Source of the DNA: Candidatus Latescibacterota bacterium
Lineage (GTDB): Bacteria; Latescibacterota; UBA2968; UBA8231
Assembly (NCBI GenBank): GCA_965248355.1
Contig: OZ252098.1
Span: 416,001-480,000, forward strand
Reading direction: 5' to 3'
DNA length: 64,000 bases
In this document: positions 1 to 64,000 of the stretch, piece by piece
Numbering within the stretch: the first letter of the stretch is position 1
Layout: every line of letters starts with the position of its first letter
The notes under the pieces: model-generated
What the model was told of the DNA's origin: nothing
Database searches by the model: none
What the model saw: only the letters and a program-made list of their open reading frames with translations
Made by a program: the position numbers and the translations under genes

Positions 1-947
1 TGGGGAAAGATGTCCCGCAGCAGGTCGCAGGCATCGCCGGGAAGCTCCCGTTCCCAGAAGTCCGCCAGCCGCGGATTGTGGAACAGGGCCAGCCACATCT
101 TCTCCTCGAGAAAAGCCTTCATGGGCGGCGTCACCCGCACCGCGTTCTTCTTGGCGTGATAGGAGACCAGCTCGACCTTCGGGATGTTGGGCAGGTCGAA
201 GAGCTCGAAGAAGCGGTAGACGACGTCGACCCGGAGTCGCGCTTCGCCGTCGTCGATGAGCACGCCGTCGTCGTCGACGTGCAGGTCGCGGGGATGCCGG
301 CAGTGGACGGGGCGGCCTCGCTCCCGCAGGCTCCCGGCCAGCCACTCCATCTCGTCCCGGTAGGGCTCGGCTTCGTCGGAGACGAGGAGGCAGACCACGG
401 GCACCTCCACCTCCTTTGCGGTCCCCGCCACCGCCTCCCAGAATCCCTCCACCAAGCCGTGGGCGCCGCCCACCAGCTCGTAGCCCAGGTCGGCATAGGC
501 GGAGGTGAGCTGGGCGGTGAAACCGATGCCGCCGGGAACCGAGTCGAGCTCGGCGACGCGCACGCCGTCGGCGGTGACGATCAGATCGGGGCGGATCACC
601 ACGGGCAGGTGGGACTTGACGCGGTTCAGGCGGCCCAGATCGACGGCCCGCTCCGGCTTGCCGGCGTCGAGGTAGCCGCGCACCCAGTCCGGCTGCAGGC
701 CCTTGAGGCTCTGGTGGTACAGGAGATTGGCCGCCCGGTTGAAGGCGTGCAGAGCCGGGCCCAGCCGCACCAGGAACTCGTGCTGATCGGCCGTCAGCCA
801 GAACGGCTCCGGCGAGATGCGCCAGGGGAGCCGGCTGTCGGGATGCAACCGCGAGCGGTCGCCCTTGAACAGGGGGTCGGCGGGAGCGCTCTCGTTGATG
901 CGGCGGCAGATCGCGCGCGCGTCGGCCGGGGTCGTGCAGAGAGACAT
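1..947 (-). CDS. Conserved hypothetical protein, ATP-grasp / glutathionylspermidine-synthase-like (runs off window start)
   Basis: Hand translation from ATG 947 (absent from ORF track): MSLCTTPADARAIC...WRISPEPFWL...VIRPDLIVTADGVRVAELDSVPGGIG...VVYRFFELFDL...PPMKAFLEEK. RxD...E-x-D/N-x-x-PGG pattern; no stop before position 1. Confidence 0.6.
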   Translation of the reverse strand, partial: MSLCTTPADARAICRRINESAPADPLFKGDRSRLHPDSRLPWRISPEPFWLTADQHEFLVRLGPALHAFNRAANLLYHQSLKGLQPDWVRGYLDAGKPERAVDLGRLNRVKSHLPVVIRPDLIVTADGVRVAELDSVPGGIGFTAQLTSAYADLGYELVGGAHGLVEGFWEAVAGTAKEVEVPVVCLLVSDEAEPYRDEMEWLAGSLRERGRPVHCRHPRDLHVDDDGVLIDDGEARLRVDVVYRFFELFDLPNIPKVELVSYHAKKNAVRVTPPMKAFLEEKMWLALFHNPRLADFWERELPGDACDLLRDIFP

Positions 948-1065
948 GAAGGCTGATCCAGTGGCGGGCTGAGTGGTTCGAAGTGGTTGTAAATGTAACG
1001 GATGGGAGCACACAGGCAACGCGGCGCCTTTTCCGTCCAGGCGGTCGCGCCTACCTTGCCGACCC

Positions 1066-1893
1066 ATGAGAGAAGAGGGAGAGCTGAAGGGCCGGAACGC
1101 GTTGGTCACCGGCGGCGGACGGGGGATCGGGCGGTCCATCGCCAGGACCCTGGCCGCCGCCGGCGCCCGCGTGGCCGTGCTGGCCAGGACCGGTGGGCAG
1201 GTGGAGGCGGTTGCAGCGGAGCTGTCGGGGGCGGGCCCTCCCGCCCTCGCCCTGACCGCCGATGTGTCCGTGGCCGGGCAAGTCGCCGCCGCCGTGGAAG
1301 AGGTGGAACGGGTCTGGGGAGGAATCGATATCCTGGTCAACAACGCCGGCCTCCTGGGACCGGTCGGACCGGCTCACGAAGCCGATCCGGAGGCCTGGCT
1401 GCAGGCGGTGCGCGTCAACCTCGGGGGCTGCTTTCTCTGCTGCCAGGCCGTGTTGCCCGGCATGATCGCGCGCCGGCGGGGTGAGATCGTCAACCTCTCC
1501 GGCGGGGGCGCCGTGGGTCCCCGTCCGTGGTTAAGCGCCTACGGCGCGGCCAAGGCCGGCGTCGTGCGCTTCACCGAGACCCTGGCGGCGGAGGTGGCGC
1601 CCCACGGCGTACGGGTCAACGCCGTGGCCCCGGGGGCGGTCCGGACCGACATGGCGCGGGAGGCCGCCGCCGCCCTCCGGGGTACCGGCCGGGCCGAGGC
1701 GGTCCTGGTTCCTCCCGGCCAGGGCGGCGCGACTCCCGAACGGGCGGCGGAGCTGGTCCTCTTCCTGGTCTCGCCGCGCTCGGCGGGCCTGAGCGGCCGT
1801 CTGCTGTCGGCCGTGTGGGACGACTGGGAGCACCTCGACGTGGAGGCGGTGATGGCCGGCGAGGGCGGCGCCGTGCGGCGAGTGAGACCGTGA
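1066..1893 (+). CDS. Short-chain dehydrogenase/reductase (SDR)
   Basis: TGGGRGIG, NNAG, YGAAK catalytic motif, VNAVAPG. Confidence 0.9.
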   Translation: MREEGELKGRNALVTGGGRGIGRSIARTLAAAGARVAVLARTGGQVEAVAAELSGAGPPALALTADVSVAGQVAAAVEEVERVWGGIDILVNNAGLLGPVGPAHEADPEAWLQAVRVNLGGCFLCCQAVLPGMIARRRGEIVNLSGGGAVGPRPWLSAYGAAKAGVVRFTETLAAEVAPHGVRVNAVAPGAVRTDMAREAAAALRGTGRAEAVLVPPGQGGATPERAAELVLFLVSPRSAGLSGRLLSAVWDDWEHLDVEAVMAGEGGAVRRVRP

Positions 1894-2924
1894 CCTACGG
1901 GGTCGCCGTGATCGGGGCGGGGCGGGCCGGCCGCCGCAGGGCTGAGGCGGTCGCCGCTGACGAAGGCACCCGGCTGGTGGCCGTCTGCGACGTCGACAGG
2001 CAGGCGGCTCGGCGTCTGGCCGCCGAGCACGGGGCGGAGGAGCACACCGACTGGGAGCCCCTGGTCGCCGGCGACGGCGTCGATCTGGTCGTGGTCTCCA
2101 CTACTCACGACCGGCTCGCGAAGATCGCCGTGGCGGCCCTGGAGGCCGGCCGGCACGTGCTCTGCGAGAAGCCCCTGGGCCGGAGCCCGGACGAGGTCGA
2201 AGGAGTCGTCGCCGCCGCCCGCCGCCGGGGCCGGATCCTCAGGGCCGGGTACAACCATCGTTTCCACCCGGCCGTGCGGGGTGTCCGGCAGGCGGCGGAC
2301 GAGGGGGACCTGGGCCCGCTGATGTTCGTGCGCGGCCGCTACGGGCACGGGGGAAGACCCGGGTACGACCGGGAATGGCGATCCGATCCGGCCGTCTCGG
2401 GCGGCGGCGAGCTGCTCGATCAGGGGGCCCACCTCGTGGACCTGTTTCTGTGGATCCTCGGCGGCGACTTCGAGGCCGTCAGCGCCGAGACGGTCACCGC
2501 TTTCTGGGACATGCCGGTGGAGGACAACGCCTTCGCCCTGATGCGCACCGCCGCCGGCCAGGTCGCCTCCCTGCACGTGAGCTGGACGCAGTGGAGGAAC
2601 CTGTTCAGCCTCGAGGTCTTCGGGCGGGATGGATACGCCATCGCCGAGGGTCTCGGCGGATCCTACGGAGAGGAGCGGCTCGTCATCGGTCTCCGGCGGG
2701 CGGAGGGAGGGGCTCCCCGGGAGCGTCTCCTGCGATTCCCGGAGCCCGACCGGTCATGGTCCCGCGAGTGGAAGGCCTTCGTGGACGCCGTCGAAGGCCG
2801 CCCCTCCCCCGGCGCCGACGGGGAGGCGGCCCTGCGCACGATGCGCCACCTCCAGCGGATCTACGACGAAGCTCCCGCGCAGGGACGGGTGAATCTACAC
2901 AAGTCACATAAGAACAATTTCTAA
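1890..2924 (+). CDS. Gfo/Idh/MocA family oxidoreductase
   Basis: GAGRAG, HVLCEKP, GGGELLDQGAH; GTG start overlaps SDR stop (GTGA). Confidence 0.9.
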   Translation: MTYGVAVIGAGRAGRRRAEAVAADEGTRLVAVCDVDRQAARRLAAEHGAEEHTDWEPLVAGDGVDLVVVSTTHDRLAKIAVAALEAGRHVLCEKPLGRSPDEVEGVVAAARRRGRILRAGYNHRFHPAVRGVRQAADEGDLGPLMFVRGRYGHGGRPGYDREWRSDPAVSGGGELLDQGAHLVDLFLWILGGDFEAVSAETVTAFWDMPVEDNAFALMRTAAGQVASLHVSWTQWRNLFSLEVFGRDGYAIAEGLGGSYGEERLVIGLRRAEGGAPRERLLRFPEPDRSWSREWKAFVDAVEGRPSPGADGEAALRTMRHLQRIYDEAPAQGRVNLHKSHKNNF

Positions 2925-3047
2925 GGCATACTTCCGGAGCTCCCGGGCGGGCTTTTTCGAGGCGGGGATCAACTTTTTCCCGATCTCGGCTCGATTATTC
3001 CGTACATTGTGTACAAAGCGCCCGATTGCGGGTAAGTATACCAGATC

Positions 3048-3326
3048 ATGTCCACTTTAACCCACGGGATTGTCGCCATGCGTACGGATCAGGACGCTGC
3101 CCAGGTAGAACGCGTGTCCCTGGCCTATCGTCGGTTGGCCAACGCCATGATTCTCAGCACGTTGCGGGAAATCTCGAAGACCGAGGAGCTAGCCGAGGAG
3201 GTGATGGAGGTGGACTTCGTCGAGAGCCCTCGAATCGATCCCTGGTGCGAGCTGGCCGGCCTCGAGCCCGAGGTCGTGCGGCGCGCGGCCAGGCGCCTTC
3301 TCGGCGTGCGGGTGGTTACCGCCTGA
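3048..3326 (+). CDS. Small hypothetical protein (92 aa)
   Basis: Protein-like composition, AT-rich upstream region, followed by a strong terminator; WCELAGLEPEVVR motif. Confidence 0.6.
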   Translation: MSTLTHGIVAMRTDQDAAQVERVSLAYRRLANAMILSTLREISKTEELAEEVMEVDFVESPRIDPWCELAGLEPEVVRRAARRLLGVRVVTA

Positions 3327-3345
3327 AGCCCGCTCGGAGTTCATG

Positions 3346-3380
3346 GGCCCCGGGGAGCTGCCTCCCCGGGGCCTTTCTTC
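3346..3380 (+). terminator. Intrinsic terminator
   Basis: 12-bp perfect stem GGCCCCGGGGAG/CTCCCCGGGGCC, loop CTGC, followed by TTTCTTC; lies between convergent genes. Confidence 0.85.
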
Positions 3381-3400
3381 GTTCTGGGATCAACCTGGGA

Positions 3401-5338
3401 TCAACGTTTCGCCAGCCGCTTGCGGCGCACGTAGTCCAGCACCCCGCGCACTACCTTCTCCGCTTCCCGTTGCCGGTGCTGCTCGAAGCGCAGGGCCCAG
3501 GCGTGATCCACATAGGCGAGATTGCACACCTCCACCAGGACCTTCACCGAGGCGGGATTGTGGCGCAGGACCGCCAGGGACTGACCCCGGGACCGAGCGC
3601 CGGCCCCCAGGGACGGCAGCAGGGCCCGGGCAAAGCTGCGGGAGGCGTTGTCGCGTTGGCCGCGCCGCTCGTAATAGAGGACCAGGGGCGCCTGCGGGGA
3701 GTTGGGATCGATATCGGCGTGGAAGGAGAGGAAGATGCTGCGGCCGCCAGGAGCCTTGCGCAGCGCTTCGCGGGCGATCTGGACCCGGGCCTTGAGGCCT
3801 CTGGAGTTGCCTGTGGGCCACTGCCGGGGGCTGTTGGGCCGGTTGATGGCAAAGCTGTTGAATACCTCGTTCTGCTGGTGCACGAAGGTCTGCGTCGCCG
3901 GCTCGGTCCCCCTGATGAGATGGTTGGGGCTCAGGAGCGTGATGTCGACACTTGCGCCGTGCAGGCGCAGCAGCACGTAGGCTCGCAGGGTGATGTCGTA
4001 GACGTACTCGTCCTCGACCACGTAGAGCCGGCTGCCGTCGCCGGCGATGGTGGGCACGATCGCCCCCGGATCGATGCCGCCGTGGCCGGGATCGAGGACG
4101 ACGTGCCAGCCGGCCAGGTCGTTGCCGAGGCGACCGAGGCGGCCGACCTCGCGCTCGAACCGGCTCCAGAGCTTCCTCGCCTGACGGTAGGTTCGCAGCG
4201 GCGAAGGCGGGTGCTTCTCGGTGTACCTTCTGCCCGGCTGCCGGGGCGCGCGGGGGCGCTGGCCGTAGTACGGGCCGTTGTCGATGGCGATGCGCGAGAG
4301 GCCGGGCACGTCGACGAGCAGCCGCTCCCAGGGAATCTGGGCCGGGTCGAGGCGCGCCGGCTGTCCCAGCAGCGGCCGGACTCTCAGTTTCTGGCCGGGG
4401 TGAATGACCATTCCGGAGAGACTGTTGAGCCGCCGCAGCTCGGCGACGCTCATCTGGTGCAGCTGGGCGATCTCGGACAGGTTGTCGCCGCGGATGACGG
4501 TGTAGCTGGCCAGCCGGGGCCTGCGGTCCTCCCCCAGCCGAAGTCGTTGGCCGGGGTAGATACTGTCCCCCTGCAGACGGTTGAGGGCCTTCAGGTCCGC
4601 CACCGACATGCCGTAGGCGCGGGCGATCTCCCACAACGCGTCACCGCGCTCGACGACGTGCACGGTGGAGGGGGTCGGCCGCAGGCGGAGCTTCTGGCCC
4701 GGGCGGATCAGGTCGCCCTCGAGACCGTTCAGATGCCGCAGATGGTCGAGGGCGATCTCGTAGAGGGCGGCGATCTGGTACAGCGTCTGGCCGGGCAGTA
4801 CGACATGGATGCTGGCCTGGTCGCGGGAGGGCCGCAGCCGCAACCTCTGGCCGGGACGAATACGATCTCCCTCCAGGTCGTTGAGCCGGCGCAGCAGGGC
4901 CAGCTCAACGTCGAAGCGGAGGGCGATCTCCGAGAGGGTATCGCCGTGGCGGACCAGATAGTGTTCCGGAGACTCCGAGTCCTTCGGGGCCTCCCCCTGC
5001 AGGCGGAGAGACTGGCCGACCCGGATGGCGTCTCCGCCGATCTGGTTCAGCCGGCGCAGCTGGTCGGTGGTGGTGCCTTGGGCGAGGGCGATCTCGGAGA
5101 GGGTGTCTCCCGGCCGCACGGTGTAGGTCCCGGAGGGGGCGGAGACCTCCAGCCGCTGACCCACGGCGAGGGCATCGGAGGACAGCCGGTTCCAGCGCCG
5201 CAATTCTTCGAGGGCGACGCCGTAGCGCTGGGCGATGTGCGACAGGGTGTCTCCCGGCCGCACCGTGTGTACCGCCGACTCCCCGGAGGCCGGGGCGACG
5301 AGGAGGCACACCAATGCGAACCGAAGGCACAGGTGCAA
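3401..5338 (-). CDS. LysM x6 + N-acetylmuramoyl-L-alanine amidase (Amidase_3)
   Basis: Signal peptide; six (H/Y)xVxxGDxLxxIA LysM repeats; LDPGHGG...E...LSFHAD...VLVE zinc amidase motifs. Start uncertain (TTG 5338; ORF extends to 5416). Confidence 0.88.
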   Translation of the reverse strand: MHLCLRFALVCLLVAPASGESAVHTVRPGDTLSHIAQRYGVALEELRRWNRLSSDALAVGQRLEVSAPSGTYTVRPGDTLSEIALAQGTTTDQLRRLNQIGGDAIRVGQSLRLQGEAPKDSESPEHYLVRHGDTLSEIALRFDVELALLRRLNDLEGDRIRPGQRLRLRPSRDQASIHVVLPGQTLYQIAALYEIALDHLRHLNGLEGDLIRPGQKLRLRPTPSTVHVVERGDALWEIARAYGMSVADLKALNRLQGDSIYPGQRLRLGEDRRPRLASYTVIRGDNLSEIAQLHQMSVAELRRLNSLSGMVIHPGQKLRVRPLLGQPARLDPAQIPWERLLVDVPGLSRIAIDNGPYYGQRPRAPRQPGRRYTEKHPPSPLRTYRQARKLWSRFEREVGRLGRLGNDLAGWHVVLDPGHGGIDPGAIVPTIAGDGSRLYVVEDEYVYDITLRAYVLLRLHGASVDITLLSPNHLIRGTEPATQTFVHQQNEVFNSFAINRPNSPRQWPTGNSRGLKARVQIAREALRKAPGGRSIFLSFHADIDPNSPQAPLVLYYERRGQRDNASRSFARALLPSLGAGARSRGQSLAVLRHNPASVKVLVEVCNLAYVDHAWALRFEQHRQREAEKVVRGVLDYVRRKRLAKR

Positions 5339-5442
5339 GATCGAAGGTCCGTTTTGAAGCGGACGGGGAGAACAGTAGTGGGGCGGGCGGAATGGGGGTA
5401 AGGGCAAGTATAACACCCACTTGGGCCAGACGCAATCAGGCC

Positions 5443-5889
5443 GTGCGCCGGTTGGTTCGTCCCTTGCGGTTATCCCTGGGGCCGGCGGGGGCCGCCCTGG
5501 CGATGATCGCCTGCGGGGGCAACGGGGGGACGGATGTCGTCGATCCGGGCAACGGCGGCGCTACGGCGGGCGGTTCGGTCTTCGTCGACAACCGCACGTC
5601 CTTTGGTGTGGAGGTCGCCTACCTGCAACCGGGAGAGGGGGGCGAGGCGGCCGTTGTCCGGGCCCTCGTCGGCGCCGGAGAGAGGCAGGACGTGGGCGGG
5701 GGAACCCTGCCCGCCGGCACCGAGCTGAAGCTCGATCTGGTGCTGATGGTCCCGGTGGAGCAGGGCCTCCGGGTACGTCGCAAGGCCTCCGTGACCGTCG
5801 ACGGCGACATCGATGTGATCCTGGCCCTGGAGGACGAAGCGGAGCCTTTCAGTCTTCAGGTCACCGTGCAGGCGGCCCGAGGGGACTGA
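5443..5889 (+). CDS. Putative lipoprotein
   Basis: Basic N-terminus, hydrophobic stretch, lipobox-like AMIA-C, Gly linker, beta-rich domain. Confidence 0.65.
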   Translation: MRRLVRPLRLSLGPAGAALAMIACGGNGGTDVVDPGNGGATAGGSVFVDNRTSFGVEVAYLQPGEGGEAAVVRALVGAGERQDVGGGTLPAGTELKLDLVLMVPVEQGLRVRRKASVTVDGDIDVILALEDEAEPFSLQVTVQAARGD

Positions 5890-6061
5890 CCCCCAGAGAG
5901 AGGCGTCCACTCCCTGGCCGGGCCGCTTGCCGGATGAGGAACGGACCCGTTATATTGAAAGTCCCCCCCTGATCGAGCAGTTTGTTCCGCCCCTCCCTGG
6001 GTATCCACCACGGCCGCCGGTTCCCTCCTTGTCGGGCCGGCCACTAGGCAGCGGACGGATC

Positions 6062-6907
6062 ATGTACGACTGGGACCTGCAGGTGGTTCCCGGGCCACCG
6101 AAGGCGGATCTCAAGCGCAGGATGCTTGAGGAGTGGTTGCGCAATCCCTTCCTCGACGACGACGTAAAGGCCCTCTGCGCCCGCCTGGGCGCTCCCGAGA
6201 CCGAGGTGGCCGAAGCCCTGACCGGTCTCTGCGAAGCGGGTTTCCTGAGGGCTGCCGGCACCGGCTATGCCCTGAGCCTGGACCAGGCTGACAGCCCCCT
6301 CCATGAGGCCCCCGCCCTCGAGGCCCCCGCCCTCGGGGCGCCGGGGGCGGGCGAGCCGACCCTCGCTGACCGGGTCCCGAACGAGCTCCTCGACGACGCC
6401 GGCCTCGTCGACGCCTTGCCCTTCGGCCTCCTCGTGCTGGGTCCCGCCGGCACCGCCGACTTGGCCAACGACAAGGCGGCGGCCATGCTCGGGGTACCCC
6501 TGGCCGACCTCGATGGCAAGGCCTTCGAGAGGGTCACCGGCGTGGATCCCCTCATCGCCCTGGACCACGCCGAGCCCCTCTCCTTCTCCCTCATCGACCC
6601 TCCGGCGCTGGAGGTCACCCTCCAGGGCCGCCGGCTGCCATCGGGCCCCGCGATCCTCATCATGGTCCGCGACGTGTCCCTGCTGGAGGAGGTCTCCCAC
6701 ATCCAGGCGGAGGCCCAGGAGGAGCTCTACGACCGTCTGAAGGAGGAGCTGGTGCAGCCGTTTGGCGCGATCGAGAAGTTCCTCGAGGATCCCGGTCGGG
6801 ACGGTCTGGCGCGCGCACGCCTGGCCATGGAGCAGATCAACGGGTTCCTGCAGGAGTTCTTCCTCCAGGGCGGCTGCGATGACCGCCCGGCCCCCATGGA
6901 CAGCTGA
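6062..6907 (+). CDS. Hypothetical: N-terminal winged-HTH-like + PAS-like + short helical tail
   Basis: LCARLG..ETEVAEALTGLCEAGFL (wHTH-like); LVDALPFGLLVL...ANDKAAAMLG...IMVRDVS (PAS/PAC). Confidence 0.65.
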   Translation: MYDWDLQVVPGPPKADLKRRMLEEWLRNPFLDDDVKALCARLGAPETEVAEALTGLCEAGFLRAAGTGYALSLDQADSPLHEAPALEAPALGAPGAGEPTLADRVPNELLDDAGLVDALPFGLLVLGPAGTADLANDKAAAMLGVPLADLDGKAFERVTGVDPLIALDHAEPLSFSLIDPPALEVTLQGRRLPSGPAILIMVRDVSLLEEVSHIQAEAQEELYDRLKEELVQPFGAIEKFLEDPGRDGLARARLAMEQINGFLQEFFLQGGCDDRPAPMDS

Positions 6908-6910
6908 GGC

Positions 6911-8014
6911 ATGGTTCTCGACATCCGTCACCTGCGCCAGGGCGACCCCGACGAGGCGCAGCGTGCGAAGGAGTCCTCCCAGGCCGGAGAAGGTTCCCAC
7001 GACCCCGACCTGGAGGCCCTGGTGACCTCCGCCAGCGCCGGGGATCCGGCCGAGCGCGCGCAGGCCGTGGCCCGCCTGCGCGTGCTGGTGCCCACGGAGG
7101 AGGGCTTCGAACGCCTGAGCCGGGTCGTCGAGGCCCTGGCCGATCCCCGCCGCGTGGTGGCCATCCAGGTCCTCGGCTTCCACCGCCAGTGGCTGTTCAG
7201 CCGTTCGGCCGTGCAGCGCGTCCTGGGATGGGCTCGCGGGGAAGCCGACCCGGTAACGGTCACTTCCCTGGTCTGGGTGCTGCGGCAACGCGAGGCGGTG
7301 CAGGAGTTCCTGCTGCATCCGGACGCGGCCGTGGCGCGCGAGGCCGCCCTCGGTCTGCCGGTGAATCCGGAGACCATCGAGAGCCTGCTCAACGCGCTCC
7401 TGGCGGGTGTCGATTCCGAGGCGGGCCACGTCCTGGCCGAAAAGCTCGCGGGCCTGCACCCCAACCTGGCGGAGCGCTCGGTGGAGCACCTGTTGAGGGT
7501 ATCGGGCCCGGTCGACGACGAGGCCCTGCGGCAGGTGCTCTCCCATCTTCCTCAGCCCCCGGTCTTCGAGCTGCTGGTCGAGGGGCGCAGCCAGCCAGCC
7601 TGGACGATGGACCCGACGCCCCAGGAGACGGAGCGCCAGCAGGAGTGGCGCCGGATGGCCCGTCTGGCGGCCCAGTTGCTGCAGACCCATCCGGCGGCGC
7701 CACTGATCCGCTTCCTCGTCAATCGCAGCGTTGCCGACGAGGCCTTCGGCCGCCGTCACGCGGCTTTCCTGCAGAGGGCGATGGACAGCACCCGCGAGCA
7801 GATCGGCCCCGACGTTCTGGACGATCTGGAGCGCCTCACCGTTGGGGCCTCGGAGGATCGCGTCGAGCTGATGGCCAGGCTGCTCATGAGTCTCGGCGAC
7901 AAGATCGCGGGGAAGGGCAGCCGTTCCCAGGCCTCCGATCTCCTGGAGAAGTGGAAGGGCATGTCCCCCGCCCTCAAGCTGAAGATCTTCCACCTTCAGC
8001 AGGGCCTGAAATAG
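6911..8014 (+). CDS. HEAT/ARM-like all-helical hypothetical protein
   Basis: DPAERAQAVARL and HPDAAVAREAALGL HEAT-like units; starts 3 nt after the upstream stop. Confidence 0.6.
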   Translation: MVLDIRHLRQGDPDEAQRAKESSQAGEGSHDPDLEALVTSASAGDPAERAQAVARLRVLVPTEEGFERLSRVVEALADPRRVVAIQVLGFHRQWLFSRSAVQRVLGWARGEADPVTVTSLVWVLRQREAVQEFLLHPDAAVAREAALGLPVNPETIESLLNALLAGVDSEAGHVLAEKLAGLHPNLAERSVEHLLRVSGPVDDEALRQVLSHLPQPPVFELLVEGRSQPAWTMDPTPQETERQQEWRRMARLAAQLLQTHPAAPLIRFLVNRSVADEAFGRRHAAFLQRAMDSTREQIGPDVLDDLERLTVGASEDRVELMARLLMSLGDKIAGKGSRSQASDLLEKWKGMSPALKLKIFHLQQGLK

Positions 8015-8072
8015 AGAGGGCCGCAGGCTGCCGCGGGCCCCGGCGCCGGACGGCGTTCGGTGCTTCGGTTCC

Positions 8073-9149
8073 TCAGGTGTGGGCCCTGCGCAGCAGCAGG
8101 ATGGCCAGCGTCCCATAGACCAGGTTGGCCAGCCAGGCCCCGAGCCAGGGCGCCAGAATCTCGTTCCAGCCCAAGGCTTGGCCTGCCTTCACCGATCCGT
8201 AAAAGGCGAAGCAGATCAGCACGCCGAGCCCGAAGTGCCGGCCCCTGCCGCTACGGCGGGCGCCGGACCCCAGGGGGGCTGCGAGGAGGAGGATGACGAG
8301 GCAGGTGAAGGGGAATGAGATCTTGAGGTGAAGGTCGACGAGGAGCCGGGTCACGTCCTCGCCGTTGGCCCGGGCCCTGCGCACATACCTGGCCAGCTCG
8401 GCGAAATCCATCTCCTCCGGTTCCTTCTGCTGACGGGCGAGATCCTCCGGCGACAGGGTCAGCCGGGTCAGGGCCAGGCTGTCGAAGGGAGTCGACACGG
8501 GGCCGGCTCCGGCGAAGGTGTGGTGCCGGCCCTCCTTCAACATCCAGCGACCGGCGCCGGGGCGCCACCAGGCCTCGCGGGCCTCGGCGCGCTCGAGGGT
8601 GCGGCTTCCCCGAGTGCGTTCCCAGGTCACGTCGTGGGCTCTCAGGCGGCCGTGATCGTAGGAGCGGGCGAACAGGAACTGGCCGTCCACGTCCTGCAGC
8701 AGGACCTGGCGGCGGGAGCCGTCGGAGCGTCGGTAGGAGCGGATGTCGTCGCGGGTGCTGTTGTAGCGCCAGGTGGCCGGCGGGACGACGAGATCGGTGA
8801 ACAGCAGCGTCGCCCCTACCATGACGGCCGAGAAGGCGTAGAGGGGGGTGAGGAAGCGGTGCAGACCGATGCCGGCGGCCTTCACGGCGACGATCTCGGA
8901 GCGCCGGGCGAGCCCGGACAGGCAGAACAGGGTGGCGAGAAGGGTGGTGACGGGAAGGGTCAGCAGGATCCAGTAGGGCGAGCGGTAGAGGTAGTAGCGG
9001 GCGATCTGGGGGAGCGAGGCCTGGTGGTCGATGAAGGTGTCGATGTTCTCGGTGAGGTCGACGACCGCGGCCAACCCCCACATGCCCGCGGCGCTCAGGC
9101 CCAGACAGGTGAGGAAGCGGCGCAGGAGGTAGCGGTCGAGGAGGGTCAC
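8073..9149 (-). CDS. lptG: LPS export ABC transporter permease LptG (LptF/LptG family)
   Basis: LLDRYLLRRF, SEIVAVKAAGIG, LHLKISFPF, AWLANL; GTGA overlap with upstream gene. Confidence 0.85.
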   Translation of the reverse strand: MTLLDRYLLRRFLTCLGLSAAGMWGLAAVVDLTENIDTFIDHQASLPQIARYYLYRSPYWILLTLPVTTLLATLFCLSGLARRSEIVAVKAAGIGLHRFLTPLYAFSAVMVGATLLFTDLVVPPATWRYNSTRDDIRSYRRSDGSRRQVLLQDVDGQFLFARSYDHGRLRAHDVTWERTRGSRTLERAEAREAWWRPGAGRWMLKEGRHHTFAGAGPVSTPFDSLALTRLTLSPEDLARQQKEPEEMDFAELARYVRRARANGEDVTRLLVDLHLKISFPFTCLVILLLAAPLGSGARRSGRGRHFGLGVLICFAFYGSVKAGQALGWNEILAPWLGAWLANLVYGTLAILLLRRAHT

Positions 9150-10459
9150 CGGACCCCCCTGGGCCGCCGCAGCCGCTCGCGCAGCCCGAGCAGGGAGCGG
9201 TCGAGGAAATGGGCGCGCACCAGCAGCAGCCCCAGCAGGCCGAAGAAGAGGTTCGGCGCCCACATGGCCACGCCCGGAGAGACGAAGCCGCGGTCGGCCA
9301 GGCGCTCGCCGCCGATGAGGAAGATCCAGTAGGCGAAGAAGAACAGCAGGCTCATCGATATGGAGGTGGTGGCCCCGCGGGCCCGGACGAGGGCCCCCAG
9401 GGGAGCGCCCACGAGGACGAAGACGACGCAGGCGAAGGGGATGGAGAACTTCTTGTGGACCTCCACGAGGTAGGCGTCGGCCCGCCGCTGGCGGCTGGCG
9501 TGCAGCCGCCAGTGCTTGTCGATCGAGGCGGCCACCCGCCGGGCGCGCTCCCGGAGACCGGTCGCCGCCGTGGAGTCGTCCCGAGCCTGCGCCAGGAAGG
9601 CTTCCACCGTGGAGTCGATGGCGGCGCGGGCGCGGGTGTTCTCGCGGCGGGCCCGGCCGGCGGCGTCGAGCATGGCGGCCACTCCCATCTCGCGGTCGGA
9701 GCGGTACGGGGAGCGGAAGGTGGACAGCTCCCGATCCCGGTCGCGGATGTGGACCACCTGGCGCCGGAAGCGGCCCCGGGTCAGACGGGCGGGGTCGCCG
9801 GCGTCGGCGCTGTGGACCTCGCCGTCCTCGAGGGTGAGGCGCACGTACCCGCCGTCGGCGAAGATCTCCAGGCGTCCCGAGTCGGCGCGCAGCGTCGTCG
9901 GGGGCCCGCTCTGTCCGGCGTCGTAGAGGGTGATGCCGTGCAGGCGGTTGGCGCCCTCGTCGACGCGGCCGATCAACAGGCTGTAGGGGCCGAGATCGCG
10001 GATGAAGACCCCCTCCTTCTCCTTGAGGACGAGGGCCGCCTTGCGGCGTTGCAGGCTGGTGGTCAGCTCCCGTGTCCGGTGGTTCGAGTCGGGCAGCACC
10101 TGGTCGTTGAACCACACCATGGTCAGGGTGAGCACCCCCGCGGCGGCCAGAACGGGGGCGAGGAGATGTCCGAAGCTGACCCCGGCGGCCTTCCACGCCA
10201 GGATCTCGTTGTCCGCGGCGAGCCGGCCGAAGACCATGAGCACGGAGATCAGCACCGCCATGGGGACCGCCAGGGCGACGATCCAGGCGAGGTTGCGGAG
10301 GAACAGTTCCACGGCGACGGCGCCGCCGATGCCCTTGCTCAGCAGCTGATCCAGCAGTTGCAGCATGACGTCGATCTCGAGGACGAACACGATCAGTCCG
10401 AAACCGAGAAGGAAGGCGTCCAGGTGCTGGCGCAGAAGATAGCGGGAGAGGGAAACCAA
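9146..10459 (-). CDS. lptF: LPS export ABC transporter permease LptF (LptF/LptG family)
   Basis: LSRYLLRQH, FGRLAADNEILAWKAAGVS, VEVHKKFSIPFAC, MWAPN. Confidence 0.87.
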   Translation of the reverse strand: MVSLSRYLLRQHLDAFLLGFGLIVFVLEIDVMLQLLDQLLSKGIGGAVAVELFLRNLAWIVALAVPMAVLISVLMVFGRLAADNEILAWKAAGVSFGHLLAPVLAAAGVLTLTMVWFNDQVLPDSNHRTRELTTSLQRRKAALVLKEKEGVFIRDLGPYSLLIGRVDEGANRLHGITLYDAGQSGPPTTLRADSGRLEIFADGGYVRLTLEDGEVHSADAGDPARLTRGRFRRQVVHIRDRDRELSTFRSPYRSDREMGVAAMLDAAGRARRENTRARAAIDSTVEAFLAQARDDSTAATGLRERARRVAASIDKHWRLHASRQRRADAYLVEVHKKFSIPFACVVFVLVGAPLGALVRARGATTSISMSLLFFFAYWIFLIGGERLADRGFVSPGVAMWAPNLFFGLLGLLLVRAHFLDRSLLGLRERLRRPRGVR

Positions 10460-10937
10460 GGAGCCGTATGATGGGTCTGTCTAGGAACCCGCCGGTGCCC
10501 GTCGGGGCCGCGGCCTGCGAAGAGGCTCCTGCGAAGGGCGCAGGGCCGGCGCAGGAGGGCGGTCCCGGGTGCCGTGGGTATCGTCGATGTGTGCGCGGGT
10601 TGCCACGCGGCTCATCCAATATACCACCGAGCCGCCGGCCGCATGGGAGGAACGGTTTTCGCTTGCCCCGACGGGCGGCGCCCCCCACCGGCAAGGCGGC
10701 CTCTCCGATTGCTGGATCACGCTCCCTCCCGTAGGTTCACAGAGGGTCATGGCGTCATTCGCCGTCCCATCCCCCGAGTCCCAGATCAGCCTCCTGGCCG
10801 GCCCACCGGATGCCTCGACGGCCGTCGACGCTCCGGGGTACGTCTCCGCGCCCTGCCGGGGACCCGCCAGCCGGGCGATCCACCCGCCGAAGGCCGGCGG
10901 CGCCCGCCGCCGGCTCTAGGGGAACCGACGCCCGCCC

Positions 10938-13900
10938 GTGCCCGCAAGCGACGCTACCATCCCGAACCTGGTCCCGGGTGGCCCCCCGAGGATCGGGCTC
11001 TCCCTGGGCGGCGCTCTCCTCGGCCTTCTCGCTCTCGCCCCCCTGCCCGCCTGGTCCGGCCTCGGCCTCGAGCCGCCTCCGTACGGCCCCGTCCAGGGGA
11101 TCTTCCGCGATCCGGCGCCCTACGGCGACTTCCGGCGGGGGGCGCCCATGCTGCGCCTGAGGCCCCCGGCGGAGCCGCTGGTGGAATCGAGCACCGGCTT
11201 CACCAGCAAGCAGGTGACCGTCGACTCCTCCGGGGCCCACTGGCAGCCCCGGACGGCCGGATTCGACCACGGCGTCCCGATCACGCTTTCCCTGGGCCGT
11301 TACCTCGAGCTGGGGAACCGCCACCTCTACCGGACGAAGTGGCGGCAGAGGGTCCGCGACGACATGCGCCGGGAGACCCGCATGGGGGAAGGGCGGCGGG
11401 GACGCCTGGAGTGGCGGGTGCCGATCCCGGCGCCGCCGGTCGTGAGGCGGTTCATAGGAGATGAGGGCTCGCTGCGCATCAACGGCTCTCACACCGCCTC
11501 GATCGGCGGCAAGAGCAGCTGGACGGCGGACGACGTGCAGACCCTGGCGGGCGGATCGTCGAAGTTCCCGGCCCTGAGCATGGACCAGGAATCGGACTTC
11601 TCCGTGGAAGGCAAGGTGGGGGAGGCGATCAACATCCGCATCAACCAGGACACCAAGGGCCTGGCCAGTTCCTTCGGCCAGAACCTGCAGGATCAACTCA
11701 ACCAGATCAAGCTCGACTACCAGGGCGACGAGGACGACATCTTCCAGGAGGTGCAGGCGGGCAACACCACCTTGTCGCTGCCGAACACGCGGTTCGTCGG
11801 CTTCAACCAGCAGCACAAGGGCCTGTTCGGAATCCGGGCCAAGGGGAGCCTCGGGCCCCTGCGCTTCACCACCATCGCCAGCCACGAGAAGAGCGAGTCC
11901 AACCGCCAGAGCTTTCGCGGCGGCGCCCAGGTCGACACCACGGAGATCCGCGACTACGAGTACGTGCGCAACCAGTTCTTCTATCTCGACGCGGTCTACA
12001 AGGAGGGCCTGCAGGACTACGCCGAGGTCTCCACCTCCGACTTCCAACCCGAGGACCCGGTGGACGAGCGCACCCTGCAGGTCTACGTGAACGACTTCAA
12101 CGTCAACAACGACGCCGTGCAGCTGGCGCGGCCCGGCCGCGCCCAGACCGACCTGGCCGACGCCGGCAACGACTCGACGGGCCACCGCGAGGTCGGCACC
12201 TGGCACCGCCTCGACCCGGACGACGACTACATCCTGGACGGCGTCCTGGGCTCCATCACCTTGCGCTCACCGGTGCAGGAGCGTCACGCTCTCGCCGTGA
12301 CCTACCGCACCCTCGGGGGCCGCGAGGTGGGCACCGCCGGCGCCGACCGCGACTCCGTGCAGCTCAAGCTCATAAAGGCCCGCGACGCCCGGCCCGGTTT
12401 TCCCACGTGGGACCTGGAGTGGAAGAACGTGTACCGCATCGTGCGAGGGTTCGCCCGGGGGCGGCAGTTCGACCGCCAGCGGATCCGCGTGGAGATCCTG
12501 CGCGAGGTGCCGGGACGGGAACCGGAGACCACCCAGGGCGGGCGCTCCTTCCTGCGGCTCATGGGGCTCGACACCCACGGGCAGGACGCGGGCACCCCGC
12601 CGGACCAGATCGTCGACGCCGACTACGACGGCCTCCGCGAAGACCTGGGGGTGCTGATCTTTCCCGACCAGCGCCCCTTCGATCCCCAGCTCTCGAGGTA
12701 CGACCTGGAGACGAAGGTCCCGGAGATCTACGACACCGAGCAGCACCGCGACCACGTCGAGGCGAGCCGCTACATCATCCAGGTGATCAACAGCTCCTCG
12801 GAGCAGCGCATCAACCTGACCCAGGGCCGGCTGACGACGATCGACGTGGAGTCCGTCCAGGTCCGCCTCGACGGCCGCCAGTTGAAGCCGAACGTGGACT
12901 ACAGCGTGACCTACACCGGGGAGGTGCAGTTCCTCGGCGCCGCGGCCGACCAGGTCGCCGATCCCGCCGCCGACCTGGAGATCACCTTCGAGAGCCAGGA
13001 CCTCATCGGCCTCGGACGCCAGCAGAAGACCCTGCTCGGCACCCGGGGGGAGTACGAGTTCCTCGGCGGCGACGGCGTCGTCGGCGGGACCCTCATCTAC
13101 AACAACCAGAGCGGCGACAGGCGGGTCCGCGTCGGCTCCGAGCCGGCCCGCACCGTGCTCTGGGACATGGACGTGCGGGCCACCTTCGGGGCGCCCCTGC
13201 TGACGCGCGCCGTCGACGCCCTGCCCCTGCTCAAGACGGCCGAGGCCTCGAAGGTGACCGTGCAGGCCGAGATCGCCCAGAGCCGGCCGAACCTCAACAC
13301 CCGGGGCAAGGCCTTCATCGACGACTTCGAGGGCTCCGAGCGCTCCACGGTCCTGCCCGTGTTCTACTCCCGCTGGACGCCGGCCAGCGTCCCCACGGAG
13401 GGGGAGCTGGACTCGGCCAACCGCGGCCCGACGCTCTGGTACAACCCCTACGACCGCGTGCAGCGGACCTCCATCTGGCCAGGCCAGCGGGACCAGATCG
13501 AGGCCAGGAATGAGCAGACCGACGTGCTCACCCTGAAGGTCACGCCTCCGCAGGACGCGGGGCTGACGACCTGGGGCGGGGTGATGACGGTCTTCACAGG
13601 CGTGCGCGACTTCTCCCAGTCGAAGTTCGTCGGCATCTGGCTGCGCGGGCAGAGCGGCTCCGTGCACCTCGATCTCGGCGACCTCAGCGAGGACTGGATC
13701 GCCAACGGCCGCATCGACACCGAGGACGTTCCCCTGCGCGGCCGCTCCATCGGGGACGGGACGCTCTCGACGGAGGAGGACATCGGCGTCGACGGCCGCA
13801 CCGACGAGGAGGAGCTCGACCACTACCTGACGCGGGAAACGGAGGTGACCGCCGAGGAGCTGGAGGGGCTGAGCCTGACCGAGAAACGCAACCGCTTCGG

Positions 13901-16900
13901 CGATCTCATCCGCGCCCTCGACCGGGACCCGTCCGACCCGGAGGGGGACAACTGGGACTACGACCCGACCCGGGACCGCTACAACTACACCCGCTACAAC
14001 GGCACCCAGGGCAACCAGCGCGTGCGCGAGCAGCCGGACACGGAGGACCTGAACGGCGACGGCAACCTCAACCAGCGCAACGACTACTATCACTACGAGA
14101 TCGACCTGGCCGGGGATCCCCACGAGCCGGGCACCTGCAGCGAGCCGGAGATCGGCGGCGAGTGCCGCGGCTGGCGCCTCTTCCGCCTGCGCCTCTTCGA
14201 CGAGTCGGTGCGGCGGGTGGGCTCGCCCGACTCGAGCCGCATCGAGTACGCCCGCTTCCTCTTTCTCACCGAGAACCAGCCGGGCTCGGCCGACAGCGTC
14301 GTCATCGCGCGGGTGGAGATCGCCGTCAACGAGTGGCTGGGGGAGGGCGTCTCCAGGCACGATCCGGACGCCTTCGAGGTCTCCGAGGAGGAGCTCTTCG
14401 AGGTCGACGTGATCGGCACCGACGAGAACCTGAGCTACAAGCCGCCGCCGGGCGTCAAGGGCCAGCGCTCCACGACCTCCCGGGTGCGCGAGCCCGAGCA
14501 GTCCCTGGTTCTCGACTACGCGCGGCTCGGGGCCGGCCACGAGGCGTCGGCCACGCGGGTGCTGACGAGGAACTCGGACTACACCAAGTACCACCGGCTG
14601 CGCATGTTCGCCCACGGCGACTCGACCGCCGCCTACGTGGTCACTCCCGACTCCAGCGACCTGGAGCTGTTCCTGAGGTTCGGGCGCGACGATCTCAACT
14701 ACTACGAGTACGTGACGCCTCTGTTCCCCGGCTGGGACGAACGCAACGAGGTGGAGATCGACCTGCGGCTCATGGCGCGGCTGAAGGCGGAGCTGGAGGG
14801 GCGCGTCGACACCACCACCGGCCTGGAGCTCACCGAGCTGGACACGGTGGTCGCCGATCCCGCCGTGCGCGACGGAGCCGCGGCCGTCTACCGGGTCAGT
14901 GGGACGCCCTCCATGCAGCAGGTGCGCCAGTTGCGCCTGGGTCTGCGCAACCGCAGCGACCGCGGCTCCTTCACCGGCTCCGCGTACGTGGACGAGCTGC
15001 GCCTCGACAAGGCTCGCAACGACCCCGGCGCGGCCGCCTACGCGCGGATCAACACCCAGCTGGCCGACTTCATGGACGTGGACGCCGCCGTCGACTGGCG
15101 GGCGGAGAACTACCGCACCATCACGAACACGGGGCGAAAGAGCGCCGACCTGAGGACGACCCTGTCGACGACGACGCACCTCAACAAGGTTCTGCCGGGG
15201 AGCTGGGGCTTCTCGGTGCCCGTGAAGTTCACCCTGAGCCGCAGCCTGAGCCTGCCGCGCTTCGCGCCGAACTCCGACGTGGAGCTCACTCCCGCCGAGA
15301 AGGACTCCATGCGCTCCGAGCAGCTGAAGCGCTTCGTCGAGGTCTCGGTGAGCAAGCGGGCCGGCAAGCACTGGGCGGCGAGGTGGACGATCGACCAGAT
15401 GAACCTGCGCTGGTCCAGCTCCGTCGACGATCGGCTCTCGCCGGTGACCCCTCTCGACTCCCGGGAGGGGCAGACCGCCTCCTTCCGGTACAAGATGCCT
15501 CTGCCCAAGCCGAAGTGGAAGTACCTGGACTGGCTGCCCGAATACATGCCCAAGTCCCTGCGCACCTCGGAGCTGATGCCCCTGCCGGCGACGGCGAGCT
15601 ACTCGGTGAACGTCAACCGCCAGGAGAGCACGACCTGGAGGACGACGCAGCTCGACACGACCTTCAACGAGGTCTTCACCCTGAAGGAGAGCTACGCCAC
15701 GAAGGTCAATCCCCTGCGCTCGCTCACCTCCGACTACAGCCTGCAGGTCAACCGCGACCTGCGAAAGAAGTACGAGCCCCGGTCCCTGGCCTTCGGCCGC
15801 GAGGTGGGCCGCAACCAGAAGGCCGACGTGCGGCTGCAGCTGCGCTGGGTGCGGTGGCTGGATCCGACCGTCAACTTCCAGGCCAACTACCAGGAGGACA
15901 GCGATCCCCGCCGCAGCCGGCAGACCGCCTTCACCGACACCGTGGACGGTCAGCTCCGGGTGGTCAAGACCCTGGACATCACCTCCAGGAACACCTTCTC
16001 CACCCGGGTCAACGTGCGTCTGCCGGACCTGCTCAAGGCCGTCGGCGCCCAAGGACGGAAGGGGCGCCCCAGGGGCGGACCCGCCCGCCGCGGGTCGGCG
16101 GAGAACCAGGAAGAGAAGGAGAAGGAGAAGGAGAAGGAGCCGGGGCAGCCGTTCTTCCTGCGCCGGTTCCTGCACTTCTCGGCCGGGTACGTCGAGCCCT
16201 TCAGCTACACCTGGCGGCGCAAAACCGACGCCCGGAACTACAACCTGATCGAGCGTCCGCCCCTGCCCTACCAGCTCGGCTTCGGGGACAGTCTGCAGGT
16301 CGAGCAGCGCAGCGCCGGACTGACCCGGCGGGATACCTGGAGCCGCTCCGCGAACACCGACCTGAGCTCCGGGCTGCGGCTGCCCCTCGGCTTCAGCCTC
16401 AAGCCGACCTACAAGGAGCAGGTGTCGTGGCGTTCGGGCAGCACCCAGAACCGGCTTCGGGTCGAGCGCTCGCTGACCTATCCGGGCATCACCGTGGCCT
16501 GGTCGAGGGCGGACCGGGTCCCGGTGCTGCGGCGCTACCTCAACAGCGCCCAGGTGAACCTGCGCATGCAGTCGACCCGCTCCCAGCAAGCCGAAGGCAG
16601 CCTGCGGCCGGCGAACCTGATCGAGGAGAGCACGAAGCAGGAGTGGACGGCCTCGTGGACGGGACAGTGGCGGATCGGCCCGACCACCCGGCTGGAGATG
16701 CGCCGGACCCGGGACGAGTCCGTCAACTACGAGCTGGTCGACCTCTCCAGCGGCGAGGTCTCCCTCGAGCAGCGGCCGCCGCTGCGCGGCAAGGGGCTGA
16801 ACGAGCGGAGCTCCGCGAGTCTCGAGACCCGCTACAAGCTGCGGCCTCGCAAGCTGCCCCTCATCGGCCGGCTGAAGAGCAACCTGGACCTCAAGCTCTC

Positions 16901-17123
16901 CCTCACCCTGGAGAACCGGTCCCGGGAGAACGCCACGGGCGAGCAGGAACTGGTGCTCTTCGACTCCAGCGGGCGCTGGGAGGCCCGCCTCGACGGCAGC
17001 TACAACTTCAGCGACAGCTTCCGGGGCAGCGGCGTGATCCGCCTCGAGAACCGCACCCCCCAAAATGGCCGCACGCGCAAGGTTCGCGAGGTGCGGTTCG
17101 GGGGGACCCTGTTCTTCAAGTAG
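10938..17123 (+). CDS. sprA: Type IX secretion outer-membrane translocon SprA/Sov homolog (2061 aa)
   Basis: Signal peptide; IKLDYQGDEDDI, AGNTTLSLP, GLFGI, FIDDFEGS, LDLGDLSED, PDTEDLNGDG, WRLFRL motifs; beta-strand-rich C-terminus ending LFFK. Confidence 0.88.
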   Translation: MPASDATIPNLVPGGPPRIGLSLGGALLGLLALAPLPAWSGLGLEPPPYGPVQGIFRDPAPYGDFRRGAPMLRLRPPAEPLVESSTGFTSKQVTVDSSGAHWQPRTAGFDHGVPITLSLGRYLELGNRHLYRTKWRQRVRDDMRRETRMGEGRRGRLEWRVPIPAPPVVRRFIGDEGSLRINGSHTASIGGKSSWTADDVQTLAGGSSKFPALSMDQESDFSVEGKVGEAINIRINQDTKGLASSFGQNLQDQLNQIKLDYQGDEDDIFQEVQAGNTTLSLPNTRFVGFNQQHKGLFGIRAKGSLGPLRFTTIASHEKSESNRQSFRGGAQVDTTEIRDYEYVRNQFFYLDAVYKEGLQDYAEVSTSDFQPEDPVDERTLQVYVNDFNVNNDAVQLARPGRAQTDLADAGNDSTGHREVGTWHRLDPDDDYILDGVLGSITLRSPVQERHALAVTYRTLGGREVGTAGADRDSVQLKLIKARDARPGFPTWDLEWKNVYRIVRGFARGRQFDRQRIRVEILREVPGREPETTQGGRSFLRLMGLDTHGQDAGTPPDQIVDADYDGLREDLGVLIFPDQRPFDPQLSRYDLETKVPEIYDTEQHRDHVEASRYIIQVINSSSEQRINLTQGRLTTIDVESVQVRLDGRQLKPNVDYSVTYTGEVQFLGAAADQVADPAADLEITFESQDLIGLGRQQKTLLGTRGEYEFLGGDGVVGGTLIYNNQSGDRRVRVGSEPARTVLWDMDVRATFGAPLLTRAVDALPLLKTAEASKVTVQAEIAQSRPNLNTRGKAFIDDFEGSERSTVLPVFYSRWTPASVPTEGELDSANRGPTLWYNPYDRVQRTSIWPGQRDQIEARNEQTDVLTLKVTPPQDAGLTTWGGVMTVFTGVRDFSQSKFVGIWLRGQSGSVHLDLGDLSEDWIANGRIDTEDVPLRGRSIGDGTLSTEEDIGVDGRTDEEELDHYLTRETEVTAEELEGLSLTEKRNRFGDLIRALDRDPSDPEGDNWDYDPTRDRYNYTRYNGTQGNQRVREQPDTEDLNGDGNLNQRNDYYHYEIDLAGDPHEPGTCSEPEIGGECRGWRLFRLRLFDESVRRVGSPDSSRIEYARFLFLTENQPGSADSVVIARVEIAVNEWLGEGVSRHDPDAFEVSEEELFEVDVIGTDENLSYKPPPGVKGQRSTTSRVREPEQSLVLDYARLGAGHEASATRVLTRNSDYTKYHRLRMFAHGDSTAAYVVTPDSSDLELFLRFGRDDLNYYEYVTPLFPGWDERNEVEIDLRLMARLKAELEGRVDTTTGLELTELDTVVADPAVRDGAAAVYRVSGTPSMQQVRQLRLGLRNRSDRGSFTGSAYVDELRLDKARNDPGAAAYARINTQLADFMDVDAAVDWRAENYRTITNTGRKSADLRTTLSTTTHLNKVLPGSWGFSVPVKFTLSRSLSLPRFAPNSDVELTPAEKDSMRSEQLKRFVEVSVSKRAGKHWAARWTIDQMNLRWSSSVDDRLSPVTPLDSREGQTASFRYKMPLPKPKWKYLDWLPEYMPKSLRTSELMPLPATASYSVNVNRQESTTWRTTQLDTTFNEVFTLKESYATKVNPLRSLTSDYSLQVNRDLRKKYEPRSLAFGREVGRNQKADVRLQLRWVRWLDPTVNFQANYQEDSDPRRSRQTAFTDTVDGQLRVVKTLDITSRNTFSTRVNVRLPDLLKAVGAQGRKGRPRGGPARRGSAENQEEKEKEKEKEPGQPFFLRRFLHFSAGYVEPFSYTWRRKTDARNYNLIERPPLPYQLGFGDSLQVEQRSAGLTRRDTWSRSANTDLSSGLRLPLGFSLKPTYKEQVSWRSGSTQNRLRVERSLTYPGITVAWSRADRVPVLRRYLNSAQVNLRMQSTRSQQAEGSLRPANLIEESTKQEWTASWTGQWRIGPTTRLEMRRTRDESVNYELVDLSSGEVSLEQRPPLRGKGLNERSSASLETRYKLRPRKLPLIGRLKSNLDLKLSLTLENRSRENATGEQELVLFDSSGRWEARLDGSYNFSDSFRGSGVIRLENRTPQNGRTRKVREVRFGGTLFFK

Positions 17124-17146
17124 CCGCCGCCGGGAGGGGGACTATC

Positions 17147-17524
17147 TTGATACACCTGAATCGCCAGGAGCAGGCGGCCGTGTTGTTCCTCAGCGGCGCC
17201 CTGCTGGTCGGGTCGGCGGTGGCCGTCGTCGATCACTACCGCCCCGACCGGCTCGAGAACTTCCACGTCGTCCGGGAGGCCGTCGAGGTGCCGCCTCCGG
17301 CGCCCGAGGCGATCGTCCACCTCCCTCCGAGAATCGTCTCCATCAACCACGCCACGCCAGCCGAGTTGGAGAGCCTGCCCCACATCGGGCCGAAGACGGC
17401 GGCGGCCATCATCGGCCACCGCGAGGCGAAGGGCCCCTTCGCCTCCGTGGACGACCTGACCGCCGTCAAGGGGATCGGACCGCGCACCGTGGAGCGGCTG
17501 CGCCCCCTGGTCACGGCGGACTGA
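17147..17524 (+). CDS. comEA: ComEA-type helix-hairpin-helix DNA-binding protein
   Basis: N-terminal TM; INHATPAELESLPHIGPKTAAAII...GPFASVDDLTAVKGIGPRT. Confidence 0.85.
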   Translation: MIHLNRQEQAAVLFLSGALLVGSAVAVVDHYRPDRLENFHVVREAVEVPPPAPEAIVHLPPRIVSINHATPAELESLPHIGPKTAAAIIGHREAKGPFASVDDLTAVKGIGPRTVERLRPLVTAD

Positions 17525-17533
17525 GCGGATCTC

Positions 17534-18442
17534 GTGCCAGGCTGGCGCGCTACGACCCACACCGGGATCCACATCGGCGCCCATGCCGTGTACGCCGTCG
17601 GGCTCACCCGCCGGCGGGGCCGGCTGTCGCTCACCCACTGTGCGGCCGTCGATCTCGAGCGCGCGCCGCGTCTCCCGGAGCAGCTGGCCGACGAGGGCGG
17701 CCGACGCCCGCTCGCCGGCGCCCTGCGCGAGCTGAGGTCCGGTGGCCTGCCGCGGGGACGCCCCTATCTCGCCCTGACGGGACCGGCCGTCCTTGTCAAG
17801 CGCCGCCCGGCCCTGCCGGGGGCCGTGGCCGGGAGCCGCGACCACCTGCGCTGGGAGGCGGGCCAGCTGCTGGGCGACGACCTGAAGGACTACGTGGTCG
17901 ACTTCCTCGTGACCCGCCGCCACGGGTTCGTGGTCGCCGCCCGCCGGCAGCTTCTGGACCGGTGGCGGGCCCTCTGCGAGGAGTCCGGCGTCGGCGCTCC
18001 CGGGTTCGACATGGCCTCGCTGGCCCTGTGCAAGGCCCTGGAGGCCAGCGGCGCGGCCTCGGGCCAAGGCGACGAGCTGATCGTCCACGGCGAAGCCTGC
18101 GGAGCCCGCGCGGTGCTGCTGCGAGAAGGGGAGTACGAGGCCGAGAGGGTATGGTCCGGCGGCGGGCAAGGCGGCGACGGCCTGGCCGGCTGCCTGGCGA
18201 GGATGTGCGAGGAAGAGCTCGGGCCAGGGAAGGGGCCCGAGGCCCTGTGGCTCAGCGGACCCGAGGCGCCCGGCCACGCCAGGGTGCTGGCCGGTCTCGC
18301 CGGGAAAGTGGCCGTCCTCGATCCCTTCGGCGGTCTGAAGCCGTCGCCCGGGGCCTCCCTGGCATTGTCGCCCGGCGGACGCCCGTCGTGCGCCTTCGCC
18401 GTGGCCGCCGGACTCGCGTACCGCTCCGCCTCCGAGGACTAG
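17534..18442 (+). CDS. PilM-like (actin-fold) pilus assembly protein, divergent
   Basis: GIHIG (cf. GLDIG), LRWEA..LL....DYVVDF, VVAAR, VLDPF, FAVAAGLAYR. Confidence 0.6.
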   Translation: MPGWRATTHTGIHIGAHAVYAVGLTRRRGRLSLTHCAAVDLERAPRLPEQLADEGGRRPLAGALRELRSGGLPRGRPYLALTGPAVLVKRRPALPGAVAGSRDHLRWEAGQLLGDDLKDYVVDFLVTRRHGFVVAARRQLLDRWRALCEESGVGAPGFDMASLALCKALEASGAASGQGDELIVHGEACGARAVLLREGEYEAERVWSGGGQGGDGLAGCLARMCEEELGPGKGPEALWLSGPEAPGHARVLAGLAGKVAVLDPFGGLKPSPGASLALSPGGRPSCAFAVAAGLAYRSASED

Positions 18443-18481
18443 AACCCTGATCTCCACTGCGGAATCCGCCGAGGAGGAACC

Positions 18482-18964
18482 ATGAGCCGCGCCGTCTATC
18501 CGGGCAGCTTCGACCCGATCACCCGGGGTCACCTGAACATCATCGAGCGCGCGCTGGACATGTACGACGGCCTCGTCGTGCTGCTGGCCGTGAACCCCGA
18601 CAAGAGGTCGACCTTCACCGACGAGGAGAACCTGACCATGATCCGCGAGGCCACCGCCCACTGGCCCCAGGTCGAGGTGGACGCCACCGACGGCCTGCTC
18701 GTCCACTACGCGCGCGCCCACGGCATCCGCCAGGCCGTGCGCGGACTGCGGGCGGTGACCGACTTCGAGGCCGAGTTCTCCATGGCCCTGATGAACCGCA
18801 GTCTGTGGGAGGTGTTCGATACCGTCTACCTGATGACGAGCGCCGAGTACATGTACCTGCGGTCGTCCACGGTGAAGCAGGTGGCCGAGCACGGCGGCGA
18901 CGTGAGCCGCTTCGTGCCGCCGGGCGTGGTGAGGCGCCTCAAGGAGAGGTTCGGCCACCGCTAG
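18482..18964 (+). CDS. coaD: Phosphopantetheine adenylyltransferase
   Basis: YPGSFDPITRGH, RGLRAVTDFEAE, SSTVK. Confidence 0.97.
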   Translation: MSRAVYPGSFDPITRGHLNIIERALDMYDGLVVLLAVNPDKRSTFTDEENLTMIREATAHWPQVEVDATDGLLVHYARAHGIRQAVRGLRAVTDFEAEFSMALMNRSLWEVFDTVYLMTSAEYMYLRSSTVKQVAEHGGDVSRFVPPGVVRRLKERFGHR

Positions 18965-21087
<2,123 letters not shown>

Positions 21088-21126
21088 CCGGGTCCACTGT
21101 CGGCGAAAGACGCTCGGAACCCTCGC

Positions 21127-21366
21127 TCAGGGAATCCTGCGCGAAGGCCCGCCCTTGCCGGGCCCCTCGGCGTCGTCGGCGTCGATCTGCAGGAGCCCGG
21201 GCTCCCCGTGGTTCTCCCCTTCGTCTCCGGGACCGCAACTGGGGCAGGCGCCGCAGGCGCCGGCAACCCGGGAGAAGAAGGGGCGCAGCCAGCCAAACAG
21301 GAGGAATACCGCGCAGGCGCCGGCGAGGAGGATGGTCAGGGGGGTCTGCCAGTCCACGGGAGTCAC
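21127..21366 (-). CDS. FeoB-associated Cys-rich membrane peptide
   Basis: GTG start overlaps feoB stop; single TM followed by CGACPSC. Confidence 0.7.
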   Translation of the reverse strand: MTPVDWQTPLTILLAGACAVFLLFGWLRPFFSRVAGACGACPSCGPGDEGENHGEPGLLQIDADDAEGPGKGGPSRRIP

Positions 21367-23525
21367 CAGCCCAGCCACACGCCCAGGCGGTAGGTTCCGA
21401 GGGCCCCCACGTAGGCCAGGACGGTCATGTAGACGAAGGCGAAGACCGGCCACCCCCAGCTGGCGGTCTCGCGCTGGATGACGGCGAGGGTGGACATGCA
21501 CTGGGCGCAGAGGGCGAAGAACACCATGACCGACAGGGCCACGGGCACGTCGATGGCGGGGCTGCCGTCGGGCCGCGTGGCGTTGCGCAGACCGCTGCGC
21601 AGGTCGGGGGAGGTCTCGTCCACGTCGGCGCCGAGGCTGTAGATCGTTCCCAGGGCGGAGATGACGACCTCCCGGGCCGGGAAGGAGGCGAGGGCGGCCA
21701 TGCCGATGCGCCAGTCCCAGCCCAGGGGCTCGAAGACGGGCTCGATGGTCTGGCCGGCGCGGCCGAGATAGCTGGACCGCAGGTAGTCGGAGGCTTCGGC
21801 CCGGTCGATACCGTCGAGCCGCGCCTCCCGGTTCTCTCCCTGGAGCGCGGCGGCGGCCGTCCGCTCGACCTCGTAGCGGGCGGCGACCTCCGAGGACCGC
21901 GGATAGTAGGCCAGGGCCCACATGACGATGGTGGCGGCGAGGATGACGCTGCCGGCGCGCACGACGAAGGCGCGGCTGGCCTGGTAGACGCGCAGCAGCA
22001 CGGTGCGCGGCGTGGGCCAGTTGTAGGCCGGCAGCTCCAGCAGAAAGGGACTCGACTCGCCGCGCAGGAGGGTTCTTCGCAGGGTCCAGGCGACGGGCAC
22101 GGCCACGACGGCGCCGAGGCAGTACATGGCCAGCAGGGTCAGCCCCTGAAGCCCGAGCCAGCCGCCGAGGAGGGCGCGCTCCGGGATGAAGGCGGCGATG
22201 AACAGGGCGTACACCGGCAGGCGGGCCGAGCAGCTCATGAGCGGCGCCACGAGGACGGTGACGAAGCGGTCGCGCCGGTCGGCGATGGTGCGGGCCGCCA
22301 TCACCCCCGGCACGGCGCAGGCGAAGCTGGAGAGCAGGGGGATGAAAGAGCGGCCGGACAGGCCGAGCCTGCCGAGGAGGCGGTCCATGAGCAGGGCGGC
22401 GCGGGCCATGTAGCCGCAGTCCTCCAGGATCCCGATCAGCAGGAAGAGCAGGGCGATCTGGGGCAGGAAGACCAGCACGCCGCCGACGCCGGCCACGACC
22501 CCGTCGACGAGCAGGCTCCGCAGCGGTCCCCCGGGCAGGGCGGAGGCGAGGGCGGCGCCCAGGGCCGCGATGCCGCTCTCGACGACCTCCATGACCGGCG
22601 CCGACCAGGCGTAGATGCCCTGGAACAGGACCGCGCTGACCCCGAGGAAGAAGGCCAGTCCGAAGGCGCGGTGGGTGAGGACGCGGTCGATGCGGTCGGA
22701 GTGGCTCCGGCCCAGGGGGTCCGCCTCCTGGACGCAGCCGTCGAGGACCCGCCCGATCCAGGCGTAACGGGCCTCGGACTCGATGGCGGACAGAGGCGCG
22801 GAGACGCCGGCGCCGTTGCGCAGGTCGAAGAGCAGGCGCCGGAACCCGTCGCTCCGGGCCTCGATCAGCCGCTGCTCGGAGGGGCCGCCCTCGTCGACGA
22901 GGGCGCGCAGCGCCTGCTGCCGCGTCGAGGCCCCGCCGCCTTCCCCGGAGGCGGCCAGCAGGCGCTCCACGGGGCCGGCGAGCTCCGGGGGCAGGGGCGG
23001 CGGCCTCCGCGGCGGCCGGTCTTCTCTCAGGGTCTCGGCCAGCCGGCGGAGCAGCTCATCGATGCCCCGCCCCCGTTGGGCGACCATGGGCACCACCGGC
23101 GTCTCCAGGATTCTCTCGAGGCCGGCGGCGTCGATCCGCACCCCCCGGGCCTCGGCGATGTCGCACATGTTCAGAGCGACGACGACGGGGACCTCCCCCT
23201 CAAGGAGCTGGGAGACCAGGTAGAGGTTGCGCCGCAGGTTGCCGGCGTCGACGATGGCGATCACGGCGTCGACCTCGTCGCGGCGTCCTTCGAGGAGGAC
23301 CTCGGCGGCGATCCTCTCGTCGGGAGCGTCGGCGGACAGGCTGTAGACGCCGGGAAGGTCGATCAACTCCGCCTCGGAGCCGTCGGGCAGGCGCAGGGAG
23401 CCGCTCTTGCGCTCGACGGTCACCCCCGGGTAGTTGCCCACCCGCTGGGAGAGGCCGGTGAGGGAGTTGAAGAGGGTGGACTTGCCCGTGTTCGGGTTGC
23501 CGACCAGGCCGATCGAAGCCGTCAC
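21363..23525 (-). CDS. feoB: Ferrous iron transporter FeoB
   Basis: GNPNTGKSTLFN, GNYPGVTVE, DLPGVYSL, LNMCD, EDCGYMARAA, MSCSARLP, FPAREV. Confidence 0.96.
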   Translation of the reverse strand: MTASIGLVGNPNTGKSTLFNSLTGLSQRVGNYPGVTVERKSGSLRLPDGSEAELIDLPGVYSLSADAPDERIAAEVLLEGRRDEVDAVIAIVDAGNLRRNLYLVSQLLEGEVPVVVALNMCDIAEARGVRIDAAGLERILETPVVPMVAQRGRGIDELLRRLAETLREDRPPRRPPPLPPELAGPVERLLAASGEGGGASTRQQALRALVDEGGPSEQRLIEARSDGFRRLLFDLRNGAGVSAPLSAIESEARYAWIGRVLDGCVQEADPLGRSHSDRIDRVLTHRAFGLAFFLGVSAVLFQGIYAWSAPVMEVVESGIAALGAALASALPGGPLRSLLVDGVVAGVGGVLVFLPQIALLFLLIGILEDCGYMARAALLMDRLLGRLGLSGRSFIPLLSSFACAVPGVMAARTIADRRDRFVTVLVAPLMSCSARLPVYALFIAAFIPERALLGGWLGLQGLTLLAMYCLGAVVAVPVAWTLRRTLLRGESSPFLLELPAYNWPTPRTVLLRVYQASRAFVVRAGSVILAATIVMWALAYYPRSSEVAARYEVERTAAAALQGENREARLDGIDRAEASDYLRSSYLGRAGQTIEPVFEPLGWDWRIGMAALASFPAREVVISALGTIYSLGADVDETSPDLRSGLRNATRPDGSPAIDVPVALSVMVFFALCAQCMSTLAVIQRETASWGWPVFAFVYMTVLAYVGALGTYRLGVWLGW

Positions 23526-23809
23526 GCCGTCGCGGATCCGGCGGCGCACACGAGGATGGCCGCGGCGTCGGCGCGTCTCAGGGCGAGACGGTCTTCGCCG
23601 ATCTGGACCACCAGGCGGCTGCCGGTGCGCAGGACCCGGAGCCGGACGCCCGGAAGGATCCCCAGCTCGCGCAGGCGGACGGAAAGGCGGTCTGTCCCGG
23701 GCAGGTCGACGACGACGGCTTCGGCGTCGCGCCGCCACTCGGAGAGCCGGCCTTTGTCGGGGAGGGCTTCCTCCGCGCTGGTCTGGAACCACCCGAGAAA
23801 GGCTTTCAT
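23522..23809 (-). CDS. feoA: FeoA family protein
   Basis: RLRELGILPG...RLALRR; GGAGG RBS; GTGA overlap with feoB. Confidence 0.85.
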   Translation of the reverse strand: MKAFLGWFQTSAEEALPDKGRLSEWRRDAEAVVVDLPGTDRLSVRLRELGILPGVRLRVLRTGSRLVVQIGEDRLALRRADAAAILVCAAGSATA

Positions 23810-23843
23810 GACGCCTCCTGCCGTTTGGACTGCCGAAGCAGTG

Positions 23844-23857
23844 TATGGCATGCCTAA
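23844..23857 (-). promoter_or_regulatory. Candidate DtxR/IdeR/MntR-type operator upstream of feoA
   Basis: TTAGGCATGCCATA on minus strand (cf. TTAGG-N4-CCTAA), between promoter and start codon. Confidence 0.45.
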
Positions 23858-23876
23858 CAGATGATCGGTTCGCCCA

Positions 23877-23904
23877 AATATAGCCAGGTCAGGCCACAAT
23901 GCAA
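23877..23904 (-). promoter_or_regulatory. Sigma70-like promoter for feoAB
   Basis: TTGCAT-N16-TATATT on minus strand in an AT-rich intergenic region. Confidence 0.5.
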
Positions 23905-24245
23905 CCGTCAAATTCTCACGTAACTGACAGAAATATCCTGCGCTTATTGAATCTCAGACCCGGGCCCTCCCCGAACGAGGTTCAGGTTGGGCACCGTTTG
24001 TTGGTCATGTAAAACAGATGATTGCCGCACAGATCAACGCGGGTGCGAGGGGCCGGAGAATCACCACCCCCCGGCGCGGGCCCTGTCCGGGGGGCCTTTG
24101 CCCCGTTGCGGGCGGCACCTACATTGCGCCAACTCTCCGGGCGACGCGGCCTCGATGGCGCCCGGCCCGGTGTCACCTGGCCGTGCACCCGCCCGGGGGC
24201 CGCGACGGGCGGCGGGGGCCACGGCCCGCTCCACGGAGGCCTTTC

Positions 24246-25136
24246 TTGAGACGAACCATCCTGCTTCTTGGCCTGCTGGCGGCGGTGGCGCCGGCCCGGG
24301 CCCAGGACTTCTACGGGCACTGGGCCGATGGCCGCGCCGAGCTGTCCGGGTACCGCGTCGTGCAGCCGCGCTACGGCGAGCCCCGCGAGGGCCACGCCGT
24401 CCTCATCTTCGTCACCGAGGACGTGCACGCGAAAACCCTCATCAAGGTGGAGAGTCCGGACACCCCGAAGGCGGACCGCATCTACGTTCTCAAGCTCAAC
24501 CAGATGCTGAGATTCACCACCGGCATCTACGACTACTCGGTGATGACCTCCGTCTTCAGCGCCGTGGAGCCGCGGGCGGGAAGCCAGCCCTTCGCGCCCC
24601 TGCGCATCACCCTCACCGCCCAGGAGTGGTGCGGCCACGTCTTCGAGGAGGTGCAGGTGCGGGACGGCGCCGTCCTTGGGGAGCTGTTCAGCTACTTCGA
24701 GCGCGTGGGGCGCCAGTCCTGGCGCCTCGACAATCCGACGGGATTCGTCAGCGAGGACAACCTGCTGATCCGGATCCGAGAACTGCGGGGACCGCTGATG
24801 GAGGAGGGGGAGAGCCGCAGCGTGATGCTGCTGCCGGGCCTGTGGGAGCTGCGCCTCCGTCACCGGCCCCGGGAGCTGGTCGAGGCGGTGCTGAGCAAGG
24901 GACGGCCCGAGCAGGTGGACGTGCAGGGCCGGATCTTCGAGGCCGTGCCCTGGACCTGGAGCTACGGCCCACGGGAGCGGACGGTGTGGGTCGACACGGA
25001 GTACCCCCACCGGATCCTGCGGTGGAGGGACGCCTCCGGCGCCAGCGGCGAGCTGCTGGCCTCGGTGCGGCGGCCCTACTGGAGTCTGCAGTCCCTGGAG
25101 GACGAGGGCTTCCGCGCCGAGCTGGGGATCCCCTAG
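24246..25136 (+). CDS. Secreted conserved hypothetical protein (family often mis-annotated 'Maf' in Bacteroidota)
   Basis: GGAGG RBS + TTG; signal peptide; W.DGRAELSGY...RYGE.REG.AVLIFVTE...VLKLN...TGIYDYS...QEWCGH. Confidence 0.7.
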   Translation: MRRTILLLGLLAAVAPARAQDFYGHWADGRAELSGYRVVQPRYGEPREGHAVLIFVTEDVHAKTLIKVESPDTPKADRIYVLKLNQMLRFTTGIYDYSVMTSVFSAVEPRAGSQPFAPLRITLTAQEWCGHVFEEVQVRDGAVLGELFSYFERVGRQSWRLDNPTGFVSEDNLLIRIRELRGPLMEEGESRSVMLLPGLWELRLRHRPRELVEAVLSKGRPEQVDVQGRIFEAVPWTWSYGPRERTVWVDTEYPHRILRWRDASGASGELLASVRRPYWSLQSLEDEGFRAELGIP

Positions 25137-25349
25137 GGCCCGAAATCCTGAGGCCCTGGGCGTGGCGGCCAGGCTGCCGCGGCTGAGCGCCCGTGGAGGG
25201 GTTCTACTCGACGGGCCTGCGGAGCCGGCCCGCGAGCCTTCCGACCCTGTCGCTGCCGCGGTTGTGCGCCACTGGCAGAGGAGCTTTACTCGGCGGCCCC
25301 TGCGGGGCTCCCCCGCGAGCCAATCACCCTGTCACAGGACCGGCCGGCC

Positions 25350-26546
25350 ATGAGCGATCTCCGGGCCCAGTTGCTGGACACCGGCTTCTGCATCATCCGC
25401 AACGCCGTCCCGCCGACGGAGCTGGAGCGCCAGCGCGGCGTCTTCGAGGGCCTCCTCGACCGCCAGCGGGAGATCTGGCGCCGCGAGCGGGGCCCGGAGG
25501 ATCCGCCGGGCGGCGTCTGGGAGACGGCGGCCCAGCCGCGGCTGAGCGGCTACGACGGTCTCGTGGAAGACTTCGAGTCGGCGGCGGCGGTGGAGCTGCT
25601 CCTCGGCCGTCCCCTGGAGGCGAGCCGCGAGATCATGGGCGCCGAGGCGGCGCCGACCCAGTTCATGCTGATGTGCAACCCGGTGCGGGACCACGGGCCG
25701 GCGGCCTGGCACCGGGACATCCACCCCATCGATCAGGCGCCGGTCACGGGCCTGCAGCGGGACCTGCTGGCCAACGGACCCGGCTACCTGCAGTGGAACC
25801 TGCCCCTCTACGACGACGGGGTCCTGTGGGTCGTGCCCGGCAGCCACCGGCGGCCGAACACCGGGGCCGAGAACGAGGCTCTCGCCGAGGATCCGCGGCG
25901 GCCGCTGCCGGGCGGCCTCCGGGTGGAGCTGGCCGCCGGCGACGGGGTCGTCTACACGAACCTGATCCTGCACTGGGGCAGCGACTACAGCGCCCGGCTG
26001 CGGCGCACCGTCCACTTCGGGCACCGCAGCCTCGGGGGGGACCTGCTGCCCTACGTGGCCGGCCTGCACCGCCGCGGCGACCCTTCCCCCTACCTCGGGC
26101 CCACCGCCCGCGAGGCCTGGCGCCGCCACCGCGAGCTCTACGAGGCCGAGTGCGATCTCATGGAGGCCGCCTTCCGGGCCGCCATCGCCGCCGATGGACC
26201 GGCCTTTCTCGGGGCCGTGGCGCGGCTGCACCCCGGGGAGTCGATGCGCGAGGTCTGCGTGATCCTGCTCTCGAAGGTGGCCCGCAAGCTGGCCCGCGGC
26301 AGCCACCCTGAGCGCCCGGGCTACGGCGGCGACTTCACCCAGGAGCGGGAGCTGGGCCCGCGCTTCACGGACGAGGACCTTGAAACCCTGTGGCGGCGGT
26401 TCGAGCCCCTCGACGCCATGCTCAAGGCGCCGGGAGGCCAGGAGTACGTGCCCGGGTACCAGTCCGGCCCCATGAGCTACCGCTTCGAGAGCTTGCCCGG
26501 GGAACTGACCCTGGAGGGCTTCGTCGAGGGCTGGGAGAGCGCCTGA
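25350..26546 (+). CDS. Phytanoyl-CoA dioxygenase (PhyH) family Fe(II)/2OG enzyme
   Basis: WHRD (HxD), LWVVPGSH, AGDGVVY...LHWG...RRTVH. Confidence 0.85.
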   Translation: MSDLRAQLLDTGFCIIRNAVPPTELERQRGVFEGLLDRQREIWRRERGPEDPPGGVWETAAQPRLSGYDGLVEDFESAAAVELLLGRPLEASREIMGAEAAPTQFMLMCNPVRDHGPAAWHRDIHPIDQAPVTGLQRDLLANGPGYLQWNLPLYDDGVLWVVPGSHRRPNTGAENEALAEDPRRPLPGGLRVELAAGDGVVYTNLILHWGSDYSARLRRTVHFGHRSLGGDLLPYVAGLHRRGDPSPYLGPTAREAWRRHRELYEAECDLMEAAFRAAIAADGPAFLGAVARLHPGESMREVCVILLSKVARKLARGSHPERPGYGGDFTQERELGPRFTDEDLETLWRRFEPLDAMLKAPGGQEYVPGYQSGPMSYRFESLPGELTLEGFVEGWESA

Positions 26547-26549
26547 GCC

Positions 26550-27380
26550 TCAGGCGCTCATCACGCCGCGCAGATAGGCGACGGCCTTGGGCACCGCCGT
26601 GGCCTCCGCCTCCACGTCCTGGCCCTCGTAGACGATGGAGCACCAGCCGTTGAAGTCGACGCCGCGCAGGATCTCGAAGATGCGGGGATAGTTGAGCCAC
26701 TCTTCGGTCCCCGACTGGATCCGGTAGATCTTGCAGCGCACGTGCACGGCCAGGGGCGCCGTCTCGGCGATGGAGCCGTAGAAGTCGAGGGACGGATCCT
26801 CCTTGCCCCGCTGGCCGGAGGCGCCCGGCGAGCCCACGTACTGCCCCGTGTCGAGGATGTGCGAGAAGTACGGGTCGTCGACCTCCTCGATGATGCGGCG
26901 CACGTCCCGGCCGGTGCGGGTGACGCACCCGTGGTTGTGGTTGTGCAGGCCCACGACGACGCCCTTCTCCCGGCCGTGGGCGGCCACCTCCTTCAGGCAC
27001 GGGATCATGCGCGCCCACACGGCCTCCTCGGTCTCGCCCTCGGGGATCCAGGCGGCGAAGACGCGCACCAGGGGGATGCCCATGAAGGCGGCCACGTCGA
27101 TCCAGTGTTTGGCGCCGCTCACCTGCCCATCGAGCTGCTCCCCGGCGGGCACGCCGAAGTTGGAGCTGACGCCGATGTAGGAGAGGGCGAGGCCCCGCTT
27201 GAGGGCCTGCATGCGGATATCGCGGAGGTACTCGGAGCTCTCGGAGGCGAAGGCGCGGGTGTGGAGGTCGACGCCATCGAGGCGCAACTCGTGGGCGCGG
27301 TCGATGAATCCCTCCAGGTCGAGGCGTCCGGCGGTGAACTCGTCCTTGTAGCTCAGGGACATGCAGCCAAGCTTCATCAT
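26550..27380 (-). CDS. Sugar phosphate isomerase/epimerase (AP endonuclease 2 TIM barrel)
   Basis: LDGVDL, PLVRVF, GLHNH, ILDTG, HVRCK, FNGWCSIVYEG. Confidence 0.82.
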   Translation of the reverse strand: MMKLGCMSLSYKDEFTAGRLDLEGFIDRAHELRLDGVDLHTRAFASESSEYLRDIRMQALKRGLALSYIGVSSNFGVPAGEQLDGQVSGAKHWIDVAAFMGIPLVRVFAAWIPEGETEEAVWARMIPCLKEVAAHGREKGVVVGLHNHNHGCVTRTGRDVRRIIEEVDDPYFSHILDTGQYVGSPGASGQRGKEDPSLDFYGSIAETAPLAVHVRCKIYRIQSGTEEWLNYPRIFEILRGVDFNGWCSIVYEGQDVEAEATAVPKAVAYLRGVMSA

Positions 27381-27514
27381 TCCGGTGAGGTCTCCTGTCT
27401 GGGGTACGGGAGCCGCGCAATGTAGTCACGGCGTCCGGCTCCGGCGAGGCGGGAGCGCCTTGCGTACCTTCGACCGCCGTGGCCCATCCGACACCGACGA
27501 GACGAGGGGAGAGC

Positions 27515-27934
27515 ATGGCGAAGATCAACGAGTTCAAGGGATACGACGGCCCGCAGACGGGACCGCCGCGGCCGGAGCGGTCGCCGGACCCGATGATCGT
27601 GAACGTCGCCGACGGCGTGCCCGTGGTCTACCCCGGGTGCCACGGCGTGGGCGTGCGCGTCGTCCACCCGGCCAACGACAAGGCCCCGGCCCGCAACCTG
27701 GGGCTCGTCCTGTTCTACGTGCCGCCCCACGTCGTGCTCGAGCCGGGATCGCACCCGACGGAGGAGACCTACGTGGTCCTCGAGGGCGAGGGGCTGATGA
27801 CCTTTGCCGGCTCGCAGCGGCCGGTGAGCAAGGGCGACTTCATCTACCTGCCTCCCTGGTGCGAGCACGGGGTCGAGAACACGGGGCGCGAGACTCTGGT
27901 GATCCTCATCTGCACCTCGCCGCCCAATCCCTGA
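27515..27934 (+). CDS. Cupin domain protein
   Basis: H.TEETYVVLEGEG...GDFIYLPPWCEHGVEN. Confidence 0.85.
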   Translation: MAKINEFKGYDGPQTGPPRPERSPDPMIVNVADGVPVVYPGCHGVGVRVVHPANDKAPARNLGLVLFYVPPHVVLEPGSHPTEETYVVLEGEGLMTFAGSQRPVSKGDFIYLPPWCEHGVENTGRETLVILICTSPPNP

Positions 27935-28174
27935 GAGATCGGCTTCGCCATGGAGGAGCGGGCCATCGGGGTCCTGGCCGGCTTCGTCGGCATGGGCTAC
28001 TGGTTCGGCCGGCGCCCCTGGGGCCGGGGCTACGCCACCGAGGCGGGGCTCGCCGTCGTCGCCTTCGGCTTCGAGGAGCTGGGCCTGGAGAGCATCGAGG
28101 CCTCCCACCTGAGCCACAACCCGCGCTGCGCAAGCGTGCTGCGCAAGCCGGGCATGCGCCACCAGGCCCGGTGA
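27935..28174 (+). pseudogene. RimJ/RimL-type GNAT acetyltransferase remnant (C-terminal part only)
   Basis: GYWFGRRPWGRGYATEA...N..CASVLRKPGM; N-terminal half absent. Confidence 0.65.
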
Positions 28175-28199
28175 CGGGCCTTCACTTCCGGCCGCGGAC

Positions 28200-29576
28200 G
28201 TGACCCGCCCGGGGGCTGGACCCGACCGGGTCGCCGAGGTCCTGGCCGACCCGCGCCGGGCGGTTTGGCGGCTGGCCCTGCCGATCCTGGCCGGGATCGG
28301 CGTGCAGACCCTGTACAACCTCACGGACATGGCCTTCGTCGGCCGCCTCGGAGGCGCCTCGGTGACGGCCCTCACCTTCAGCATGCCCCTGATCTTCCTC
28401 GCCACCGGCGTCGCCTTCGGCCTCGGCGCGGGGGCGACCAGCGCCGTGGCGCGGCACCTCGGGGCCGCCGACCGGGCGGGGGCCGGCCACGCCGCCGAGC
28501 ACGCCATCCTCCTGGCCCTGGCCGTCGGCCTCGGCACGGCGGCGGCGGCCATCGCCTTCCAGGTCGACCTGTTCCGCGCTCTCGGCGCCCGGGACGAGCC
28601 CCTGCACCTGGCCACCCGCTATTTCGGGATTCTGGCCCCCGGCTTCGTCATCGTCCTGCTCAACGGGACCTTCCACGCCATCCTCGCCGGAGAGGGAGAC
28701 ACGCGCACGCCCGTGGCCCTGCAGGGGAGCGGCACGTTGCTCAACGTCGGCCTCGACCCCGTCTTCATCTTCGCCGCCGGCATGGGGATCCGGGGCGCCG
28801 CCGTGGCCACCGTGGTCAGCCAGGCCCTGGTCTGCTGCGCCTTCCTCATCCACCTCTTCGTGCGCCGCGGCAGCTACGTGGAGTTCCGCTTCCGGCAGTT
28901 CCGGCCCTCGGCCGCCACCGCCGCCGGCCTGCTGCGCGTCGGCCTGCCGTCGTCGGCGTCGATGGTGCTCATGGCGGCGGGCGGCATGTTCTACAACCGC
29001 ATCGTCTCCGCCTTCGGCCCCGACGCCGTGGCCGGTCTCGGCGTCGGGGGCCGCCTCGACGCCGTGTTCTTCCTCCCCGTCATCGCCCTGGCCACGAGCA
29101 TGGTCACGGTGGTGGGCATGTTCCTCGGCGCCGGCCGCGTCGACCTGATCCGCTCCACCGTCCGCTACGCCCTCACCCGCAGCGTCGCCTTCGCCGTGGT
29201 CATCGGCGTCCTGTTCTGGATCTTCGCGCCGCGGCTGGCCGGCCTCTTCACCACGGAGCCCGTCATCGTCGATGTCGCCGTCGGCTACATCCGCGTCCTC
29301 ACCTGGGCCTTCCCCTTCATCGCCGTGGGCATCGTCTCGGGCAGCGTCTTCCGGGGGCTGGGCAGCGGCCTGCCCGGCCTGGTGCTGACCTCGCTCCGCG
29401 TGCTGCTGATCTCGGTGCCCCTGGCCTGGACCCTGACGCGGGTCTTCCACCTCGGACTGGAGACGGTGTGGCTCTCCTTCGCCGCCTCGGGGCTGCTCAC
29501 CTCCTTCGTCGCCCTGGCGTGGATGCATCGGCGACTGCGGGCGGAGGAGAGGAGGGAGAGGAGGCGACATGGGTAG
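28200..29576 (+). CDS. MATE family efflux transporter
   Basis: LALP...QTLYNLTDMAFVGRLG, GEGDTRTP, LNVGLDPVFIF...MGIRGAAVAT; about 12 TMs. Confidence 0.93.
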   Translation: MTRPGAGPDRVAEVLADPRRAVWRLALPILAGIGVQTLYNLTDMAFVGRLGGASVTALTFSMPLIFLATGVAFGLGAGATSAVARHLGAADRAGAGHAAEHAILLALAVGLGTAAAAIAFQVDLFRALGARDEPLHLATRYFGILAPGFVIVLLNGTFHAILAGEGDTRTPVALQGSGTLLNVGLDPVFIFAAGMGIRGAAVATVVSQALVCCAFLIHLFVRRGSYVEFRFRQFRPSAATAAGLLRVGLPSSASMVLMAAGGMFYNRIVSAFGPDAVAGLGVGGRLDAVFFLPVIALATSMVTVVGMFLGAGRVDLIRSTVRYALTRSVAFAVVIGVLFWIFAPRLAGLFTTEPVIVDVAVGYIRVLTWAFPFIAVGIVSGSVFRGLGSGLPGLVLTSLRVLLISVPLAWTLTRVFHLGLETVWLSFAASGLLTSFVALAWMHRRLRAEERRERRRHG

Positions 29577-30500
29577 GACCCGGATCGGTCGCGGGCTGCT
29601 TCCCGTGCTTTGGGTGGTGAGCCCTGTGTGTGCGGAGTTGGCGTCCGCCGAGGCCGAAACGCCAGAAGCGGAGGTGGTCTGGAAGCGGGTGAGATCAGCA
29701 GCCGCACGGTGGCGGCGGGCGCCCGGGTGATGGTGGTCCATGGCCGGGGAGAGCGGCATCCGGCCTCGGGGGAGTGGGCCCGGCTGGACACGTCGGCGGG
29801 TTACGTGCAGGCGGTCGATGCCGGGACGCTTGTTCTGGCGCGGGAAGGGGATCTGCGGCAGCAGCGGATCTCGCTGGACCGCATTCAGAGGCTGGTCATG
29901 GGAGGGACAATTTTGCCTGAAGCGGCGTTCGACCGTGTGAGACCGCAGCTGTGGAGACCGCCGGGGTCGGGGAGGGCGGGCGGTGGCCAGGGAGTCGTTG
30001 GTCAATCGGAGAGTAGGGAGGGAGAGAGGAGCCATCGGATTGCCCGCAAGCTGGGGGCAGGTGCGTTGGGAGGCTGCCTCGTGGGCTCCCTTGTGGGCGT
30101 CGTGGCAGGCTCCGTTGCCGCTGATGAAGGTGAAGGTGACGACGGGATTCTTGAGATGGATGCCCTAACGACTCTGTTCTTTGGGACGATGGGCTATACG
30201 GTTGGAGCCGCGGTTGGGGTGAGTTGGCGGGATCCACAAGATGGGTTCGTTCCTACCATGGCTGGGAGTGGTGCGGGATTGGTAGCGGGTGCCGTGATGA
30301 TCGGCCGTATCAACCTGAACGCGTATGCCTCGTTGAACGAGAGTCTTCGGGAGTTGTGGACTCTCTATGCGCTTCCGGTCGTATTCGCCACGTTTGCCTC
30401 CGAGTGGTCCCGTGACCTTCCCGAGGATCGGCGCCTCTCCTTAGGTCTTTCGCCAACTCCCGGAAGGGGATGGTCAGCCGCCGCCGCGCTGCGGTTCTGA
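29569..30500 (+). CDS. Secreted glycine-zipper protein, paralog A (1-nt frameshift near 29679 relative to paralog B)
   Basis: ATG 29569 gives signal peptide MGRTRIGRGLLPVLWVV...AEAETPEAEVV; one base missing versus the 37450 paralog; GxxxG TM core; ends SPTPGRGWSAAAALRF. Confidence 0.65.
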
Positions 30501-30546
30501 AACCGCCGGGGTAGGCCGGATCAGCACCCAGAGAGGTGGGCAGCGC

Positions 30547-32763
30547 ATGCTTCGATCAGGAAAGCGGAAGCCCCCGTTCACCGTTACCCTCGCCGGGCTC
30601 TGTCTCCTGCTGGCCCGGGGCGGCCTCGCCGAGGAGGGACCCCCGCTGCCCGAAGGCAGCATCGCCCGCCTGGGCCGGGGGGAGATATGGGTGAAGTCCG
30701 CCCTCTCGGCCGACGGCGCGCGCCTGGCCGTGGCCAGCAGGTACGGCGTCTGGCTCCGCGACGGGCACACCGGTGCCGAAATCGCCCGGCTGGAAGGGAG
30801 CGCGGACGGGATCCGGAGGACTCTGGCCTTCTCCCCGGACGGGTCCATTCTGGCTGGCGGCGGCGACGACGGTTCGCTCCGGTTGTGGGACGTGGCCAGC
30901 GGCGGCTACAAGGACACCCCTGAGAAGCACAGGGGGAGGGTGCTCGCCATGGCCTTCTCCCCGGACGGAGCCACCCTGGCCACCACCGGCGGCGAGGACA
31001 AGCGGATCCGGCTGTGGTCGGTCGACTCGGGCCAGCCCCAGGCCACCCTCGCGGGGCACTTGTGGGATGTGGTCTCCGTGGCCTTCTCGCCGGACGGAGC
31101 GACCCTGGCCAGCGGCAGCGGCGACGGCACGGTCAGGCTGTGGTCGGTCGACAATGGTCTCCACACCGCCACGCTGGAAGGACATGGAGCCTGGGTCCAT
31201 GCCGTGGCCTTCTCTCCGGACGGCTCGCTCCTGGCCAGCGGCGTCCGGGACGGCGAGATCCGGCTGTGGGATACAGCTACCGGCGGGCACAGGACCACCC
31301 TGCCTCGCCGGGGCGGGGTCTACTTCCTGGCCTTCTCTCCGGACGGGGCGACCCTGGTCGGCGGCGGCGGCAGGGAGGTGCGGTTGTGGGACGTGGCCAG
31401 CGGCCAGTCCGGGGCCTCGCTGCCGATGGGTAACTTCAGGATCCTCTCCGTGACCTTCTCGCCCGAAGGCAGGGTCGTCGTCAGCGGCGGTCAGGGCCAT
31501 ACGGTCGGCCGGTGGGACCTGGCCAGCGGCCAGCTCGAGGCCTCGCTGAGCTTCGGCGAAGAGCATATGAGGTACGTGGCATCGGTGGCCTTCTCGCCCG
31601 ACGGGAAGAGCCTGGCCAGTGCCGGGGACGACAATGCCGTCCGCCTGTGGGACGTGGACGGCCGCCGCTTCAGGGCAATCCTCCACGGCCACCGGCGCCC
31701 GGTCAGCGCGGTGGCCTTCTCGCCCGATGGCTCGCTCCTGGCCAGCGGCAGCGCGGACTTGACGGTGCGTTTGTGGGCCTCCGGCAGCGGCCGGCACACG
31801 GCCACCCTTCGCGGCCCCTCGGGCAGGGTCACGGCGGTGGCCTTCTCGCCGGACGGTCAGACTCTGGCCAGCGGCGATGGACACGGCACGATCCTGCTGC
31901 GGAGGGTGGAGGACGGCCGCCTCGAGGCCACGCTGGATGCCTATCCGGAGGTGGTCCGGGCGGTGGCCTTCTCGCCCGACGGCAGAACGCTTGCCAGCGG
32001 CCATGACGACGAGACCATCCGACTGTGGGACGTCGACACCGGAGAGCTCCGGTCCGTCCTGGAGGGAAACGGAGGCTCGGTCGACGCGGTGGCTTTCTCA
32101 CCGGATGGACGGACCCTCGCCAGTGGCGGCTGGGATGGCCTTCTCCGGTTGTGGGACGTCGGGACCGGAGAGCTTCGTGCCGTCCTGGAGGGACATGGTG
32201 ACCGGGGGCACGGGACCATTGATGCCGTGGCCTTTTCGCCCGATGGCGCCCTCCTGGCCAGCACCGGCGGGGACCACGCCATCAGGTTGTGGGCGGCGGA
32301 CAGTGGCCGACTCGAAGGACTCTTCATGTACAAGGCCATTGACCTGGCCTTCTCCCCGGACGGCACGACCCTGGCGACCGGCAACGACGACGGCACCATC
32401 CTGCTGTGGGACGTGTCGCCGCACCTCGCCGCCGGATCGACCTCGGCCGGGCTCTCCCCGGCGCTGCCGCACAGGACAGATCTGCTGGCCAACTACCCCA
32501 ATCCCTTCAACCCGGAGACCTGGATCCCATACCAGCTTCACGCGCCGGCGCGAGTGCGTCTGACGATCCGCGATGTGCGTGGGGCCCTGGTGCGGGAGAT
32601 CGATCTGGGCTACCGGCCCGCGGGGTGGTACAGTACTCGGGAGCGCGCCGTCCGCTGGGACGGCCGCGGCCAGCGGGGTGAGACCCTGGCCAGCGGGGTC
32701 TACTTCGCCCGGCTGCAGGCGGGCCCGGCGGCCGGCGTGCGCAAGATGCTCCTCCTCAAGTGA
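30547..32763 (+). CDS. WD40-repeat protein (about 14 blades) with C-terminal FlgD-Ig/T9SS type-A sorting domain
   Basis: Signal peptide, LPEGSIARLGRG, 13 xFSP(D/E)G repeats, NYPNPFNPETWIPY...WDG...ASGVYF...RKMLLLK. Confidence 0.92.
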   Translation: MLRSGKRKPPFTVTLAGLCLLLARGGLAEEGPPLPEGSIARLGRGEIWVKSALSADGARLAVASRYGVWLRDGHTGAEIARLEGSADGIRRTLAFSPDGSILAGGGDDGSLRLWDVASGGYKDTPEKHRGRVLAMAFSPDGATLATTGGEDKRIRLWSVDSGQPQATLAGHLWDVVSVAFSPDGATLASGSGDGTVRLWSVDNGLHTATLEGHGAWVHAVAFSPDGSLLASGVRDGEIRLWDTATGGHRTTLPRRGGVYFLAFSPDGATLVGGGGREVRLWDVASGQSGASLPMGNFRILSVTFSPEGRVVVSGGQGHTVGRWDLASGQLEASLSFGEEHMRYVASVAFSPDGKSLASAGDDNAVRLWDVDGRRFRAILHGHRRPVSAVAFSPDGSLLASGSADLTVRLWASGSGRHTATLRGPSGRVTAVAFSPDGQTLASGDGHGTILLRRVEDGRLEATLDAYPEVVRAVAFSPDGRTLASGHDDETIRLWDVDTGELRSVLEGNGGSVDAVAFSPDGRTLASGGWDGLLRLWDVGTGELRAVLEGHGDRGHGTIDAVAFSPDGALLASTGGDHAIRLWAADSGRLEGLFMYKAIDLAFSPDGTTLATGNDDGTILLWDVSPHLAAGSTSAGLSPALPHRTDLLANYPNPFNPETWIPYQLHAPARVRLTIRDVRGALVREIDLGYRPAGWYSTRERAVRWDGRGQRGETLASGVYFARLQAGPAAGVRKMLLLK

Positions 32764-32847
32764 GGCGGCAGCGGAGTGTCAGCGTCCGCCGCGCCGGGGT
32801 TCTGAGCCCACCAGGGAAGTCCGATCAGTTCCGAGAGAGGGGCCGAC

Positions 32848-35092
32848 ATGCGTCGACACGGAACGCCGAGACCGCTGTTGACTCTTGCCCTCGCCGGGCT
32901 CTGTCTCCTCCTGGCCCAGGACGGCCTCGCCGGGGAGGTGCCCCCGCTGCCCGAAGGCAGCATCGCCCGCCTGGGCCGGGGGGAGATCCAGGTCATGGCT
33001 CTCTCGACCGATGGCACGAGGCTGGCCCTGGGCAGCAAGTACGGCGTCTGGCTCCGGGACGGGCACACCGGCGCCGACCTCGCCCGGCTGCAGGGGACCT
33101 CGGAAGGGGTAGGATTGCTCGCTCTCTCCCCGGACGGGTCCACCCTGGCCGGCGGGAGCGTGGGCGGCTGGGTCCGGCTGTGGGACCTGAACAGCGGACG
33201 CTACGAGGACAGCCTGGAAAGGCACAAGGGGATGGTGGTCGCCCTGGCCTTCTCTCCGGACGGCTCACTCCTGGCGACGGCTGGCGGCAAGGACAGGCGG
33301 GTCCGGCTGTGGTCCGTGGAGACCGGCCGGACCGAGGCGATCCTCGCGGGGCATCGGTGGGACGTCCTCTCCGTGGCCTTCTCTCCGGACGGGAAGACGC
33401 TGGCGAGCGGCAGCGCCGACGGCACGATCCGGCTGTGGTCCGTCGACGAAGGTCTTCACACCGACACCCTCGAAGGTCTTGGGACCTGGGTCCATGCCGT
33501 GGCCTTCTCTCCGGACGGCTCGATGCTTGCCGGCGGCGGGCGCAACGGCGAGGTCGGGCTGTGGGATGTGGCTGCCGGCCGGCATCAGGTCCTGCCGCAT
33601 CTCCACAAGGGCATGGTCTATTTCCTGGCCTTCTCGCCGGACGGGGGCACGTTGGCCAGCGGCGACGACGACACCGAGGTCCGGTTGTGGGACGTGGCAA
33701 GCGCCCAGCCTGGGGCTGTCTTAAACGATGGCAACTGGCGCAGACTTCCAGGTCTCCGCGACCCCGGTTTCATCCTCTTCATGACCTTCCCGCCCGAAGG
33801 CGGGGCCGTGGTCACCTACGGTTCCCGCTATGCGGTGCGGCGGTGGGAGGTGGGAAGCGGCAAGCTCGAGTCGACCTTGCACCTCGAGAGCGACCACATG
33901 AAATACGTGGGGTCGCTGGCCTTTTCCCCCGATGGGAAGAGCCTGGCCAGTACCGGCCGGGACTATACCGTTCGTCTGTGGGACGTGGAGGGCCGCCGCC
34001 TCCGGACCGTTCTCCACGGCCATGGGCGGAATGTCTATGCGGTGGCCTTCTCTCCGGACGGCTCCCTCCTGGCCAGTGGGGAACACCGCCTTGGTGTCCG
34101 GTTGTGGGACGTTGGCAGCGGCCGGCACCTGGAGGCCACCCTTGGAGGCGGCGCGTCGGCAGTCGCTGAAGTGGCCTTCTCGCCGGACGGCGCAAGCCTG
34201 GCCAACACCTCAGGGGGGCGTCAGATCTTTCTGTGGTCGGTGGCCGATGCCCGGTTGAAGAAGATCCTGGACGTCCAGCCGGCCAGCGCGACCAGCGTGG
34301 CCTTCTCACCGGATGGACGGACTCTCGCCAGTGGCGGCCGGCGGGTGGTCCGGCTGTGGGACGCCGACACCGGAGACCTCCGGGCCAACCTGGAAGGGGG
34401 CTCATCTCGTTCGTCGTGGCGGGGCAGGACGCCCGTGGCCTTCTCTCCAGACGGACGGATCCTCGCCGGTGGCGGCAGTCTGCTCCGGCTGTGGGATACG
34501 GATACTGGGGAGCTTCGGGGTTATCTGGAAGGAGCGGACTATCGTTCCGTGGCCTTCTCTCCCGACGGACGGATCCTCGCCGGCAGTGCCGGCAGCCTGG
34601 TCCGGCTGTGGGACACGGATACCTGGGAGCTTCGGTCCGTCCTTGAAGGACAGCGAGACGAGACTCCGGTCCTGTCGGTGGCCTTCTCTCCCGGCGGCGA
34701 GCTGTTGGCGAGCGGCTCGGACGGCACCATCCTGCTGTGGGACATGTCGCCGCATCTCGCCGCCGGACCGACGTCGGTCGGCCTCTCCCCGGCATTGCCG
34801 GACCGGACGGCCCTGCTGCCCAGCTATCCCAATCCCTTCAACCAGGAGACCTGGATCCCCTACCAGCTCCACGCGCCGGCGCGGGTGCGCCTGACGATCC
34901 ACGATGTGCGGGGGGCCCTGGTGCGGGAGAGCGATCTGGGCCACCGGCCGGCGGGCCGGTACCGCGCGATTGGGCGAGCCGCCTTGGGACGGCCGCGGCC
35001 AGCGGGGCGAGCCTCTGGCCAGCGGGGTGTACTTCGCCCGGCTGCAGGCCGGTCCGGTCGCCCAGGTCCGGAAGATGCTTCTCCTCAAGTAG
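32848..35092 (+). CDS. WD40-repeat T9SS-cargo protein, paralog 2 (frameshift near 34984 inside the sorting domain)
   Basis: Same architecture; the WDG...ASGVYF...RKMLLLK tail lies in another frame ending at 35092. Confidence 0.85.
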
Positions 35093-35165
35093 GTGGTCGG
35101 ATCCAATACGGGATGCGCCCAGCGCCTGCATCGATGAGGGACACCCCGGCCGTGGAAACCCTCGC

Positions 35166-37375
35166 ATGAGACGGTGGCCCATGTTCGCCACTGCTCTCGT
35201 CGGGCTCAGTCTCCTGCTGGCGCGGGACAGCCTCGCCAGCGAAGTGGTGCCGCTGCCCGAAGGCAGCATCGCCCGCCTTGGCAGGGGAGAGGTATGGGGC
35301 ACGGCAGCACTCTCGGCCGACGGCACACGGCTGGCCGTGCGCAGCAGGTACGGCCTCTGGCTCAGGGACGGGCACACGGGCGAAGAAATCGCCCGGCTGG
35401 GAGGTGCCACGGACGGTCTCCGCAGGAGCCTGGCCTTTTCCCGAACGGGTCCATCCTGGCAGGCGGCGGCGAGGACGGTCTGGTCCGGTTGTGGGACCTG
35501 ACGACCGGCAGCTACAGGGACACTCCCGAGAGGCACAGGGGGAAGGTCCTCGCCATGGCTTTCTCGGCGGACGGGGCCACCCTGGCCACCACCGGCGGCG
35601 AGGACAAGCGCATCCGGCTGTGGGACGTGGAGACCGCCCGACACGAGGCAACCCTCGCGGGGCACTTGTGGGATGTGGTCTCCGTGGCCTTCTCGCCGGA
35701 CGGAGCGACCCTGGCCAGCGGCAGCGGCGACGGCACGGTCAGGCTGTGGTCGGTCGCCAATGGTCTCCACACCGCCACGCTGGAAGGGCATGGAGACTGG
35801 GTCTATTCGGTGGCCTTCTCGCCGGATGGCTCGCTCCTGGCCAGCGGCGCCCGGGACGGCGAGGTCCGGGTGTGGGATGTGGCCACCGGCCGGCACAAGG
35901 TCACCTTGCCGCACCGGAGCCTGGTCTACTACCTGGCGTTCTCGCCGGACGGGGCGACCCTGGCCGGCGGCGGCGGCAGCGAGGTGCGGTTGTGGGACGT
36001 GGCCAGCGGCCAGCTCGGGGCCTCGCTGCCGATGGGAGGCTTCGGGATCCTTTCCGTGACCTTCTCACCAGAAGGCAGGATCGTCGTCAGCGGGGGTCAT
36101 GGCCATACGGTGCGCCGGTGGGACCTCGCCAGCGGACGGCTCGAGTCCGCCTTGCACTTGGCGGGGGAGCACATGGGGAGCGTGCGGTCGGTAGCCTTCT
36201 CGCCGGACGGGAAGAGCCTGGCCAGTACGGGCGATGACAATGCGGTCCGTCTGTGGGACGTGGACCGCCGCCGCCTCAGGGCCTTCCTCCCAGGGCATCA
36301 GCGGCGGGTCACCTCGGTGGCCTTTTCCCCGGACGGCTCCCTCCTGGCCAGCGGCAGCCAAGACCTCACGGTCCGCTTGTGGGACCCCGTCAGCGGCCGG
36401 CACACGGCCACCCTTCGGGGCCCCGCGGGGCGAGTCCACTCGGTGGCCTTCTCCCCTGACGGCGCCACCCTGGCCAACGGCGACTGGCACGGTCAGGTCC
36501 TCCTGTGGTCGGTGCCGGACCGCCGGTTGAAGGCCGTTCTCGATGCCTATCCGGAGGCGGTCTGGTCGGTAGCCTTCGCGCCAGATGGACGAACCCTCGC
36601 CAGCGGCCATGACGACGACACCATCCGGCTGTGGGACCCCGACACCGGAGAGCTGCGGTCCGTCCTGGAGGGGGGAACCAGAGGCCGGGTCAGGTCAGTG
36701 GCCTTCTCACCGGATGGACGGACCCTCGCCAGTGGCGGACGGGGTGGCAGCTCGGATGATCTGGTCCGGCTGTGGGACGCGGAAACCGGAGAGCTCCGGA
36801 CAACCCTCGAAGGAGGCGCCTCGCGATCCGTGGCCTTCTCTCCCGACGGACGGATCTTCACCGGTGGCGCCAGCCCGATCCCTCTGTGGGACGGCCACAC
36901 CTGGGAGCTCCGGTCCATCCTCGAAGGCCAGGGAGACGGGAGTGTGGTCATTTCGGTGGCCTTCTCTCCCGACGGCGCGACCCTGGCCAGCGGCAACTCC
37001 GACGGCACCATCCTGCTGTGGGACCTGTCGCCGCACCTCGCCGGACCGACGTCGGTCGGGCTCTCCCAAGCGCTGCCGGATCGGACCGCCCTGCTGCCCA
37101 GCTACCCCAATCCCTTCAACCAGGAGACCTGGATCCCCTTCCAGCTCGACGCGCCAGCGCTTGTGCGCCTGACGATCCACGATGTCCGGGGGGCCCTGGT
37201 GCGAGAGATCGATCGGGGCCACCGGCCCGCGGGGTGGTACCGCACCAGCGGGCGCGCCGCTCGATGGGACGGCCGCGGCCAACGGGGCGAGCCTCTGGCC
37301 AGCGGGGTGTACTTCGCCCGGCTGCAGGCCGGGGGGACGATCGTTCAGATGCGGAAGATGCTTCTGCTCAAGTGA
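35166..37375 (+). CDS. WD40-repeat T9SS-cargo protein, paralog 3 (1-nt frameshift near 35440)
   Basis: MRRWPMFATALVGLSLLLA...LPEGSIARLGRG in one frame; continues ...PNGSILAGG in the next frame (one C short in a C-run). Confidence 0.85.
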
Positions 37376-37449
37376 GGCGGCAGTCGAACTTCAGGGACCC
37401 GGTCAGAGTCAGATCGCACCATCGTGGGCCCGAGAAAGGGAGATGCAGG

Positions 37450-38355
37450 ATGAGGACGATCCGCTTGTTGCCGACGGTGATTCCGGTGCTCTGGATGGTG
37501 GGCCTTCGGTGTGCGGCGTCCGGGGCCGCCGAGGCCGAATCGCCGGAAGCGGAGGTGGTTCCGGAAGGGGGCGAGATCGACAGCCGCGCGGTGGCGGCGG
37601 GCGCCCGGGTGATGGTGGTCCATGGGCGCGGAGAGCGGCATCCGGTCTCGGGGGAGTGGGCCCGGCTGGATACGTCGGCGGGTTACGTGCAGGCGATCCA
37701 TGCGGAGACGCTTGTTCTGGCGCGGGAAGGGGATCTGCGGCAGCAGCGGATCTCCCTGGACCGCATTCAGAGGGTGGTCATGGAGGGGCCGCCTGCATGG
37801 GAGGCGTCGATCGACAGTATGGGGGCAGCCAGGAAAGCGGAAGTAGAGTCCGTGGAGAGGCCACCGCAGGGGCGCTTCCTGTTCCCCCTGGAGCGGATGG
37901 TGGATGACCGGCACGCTCGGATTTCCGGAAAGCTGGCAGCGGGTACCCTTGGGGGAGTGGTGGGGGGCCTCGCAGGCGTGGTTGCTGGAGTGGCTTGGGG
38001 TTCAACAGAAGACTGTGCCCAGGGAGACACCTTCTGTGGACTGGCGAAAGTCGTGTATGCGCTTCTACTGGGGACGCCGGGCTATATCGTCGGCGCCGCC
38101 GTCGGCGTGAGCCGGTTGGACCCGCACGACCGGTTCATTTCCGCCATGGCGGGTAGTGCTGCGGGACTCATCCCCGGCATTTACCTGACGCGTGCGGAAG
38201 GCATACTCTGGCCGACCTTGTTTGCTGCCCCCATCGTCACGGCAACGATGATGTCCGAGTGGTCCCGCGATCCCCCCGAGGACGCCGGTATATCCCTTCG
38301 TCTGTCGCCAACTCCCGGAAGGGGAATTTCAGCGGTCGCCGCGCTGCGGTTCTGA
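37450..38355 (+). CDS. Secreted glycine-zipper protein, paralog B
   Basis: MRTIRLLPTVIPVLW...; N-domain near-identical to paralog A; GxxxG TM core; ends SPTPGRGISAVAALRF. Confidence 0.7.
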   Translation: MRTIRLLPTVIPVLWMVGLRCAASGAAEAESPEAEVVPEGGEIDSRAVAAGARVMVVHGRGERHPVSGEWARLDTSAGYVQAIHAETLVLAREGDLRQQRISLDRIQRVVMEGPPAWEASIDSMGAARKAEVESVERPPQGRFLFPLERMVDDRHARISGKLAAGTLGGVVGGLAGVVAGVAWGSTEDCAQGDTFCGLAKVVYALLLGTPGYIVGAAVGVSRLDPHDRFISAMAGSAAGLIPGIYLTRAEGILWPTLFAAPIVTATMMSEWSRDPPEDAGISLRLSPTPGRGISAVAALRF

Positions 38356-38498
38356 ACCGCCGCTCGGCTCCCCGGTGCCGCCGTCAGGAGGCCGCCATCT
38401 GCGACACGATCTCCTCCTCAGGCGGGGCGCCGAGGTCGGTTCTGGCGATGCGGGCGGGTGGGCCCGGCCGGACGCGTCGGTGGGCTACGTGCAGCCGC

Positions 38499-39563
38499 CT
38501 ATCCCTCCGGCTGCATGTCCTCGCCGCGCAGCAGGAAGGCGCGGATGTCGTAGCGGCCCGGCCGCTCTACCGGCAGATCCCCCGCCTCGATCATGGCCTC
38601 CAGCGGCGAGGCCATCGTCCGCAATGGCAGCGCGGTCACCTCGTGCAGCCGCGCCGACTCGTACGTGGCCATGATGATCTCCACGGCCGCCCGGCCGTTC
38701 TCCGCCTGGCCGCGATGCTCGACCTTGCCTTCGATCCACTCCACGATCTCGCGCTGCTGCCCGACGCTGGGGTCCTCGCCCTCGCCGGGACGCTCCTCCC
38801 AAGTGCCGGTCCGGCTGTTGAGCAGCCGCACCTTGCGCTCGTCGAGTTCGATGATGCCCTCCGAGCCGTAGAAGACCCCGCCCTGGTAGTTCGGACCGGC
38901 CAGCTCCTGCAGGACCTGGCCGATGGCCCCGTTGTCGAATTGCACGACGCACAGACTGCGATCCTCGATGGGGATGTCGCGCTCAAAGCGGTCGGTCTTG
39001 CGCTCGATATTGCCCATGACCCACACCGCCTGCGGATCGCCCATCACATAGCGCATCATGTCCAACAGGTGCGAGCAATCGTTGAGCAAACCCTGGCCAC
39101 CGCGCGCGTTGACCTGCCGCACCTCCCCGATGGCTCCCTCCGCCACCAGCTCCCTGGCCAGAGTCCACGCCGGATTGAAGCGGCGCTGATGGGCAATGGC
39201 CAGCTTGCCGTCGTTGCGCCGGGCGGCGATGAGCATGTCGTCGCACTCGCCCAGACTGGTCGCCATGGGTTTCTCGCACAGCACGGCTTTGGGTTTGCGC
39301 GCACAAGCGGCAATCGTCATCGGCGCGTGCAGCTTGTGCCAGGTGCAGATCGAGACGATGTCGAGCGTCTCGTCGTCGACCATTTGGCGGAAATCCTCGT
39401 AGCGTTGGGCGATCCCGTGCCTCTCGCCGAACTCCTCCCGCGCCTCAGCCACCGGATCGGCCAGCGCCACCACCTCGGCCTGGTCCACCCCGTTCCAGCC
39501 GTGCATGTGGTAGTGGGCGATGCTGCCACAGCCGACAATGCCCACTCCGTACGTCTCTGCCAT
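38499..39563 (-). CDS. Gfo/Idh/MocA family oxidoreductase
   Basis: GIVGCGSIA, AVLCEKPMA, HQRRF. Confidence 0.9.
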   Translation of the reverse strand: MAETYGVGIVGCGSIAHYHMHGWNGVDQAEVVALADPVAEAREEFGERHGIAQRYEDFRQMVDDETLDIVSICTWHKLHAPMTIAACARKPKAVLCEKPMATSLGECDDMLIAARRNDGKLAIAHQRRFNPAWTLARELVAEGAIGEVRQVNARGGQGLLNDCSHLLDMMRYVMGDPQAVWVMGNIERKTDRFERDIPIEDRSLCVVQFDNGAIGQVLQELAGPNYQGGVFYGSEGIIELDERKVRLLNSRTGTWEERPGEGEDPSVGQQREIVEWIEGKVEHRGQAENGRAAVEIIMATYESARLHEVTALPLRTMASPLEAMIEAGDLPVERPGRYDIRAFLLRGEDMQPEG

Positions 39564-39601
39564 GTCGTCTGCCCGCTTTGGTCCCGGCCGTCCCTTTCCC
39601 G

Positions 39602-40390
39602 TCACGGCACACCCGGAGAAGCCGCCAGCAGCCCGCCGTCGACCTGGAGGGACACCCCCGTGATGCAACCCGCCGCCGGCGAGCAGAGGAAGGCCGCGGC
39701 CCGGCCGATGTCCTCCGGCGTGCCGGGCCGGCGCAGGGGCACGGCGTCGAACAGCTCCTCGCGGATGCTGCCGCGCTCCGGCGGCGTCGTGCCGATGACG
39801 TGGTCCGTGTCCATGTACCCCGGCATGATGGCGTTGCAGCGGATGCCGTGTACGCCGAGGTCGACGGCCATGCTCATGGTGAGGCGCAGGATGCCCGCCT
39901 TCGCCGTGCCGTAGGCGGTGTCCTCCTTCCAGGCGCGCTTCGCGTGCACGGAGGAGGTGCTCACGATGCAGCCTCCGTCCCCCTGCTTCACCATGGCCCG
40001 CGCCGCCTGCTGGCTGCACAGGAAGAACCCCTTCAGGCCGATGTCGAGGTTGGCGTCCCAGTTCTCCTCGGACAGCTCCAGGAAGGACTGGCCGGTGCCG
40101 CCGAAGGGGTTGTTCGCCAGGATGTCGATGCGGCCGAAGCGTTCCAGGAAGGCGGCGAACATGTTCTCCACCTGCCCCTTGTGGGAGATGTCGGCGGCGA
40201 AGAACTCGGCCTGCCGGCCGCGGGCCCCGATGAGGCGCAGGGTCTCCTCCCCGTCGGCATCGCGCTCCAGGTCGTTGACGCCCACGTCGCAGCCCGCCTC
40301 GGCCAGGGCCAGGCAGATCCCCCGGCCGATGCGGCGCTTGCCGCCGGTCACCAGGGCCTTCTTCCCATCAAGCGAATGTGGATCGGGCAT
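39602..40390 (-). CDS. SDR family oxidoreductase
   Basis: TGGKRRIGRG, YGTAK, IRCNAIMPG, ITGVSLQVDGG. Confidence 0.9.
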   Translation of the reverse strand: MPDPHSLDGKKALVTGGKRRIGRGICLALAEAGCDVGVNDLERDADGEETLRLIGARGRQAEFFAADISHKGQVENMFAAFLERFGRIDILANNPFGGTGQSFLELSEENWDANLDIGLKGFFLCSQQAARAMVKQGDGGCIVSTSSVHAKRAWKEDTAYGTAKAGILRLTMSMAVDLGVHGIRCNAIMPGYMDTDHVIGTTPPERGSIREELFDAVPLRRPGTPEDIGRAAAFLCSPAAGCITGVSLQVDGGLLAASPGVP

Positions 40391-40533
40391 TGCATGCTCC
40401 CTCGTTGTTGTGGAATGTCGAGCCGCGGCGAGGCGCGGGGCCGGAAGAAAGGGGCCCCGCCGTTCCTGCTCAAACCACCTGCCCGGGCTGAACCGGTTGA
40501 CCCACCGGCGGCCTGTCCTTTATTCGCACCCCC

Positions 40534-40836
40534 ATGCCCCGCGTTCACGACATGGGCGGACAGCCGAGCCGCGAGCCCATCGACCGGTCCGAGCACGAGC
40601 TGGCGGACTGGGAGCGCCTCACCAACGCCCTGGTCGGGGTGCTGCGCCACCGCGGTCTCATCAACGTGGACGAACTGCGCCGCGGCATCGAGGCCCTGCC
40701 GCCCGATGAGTACCAGGCCTCCGGCTACTACGAACGCTGGTCGGCCTCCCTCGAAATCCTTCTGGTGGAGAAGGGCCTCCTCACGCCCGCCGAGATCGAC
40801 GCCCGGGCTGCCGAGGTGAAGGCCCGATGGGGATAG
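40534..40836 (+). CDS. Nitrile hydratase beta N-terminal-like subunit (thiocyanate hydrolase ScnB-like)
   Basis: VHDMGG, DWE, VDELRRGIEAL...Y....YYERW...LVEKG. Confidence 0.85.
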   Translation: MPRVHDMGGQPSREPIDRSEHELADWERLTNALVGVLRHRGLINVDELRRGIEALPPDEYQASGYYERWSASLEILLVEKGLLTPAEIDARAAEVKARWG

Positions 40837-41147
40837 TCTTCTCCGCCGGGCCGGGCCGGTTCCGCGCCGGCGAACCCGTCATCGTCCGTACCGACGTGGT
40901 GGACCACCACCATCGCACGCCCTCCTTCATCAAGGGAAAGCGCGGGAGGGTCCGCGCCGTGAGCGGCCCCTTTCTCAATCCGGAGTCACGGGCCCACGGC
41001 GGCACCGGAGAGCCCCGGCGCCTGCTCTACCACGTCGAGTTCCGGCAGGCCGAGGTCTGGGCGGAGCGCTGGCGGGAGGGCCGGGGAGATCTCCTGCTGA
41101 TGGATCTATACGAGCAGTGGCTGGAGAGGGCCGAGGCAGGCCCGTGA
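40827..41147 (+). CDS. Nitrile hydratase beta C-terminal SH3-like subunit (ScnA-like)
   Basis: RFRAGEPV.V...HHRTPSFIKGKRG...NPE.RAHG...LYHVEF...DLYEQWLE. Confidence 0.82.
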   Translation: MGIVFSAGPGRFRAGEPVIVRTDVVDHHHRTPSFIKGKRGRVRAVSGPFLNPESRAHGGTGEPRRLLYHVEFRQAEVWAERWREGRGDLLLMDLYEQWLERAEAGP

Positions 41148-41186
41148 CCGCCCCGCCCCCACTCAACGCTTAGCCAAGGAGGCGCC

Positions 41187-41807
41187 ATGAGCCCCGGCCA
41201 TCACGAGCCCCACCAGGGAGTCCGGCCCGACGAGGACCTGAGCCCCAGGGCCCGGCGTGCCCTGGCCATCCACGAGCTGCTCGTGGAGAAGGGCGTGATC
41301 GCGGCCGGAGAGGTGGAGGCGCAGGCCCAGCGCATCGAATCCCGCTCCCTCTCCGGCGGGGCCCGGGTCGTGGCCCGGGCCTGGAGCGATGGGGGGTTCA
41401 AGTCGCGCCTGCTCGGCGACGCCCGGTCGGCCGTGGGCGAGCTCGGCCTGAGCCTCACCCACGACGCCGAGCTGGCCGTCGTGGAGAACACGGCCAGCGT
41501 CCATCACCTCGTCGTCTGCACCCTTTGCTCCTGCTACCCCACCGCTCTGCTGGGTCCTCCCCCCGACTGGTACAAGAGCGCCGCCTACAGGCGCCGCGCC
41601 GTGGCGGAGCCCCGCGCAGTGATGCGGGAGTTCGGGCTCGACCTCGACGAGGGCGTGCAGCTGCGCGTCATCGACAGCACCGCCGATCTTCGCTACCTCG
41701 TGCTCCCGCGCCGTCCCGAGGGCACGGACCGCCTGTCCGAGGAGGAACTGGCGGCGCTCGTGACCCGGGACAGCATGGTCGGTGTATGCGGACCTGCGGC
41801 GCCGTGA
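41187..41807 (+). CDS. Co-type nitrile hydratase alpha / thiocyanate hydrolase gamma (ScnC-like) subunit
   Basis: GARVVARAW, VCTLCSCYP metal-binding motif (Thr/Tyr = Co-type), PPDWYKS..YR, RYLVLP.RP. Confidence 0.92.
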   Translation: MSPGHHEPHQGVRPDEDLSPRARRALAIHELLVEKGVIAAGEVEAQAQRIESRSLSGGARVVARAWSDGGFKSRLLGDARSAVGELGLSLTHDAELAVVENTASVHHLVVCTLCSCYPTALLGPPPDWYKSAAYRRRAVAEPRAVMREFGLDLDEGVQLRVIDSTADLRYLVLPRRPEGTDRLSEEELAALVTRDSMVGVCGPAAP

Positions 41808-41841
41808 TGGGCTCAGGCCTCGGAAAGGAGACGACCCACTC

Positions 41842-43353
41842 ATGACCCGACGGCTCTTCATCGACGACGGCGACCTCGACCGGATCGACAACCTCGCCCG
41901 CGTCCTGCACCAGCCGCGCAAGTTCCACGGCAACGCCGTGGTTCAACCGGACCGGCGTTGGGACAACTGCGCCATCCAGATCCGCACCACCCCCGCCTGG
42001 GACCCGGAGGCGCAGCGGTTCCACATGATCTACCTGGCCGCCGCCGAGGCCGGCGACGTCGAGTCCCCGGAGGGCGGCCAGAGCTTCGCCTGCTACGCCG
42101 TCTCCGAGGACGGCGTCAACTGGGAGAAGCCGGACCTGGGGCTGTTCGACTACACCGGCCGCGACTGGGCCGGCCGGCCCCTGGGGACCGCCAACAACAT
42201 CCTGCCCACGGCGAAGGGCATGCTCCAGGGACCGATCCACGACGGTGCCGACCCGGACCCGGCGCGGCGGTTCAAGGGCATGCGCAACGACGGCGGCCGC
42301 CTGCAGGCCGCCGTATCCGCCGACTGCCTCCGCTGGGGCGACCTCGAGGGCGCGGCCGTGCCCAGCTTCGACGAGGCCAACCTCACCCACGACGCCGGCC
42401 GCGGCCTGTTCATCGCCACCCCCAAGCAGCGCGGTCCGTACGGGCGCTCCTTCGGCCTGTCCACGAGCCGGGACTTCGGCACCTGGACCGACCCGGAGCT
42501 GATCTTCCACGCCGACCAGCAGGACCAGGAGAACGGCTTCGAGCGCGTGCGCCGGTTCCTCGACGATCCCGCCTACCTGAGGCCGGTCTACAACCGCCCC
42601 GAGGAGTGGCGCACCGACGTCTACAACCTCCCCCTCTTCCCGTACGAGGGGCTCTACCTGGCGCTGCCCGTCATGCACCACTGGATCGGCAAGCACCCGC
42701 CGGGATACGAGAACGTGGACAGCCGCAAGACGGTGGAGCTGGCCTGCAGCCGCGACCTGCGGCAGTGGGAGCGGGTCGCCGGGCGCGCTCCCTTCATGGA
42801 GCTGTCGCCGGTGGGGGACGGGTCGGCGTACGACACGGGACAGCTGGTGGTGACCAACGGCCCCGTGCGGCGCAACGACGAGTTGTGGTTCTACTACACG
42901 GGCCTGCGCTACCGCAGCCAGAGTTTCCACGACATGGCGCACCGCGGATCCCTCGACACCTCGGCCGTCTGTCTGGCGAGGCTGCGCATGGACGGCTTCG
43001 TCGGCCTGAGGGGCGGCGTCGAGTGGGGCTCGGTCACTTCGGCGCCCCTGCAGGTCGACGGACCCGCCCTGCACGTCAACGCCGACGCCTGGCGCGGCCG
43101 GGTGCAGGCGGAACTGCTCGACCCCGGCACCGGCCAGGCCATCGAGGGCTTCGCGCGGCAGGACATCCGCCCGCTGATGGCGGACCGCACCGACGAGCTC
43201 CTGTCGTGGCAGGGCGGCCCCTCTCTGACGGCGCTGCGGGGCCGCACCCTGCAAGTCCGCTTCCACCTGTGGCAGGCGGAACTCTTCTCCTTCTGGTTCG
43301 GGGACCTCTCGGCGGCGTCCGAGGGGAATGAACAGAGCAATCGGGTGGTCTAA
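41842..43353 (+). CDS. Five-bladed beta-propeller glycoside hydrolase-like protein (GH32/43-like fold)
   Basis: LFIDD, CYAVSEDGVNWEKP.LG, SRDF..W and SRDL..W repeats, LWFYY.G, LARLRMDGF. Confidence 0.65.
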   Translation: MTRRLFIDDGDLDRIDNLARVLHQPRKFHGNAVVQPDRRWDNCAIQIRTTPAWDPEAQRFHMIYLAAAEAGDVESPEGGQSFACYAVSEDGVNWEKPDLGLFDYTGRDWAGRPLGTANNILPTAKGMLQGPIHDGADPDPARRFKGMRNDGGRLQAAVSADCLRWGDLEGAAVPSFDEANLTHDAGRGLFIATPKQRGPYGRSFGLSTSRDFGTWTDPELIFHADQQDQENGFERVRRFLDDPAYLRPVYNRPEEWRTDVYNLPLFPYEGLYLALPVMHHWIGKHPPGYENVDSRKTVELACSRDLRQWERVAGRAPFMELSPVGDGSAYDTGQLVVTNGPVRRNDELWFYYTGLRYRSQSFHDMAHRGSLDTSAVCLARLRMDGFVGLRGGVEWGSVTSAPLQVDGPALHVNADAWRGRVQAELLDPGTGQAIEGFARQDIRPLMADRTDELLSWQGGPSLTALRGRTLQVRFHLWQAELFSFWFGDLSAASEGNEQSNRVV

Positions 43354-43402
43354 TCGGCGGTAGAAGAGAAGCCAACCAACCACCCAACGCGGAGAACGCA
43401 GC

Positions 43403-44011
43403 ATGAAGAAGAGATGGATCGTTTCGGCCGGCGTCGCCCTGACCCTCGGCGCGGTGGCCGCCGTGGCCATGGCCGAGCGCGGGGAAGAGATGCGGGAGCA
43501 CAGGCAGCCCATGCCGTGGATCCTGGGTCGTCTGGACCTGACCGATGAGCAGAAGGAGCAACTGCAGGAGCTGCGCGGGAAGCACCAGAAGGCCCGGCGC
43601 GAGCACCGCGAGACCATGGCCGCCATGGGCAAGGAGCAGCGTGAAGCCGTGATGGGCCTCCTCACCGAGGAGCAGCAGGAAACCCTCGGGGAGATGCGCG
43701 GCCGGTTCTTCGACCGGCGCGGCGGCATGGGCAGAGATCGGTGCGACATGCGGCGCGGCGGCAGGGGCTGGGGTCGGGATGACATGCGGCGTGGCGGCAT
43801 GGGCCAGTTCTCGAGGCTGGACCTGACCGACGAGCAGAAGGAACGGCTCGAGGACCTGCGCACGGAGCACCGCACGGAGATGCGCGAAACCCGCAACAAT
43901 CACCGCAGGGCCCTGGAGAGCGTCCTGACCGACGAGCAGCGCCAGGAGCTCGAAGCGATGAAGGACGAGGCGTTCTACGGCGGCGGCCGCCGCTGGCGCG
44001 GCAAGCGGTAG
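43403..44011 (+). CDS. Spy/CpxP-family periplasmic LTxxQ protein
   Basis: Signal peptide; LDLTDEQK x2, LTEEQQ, LTDEQR; RRGG-rich 12-aa repeat linker. Confidence 0.85.
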   Translation: MKKRWIVSAGVALTLGAVAAVAMAERGEEMREHRQPMPWILGRLDLTDEQKEQLQELRGKHQKARREHRETMAAMGKEQREAVMGLLTEEQQETLGEMRGRFFDRRGGMGRDRCDMRRGGRGWGRDDMRRGGMGQFSRLDLTDEQKERLEDLRTEHRTEMRETRNNHRRALESVLTDEQRQELEAMKDEAFYGGGRRWRGKR

Positions 44012-44018
44012 GCGCCGG

Positions 44019-44882
44019 CTACCCCTTCCCCGCCCGACCCATCACCCCCCGGTGCGGCTCCCGCCCGCCGGCGCCGCGGGCGAACTGCGGAAAGAGCTCG
44101 TCGTGGATCTCCACGGGCTGGCGCAGGTGGTCCATGCGCCGCTCGTCGGCGGTGTCGAGCATCGTGGGGAAGAACATGCCGGCGCCCGTGTCCAGGCCGT
44201 ACCCCCCCGGCGAGTGTACGGAGATGTACTTGCGGGCCAGCTCCTGCTCCTCCGGCTTGGCGGCGCGGCGGATGCAGTTCATGGTGAACATGCGCCGCTG
44301 CCGGCCGCCGCCGAAGGAGGCGTGGTAGAGGTCGTGGTTGAAGATCGCCACGTCGCCCGGGCTCGACTCCAGGGCCACGCTGCCCGGGAACTCGCTCGGC
44401 GGCACCCCGAAGAGGGCCTCTGAGTCGCGCGGATTGACGCCCTCGGCGCGCAGGTAGTGATCGGGGAGGTGGCTGCCGGGGATGACCCGCAGGCAGCCGC
44501 TGTCGGCGCTCACCTCGTCCAGGTAGAAGGCGGTCTTGGTCGCCCACAGGCGGCCCCAGTTCCCGTCCGGATGCCAGTGGGTGTCGCCCACGTAGTAGTT
44601 GCCGTCACCTCCGCAGTAGCTGAAGTCGTCGCCGATCACGCCGCCGATCAGCCCGAGCAGGCCCGGATGGTCGAGGAGGGCGCACATCTGCGGCGCGTGC
44701 TCGATGGGGCCGCCGAACATGGTGCGCTTCGTGCCGTCGTGGTCGCCGCCGCCGCCCCAGTTGCGGATCGACCACTCGAAGCCCTCCGTGACCCGCTCGA
44801 CCTCCTCGGGGCTCAACAGTTGGCGGACTACCAGGTAGCCGAAGGCGTGGAAGAACCGTGTTTGCTGCTCGGTCAGTTGCAT
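44019..44882 (-). CDS. Phytanoyl-CoA dioxygenase (PhyH) family protein
   Basis: LTEQQ..FF..FGYL, WHPD, GCLRVIPGSH, PGDVAIF...LYH. Confidence 0.88.
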   Translation of the reverse strand: MQLTEQQTRFFHAFGYLVVRQLLSPEEVERVTEGFEWSIRNWGGGGDHDGTKRTMFGGPIEHAPQMCALLDHPGLLGLIGGVIGDDFSYCGGDGNYYVGDTHWHPDGNWGRLWATKTAFYLDEVSADSGCLRVIPGSHLPDHYLRAEGVNPRDSEALFGVPPSEFPGSVALESSPGDVAIFNHDLYHASFGGGRQRRMFTMNCIRRAAKPEEQELARKYISVHSPGGYGLDTGAGMFFPTMLDTADERRMDHLRQPVEIHDELFPQFARGAGGREPHRGVMGRAGKG

Positions 44883-44958
44883 GTCGGCACTCCGGAAAAG
44901 CAGGTGAGGGTGGGGGTCTGGGATGAGCTCCGGCCGGCCCGGCCGGGAAGCAGCGTCG

Positions 44959-46578
44959 TCAGCCGGCGCTGCAGGGGCAGCCGGCTTGCTGCGCCTGCGA
45001 GGCCGATGGCCGGCGGAGGGCCGGCAGCAGGGGCCAGCCGAATCCCTCGACGACGCGCCGCAGGGCCGGATCGCCCGCGGAAAGGGCGGGAAGATACTCG
45101 CCCAGCCGCCGGCGCCGCCACCAGCCCGCTTCGCCGGCCGGGGCGAACTCGTACTCGTAGAGATCGGCGCGGATGCGGCGCGGGGCCCGACCGTCGAAGG
45201 GGTCCTCGGCGAGCAGGGAGAGGGCCCCCGGATCGGCGTGGAGCAGCTTGTACACGAGGTGGACCAGCCACGGCTGGGTCCGGTAGTCGGCCATGGCGGC
45301 GAACCAGATCTGCCAGTCGAGGCGGTAGTGGTAGGGCGAGACCACGCAGGGCCGGCGGGAGGGGTTGCCGGGCTTGCAGGGGAAGGAGTACTCGCGCCAG
45401 TCGGCCCCAGCGGCCCCGGGCTCGTCGAGGGTGCCCAGCAGGACCACCTCGCGCCGCACCTTCCCCACGTGTCCGAAGGCGCCGTAGGTGTTGACCAGGC
45501 GCAGCCGGTCGTAGGAGGTGTTCATGACCTGGCGGGAGGACAGCATGTTGGCCGCGGGCGCCGCGCTGAGCAGGATCACCACCCCAGCCAGCGCGCCCAC
45601 GGCCAGCCGGCGTCCCCGGCCCGGCGCCCGGGCCGCCTCCCTCTCCCTGTCCAGCAACGCCTTCAGGCTCCGGGGCGCGAGTCGCCGGAGCCAGGCGTCG
45701 TCGAAGCACGGCAGGCACAGGGCGATGGTCAGGTAGTTGAGCCAGGACAGGTTGCCGCTGGCGATGAGCACCACTTGGAAGGCGACGATCAGCAGGCCGG
45801 CGAGGCGGCGCAGCCGCACCGTCCCAAAGAGGAGCAGGGGAGCCGCCACCTCCACGAGGTGGTTGAAGACCACCCCGGCGCGGTGCACGAGCCCGGGCAG
45901 CAGGTGCAGGTACGGGCTCAGGGGGTTGGGGATCGGCTGGGTCTCGTAGTGGTGGAGCAGGCAGGTCAGGTCGCTCCAGCACGGGTCGCCGCGAAGCTTG
46001 ATCAGCCCGGCGCCGAAGACCACGCGGAAGAGCAGCCAGCGCAGCAGCCATAGCACGGCGCGGTCCGGGGGGACGGCGTGGCGCCAGCCGCCGCGGCCGA
46101 AGGGGCACAGGAAGACGGCCAGGAAGCCGGTCTCGAGGGTGAGGATCTCCCAGCCGTACCCGTAGAACAACTGACCGGCGTTGACGAAGGAGGAGTACAG
46201 GACCCACAGGAGCAGCAGGTGAGGTCCGGAGGCGTAGCCGGCCAGCAGCAGCAGGGACCCGGCAAAGCCGAGCCAGGCGAGGCCGGCGAGGAAGCCGTCG
46301 GCCGTGCTGATCCACAGCAGCGACGGCACCTCCAGCCAGGGCGCCGCGGCGGAGGCCGCGGCCCTTTCGAGGTAGAGGCGCGCCGGCAGCAGGCCGCCGT
46401 CTCCGATCAGCGGACCGGCCTGCCGCGCCGACACCAGGAAGGCGATGGCGTAGACCAGCCCGAGGAGGCGCAGGAAGAGCCAGCGCGTCAGCCGGTACTC
46501 GGTGCCGGGCGGATCGAGGGCGCTTCCGAGGCGCCGGACGGCGGCGCTCAGCCGGCGGGCCCATCCATGACGGTCCAT
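44959..46578 (-). CDS. Lipase maturation factor (LMF1) family membrane protein
   Basis: [34 protein letters not shown]...[32 protein letters not shown]. Confidence 0.9.
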
Positions 46579-46645
46579 ATGGCGGGGGGCACGGGTCGGG
46601 CTACCTTGACGCGGCCAACGATAACCCCCGCGCACCGCCCATCCA

Positions 46646-47640
46646 ATGGCGGAGGGAGCCCCCGTCATCCCCACCGGCGCCCTGGACCGCCGAGGCACGT
46701 GGCGCACCTTCGGCCTGGCCGACGGCCTCGCCGGCGTGCGCGCCGAGCACATCGCCGAGGACGGCCGGGGCGACCTGTGGTTCGCCACCCTCAGCGGCGT
46801 CTGCTGGTACGACGGCCGCAGGTTCCACCATCCCGGCGGCGAGGGCACGGCCAACCGGCCGGTGCAGTTCCTCTTCGAGGACGGCCAGTCCCGCCTCTGG
46901 TGCGCCGGCACCGGGACCCTGGGGTACTTCCACGACGACGAGTACCACGACCTCGTGCCGAGGTACGTGGAGCGCTACGGACAGCCTCCGTCGCCGCGCT
47001 GGACCAACCAGTGCTGGGGGATCGCCCAGGACGGGCGGGGCGACCTCTGGTTCGCCTTCGATCACCTGGTCCGCTACGACGGGCGCAGCTTCAACCGCTA
47101 CGCAGAGGCGGAGGGCCTGCCGCCGGACGCCAGCTGCTACGCCATCGGGCAGGACCCCGCCGGATGCCTGTGGATCGGTCGCGCCGGGGACCGGGAGCGG
47201 ATCTGGAGGTTCGCCGACGGCTCCTTCGAGCCGGTGGCCGTGGACCTGCCGGGCAGCCTGCGCAAGATCCAGTGCGACCGCGACGGCCGCATGTGGCTGT
47301 GCACCTCCGGCGGCGCCCTCTACCAGACCGAGGCCGGCTTCGATCGCGTCACCACCGGCGACGGGTTGCCCTACCCCGTGGTCAACGCCGTCTTCCAGGA
47401 CCCCGACCGGCAGCACTGGTTCGCCACCTGGGGCGGCGGCGTCGCCCAGGGCCGGGCAGCTGCTGGTGGGCCAAGGAGAACGGGACCACGGCCCGCAGGG
47501 AGGAGCTCTTCGCCAGCGCCCTGCAGATCGTGCGCCGCCAGGGGCAGCGGTTCGTCACCGTCTTCCGGGAGGAGGACAAGGAGGACCCCTTCAACCACAT
47601 CGGCGCCCTGGTGGCGGCCCGCAACGGCGAGCTGTGGTAC
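46646..47640 (+). pseudogene. Two-component regulator propeller (Reg_prop) sensor N-terminus, truncated
   Basis: Repeated DGL...[11 protein letters not shown] units; the frame degenerates after WFATWGGGV (about 47450); no kinase or output domain. Confidence 0.7.
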
Positions 47641-47649
47641 GCCCGGCCT

Positions 47650-47981
47650 ACGGCGACGACCTGCGCCTGGCGCGCCTGCACCCGGAGGACCTCGAGACGA
47701 TCCGCACCATCGCCGCCCGCGGCGTGCCCGTGGTCGCCGTCCTGGTCTCGGGACGGCCCCTGTGCATCGGCCCCGAGCTGGAGGCGTGCGCCGCCTTCGT
47801 CGCCGCCTGGCTGCCGGGCTCCGAGGGCCAGGGGGTGGCTGACGTGCTCTTCGGCGATCACGACTTCCGGGGCCGGCTGTCCTTCTCCTGGCCGCGTGAT
47901 CCGGGGCAGAACCCGAACCGGGGCGATTCTCCCTTCGATCCGCTGTTCCCGTACGGCTTCGGCCTGTCCTATACTGGGTAG
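47650..47981 (+). pseudogene. GH3 beta-glucosidase C-terminal fragment
   Basis: [12 protein letters not shown]...[18 protein letters not shown]...GRLSFSWP...[11 protein letters not shown] with no catalytic N-domain. Confidence 0.8.
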
Positions 47982-48057
47982 GGCCTCGCCCGCTGCGCGA
48001 CGTCAAACGGGCAGGATCGGCAACCACTACATCTGCAGGCAAGAGGAGGTACGGAGG

Positions 48058-48723
48058 ATGCCCGAGCCCAGGGTGCTGATGGTCTACGGCGGCTGGGATG
48101 GACACCAGCCGAAGCAGTGCGTCGACATCTTCGCGCCGCTGCTGCAGGAGGCGGGCTGGGAGGTGATCCTGTCCGACACCATGGACAGCTACCTCGACGC
48201 GGAGCTGATGGGCTCCCTCGGCCTGGTGGTGCCCTGCTGGACCATGGGCACCATCGAGGGCGAGCAGGAGCGGGGGCTGATGCAGGCGGTGGAGGGCGGC
48301 GTCGGCCTCGGGGGCTGGCACGGCGGCCTGTGCGACGCCTTCCGCGGCAACTGCAGCTACCAGATGATGACGGGCGGGCAGTTCGTGGGCCATCCGGACG
48401 GCGTCAAGGACTACACCGTCGACATCGCCGCCCCCGGCGATCCCATCGTGCAGGGGATGGACGACTTCCGCATGCACTCGGAGCAGTACTACATGCACGT
48501 CGATCCCGGCAACGAGGTGCTGGCCACGACGACCTTCGACGCCCGCAGCGCGCCGTGGGTCAACGGCACGGTGATGCCCGTGGTCTGGAAACGGGTCTGG
48601 GCGGAGGGCAGGGTGTTCTTCTCGTCCCTGGGCCACGTGGCCGCCGACTTCGCGGTGCCCGAGGCCAGGGAGATCCAGCGCCGCGGCCTGCTGTGGGCCG
48701 CACGGACGGAGGAGGAAACATGA
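48058..48723 (+). CDS. ThuA-like (trehalose utilisation) domain protein
   Basis: [46 protein letters not shown]. Confidence 0.88.
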
Positions 48724-49193
48724 ATCAACGACGCGTGAAAAGTCCCGCTCTGGTGGTGGCGGTCCTCGTGGCCGGCGGCCTGTGGTCCGGCGGCCCCTGG
48801 ACCGGCGGCGCCGAGGCCCGCGGCTTCCGGGGGGCCATGGTCCCCAACGCCGAAGCCGTGGGCGCCGGCTGCAACCTCTGCCACGTCTCCGGCGGCGGCA
48901 CGCCCCGCAACGAGTTCGGGCTGGACGTGGAGGCCCTGGTCACGGCCAACGGCCGCGAGGTCTTCTGGAGCCCGGAGCTGGCCGCCCTCGACTCCGATGG
49001 CGACGGCTCCACCAACGGCGAGGAGCTGGGCGATCCCGAAGGGACCTGGACGGCCGGCGATCCGGCCCCCGGCGAGGTCGACCAGGTCACCCATCCCGGC
49101 GACGCGGAGAGCCGGCCCCCCGAAGCCGTGGCCACCGCCGTCAGCAGATCGGCCTGGGCGCGGATCAAGGCCCTGGTCGGAGCCGCCCCCTGA
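48720..49193 (+). CDS. Secreted monoheme (CxxCH) temptin-like protein with TAV..W..IK C-terminal tail
   Basis: Signal peptide; VPN...CNLCH..GGG...NEFG.D...W..EL..LDSDGDG.TNG.ELGDP...W..G...HPG; tail [13 protein letters not shown]. Confidence 0.7.
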
Positions 49194-49235
49194 CGAGGAG
49201 CAGGCCCCGAACCTGACGGATCCGGGTCCGTCCCT

Positions 49236-49943
49236 TCACAGGCCCAGGGGGAGCTGGCCGTGGTCCTCCGGCGGCGGCGGCTCCACCTCCTCGATCAGGG
49301 CGGGGTCGTCTTCATCCGGCCGGTTCACCCGCGGTGAGACGGGATGGGCCACGAGGTCCCCGAGGGGGTAGGGCCGCAGCAGGCGCGACAAGGTCTCCGG
49401 GTCGTCGAGCTCCCGGTCCAGCCAGACCTCGCAGGCCTCTGGCGTAAGGATCGCCGGCATGCGGTCGTGGACGGTGGCGGCCACCTCGTCGGGCTCGGTG
49501 GTGAGGATGGCGCAGGTGCGCAGCACGGCGTCGTCGGACCTCTTCCAGCGCTCGTAGAGGCCGGCCATCGCGAAGGGCTCGCCGCCCCGCCGCCGCAGGA
49601 GCATGGGGAGGCGCTGACGGCCCCGGCGCTTCCATTCGAACCAGCCGCTGGCCGGGATCAGGCAGCGCCCCCGGGCGAAGGCGCTGCGGAAGGCCGGCCG
49701 GGTGGCCGCCGACTCGGCGCGGGCGTTGATCATGCGGTGGCCCACGGCCGGGTCCCGGGCCCAGGAGGGCACCAGGCCCCACTGCAGCTCGGCCAGCACG
49801 CGGCTCTCGCGCTGGATCACCGCCGCCACCGGCTGGGAGGGGGCGATGTTGTAGCGCGGTTGCAGCTCCAGCAGGGTCTGCTCCACGGCGAAGCGTTCCG
49901 CCACTTCCTCGGTGGCGTGATGGAGGATGAAGCGCCCGCACAT
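49236..49943 (-). CDS. SOS response-associated peptidase (SRAP/YedK/HMCES)
   Basis: MCGRF (catalytic Cys2), YNIAPSQ, WGLVP.W, INARAE, RCLIPASGWFEW, HDRMP. Confidence 0.95.
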   Translation of the reverse strand: MCGRFILHHATEEVAERFAVEQTLLELQPRYNIAPSQPVAAVIQRESRVLAELQWGLVPSWARDPAVGHRMINARAESAATRPAFRSAFARGRCLIPASGWFEWKRRGRQRLPMLLRRRGGEPFAMAGLYERWKRSDDAVLRTCAILTTEPDEVAATVHDRMPAILTPEACEVWLDRELDDPETLSRLLRPYPLGDLVAHPVSPRVNRPDEDDPALIEEVEPPPPEDHGQLPLGL

Positions 49944-50054
49944 GCCGGTACGTTAACGGCCGGGCGGAAGCGGAGCCAGGAACCCCCGCCCCTGCGATCC
50001 GGTTGGGGCCCCTCGAGCGGTTGCCTACTCTCTCCGCACCCCGCAGGAGCTTCC

Positions 50055-50747
50055 ATGGATCGCGAGCCCGCCCAGCTGGTGGAGCACCTCGGCCGGCACG
50101 TCACCCCCCGCCGCCTGCGCCGCATGCGGGCGGTCCTGGCCGAGCGCACGCGCTGGATCACCGTGGTTCTCGAGGAGGTCTACCAGCCCCACAACGCCAG
50201 CGCCGTGCTGCGCTCGTGCGAGTGCTTCGGCGCCCAGGAGGTCCACGTCGTGGAGGAGCGCAACGAGTTCCGGGCCAGCCGCGACGTGGCCCTGGGCGCG
50301 GCCCGGTGGCTCGACGTGGTCCGCTGGAAGGCCGGCGAAGCCCCGGCCATCGAGCGCTGTTGCGACGATCTCGCCGCCCGGGGGTACCGGCTGGTGGCGG
50401 CCACCCCCGCGGACGACGCGGCGTCCGTGGACGACTTCGACCCCTGCCGGGGGCCGATGGCGGTGCTCTTCGGCACCGAGATGGAGGGGCTCACCCCGGA
50501 AGCTCTCGGGCGCTGCCGGGAGAGGATCCGCATTCCCATGGTGGGGTTCACGGAGAGCCTCAACATCTCCGTGAGCGCCGCCCTCGTGCTGCGGGAGCTG
50601 ACCCGCCGCCTGCGCCAGGGGGCCGTCGACTGGCGCCTGGGGGAAGCGGAGCGGGAAGAGCTGCTCCTCCGGTGGCTGCGCGGCAGCATCAACGGGAGCG
50701 AGGAGATCGTGGAGCGCTTTCGACAACAACAGGGGAGGACGCAATGA
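50055..50747 (+). CDS. trmH: TrmH/SpoU RNA 2'-O-methyltransferase
   Basis: VLEEVYQPHNASAVLRSC, LFGTE..GL, IPMVGFTESLNISV. Confidence 0.9.
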   Translation: MDREPAQLVEHLGRHVTPRRLRRMRAVLAERTRWITVVLEEVYQPHNASAVLRSCECFGAQEVHVVEERNEFRASRDVALGAARWLDVVRWKAGEAPAIERCCDDLAARGYRLVAATPADDAASVDDFDPCRGPMAVLFGTEMEGLTPEALGRCRERIRIPMVGFTESLNISVSAALVLRELTRRLRQGAVDWRLGEAEREELLLRWLRGSINGSEEIVERFRQQQGRTQ

Positions 50748-50835
50748 AGAGCGCAGGCCTGAGGCGCCGGCCGCCCACGGACCCCCTGCCCCCCGTGGGG
50801 AGGGCCGCCGGGCGGTCGCTTCGCGGGGGCTCGAC

Positions 50836-52032
50836 GTGAGCGGCGCCCTGACGCGGGAGCAGCAGGCCGCCGTCGCCGCCGCCGTGGACGAGGAGGCCCT
50901 GGCCGCCGACACCCTGGCCTTCATCGAGGTGGTCAGCGAGACCGGACAGGAGGGGGAGGGAAGCCGCTTTCTCGAGGGGCTCCTGCGCCGCCAGGGGTTC
51001 CACGTGGAGGTCGACGACTTCCTCGGCGGCCGGCCCAACGTGTACGCGCGCCTGGAGGGGACCGGCGGCGGCCGGACCCTGGCCTTCAACGGCCACACCG
51101 ACACGATCCCCGTGGGGGACTGCCACGGCCCGGGACGCGACGGCGACTGGATCCTCGGCCGCGGCGCCGAGGACATGAAGGGGGGCCTCGTGGCCATGGT
51201 CCACGGCGCCGCGGCCCTGCGCCGCGCCGGGGTGCGGCTGGCCGGCGACCTGTGGCTCACCGGCGTGGTCGGCCACGAGACCCCGGTGGGCCGCAAGGAG
51301 GGACCTCGGAGGCTGATCGAGCACTTCCGCTCCGGCCGCCTGCCGGCGGAGGCCGTGATCATCGTCGAGGGGCCCTTTGCCGTGTGGGCGGCCAGCCTCG
51401 GCTCGGCCATGTTCACGATCCGGGCCTTCGCCGACCGCGAGCCGATCCATACGATCAAGGTGGCCTGGCGGGCCAACCCGGTGCGCTGGCTCGGCGCGTT
51501 GCTGTCGGAGCTGGACCGCCTCGAGGCGGAGTACGAGGCCGGCCCTCACCACCCCCTGTGCGGCCGCCGGCAGCTCAACGTCGGCCTGGTGCGCGCCGGC
51601 GACTGGTTCAACCGGCTCCCCGTGGAGTGGCAGGTGACGGGCACCTTCCGGTGGATGCCGGGCACGACGCGGGCCGACGCCGAGGCCGAGCTGGCGGCGG
51701 TCTGCGAGAACCTGGCCGCCGCCTCGGGTCTGCGCTTCGAGGTGGAGCTGGCCAACGACCGGGAGCCCTTCGAGACGCCGGCCGGGCACCCCGTGGTGGA
51801 GGCCCTGCGCGGCGCCGGCGAGAGCGTCACCGGCGAACGCCCGGAGATCGTCGGCATGGGCCTGGTGGGCGACGCCAATCTCTACGCCAACGACGGCGGC
51901 GTGCCCACCGTGTACTTCGGACCGGCCCACGAGACAGCGCACTCCGACGGAGAGCGCGTCTCCGTGGCCCGGCTGGGGCGCTGCGCCCGGGTCTACGCCC
52001 TGGCGGCGCCCGGCTTCTGCGGTCTCTCCTGA
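50836..52032 (+). CDS. M20 (ArgE/DapE) family metallo-deacylase
   Basis: GRPNV, FNGHTDT, GRGAEDMKGG, VGHE (EE replaced by HE), AHSDGE. Confidence 0.85.
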   Translation: MSGALTREQQAAVAAAVDEEALAADTLAFIEVVSETGQEGEGSRFLEGLLRRQGFHVEVDDFLGGRPNVYARLEGTGGGRTLAFNGHTDTIPVGDCHGPGRDGDWILGRGAEDMKGGLVAMVHGAAALRRAGVRLAGDLWLTGVVGHETPVGRKEGPRRLIEHFRSGRLPAEAVIIVEGPFAVWAASLGSAMFTIRAFADREPIHTIKVAWRANPVRWLGALLSELDRLEAEYEAGPHHPLCGRRQLNVGLVRAGDWFNRLPVEWQVTGTFRWMPGTTRADAEAELAAVCENLAAASGLRFEVELANDREPFETPAGHPVVEALRGAGESVTGERPEIVGMGLVGDANLYANDGGVPTVYFGPAHETAHSDGERVSVARLGRCARVYALAAPGFCGLS

Positions 52033-52033
52033 C

Positions 52034-52764
52034 ATGCCGACGCTGCTGCGCGGCGGCTCCCTGATCCTGCCGGACCGCGTCGTCGAGGAGGGCGCCCTGC
52101 TCGTCGACGCCGCCGGGGCCGACTTCATGGACGGCACGGACCAGGCCTTCCGCACCACTCCAACGCCACCCTGCCGGAGGTGGAGAGGGCCTGCCTGGAC
52201 TGGGGCGTGGGCCACGTGGACCACCTGTTCTGCGCCATGTCGGACAAGACCAAGCTGCGCCGGGAGTCGCCCTGGCCGATGCGCGCCGGCCTGCTCGAGG
52301 CCACCCTGCTCCTCGACGAGCTGTCCACCGAGGTGATCGCCGACGGCGTCCACCTCGACGCCGGGCTGCTGCGTCTGGCCTGCAAATTGAAGGGGCCGGA
52401 CCGGCTGGCCCTGGTGACCGACTGCAACCGGGCTCTCGACCAGCCGGACGGGGAGTACCGCTTCGGTCCCGCCGCCGGCGGCGAGCCCTTCCTGCGCCGC
52501 GGCGGCGTCTGCGTGCCGCCGGACGGCGGCGGACCGGCCTCCTCCTGCCAGGGCATGGACCACATGATGCGCACCTTCCGCGAGCTGACCGGCGCGCCCC
52601 TGCCCGAGGTGGTGCGCATGGCTTCCCTGACGCCGGCGCGGATCCTGGGGATCGACGCCCGCGTCGGCAGCCTGGAGGCGGGCAAGATCGCCGACCTGCT
52701 GGTCCTCGACGAGGGGCTCCGGGTGGAGCGCGTCTTCCTCCAGGGGCGCGAGATCCACGACTAG
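52034..52764 (+). pseudogene. nagA: N-acetylglucosamine-6-phosphate deacetylase remnant with internal deletions and frameshift
   Basis: GADFMDG, HLFCAMS, IADGVH, LVTD, MASLTPA, GSLEAGKIADL present; the PGFIDxHxHG and HLEGP segments are missing. Confidence 0.75.
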
Positions 52765-52793
52765 CGATCCCGCCCCGCGGATCCACCCGGCCC

Positions 52794-52830
52794 CCGGCGG
52801 CTCCCGCCGGGCCGGTGGCGCATCCGGCCA
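52794..52830. promoter_or_regulatory. Candidate paired bEBP UAS, class A (GGCGG-N3-CCGCC x2, 21-bp period)
   Basis: CCGGCGG-CTC-CCGCCG (52794) and GTGGCGC-ATC-CGGCCA (52815). Confidence 0.45.
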
Positions 52831-52895
52831 TCCCACGGCCGGCTGCGGCGGCTCTTTCCCTTCCTGACCCCGAGTGACGCCCGGCTGCGGCCGGG

Positions 52896-52911
52896 AGGCA
52901 CGGCGGTTGCT
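52896..52911 (+). promoter_or_regulatory. Sigma-54 -24/-12 promoter P1
   Basis: AGGCAC-GGCGG-TTGCT upstream of the small HTH gene. Confidence 0.7.
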
Positions 52912-52977
52912 GTCAAGGATCCTCGACCGCTCGCGCCGGGGAGCCGCCCCGGCGTCCACCCACACCGGGAGGGAGCC

Positions 52978-53169
52978 GTGAATCGGGGATTCGACCAAGC
53001 GACGATCGAGCGCGTGGCCCGCATGTACAAGAGCAACCAGGAAGCCTGTGCCGCCCTCGGCATCACCCTGCGCAGCTTCGGCCGCCTGTGCCGCAAGTAC
53101 GGCGTGGACACCCCCTGGGTGAAGAAGCGGCGGGAGCGCGTCGCCGTGCAGGCGGCCGCCCCGTCCTGA
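52978..53169 (+). CDS. Stand-alone Fis-type HTH protein (63 aa)
   Basis: GGAGGGAG RBS; NQEACAALGITLRSFGRLCRKYGV resembles the bEBP C-terminal HTH. Confidence 0.75.
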   Translation: MNRGFDQATIERVARMYKSNQEACAALGITLRSFGRLCRKYGVDTPWVKKRRERVAVQAAAPS

Positions 53170-53207
53170 GGCAGCGTGTCGGGGAGTGTGCCGGAGGCGT
53201 GACCCAG

Positions 53208-53246
53208 GTGTCCGGTAGCGGACACAGCTGTACGGAAACAGGTCAC
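53208..53246. promoter_or_regulatory. Candidate paired bEBP UAS, class B (GTGTCCG-N4-CGGACAC)
   Basis: Perfect palindrome GTGTCCG-GTAG-CGGACAC plus a weaker CTGTACG... site 20 bp later; near-identical motif at 59673. Confidence 0.65.
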
Positions 53247-53286
53247 CGCCGGACCCACTTCAGGAGGTGACAGGGAGGAAACGGGT

Positions 53287-53302
53287 TGGCACGGCGATTG
53301 CA
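53287..53302 (+). promoter_or_regulatory. Sigma-54 -24/-12 promoter P2
   Basis: TGGCAC-GGCGA-TTGCA, perfect consensus. Confidence 0.85.
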
Positions 53303-53350
53303 GTGGAGAGGGCGTCGACTCATTCACCCTTTCCCGACGAGGAGGACGAC

Positions 53351-53440
53351 ATGCAGACCTTTCGAATGGTGAGAGAGATCGCCGTCCCCGTGGCCATCGT
53401 CCTGTGCTGCATCACGCCCTTCCTCATGCCGGCTGGCTGA
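53351..53440 (+). CDS. Small 29-aa single-TM peptide
   Basis: GAGGAGGA RBS; MQTFRMVREIAVPVAIVLCCITPFLMPAG*; directly downstream of P2. Confidence 0.6.
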   Translation: MQTFRMVREIAVPVAIVLCCITPFLMPAG

Positions 53441-53539
53441 GACCGGGCGCGACGTCCGCAGGACCCCTCCCGAGAGGCCCGCGCCCCCATGGGCTGCGGG
53501 CCTCCGGCGTTCTCACCATCCCCCGGCGACCATCGCGCC

Positions 53540-53576
53540 GTGGCGGCGACCGCCGCCGGAGTGGCGGATCCCGCCG
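53540..53576. promoter_or_regulatory. Candidate paired bEBP UAS, class A, upstream of pspA
   Basis: GTGGCGG-CGA-CCGCCG (53540) and GTGGCGG-ATC-CCGCCG (53561), 21-bp period, followed by an AT-rich spacer. Confidence 0.55.
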
Positions 53577-53668
53577 ATTCGGCCACCTTCTCAAGAGCTT
53601 TCAGTTGTCTTTCTGAAACCATTGCCTGGCAGCGTCTTACAAGGAAATATCCTTTGTCTCCATCGACG

Positions 53669-53684
53669 TGGCACCAGGATTGCA
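53669..53684 (+). promoter_or_regulatory. Sigma-54 -24/-12 promoter P3 (pspA operon)
   Basis: TGGCAC-CAGGA-TTGCA, perfect consensus, about 40 nt upstream of the pspA ATG. Confidence 0.88.
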
Positions 53685-53725
53685 GAGGCCCGCTCACACC
53701 CATCCGAAGAGAATCGGAGGCAGAG

Positions 53726-54469
53726 ATGGTCAGATCGACGTTTTCCCGGATCTCGGATATCGTCAGGTCCAACGTCCACGACCTGCTCGATCACCTGGAG
53801 GATCCGGAGAGGATGGTGCGCCAGATGGTGCGCGACATGGAGATCGAGGTGGACCGCGTCGTCGGCGCCACCGGCACCGCCGTGGCCGGCCAGCGCCGGC
53901 TGGAGAAGGAGCAGGAGGAGCACCGGGACCGCAGCCGCCGGCTGGAGAGCCGCGCCCGCCAGGCCCTGGAATCCGGCGACGAGGAGCTGGCCCGCCAGGT
54001 GCTGGCCCGCAAGGTGCTCAGCGACGAGGCGGCCGAGGACATGGAGCCGGCCCTCGAGGAGGGACGCCGGACGGCCTCCCAGCTTCGGGGGCAGCTGGTC
54101 ACCCTGCGCCACGAGCTGGAGGAGACCCGCAACCGCCAGGCCGCCCTGATCGCCCGGATCCGGGCCAGCCGGCAGGTGGGCTTCCCGCGCGACGATCTCG
54201 CCGGCGACCCGGCGGCCGATCCCGCCGCCGAGTTGGATCGCCTCGGGCAGCGCCTCGAGCACAACCGCAACGAGTTCGACCGCCTGCGCCGGCGCCTCGA
54301 GCTGGCCCACGTGGCCGGGGAGGCCTCGGCCGAGGCGCGCCGCACCCTGCTCGGAGAGGACGGCATGCTCGGGCGCCGCTTCGAGGAACTCGAGATGCGC
54401 CGGCGCATCGATGAAGAGTTGGCCGCTTTGCGCCAGAAAGACCCGCAGTCCGGGGAGAGCGCCCGATGA
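53726..54469 (+). CDS. pspA: PspA/IM30 (ESCRT-III-like) family protein
   Basis: FSRISDIVRSNVHDLLDHLEDPERMVRQMVRDME, ARQAL..GDEELARQ.L, IDEELAALR; GGAGG RBS. Confidence 0.9.
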   Translation: MVRSTFSRISDIVRSNVHDLLDHLEDPERMVRQMVRDMEIEVDRVVGATGTAVAGQRRLEKEQEEHRDRSRRLESRARQALESGDEELARQVLARKVLSDEAAEDMEPALEEGRRTASQLRGQLVTLRHELEETRNRQAALIARIRASRQVGFPRDDLAGDPAADPAAELDRLGQRLEHNRNEFDRLRRRLELAHVAGEASAEARRTLLGEDGMLGRRFEELEMRRRIDEELAALRQKDPQSGESAR

Positions 54470-54834
54470 CCGGCCCGGACCGTTCCCCCCGGTCGCGCCT
54501 GGCCGCGGCCCTGCTCTGCTTCTTCCTCGGCTGGCTCGGAGCCCACCGTTTCTACGTGGGCAAGATCGGCACCGGCCTGCTGATGGTGCTCACCGTGGGC
54601 GGCTTCGGCATCTGGTCGCTGATCGATCTGATTCTCATTATATGTGGGGCCTTCAGCGACGCCGCCGGCCTGCGCCTGTCGTCGTGGATGCCCGCCGAGG
54701 CCGCCGTCCCACCTCGAGCCGAGGAGCTGCGGGGACGCATGGACCGCATCGACCGGCAGTTGACGGATCTTCAGGGCGTCATGATAGATATGGCGGACAA
54801 GCTGGACCGGCGCCGCTACGGACACCTGGTATAA
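54466..54834 (+). CDS. TM2-domain protein with C-terminal coiled-coil tail
   Basis: SRLAAALLCFFLGWLGAHRFYVGKIGTG...GGFGIWSLIDLI (TM2); tail ...TDLQGVMIDMADKLDR; ATGA overlap with pspA. Confidence 0.88.
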   Translation: MTGPDRSPRSRLAAALLCFFLGWLGAHRFYVGKIGTGLLMVLTVGGFGIWSLIDLILIICGAFSDAAGLRLSSWMPAEAAVPPRAEELRGRMDRIDRQLTDLQGVMIDMADKLDRRRYGHLV

Positions 54835-54850
54835 CCGCCCGGAGAGAGCC

Positions 54851-56221
54851 ATGTCTCGACCCTGCCTTCCCCTGCGTCTCGCCGCCCTCCTGGCGGGGTT
54901 GAGCGCCGCGGGCCCGCCCCTCTCCGTGCGGGCGGTGGACCTGCCCGACTACCTGGCCCTGGCCCTGCCCATCTCCGGCATCACCGTCGACGGCGACCTG
55001 TCCGACTGGCCCCGGGAGATGCCGGCCCTGCCGATCCGCAACGAGTTCGGCGCCTACGGCCCCACCGACACCGAGGGGACGGACCTGGACACCAGCGACG
55101 ACCTCAGCCCCTCCTTCCGGGTCGGGTACGATCCCGAGGAGCAGCTGCTCTACGTGGCCGTGGAGGTGCGCGACGATGTCCTCTACGCGAACCTGGCCGG
55201 CGGCAACGTGTCCCGGACCGATGCCTGCGAGATCTACGTCTCCGGGATCGTGTCGTCGGACCACACTCCGATCCAGTACGCCCTCGTGCCGGGGACGAGC
55301 ACCTATCCCACCTTCGACCGGAGAGGGGTCCACCACAACCTCCGGGCCGACAGGAGATCCCGCGGGGCCTGGGAGCGCCGGGACGACGTCGTCACTACCT
55401 ACGAGTGGGGCGTGCAGGTGCGGTCCGGCTTGCCGGCCCATCCGCGGACCGATCCGCGGCGCGGTTTTACGGCGATGAACCCGGCCCCCGGCCGGGCGAT
55501 CCGCCTCGAGGGCGGCGAGATCATCGGTTTCGACGTGGTCGTCGTCGACGGCGACGGGCCGCCCCCGGAGTTCCGTGCTCCGTCCCGCCTGACCCGCCTG
55601 CTGAGCGAGGCAACCGCCTCCTGGGTGCCCTGGGGCCCCCCGCGGTCCGTCAAGATGTATGATGACGACCGGGTGGGGCGTCTCGTGCTGGCGCCGGAGA
55701 ACTGGTCGGCGGGGTTCGACGCCGAGGCCATGGAGGAGTACCTGGAGACCTGGCTGAGAGATCATCCGGATGTCTGGATCGCGGTGATCGAGAGAGCCGT
55801 GTCCGGGCAGCCCCGACCGCATTCTCACCCTCTGGCGCGGAGGCTGGACCAGGCGGCCGGAGCCATCGGCAGGGCCGAGGCGCGGGTGCTGGAAATCGAG
55901 CCGCCGGGTCCGGCCGGGGGGGACTACACGACACCGTGGCAAGGGAGTCCTCATCCCGACCTGGTTCGTCGGGGGGACGACAACGACCGGCTCATGCTGA
56001 TCGGGGGCTGCCTGCTGGGGCTGGCCGTCGGCCTGGCCGCGGTCTACGTGGCCCGCCGCCGGCCCGGGGCGGACTCGGCAGTCCTCGGGGATCGCCTCTC
56101 GGCCCTGGAGTCGCGCATGACGGACACCCAGGACGTGATGATCGCCCTTAGCGAGAAGCTGGACCGCATGGACGCCCGGGACCGCAAGGGGGCCGAGGCC
56201 CCCTGGGAGAACGACTCGTGA
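54851..56221 (+). CDS. Single-pass membrane protein: CBM9/DOMON-like ectodomain + TM + coiled-coil tail
   Basis: Signal peptide; ITVDGDLSDWP, YD....LYVAVEVRDD, DACEIY, YEW, IGFDVVVVD; TM LMLIGGCLLGLAVGLAAVYV-ARRR; tail ...TDTQDVMIALSEKLDR. Confidence 0.75.
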   Translation: MSRPCLPLRLAALLAGLSAAGPPLSVRAVDLPDYLALALPISGITVDGDLSDWPREMPALPIRNEFGAYGPTDTEGTDLDTSDDLSPSFRVGYDPEEQLLYVAVEVRDDVLYANLAGGNVSRTDACEIYVSGIVSSDHTPIQYALVPGTSTYPTFDRRGVHHNLRADRRSRGAWERRDDVVTTYEWGVQVRSGLPAHPRTDPRRGFTAMNPAPGRAIRLEGGEIIGFDVVVVDGDGPPPEFRAPSRLTRLLSEATASWVPWGPPRSVKMYDDDRVGRLVLAPENWSAGFDAEAMEEYLETWLRDHPDVWIAVIERAVSGQPRPHSHPLARRLDQAAGAIGRAEARVLEIEPPGPAGGDYTTPWQGSPHPDLVRRGDDNDRLMLIGGCLLGLAVGLAAVYVARRRPGADSAVLGDRLSALESRMTDTQDVMIALSEKLDRMDARDRKGAEAPWENDS

Positions 56222-56916
56222 GCGCGGTCCAGGGGGCCCCTGCGCTCGAAGGCTTGGTTCCCGAGGCTGGATCCGGCCGCGCGCGCGTCTCGGATTCTCC
56301 TGCCCCGCGCAGGAGCGCGGGCCCCTTGCTCGCGGTGACCCGCCTGCCCGGGTTCGTCCTGCGCCTCGGCCTGGGCCTGGCGGCCACCCTCGTGGTCAGC
56401 GTGCGCGCGCAGCTGGCCATCCTGGAGCGCTACCCCGAGGCCGACTGGATGGCGCTGGCCGGCGGGCTGCTGGCCGGCGGGCTGGTGCTGTTCGTCGCCG
56501 TGGCCGTGGCCTTCGGCCTGCGCTCGCCGCGGCGGGCCCTGCTGCTGCTGACGGCTCTTCCAGCCCTGCTGCTGACCGCCGGGTGCCTGTCGGTGACCCA
56601 CTTCCCCGAGGCCGGGTTCCGGACCGGGGAGCTGCGCGGCGAGTGGGAGCGTCTGCACCCGACCCTGCGCCTGTCCCTGTGGATCGCCCGCCTGGGAGGC
56701 GACCTGGTGCTCACCGACGTGGCCGCCCGCCCGGCGCAGGACGGCTCCACGCCATGGAGGGGGTACGTCCGCTCCGTGGACCTGCGCGCCCGGGACGCCG
56801 GCGACCTGCGCGACTGGGCGCGTCAGGGTCTGTTCCTGGCCCTCGGCCTGAAGGCCGCGCCCCACGCCGGCGCCGCCGGCCACCTCCACGTCTCCCTGCC
56901 GCCCCGTCCCCGGTAG
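56218..56916 (+). CDS. 3-TM membrane protein with degenerate M15/LAS-like C-terminal domain
   Basis: GTGA overlap; three hydrophobic segments; LHPTLRL...LVLTD...SVDLR...HLHVS. Confidence 0.55.
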   Translation: MSAVQGAPALEGLVPEAGSGRARVSDSPAPRRSAGPLLAVTRLPGFVLRLGLGLAATLVVSVRAQLAILERYPEADWMALAGGLLAGGLVLFVAVAVAFGLRSPRRALLLLTALPALLLTAGCLSVTHFPEAGFRTGELRGEWERLHPTLRLSLWIARLGGDLVLTDVAARPAQDGSTPWRGYVRSVDLRARDAGDLRDWARQGLFLALGLKAAPHAGAAGHLHVSLPPRPR

Positions 56917-56927
56917 CCCGCCGGGCT

Positions 56928-58274
56928 TCAGAACCTCAGCGAGAACACGGTCCGCACCTCGGGTTCGGACCTGGCCGAGATCGTGCCCCGGTGGAGGCGC
57001 ATGATCTGCCGGCACAGGCTCAGGCCGATCCCCGAGCCGTCCTGCTTGGTGGTGAAGAAGGGAATGAAGAGCTTGTCCAGGGCCTCCTCGACGATGCCGG
57101 GGCCGTTGTCGGCGACCTCGATGACGACCCGGTCGCGGTCCATGGAGGCGGTCAGGTCGACGCGCGCCCCGGGGCGGCCCCCGGCGGCGTCGCAGGCGTT
57201 GCGCAGCAGGTTGATGAGCACCTGCTCCACCTGCCCGGGGTCGGCGGTCAGCTCGAGGGAGGGCGGGTCGACGGCGTGGGCGAGCGCCACCCCGGCCTGT
57301 TGGAACTGGTGCTCCATGAGCTGGGTCACCCGCTCGAAGAGGCCGCTCACCGGGGAGATCTGGAAGTCGGGGGCCGGGACCCGCGTCAGGTCGCGGTAGG
57401 CGTCGACGAAGTGCAGCAGGCCTTGCGACCGGCGGTGGATGGTGTGCACGGCGGTGCGCACGTCGGCCACGTCCTCGCCGGCGAGGGCCTCCCGCTGCAG
57501 CAGGCCTTCGGCGGTCGCGGACAGGGAGGCGATGGGCGTGATGGAGTTCATGATCTCGTGGGTCAGCACCCGGATCAGCCGTGCCAGGCCGCCATCTCCT
57601 GCTCCTCCAGCTCGCTGTGGATGTCGTGGAGGGAGACGAGGCGGTACTCCTGGTCGCCCAGGCGGAAGAGGGTGGCATGGCAGGCGAGCTGGCGGGTCTC
57701 GTCCCCATCCTCGAGGGGCACCAGGGCTTTCCTGCGCGGGCCCAAAGTCATCAGGGTCCGCACCAGGCCGGGGCCGCGGTGCTCGAGGTCGGAGAGGTGG
57801 CCGAGACGGTTGACGCGGAGCAGCCGTTTGGCCGCGGTGTTGATCAGCGACACCTCTCCGGCGCGATCGAAGGCGACGAGGCCGACGCCGATGTGCTGCA
57901 CCACCATCTCCAGATAGAGGGCCTGCTCCTCCTTCTCGGCGCGGGCGGCGCGGAAGGCGTCGAGGACCTCGTTGAAGGACCTCTTCAGCTCGTCGAAGGA
58001 GGATCCGAGGCCGCCGGTGACGAAGGTCTGGGAGAAGTCGGAGTAGCGGACGGCCTGGAAGAAGCGCGCCAGGTCGCGGTTCGTCCGGTCCACGAAGCGG
58101 ACCAGGGACCACAGCTGCCAGGCCAGGAAGAGTCCCAGGACGAGGGGCATGGCCGGATAGGCCGGGTCGCGCAGCGCATGCGGGAACAGCCACAGGCAGA
58201 GCCCCAGGAGGAGCACGCGGAGCAGGACCTGCACCCGGAAGTTCCCGAGCACGCGCTTCCGGCTCCAGGGACGG

Positions 58275-58285
<11 letters not shown>
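56928..58285 (-). CDS. NtrY-like PAS sensor histidine kinase (1-nt frameshift near 57582)
   Basis: 2 TMs + PAS, then LIRVLTHEIMNS H-box, QVLINLLRNA, DNGPG, FFTTK..GSGIGL; ...AAWHG/ARLIR junction lacks one base. Confidence 0.85.
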
Positions 58286-59660
<1,375 letters not shown>

Positions 59661-59672
59661 GGGAGCCTCCGG

Positions 59673-59712
59673 GTGTACGCCATCGGACACCGTCTGTATC
59701 GCCGGCGTGCAC
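59673..59712. promoter_or_regulatory. Candidate paired bEBP UAS, class B
   Basis: GTGTACG-CCAT-CGGACAC plus a weaker CTGTATCG...CGTGCAC site 21 bp later. Confidence 0.65.
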
Positions 59713-59778
59713 CCCCGGTTCTCGGCCGGTCTTGGCGAAAGATGCTCATCTTGTTGTGTTCCAGTAGCTTGGGGTAAT

Positions 59779-59794
59779 TGGCATGCATCTTGCG
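59779..59794 (+). promoter_or_regulatory. Sigma-54 -24/-12 promoter P4 (efflux operon)
   Basis: TGGCAT-GCATC-TTGCG, divergent from the NtrC gene. Confidence 0.85.
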
Positions 59795-59940
59795 TTTACC
59801 ATCGCGGAGCCTTTGCACAGGAGGGACTTGCAAACATCATGCCCGCAACGATCCGGATTCCCCATGTCTCACCTCTGGTGGACGTGACCCGCCCTGGCGG
59901 CGCCGAGAGCCCCCCGGGCTCCACCGGCAGCGGCGCGGCG

Positions 59941-61203
59941 ATGGACAGGAAGATACGAAGGAGGAGGTGGCCGCCGAGGCGAATCGCCGGGGTGGCCGCG
60001 GCGGCCCTCTTCGCCGCCTTCGCGGCCTGGGGGTTCCTCAAGGACAGCGGCGTTCGCAAGCTCAACGTCGACCGCGACCGGGTGACCATCTCCGAGGTCG
60101 TCCACGGCCCCTTCCAGGAGTACACCCCGGTGCGCGGCACCGTGCTGCCCATCCGCACCGTCTACCTCGACGCCCTGCAGAGCGGCCAGGTGCAGCGCGT
60201 CTTCGTCGAGGAGGGGACCCACGTGGAGGAGGGCGATCCGCTGCTGCGCCTGGCCAATCCCGAACTCGAGCTGCACGTGCTGCAGCAGGAGTCGGAGCTG
60301 CAGCGGAGGATCGAGGAGCTTCGCAGCGGCCGCCTGACCATGGAGCAGAACCTGCTCAGCTCCCGGCAGCGCCTCATGGAGATCGAGTACAAGGCCCAGA
60401 TCGACCGCCGCAACTTCGAGCGCTACGCCTCCCTGTCGCAGGAGGACCTGGCGGCGATCATGCCCCTCCAGGACTACGAGAAGCTGCGCGACAACTACCA
60501 GTTCAACACGCGCAAGCTCGACCTCACCCGGGAGACCCACCGGCAGGACTCGCTGCTGGCCGTGGACCGGGTGGTGCAGGCCCGGTCGGCGGTGGAGCGC
60601 ATGGAGCGCAACCTGGAGATCATCCGGCGCCGCCTCGACGACCTCACGGTGCGCGCCCCGGTCTCGGGGCAGCTGACCGCCCTCGACGCCGAGACCGGCG
60701 AGAGCAAGGGGTCGGGCACGCGCCTCGGCCAGATCGACATCCTCGACGGCTTCAAGGTGAGGGCCGCCATCGACGAGCACTACATCGCCCGCGTCGACCG
60801 CGGCCAGCGCGGCCGGTTCGACCACGACGGCAGGCCCTTGGGGCTCGTGATCCGCAAGGTCTATCCGGAGGTGCAGGAGGGCCGCTTCGAGGTCGACCTG
60901 ATCTTCGAAGACGAGGCCCCGGCCGGCATCCGCCGCGGCCAGACCCTGCACATCCGCCTCGAGCTGGGGGACCTCGACCAGGCCACCCAGGTGGCCCGGG
61001 GCGGGTTCTACCAGGCCACGGGCGGACACTGGGCCTATGTGCTGGAGCCGTCGGGGGACCGGGCCATGAAGCGGGTGATCCGGCTGGGCCGGCAGAACCC
61101 GAAGGTCTACGAGGTGCTGGAGGGGCTCCGCCCGGGGGAGAGGGTGATCACCTCCGGGTACGAGGGCTTCGGCGAGGACATGGACGTGCTCGTGCTCAAG
61201 TGA
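59941..61203 (+). CDS. HlyD/MacA-type periplasmic adaptor of an ABC efflux system
   Basis: MDRKI, TM, GTVLPIRTVYLDA...GQV..VFVEEG..VEEGD, VRAPVSGQL, LGRQNP. Confidence 0.9.
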   Translation: MDRKIRRRRWPPRRIAGVAAAALFAAFAAWGFLKDSGVRKLNVDRDRVTISEVVHGPFQEYTPVRGTVLPIRTVYLDALQSGQVQRVFVEEGTHVEEGDPLLRLANPELELHVLQQESELQRRIEELRSGRLTMEQNLLSSRQRLMEIEYKAQIDRRNFERYASLSQEDLAAIMPLQDYEKLRDNYQFNTRKLDLTRETHRQDSLLAVDRVVQARSAVERMERNLEIIRRRLDDLTVRAPVSGQLTALDAETGESKGSGTRLGQIDILDGFKVRAAIDEHYIARVDRGQRGRFDHDGRPLGLVIRKVYPEVQEGRFEVDLIFEDEAPAGIRRGQTLHIRLELGDLDQATQVARGGFYQATGGHWAYVLEPSGDRAMKRVIRLGRQNPKVYEVLEGLRPGERVITSGYEGFGEDMDVLVLK

Positions 61204-61237
61204 GCGATTGACGAACACCAACAAGGGAGGAGACCCG

Positions 61238-61972
61238 ATGACGGAGGAAAAGGGCAACGGCAACGGCAACGGCAGGGAGTCCCTGATCCGGACCCTGGGG
61301 CTGCGCAAGCTCTTCACCACGGAGGAGGTGGAGACGACGGCCCTGGAGAACGTCAACCTCGAGATCCACGAGGGCGAGTTCGTGGCCATCATGGGGCCCT
61401 CGGGATGCGGCAAGTCGACGCTGCTGAACCTGCTCGGCCTGCTCGACAACCCGACGGAGGGGGAGTACTGGCTGTGCGGGGAGGAGGTGGCCGGCTACTC
61501 CGAGCGCCACCGGGCGAACCTGCGCAAGGGGACGATCGGCTTCGTCTTCCAGAGCTTCAACCTCATCGACGAGCTCACGGTCCACGAGAACGTGGAGCTG
61601 CCCCTGCTCTACCTGGGCCTGCCCGCCCCGCAGCGGCGGGAGCGCGTCCGGGAGGCGCTGGATCACATGCAGATCACCCACCGGGAGAAGCACTTCCCGC
61701 AGCAGCTGTCCGGCGGCCAGCAGCAGCGCGTGGCCGTGGCCCGGGCGGTGGTCGCCCAGCCCCGGCTGATCCTGGCCGACGAGCCCACGGGCAACCTGGA
61801 CTCCCGCCACGGCGACGAGGTGATGGCCATGCTGACGGAGCTGAACGAGTCCGATACGACCATCGTCATGGTCACCCACTCGCCGGCGTACGCCGACTAC
61901 GCCCACCGGATCGTCCACCTCTTCGACGGCCGCGTGGTGACGGAGAACATCATCCAGGAACGGGGGATCTGA
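61238..61972 (+). CDS. ABC transporter ATP-binding protein (LolD/MacB-type)
   Basis: GPSGCGKS, LSGGQQQRV, LADEPTGNLD, MVTH. Confidence 0.95.
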   Translation: MTEEKGNGNGNGRESLIRTLGLRKLFTTEEVETTALENVNLEIHEGEFVAIMGPSGCGKSTLLNLLGLLDNPTEGEYWLCGEEVAGYSERHRANLRKGTIGFVFQSFNLIDELTVHENVELPLLYLGLPAPQRRERVREALDHMQITHREKHFPQQLSGGQQQRVAVARAVVAQPRLILADEPTGNLDSRHGDEVMAMLTELNESDTTIVMVTHSPAYADYAHRIVHLFDGRVVTENIIQERGI

Positions 61973-62001
61973 CGCGGCGCCCGGCCGCCGCGACGACGGC
62001 T

Positions 62002-63402
62002 CTAGAGCGAGTTGAGGAAGGCGATCAGCGCCTGGCGGTCGGCGGCGCTCATCCGCCTGACCGCCTCCCTCGACTTCTCCCCTTCGCCGCCGTGGAACAT
62101 GACCGCCTCCATCAGGGTGGCGGCGCGGCCGTCGTGGAGGTAGGCGGGCACGCCGCTCACCGTCGCCGTCAGGCCGATGCCCCACAGGGGCGGAGTCCGC
62201 CACTCCCGACCGTCGGCCTCGTAGTCGGGACGGTGGTCGGCCAGCCCGTCCCCCATGTCGTGCAACAGCAGGTCGGTGTAGGGATGGATGACCTGGTTCG
62301 ACAGGTCGCCGACCTCGTGGGGGCCCGTGCGCAGGGTGGCCACGTGGCAGGAGGCGCAGCCGGCGCCGGCGAACAACTCCTCGCCGCGCAGGGCCAGGGG
62401 GTCGTCGATGCCGCGCCGCGCGGGAACGGCGAGGGTGGCCATGTAGAAGACCACGTCGTCGAGGATCTCCCGGGGCAGCTCGGGGTCGTCGTCGAGGCCA
62501 TCGGCCTGGGGCTGGCCGGCGGTGGACTCGCGCGGGAAGTAGGGGGTGGTGATGCCCATGTCCTCGCTGTAGGCGGCCGCCGCCTGCTGCAGCAGGGTGG
62601 GGTTGTTGGCCTTCCACCCGAAGCGTCCCAGGACGCGGCGCCCCGTGGCGACGTCGAAGACGTGGTTGGGCCGCCCCGAGACACCGTCTCCGTCGGCGTC
62701 GCCCGGGTCGGCCAGGGCCAGGATCTCCGCCTCGTTCACCGCCTCGAGGAGGCCGCGTCCGAACACCGGGGGCGCCATGCGCGCCGAGGTGAGCACCCCC
62801 GCGGGCCACTCCGTGTAGGGGTCGACGATGTCGTACGCCGGATGGCGGAGCGTGTAGGTCCCGCCGTCGGCGAAGCGGCCCTCCTCCTCGAAGTAGCTCA
62901 CCTCCACGCGCGCCTCGGGGACCACCCCGAAGATCGCCCGGTCCCCGATCTGCACGCCGAATCCCGGCACCGGCGCCGGCGCGCCGGGATGCTCCGAGCC
63001 GACACCGGGGAGGCTGACGCGCATCAGGGAGGAACCTAGAAAGGGCGCGGTCGCCCCGAATCCGGAGCGCCCGCGCCCGTCGCGGCCGTGGCAGCCGGCG
63101 CAGGAGGTCTGGTTGAAGACCGGGCCGAGACCGCTGTTGACCTCGGCCGGGGCGCTGACGAAAACGGCCTCGAAGGCGGCGTCCCCCGAGAGGAAGCGCG
63201 CCATCTCCCCGGCATCGAGGCCGGGCACCGGGTTCTCGAAGGCGGTGCTGGCCGCGTCGAAGACGGTGGCCGCTCCACCCGACAGAGCCCGGTCGGCAGC
63301 CGGACCCGGATCGGGCCCGGAGGGGCCGCCGCCGCCGCAGCCGCCGAGGCCAAGGAGGACCCCGGCGTACCAGAGGCGGCTCGGGGCCGCCCGTCGACCC
63401 AG
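62002..63402 (-). CDS. Di-heme oxidoreductase (DHOR/DUF1111-like) lipoprotein
   Basis: Two CxxCH (CAGCH, CASCH), GLGPVFN, GRFGWKA, PYTDLLLHDMG, EWRTPPLWGIG, YLHDGRA; lipobox LGGC; probable CTG start after AGGGAGG. Confidence 0.85.
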   Translation of the reverse strand: MGRRAAPSRLWYAGVLLGLGGCGGGGPSGPDPGPAADRALSGGAATVFDAASTAFENPVPGLDAGEMARFLSGDAAFEAVFVSAPAEVNSGLGPVFNQTSCAGCHGRDGRGRSGFGATAPFLGSSLMRVSLPGVGSEHPGAPAPVPGFGVQIGDRAIFGVVPEARVEVSYFEEEGRFADGGTYTLRHPAYDIVDPYTEWPAGVLTSARMAPPVFGRGLLEAVNEAEILALADPGDADGDGVSGRPNHVFDVATGRRVLGRFGWKANNPTLLQQAAAAYSEDMGITTPYFPRESTAGQPQADGLDDDPELPREILDDVVFYMATLAVPARRGIDDPLALRGEELFAGAGCASCHVATLRTGPHEVGDLSNQVIHPYTDLLLHDMGDGLADHRPDYEADGREWRTPPLWGIGLTATVSGVPAYLHDGRAATLMEAVMFHGGEGEKSREAVRRMSAADRQALIAFLNSL

Positions 63403-63414
63403 ATCGGCCTCCCT

Positions 63415-64000
63415 CTATTGAGCCAGCACCAGGGGCAGGACTTCCTCCTCGAAAGTCCGCTGCACCTGTGCGATGGCCCGCTGCGCCTTCTCGATCTGCG
63501 CCGCGTCGCTGGCGATGGCGTCGCGGAAGGGATTGCTGATCCGGCCGATCTCGTCGATGGAGGCCCGGATCTCGCCCTTCAGTCGGCGGTCGAGGGCGTC
63601 GTTCCGCAGGGCGACGAACCCGTCGAGTCCGGGGCCCTCGCGGCCCCCGTAGTCCCCGGTATGGGCGTTCCACACGCTGCGCATGTTGTTCTGGAAGTCG
63701 TCCAGGGAGTTGAAGCTGAACTGGGACTCCACGAGCCGGGGGTCCTGCTCGCTGAAGGGGTCGGCGATCTTGCCGTTGGCCACCTCGTCGCAGATCCCGA
63801 TCATGCCGTTGACGATCTCCTGGACCGCGGACCGCTGGGAGGGGTAGACGTCGCTGCCGCCGCCGGCCTGGAGGACCTTGGCCACGAAGTTCCCGCCCGA
63901 GGGGATCCAGCTGGCGTGCAGGTCCTTTGCCGTCTGCGCCAGGAGGAGGGAGCTGGCCACGAGGTAGTCGAACTGGCGCCCGGTGAAGTCCGCGACGGTT
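63415..64000 (-). CDS. Imelysin (Peptidase M75)/IrpA-like iron-regulated protein, partial
   Basis: GICDEVANGKIADP, VESQFSFNSLDDFQNNMRS; adjacent to the DHOR gene; runs off window end. Confidence 0.8.
   Translation of the reverse strand, partial: TVADFTGRQFDYLVASSLLLAQTAKDLHASWIPSGGNFVAKVLQAGGGSDVYPSQRSAVQEIVNGMIGICDEVANGKIADPFSEQDPRLVESQFSFNSLDDFQNNMRSVWNAHTGDYGGREGPGLDGFVALRNDALDRRLKGEIRASIDEIGRISNPFRDAIASDAAQIEKAQRAIAQVQRTFEEEVLPLVLAQ

What the first reader, a model, noticed from the sequence alone, without database searches (positions are those of the whole stretch)
53669..56916. Non-canonical phage-shock (PspA/ESCRT-III-like) system with modular sensors sharing one cytoplasmic tail
A sigma-54-driven, tightly coupled operon: pspA, TM2 protein, CBM9/DOMON-like single-pass protein, 3-TM M15-like protein, with no recognisable pspB, pspC or pspF. 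The two otherwise unrelated membrane proteins end in the same 28-aa coiled coil: LRGRMDRIDRQLTDLQGVMIDMADKLDR (54727-54810) vs LGDRLSALESRMTDTQDVMIALSEKLDR (56084-56167), 12/28 identical. Inference: this tail is a PspB/C-analogous PspA-recruiting or heterodimerisation module onto which different input domains are grafted (membrane TM2, periplasmic glycan-binding). It would link cell-wall or glycan sensing to membrane remodelling. I know of no description of this architecture.
Basis: partly seen in the sequence, partly recalled or inferred. Interest (0 to 1): 0.85.

Follow-up and report, generated by a model that had tools for sequence, protein, structure and literature searches.

The report
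Shared PspB-like tail on Psp sensors
A membrane-stress (phage-shock) operon whose two unrelated membrane proteins end in the same short, extremely conserved cytoplasmic helix, which marks an unannotated family of PspA-linked partner proteins distantly resembling PspB and PspC; physical binding has not been shown.

Summary
A perfect sigma-54 promoter (53669-53684) precedes four tightly coupled genes: pspA, a TM2 protein, a CBM9-fold single-pass protein and a 3-TM protein with a Hedgehog/M15-like domain. The two middle proteins share a 25-28 aa tail (BLASTP E 1e-4).

The tail is a real, portable module. It is nearly invariant in both families while the rest diverges to about 33% identity. A tail profile finds 176 cluster representatives among 1.84 billion proteins. 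Most are 60-130 aa proteins made of an N-terminal TM helix, a linker and the tail. No Pfam or NCBIfam model covers them.

In the phylum (relatives are titled Latescibacterota or Gemmatimonadetes MAGs), 102 of 168 genomes carry the tail. In 38 of 40 sampled loci the tail gene lies just downstream of pspA. In 35 of these 40 the locus also holds a 2-TM/winged-helix-like protein, a TPR histidine kinase and an NtrC-type sigma-54 activator.

Canonical PspB is absent. Even so, the tail profile locally matches the cytoplasmic helices of PspB and PspC better than every shuffle.

Best reading: a divergent PspB/PspC-like cytoplasmic adaptor grafted onto different sensor domains. It is a new variant of a known kind. 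Binding to PspA remains an inference.

The parts
53287..53302 (+). first exact sigma-54 promoter-like site (TGGCAC-N5-TTGCA), upstream of a 29-codon hydrophobic ORF
   Evidence: 2 sites in the window, 0.02 expected; sequence read
53351..53440 (+). 29-codon ORF for a hydrophobic peptide, preceded by GAGGAGG; whether it is a real gene is uncertain
   Evidence: Not found in the sister genome's locus. One 19-aa look-alike (63% identity) elsewhere in this genome. No Pfam hit.
53540..53552 (+). 13-mer GTGGCGGCGACCG with nearby TGGCGG repeats, shared with the upstream region of the genome's second psp operon; possible activator-binding site (inference)
   Evidence: A 13-mer match of this GC content could be chance (about 0.1 by my rough estimate).
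53669..53684 (+). sigma-54 promoter of the operon (TGGCACcaggaTTGCA), 42 nt before the pspA ATG
   Evidence: Sigma-54-like sites lie upstream of 33 of 39 relatives' pspA genes. rpoN is present in the genome.
53726..54469 (+). pspA (247 aa), PspA/IM30 family; a paralogue type carrying an insertion relative to the commoner type
   Evidence: PF04012 E 1.6e-30; one of 3 pspA genes in the genome; alignment A5
54466..54834 (+). TM2-domain protein (122 aa, 2 TM helices) with a C-terminal tail
   Evidence: PF05154 E 9e-21. Full-length homologues keep the tail: 74 of the 120 listed.
54727..54810 (+). tail copy 1 (LRGRMDRIDRQLTDLQGVMIDMADKLDR)
   Evidence: 73.2 bits with the tail profile
54851..56221 (+). 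456-aa protein: signal-like helix, CBM9-fold ectodomain, helical region, disordered linker, TM helix (residues about 377-403), tail helix (residues 409-448)
56084..56167 (+). tail copy 2 (LGDRLSALESRMTDTQDVMIALSEKLDR)
   Evidence: 64.1 bits
56218..56916 (+). 232-aa protein: 3 TM helices plus a C-terminal Hedgehog/DD-peptidase (LAS, M15-like) domain. It has no tail. This copy lacks the first His of the metal site.
56928..58285 (-). membrane histidine kinase (AtoS/ZraS-like), convergent with the operon. The reading frame changes near 57590, which means either a frameshift or an assembly error.
58275..59690 (-). NtrC-type response regulator with a sigma-54 interaction domain. This neighbourhood is not conserved in two other genomes that have the same operon type.
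   Evidence: No sigma-54 activator in the 18-kb loci L033 and L036.

Best explanation
The shared tail is a divergent PspB/PspC-like cytoplasmic coiled-coil adaptor specific to the psp systems of this phylum.

Its ancestral carrier is a small single-pass membrane protein encoded just after pspA, which is the same position and architecture as PspB. In the window operon the same module has been fused to a TM2 membrane domain and to a periplasmic CBM9-fold domain.

Proposed mechanism:
1. The N-terminal parts report on the membrane or the periplasm.
2. The cytoplasmic tails pair with each other and, on stress, engage PspA (and possibly the regulatory kinase).
3. This recruits PspA to the membrane and relieves sigma-54-dependent transcription of the operon.

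Shown here:
- The module exists, is modular and is under strong constraint.
- It is genomically coupled to pspA and to sigma-54 promoters.
- It has a heptad pattern.
- It is locally similar to the PspB and PspC helices.

Inferred:
- The tails are cytoplasmic (from topology).
- The tails contact each other and PspA.
- The glycan or cell-wall input.
For: 1. Constraint. The core LTDxQDVMIALSEK is almost unchanged in 42 of 64 homologues of the CBM9-fold protein, although whole-protein identity falls to 33-43%. It is also kept in 74 of the 120 listed TM2 homologues. R7, T16 and Q19 are invariant in 22 tails from both families.

2. Modularity. The tail profile finds 176 representatives at E<=1e-3 among 1.84 billion. 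Of the 150 listed:
- 113 are 130 aa or shorter, and 66 of those have a strict TM-like segment
- 18 are CBM9-like
- 3 are TM2
- 9 are other, longer pieces
- 7 are multi-stretch repeats that are probably unrelated.

3. Linkage. Of 40 regions around tail hits in 36 genomes, 38 have pspA upstream on the same strand, with the nearest tail 0.26-0.9 kb past its 3' end. In this genome all 3 tail genes follow 2 of the 3 pspA genes.

4. Regulation matches psp. Sigma-54-like sites lie upstream of 33 of 39 relatives' pspA genes. Three of the 7 exact sites in the genome are at psp loci. rpoN is present. An NtrC-type activator is present in 35 of 40 loci.

5. Likeness to PspB and PspC.
- The small carriers are a TM helix, a linker and a helix, as Ravi et al. 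describe PspB (PMC11237479, passages).
- hhalign of the tail family against PspB scores 27.3 (prob 53.6%, 16 columns). Reversed controls score 12.8 and 13.8, and 0 of 200 column shuffles reach it.
- Against E. coli PspC residues 94-106 the score is 24.8, and 0 of 150 shuffles reach it.

6. [quoted passage not shown]

7. Hydrophobic residues of the consensus fall at positions 2, 5, 9, 12, 16, 19, 23 and 26, a 3-4 heptad. The invariant T, D, Q and D fall on the other faces (read from A2 and A3).
Against: - No contact has been shown.
- The match to PspB and PspC covers only 13-16 columns. The most conserved half of the tail (TDxQDVMIALSEK) has no counterpart in either.
- Pfam PspB finds nothing over its cut-off in 168 genomes. 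No Pfam family covers the 42 small carriers, and NCBIfam PspB and PspC each reach only 2 of 42, at E 0.019-0.026.
- My PspB profile was built from enterobacterial sequences only, and PspC was a single sequence.
- Two of 40 loci hold CBM9-fold tail proteins with no pspA within 9 kb.
- PspA occurs in 133 of 168 genomes and the tail in 102, so PspA does not need the tail.
- The TPR kinase and the 2-TM/winged-helix-like protein co-occur with the tail as often as the regulator does, in 35 of 40 loci. The conserved partner could therefore be one of them.
Confidence: 0.55

Rival explanations
1. The tail is the input signal for the two-component regulator rather than a PspA dock. It binds the TPR domain of the soluble histidine kinase encoded in the canonical loci, or the 2-TM/winged-helix-like protein. 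The membrane sensors would then control phosphorylation of the NtrC-type activator, as LiaF controls LiaS (recalled).
For: - A TPR histidine kinase, a sigma-54 response regulator and the 2-TM/winged-helix-like protein accompany the tail genes in 35 of 40 loci.
- The kinase has TPR repeats and no evident membrane segment.
- TPR domains bind short peptides or helices (established knowledge).
- Extreme conservation of a polar face fits one fixed partner.
Against: - The window-type operon (window, L033, L036) has no TPR kinase nearby, yet keeps both tails.
- pspA is the nearer and more constant neighbour, in 38 of 40 loci.
- The likeness to PspB and PspC points to the PspA-binding class.
- The two readings are not exclusive.
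Confidence: 0.25
2. The tail is only a homo- or hetero-oligomerisation coiled coil that assembles the membrane proteins into a complex. It makes no direct contact with PspA or the regulators.
For: - A regular heptad pattern.
- One to four paralogous tail proteins lie side by side in most loci.
- The window operon has two different tail subtypes.
Against: - The invariant residues T, D, Q and D lie off the hydrophobic seam. That is unusual for a simple zipper and suggests an outward-facing recognition surface.
- Conservation across carriers that share nothing else.
- Strict pspA linkage.
Confidence: 0.12
3. The resemblance of the two tails is a chance or compositional match between two coiled coils and has no shared function.
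For: The pairwise match is short (25 aa, E 1e-4).
Against: Both tails are conserved across their own families. Both score 64-73 bits against a family profile that finds only 176 representatives in 1.84 billion proteins.
Confidence: 0.01

Closest known systems
PspB (Pfam PF06667, TIGR02976) of the proteobacterial pspFABC system
   Same: - A small protein with an N-terminal TM helix and a cytoplasmic helix.
- Encoded downstream of pspA in a sigma-54-dependent operon.
- The helix start is locally similar (consensus RL.EIER against MRERIQALE): hhalign 27.3, above 200 of 200 shuffles.
   Different: - Not detected by the PspB models at their cut-offs.
- The conserved core TDxQDVMIALSEK.DR has no PspB counterpart.
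- Occurs as one to four paralogues.
- Occurs fused to TM2 and CBM9-fold domains.
- Restricted to Latescibacterota/Gemmatimonadota-labelled genomes.
[quoted passage not shown]
   Same: - A cytoplasmic C-terminal helix on a membrane protein of a psp operon.
- Local match of RL.EIERRLT to E. coli PspC residues 94-106 (46% identity over 13 columns, score 24.8, above 150 of 150 shuffles).
   Different: - No PspC domain (PF04024) in any carrier.
- The match is short and was tested against one PspC sequence only.
Bacillus subtilis PspA-YdjGHI and Lia systems (recalled; PMC8581546 seen as a search listing only)
   Same: - PspA is linked to the membrane by dedicated small membrane proteins.
- In one family of this phylum the canonical locus also encodes an NfeD-like protein and a Band 7/flotillin protein.
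- Control is by a two-component system, as in Lia.
   Different: - No sequence likeness of the tail to these partners was found in the Pfam or NCBIfam scans.
- Transcription here is sigma-54-dependent.
Catalogue of PSP partners by Ravi et al. 2024 (PMC11237479)
   Same: [quoted passage not shown]
   Different: The main text holds none of the terms TM2, Gemmatimonad, CBM, DOMON or sigma-54. Its supplementary tables and web app could not be seen and may list such contexts.

Membership tests
PspB (PF06667 / TIGR02976) | Scores above the family model's curated cut-off | tested here: not met
   - PF06667: 0 of 168 phylum genomes over the cut-off. Two sub-threshold hits (E about 0.5) overlap tail ORFs.
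- None of the 42 small carriers matches in Pfam at E<=1.
- TIGR02976 matches 2 of 42, at E 0.019 or weaker.
- The window tails have no hit at E<=10.
PspB (PF06667 / TIGR02976) | N-terminal TM anchor followed by a cytoplasmic helical domain in a protein of about 75 aa | tested here: met
   Met by the small carriers (A3; 113 of the 150 listed representatives are 130 aa or shorter). The two window proteins carry the helix on other N-terminal parts.
PspB (PF06667 / TIGR02976) | Encoded after pspA in a sigma-54-dependent operon | tested here: met
   38 of 40 loci. Sigma-54-like sites upstream of 33 of 39 pspA genes.
PspB (PF06667 / TIGR02976) | Profile-to-profile homology over the domain | tested here: inconclusive
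   hhalign prob 53.6%, with only 16 of 74 columns aligned. The score exceeds the reversed controls and 200 of 200 shuffles. The PspB profile was enterobacterial only.
PspC (PF04024 / TIGR02978) | PspC N-terminal domain | tested here: not met
   No PF04024 hit in the window proteins or in the 42 small carriers. TIGR02978 matches 2 of 42, at E 0.026 or weaker.
PspC (PF04024 / TIGR02978) | C-terminal cytoplasmic PspA-binding helix | tested here: inconclusive
   Local match of 13 columns, prob 23%, score 24.8, above 150 of 150 shuffles. Binding is not testable with these tools.
PspA/IM30 (PF04012) | Scores above the Pfam gathering cut-off | tested here: met
   106.8 bits against a cut-off of 33.9. 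Below the NCBIfam equivalog cut-off for E. coli-type PspA: 102.4 against 242.95.
PspF | Receiver-less sigma-54 activator adjacent to and divergent from pspA | tested here: not met
   - The nearest activator (58275-59690) has a receiver domain and is convergent.
- TIGR02974 scores 250.7 bits against a cut-off of 443.55.
- The canonical loci use a TPR kinase with an NtrC-type regulator.
TM2 domain (PF05154) | Scores above the Pfam gathering cut-off | tested here: met
   74.3 bits against a cut-off of 27.9
CBM9 / DOMON-like fold | Family model and fold | tested here: met
   - Pfam CBM9_1 is just under its cut-off: 20.2 against 23.4 bits.
- The fold matches CBM9 structures at E 1.1e-11 with TM-target 0.77, then NxrC and EbdC.
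- Sugar binding was not tested.
LAS / peptidase M15-like (Hedgehog/DD-peptidase fold) | Fold of the C-terminal domain | tested here: inconclusive
   - Foldseek: Hedgehog N-terminal domains, prob 1.00 but E 0.06, TM-target 0.48.
- VIA-align: Hedgehog Z 6.6-7.0; phage L-Ala-D-Glu peptidases Z 5.9-6.4 over residues 128-232. These Z values are middling.
- Atlas lead at 0.75 to HH_signal/Peptidase_M15_3.
LAS / peptidase M15-like (Hedgehog/DD-peptidase fold) | Metal ligands: His...Asp and His-x-His | tested here: not met
   - In alignment A6, 13 of 17 orthologues keep the first His.
- The window copy has a deletion there.
- Its three closest relatives also lack that His and read H-L-R at the second motif.
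- The Asp is invariant.
- The window copy keeps H-L-H.
- The motif definition is recalled.

The most novel reading that the evidence does not exclude
The tail is a previously unrecognised, portable docking peptide for the bacterial ESCRT-III protein PspA. It bridges PspB and the PspC C-terminal domain in sequence space. Evolution has grafted it onto periplasmic glycan-binding (CBM9-fold) and TM2 sensors. Cell-wall or exopolysaccharide status would then be wired directly to membrane repair, with a TPR kinase reading the same peptide to set sigma-54-dependent expression.
Probability: 0.3. Interest if true: 0.75.

Novelty: new variant of a known kind. Interest (0 to 1): 0.58.

Why it matters
Outside proteobacteria, firmicutes and actinobacteria, little is known about how PspA-type ESCRT-III proteins are told where and when to act.

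Here a 27-residue, near-invariant peptide marks every candidate partner in a whole phylum. It comes on interchangeable sensor domains. That gives a compact handle to test: one peptide against PspA, the kinase and itself.

It would also provide:
- a family model that would annotate several hundred currently nameless small membrane proteins;
- a possible evolutionary link between PspB and the PspA-binding end of PspC.

If the CBM9-fold and M15-like partners really sense envelope polymers, this would be a route from cell-wall state to membrane remodelling.

Tried and rejected
- Complex prediction of PspA (alignment A5) with the tail (A2): no verdict. Scores were 0.00, 0.38 and 0.00 against a mark of 0.32, and the controls were not run. 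It says nothing either way.
- A strict regular expression for the tail found only the two window copies in the genome. The profile search later showed a third copy, so the expression was too narrow.
I did not resend it. The representatives search answered that question.
- Attempts to obtain diverse PspB and PspC sequences for a better profile all fell short:
  - The protein search listed only enterobacterial PspB at 82% identity or more.
  - The plasmid tblastn gave enterobacteria plus one Aeromonas.
  - The metagenome scan returned only E. coli-like copies.
  - So the PspB and PspC comparisons rest on narrow profiles.
- Direct hhalign of PspB against PspC gave nothing (score 13.3). hhalign of the 38-residue tail alignment A2 alone was weak against PspB (prob 7%) and null against PspC.
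- The Pfam scan of the tails alone gave only a chance-level DUF2096_N hit.
- RNA evidence: four metatranscriptome runs of one study hold short contigs, 90-100% alike, on parts of pspA, on the TM2/CBM9 junction and on the CBM9/fourth-gene junction. Contigs cannot show strand, start or level, and DNA carry-over is not excluded. I do not count this as proof of expression. Parts without cover mean nothing.
- The search of earlier findings by place, sequence and words returned nothing bearing on this locus.
- The convergent kinase/regulator pair as the operon's dedicated regulator: rejected as a conserved partner. Two other genomes with the same operon type (loci L033 and L036) have no sigma-54 activator within their 18-kb regions.


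Full report
**What is in the window.**
- Base composition is about 66-76% G+C across the region.
- On the + strand four ORFs follow one another with almost no spacing:

| Gene | Coordinates | Junction with the preceding gene |
|---|---|---|
| pspA | 53726-54469 | - |
| TM2 protein | 54466-54834 | ATG overlaps the pspA stop by 4 nt |
| CBM9-like protein (456 aa) | 54851-56221 | 16-nt gap |
| Fourth protein (232 aa) | 56218-56916 | GTG overlaps the stop by 4 nt |

- Pfam confirms PspA/IM30 (E 1.6e-30) and TM2 (E 9e-21). It gives CBM9_1 just under its cut-off and nothing for the fourth protein.
- No sigma-70-like promoter or intrinsic terminator is predicted inside 53100-57100.
- An exact TGGCAC-N5-TTGCA lies at 53669-53684, 42 nt before the pspA ATG. 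A GGAGG precedes that ATG.
- The window holds 2 such exact sites against 0.02 expected.
- The whole 5.5-Mb genome holds 7, and 3 of them are at psp loci.
- The genome encodes sigma-54.

**The tail is real.**
- BLASTP aligns the two C-termini at 11/25 identities, E 1e-4.
- Each tail is conserved within its own family, which matters more than the pairwise match.
- 74 of the 120 listed homologues of the TM2 protein end in ...GRMDRIDRQLTDLQGV[LM]IDM.DKLDRRQYGHLV.
- 42 of 64 homologues of the CBM9-fold protein end in ...R[LM]TDTQDVMIALSEK[LY]DR.D.
- That holds although whole-protein identity falls to 33-43%.
- The other 22 of the 64 are truncated or frameshifted, or are CBM9 domains in other architectures.
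- In an alignment of 22 tails from both families, R7, T16 and Q19 are invariant and K28 and D30 nearly so.
- Hydrophobic positions follow a 3-4 heptad. The invariant polar residues sit off that seam (read).

**Who else carries it.**
- A profile of the tail, searched against 1.84 billion cluster representatives, finds 176 at E<=1e-3 and 56 at E<=1e-10.
- The 150 listed break down as follows:

| Class | Count |
|---|---|
| 130 aa or shorter (66 have a strict uncharged TM-like segment; many others are fragments) | 113 |
| CBM9-like | 18 |
| TM2 | 3 |
| Longer pieces | 9 |
| Multi-stretch repeats, probably unrelated | 7 |

- The typical member is an N-terminal TM helix, a linker of about 20 residues, and then RL.EIERRLTD.QDVMIALSEK.DRWE.
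- Neither Pfam nor NCBIfam covers these proteins.
- In a scan of one genome per species, 48 loci were confirmed. Their titles are almost all Candidatus Latescibacterota or Gemmatimonadetes MAGs. One 3-kb contig is labelled Rhodospirillaceae.
- That scan used a single narrow peptide pattern, so it gives a lower bound on the family's range.

**Linkage to pspA.**
- In the window's phylum, 102 of 168 genomes have the tail: family f1 51/75, f3 21/22, f4 29/31, and the other eleven families 0/39.
- PspA is found in 133 of 168 genomes.
- I fetched 40 regions of about 18 kb around tail hits in 36 genomes. I chose them because they lay on long contigs, not for their content.
- In 38 of the 40, pspA lies upstream on the same strand, with the nearest tail 0.26-0.9 kb beyond its 3' end.
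- The two exceptions are CBM9-fold tail proteins with no pspA within 9 kb.
- Thirty-five of the 40 share one layout:
  1. pspA
  2. a 160-220 aa protein with two TM helices and a weak winged-helix signal
  3. one to four tail proteins
  4. in some lineages an ECF sigma factor, an NfeD-like protein and a Band 7 protein
  5. a TPR histidine kinase
  6. an NtrC-type sigma-54 activator
- These genomes are related to one another, so the counts are not independent trials.
- This genome has that canonical locus too, at G000:C1:921439-926000, with a 121-aa tail protein and its own exact sigma-54 site.
- Its third pspA has no tail partner.
- The window operon is therefore a second, derived psp operon. 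The same type occurs in a sister species (L033) and in another genus (L036, with two CBM9-fold tail proteins).

**Relation to PspB and PspC.**
- Canonical PspB is absent from the phylum at the Pfam cut-off, in 0 of 168 genomes.
- The small carriers do have PspB's architecture and its position in the operon.
- hhalign of the carrier alignment against an enterobacterial PspB alignment gives:
  - probability 53.6% and score 27.3 over 16 columns (consensus RL.EIER against MRERIQALE);
  - reversed controls of 12.8 and 13.8;
  - 200 column shuffles with mean 10.5 and maximum 19.6.
- Against E. coli PspC the match is to residues 94-106, with score 24.8. Reversed PspC scores 14.9 and 150 shuffles reach at most 20.3.
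- The first half of the tail therefore resembles the cytoplasmic helices of both proteins more than composition explains.
- The most conserved half of the tail has no counterpart in either.
- Ravi et al. [quoted passage not shown] - I read the tail as a very divergent member of this class, not as a member of the PspB family as currently defined.

**The other two proteins.**
- The AF2 model of the 456-aa protein (pLDDT 76.1) has the following parts:
  - an N-terminal signal-like helix;
  - a beta-sandwich;
  - a helical stretch;
  - a disordered linker;
  - a TM helix at residues 377-403;
  - the tail as a long helix at residues 409-448.
- The sandwich matches CBM9 modules (E 1.1e-11), then the DOMON-like subunits NxrC and EbdC.
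- With RRR after the TM helix, the tail should be cytoplasmic. This is an inference from the positive-inside rule. The same reasoning puts both ends of the 2-TM TM2 protein in the cytoplasm.
- The fourth protein occurs in 25 of 168 genomes. Where the contig allows a view, it sits immediately after a tail gene.
- Its C-terminal domain has the Hedgehog/DD-peptidase (M15-like) fold at moderate scores.
- Most orthologues keep a His...Asp plus His-x-His pattern. The window copy has lost the first His through a deletion. It may bind a substrate rather than cleave it; this is an inference.

**Regulation.**
- Sigma-54-like sites precede 33 of 39 relatives' pspA genes. The six misses are all in one family.
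- The convergent kinase/regulator pair at 56928-59690 is of AtoS/ZraS/NtrC type.
- Two other genomes with the same operon type (loci L033 and L036) have no sigma-54 activator within their 18-kb regions.
- The kinase's frame is broken near 57590.
- A 13-mer and TGGCGG repeats are shared by the upstream regions of the two psp operons of this genome and of near relatives.
- This hints that the canonical locus's regulator also drives the window operon. The evidence is weak.

**Mechanism and rivals.**
- Most likely (0.55): the tails are PspB/PspC-like adaptors.
  1. They pair with each other.
  2. On stress they engage PspA.
  3. This couples membrane (TM2) and periplasmic (CBM9-fold, M15-like) inputs to PspA recruitment and sigma-54 induction.
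- First rival (0.25): the tail instead addresses the TPR kinase.
- Second rival (0.12): the tail is only an assembly zipper.
- None of the contacts has been shown.

**Novelty.**
- No paper in the library links the TM2 domain with bacterial PspA. Four papers hold both terms, and by title and abstract all four are on eukaryotic topics.
- No paper holds both Latescibacter* and 'phage shock'.
- The main text of the PSP survey lacks the terms TM2, Gemmatimonad, CBM, DOMON and sigma-54.
- I rate this a new variant of a known kind: an unannotated, phylum-restricted PspB/PspC-like module with new fusions and a two-component regulator in place of PspF.

Noticed in passing
window 53287-53440: A second exact sigma-54 site drives a 29-codon hydrophobic ORF with a strong ribosome-binding site, just upstream of the psp promoter. 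It is not conserved in the sister genome's locus. One 19-aa look-alike lies at G000:C1:2767597. It might be a small membrane peptide of the regulon, or nothing.
   Followed up: partly
window 57480-57720 (- strand): The histidine kinase gene changes frame near 57590. The N-terminal part ends ...EEQEMAAWHG-stop, and the HisKA part continues in another frame (...LIRVLTHEIMNS...). This is either a real frameshift or an indel error of the assembly.
   Followed up: partly
window 52978-53169: A 63-aa ORF with a weak helix-turn-helix signal (RWP-RK E 0.0019). It is conserved in the same position upstream of the same operon type in a sister genome (L033). It may be a small DNA-binding regulator.
   Followed up: partly
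G000:C1:921439-926000 (outside the window): A second, canonical psp locus of the same genome: sigma-54 site, pspA, a 162-aa 2-TM/winged-helix-like protein, a 121-aa tail protein, a TPR histidine kinase and an NtrC-type regulator.
   Followed up: yes
L064:7500-15600 and similar loci of family f4: The canonical locus there also carries a 56-aa hydrophobic ORF, an ECF sigma factor, an NfeD-like protein and a Band 7/flotillin protein between the tail genes and the kinase. This recalls the Bacillus PspA-flotillin link.
   Followed up: partly
L034:9017-11236 and L037:8955-9926: CBM9-fold proteins with the invariant tail but no pspA within 9 kb. These orphan sensors presumably act in trans.
   Followed up: partly
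window 53448-53629: Contigs from two metatranscriptome runs join 53448 to 53629, skipping 180 nt. Related strains therefore appear to have a shorter spacer between the small ORF and the psp promoter.
   Followed up: no
window 56218-56916 and alignment A6: The M15-like domain of the fourth protein has lost its first metal-binding His in this genome and its closest relatives, while 13 of 17 orthologues keep it. This is a possible switch from enzyme to binding protein.
   Followed up: partly
L039:8092-9161: A third operon type: pspA is followed directly by a TM2 protein that carries the canonical (not the TM2-type) tail. TM2-tail fusions may therefore have arisen more than once, or tails were exchanged.
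   Followed up: no
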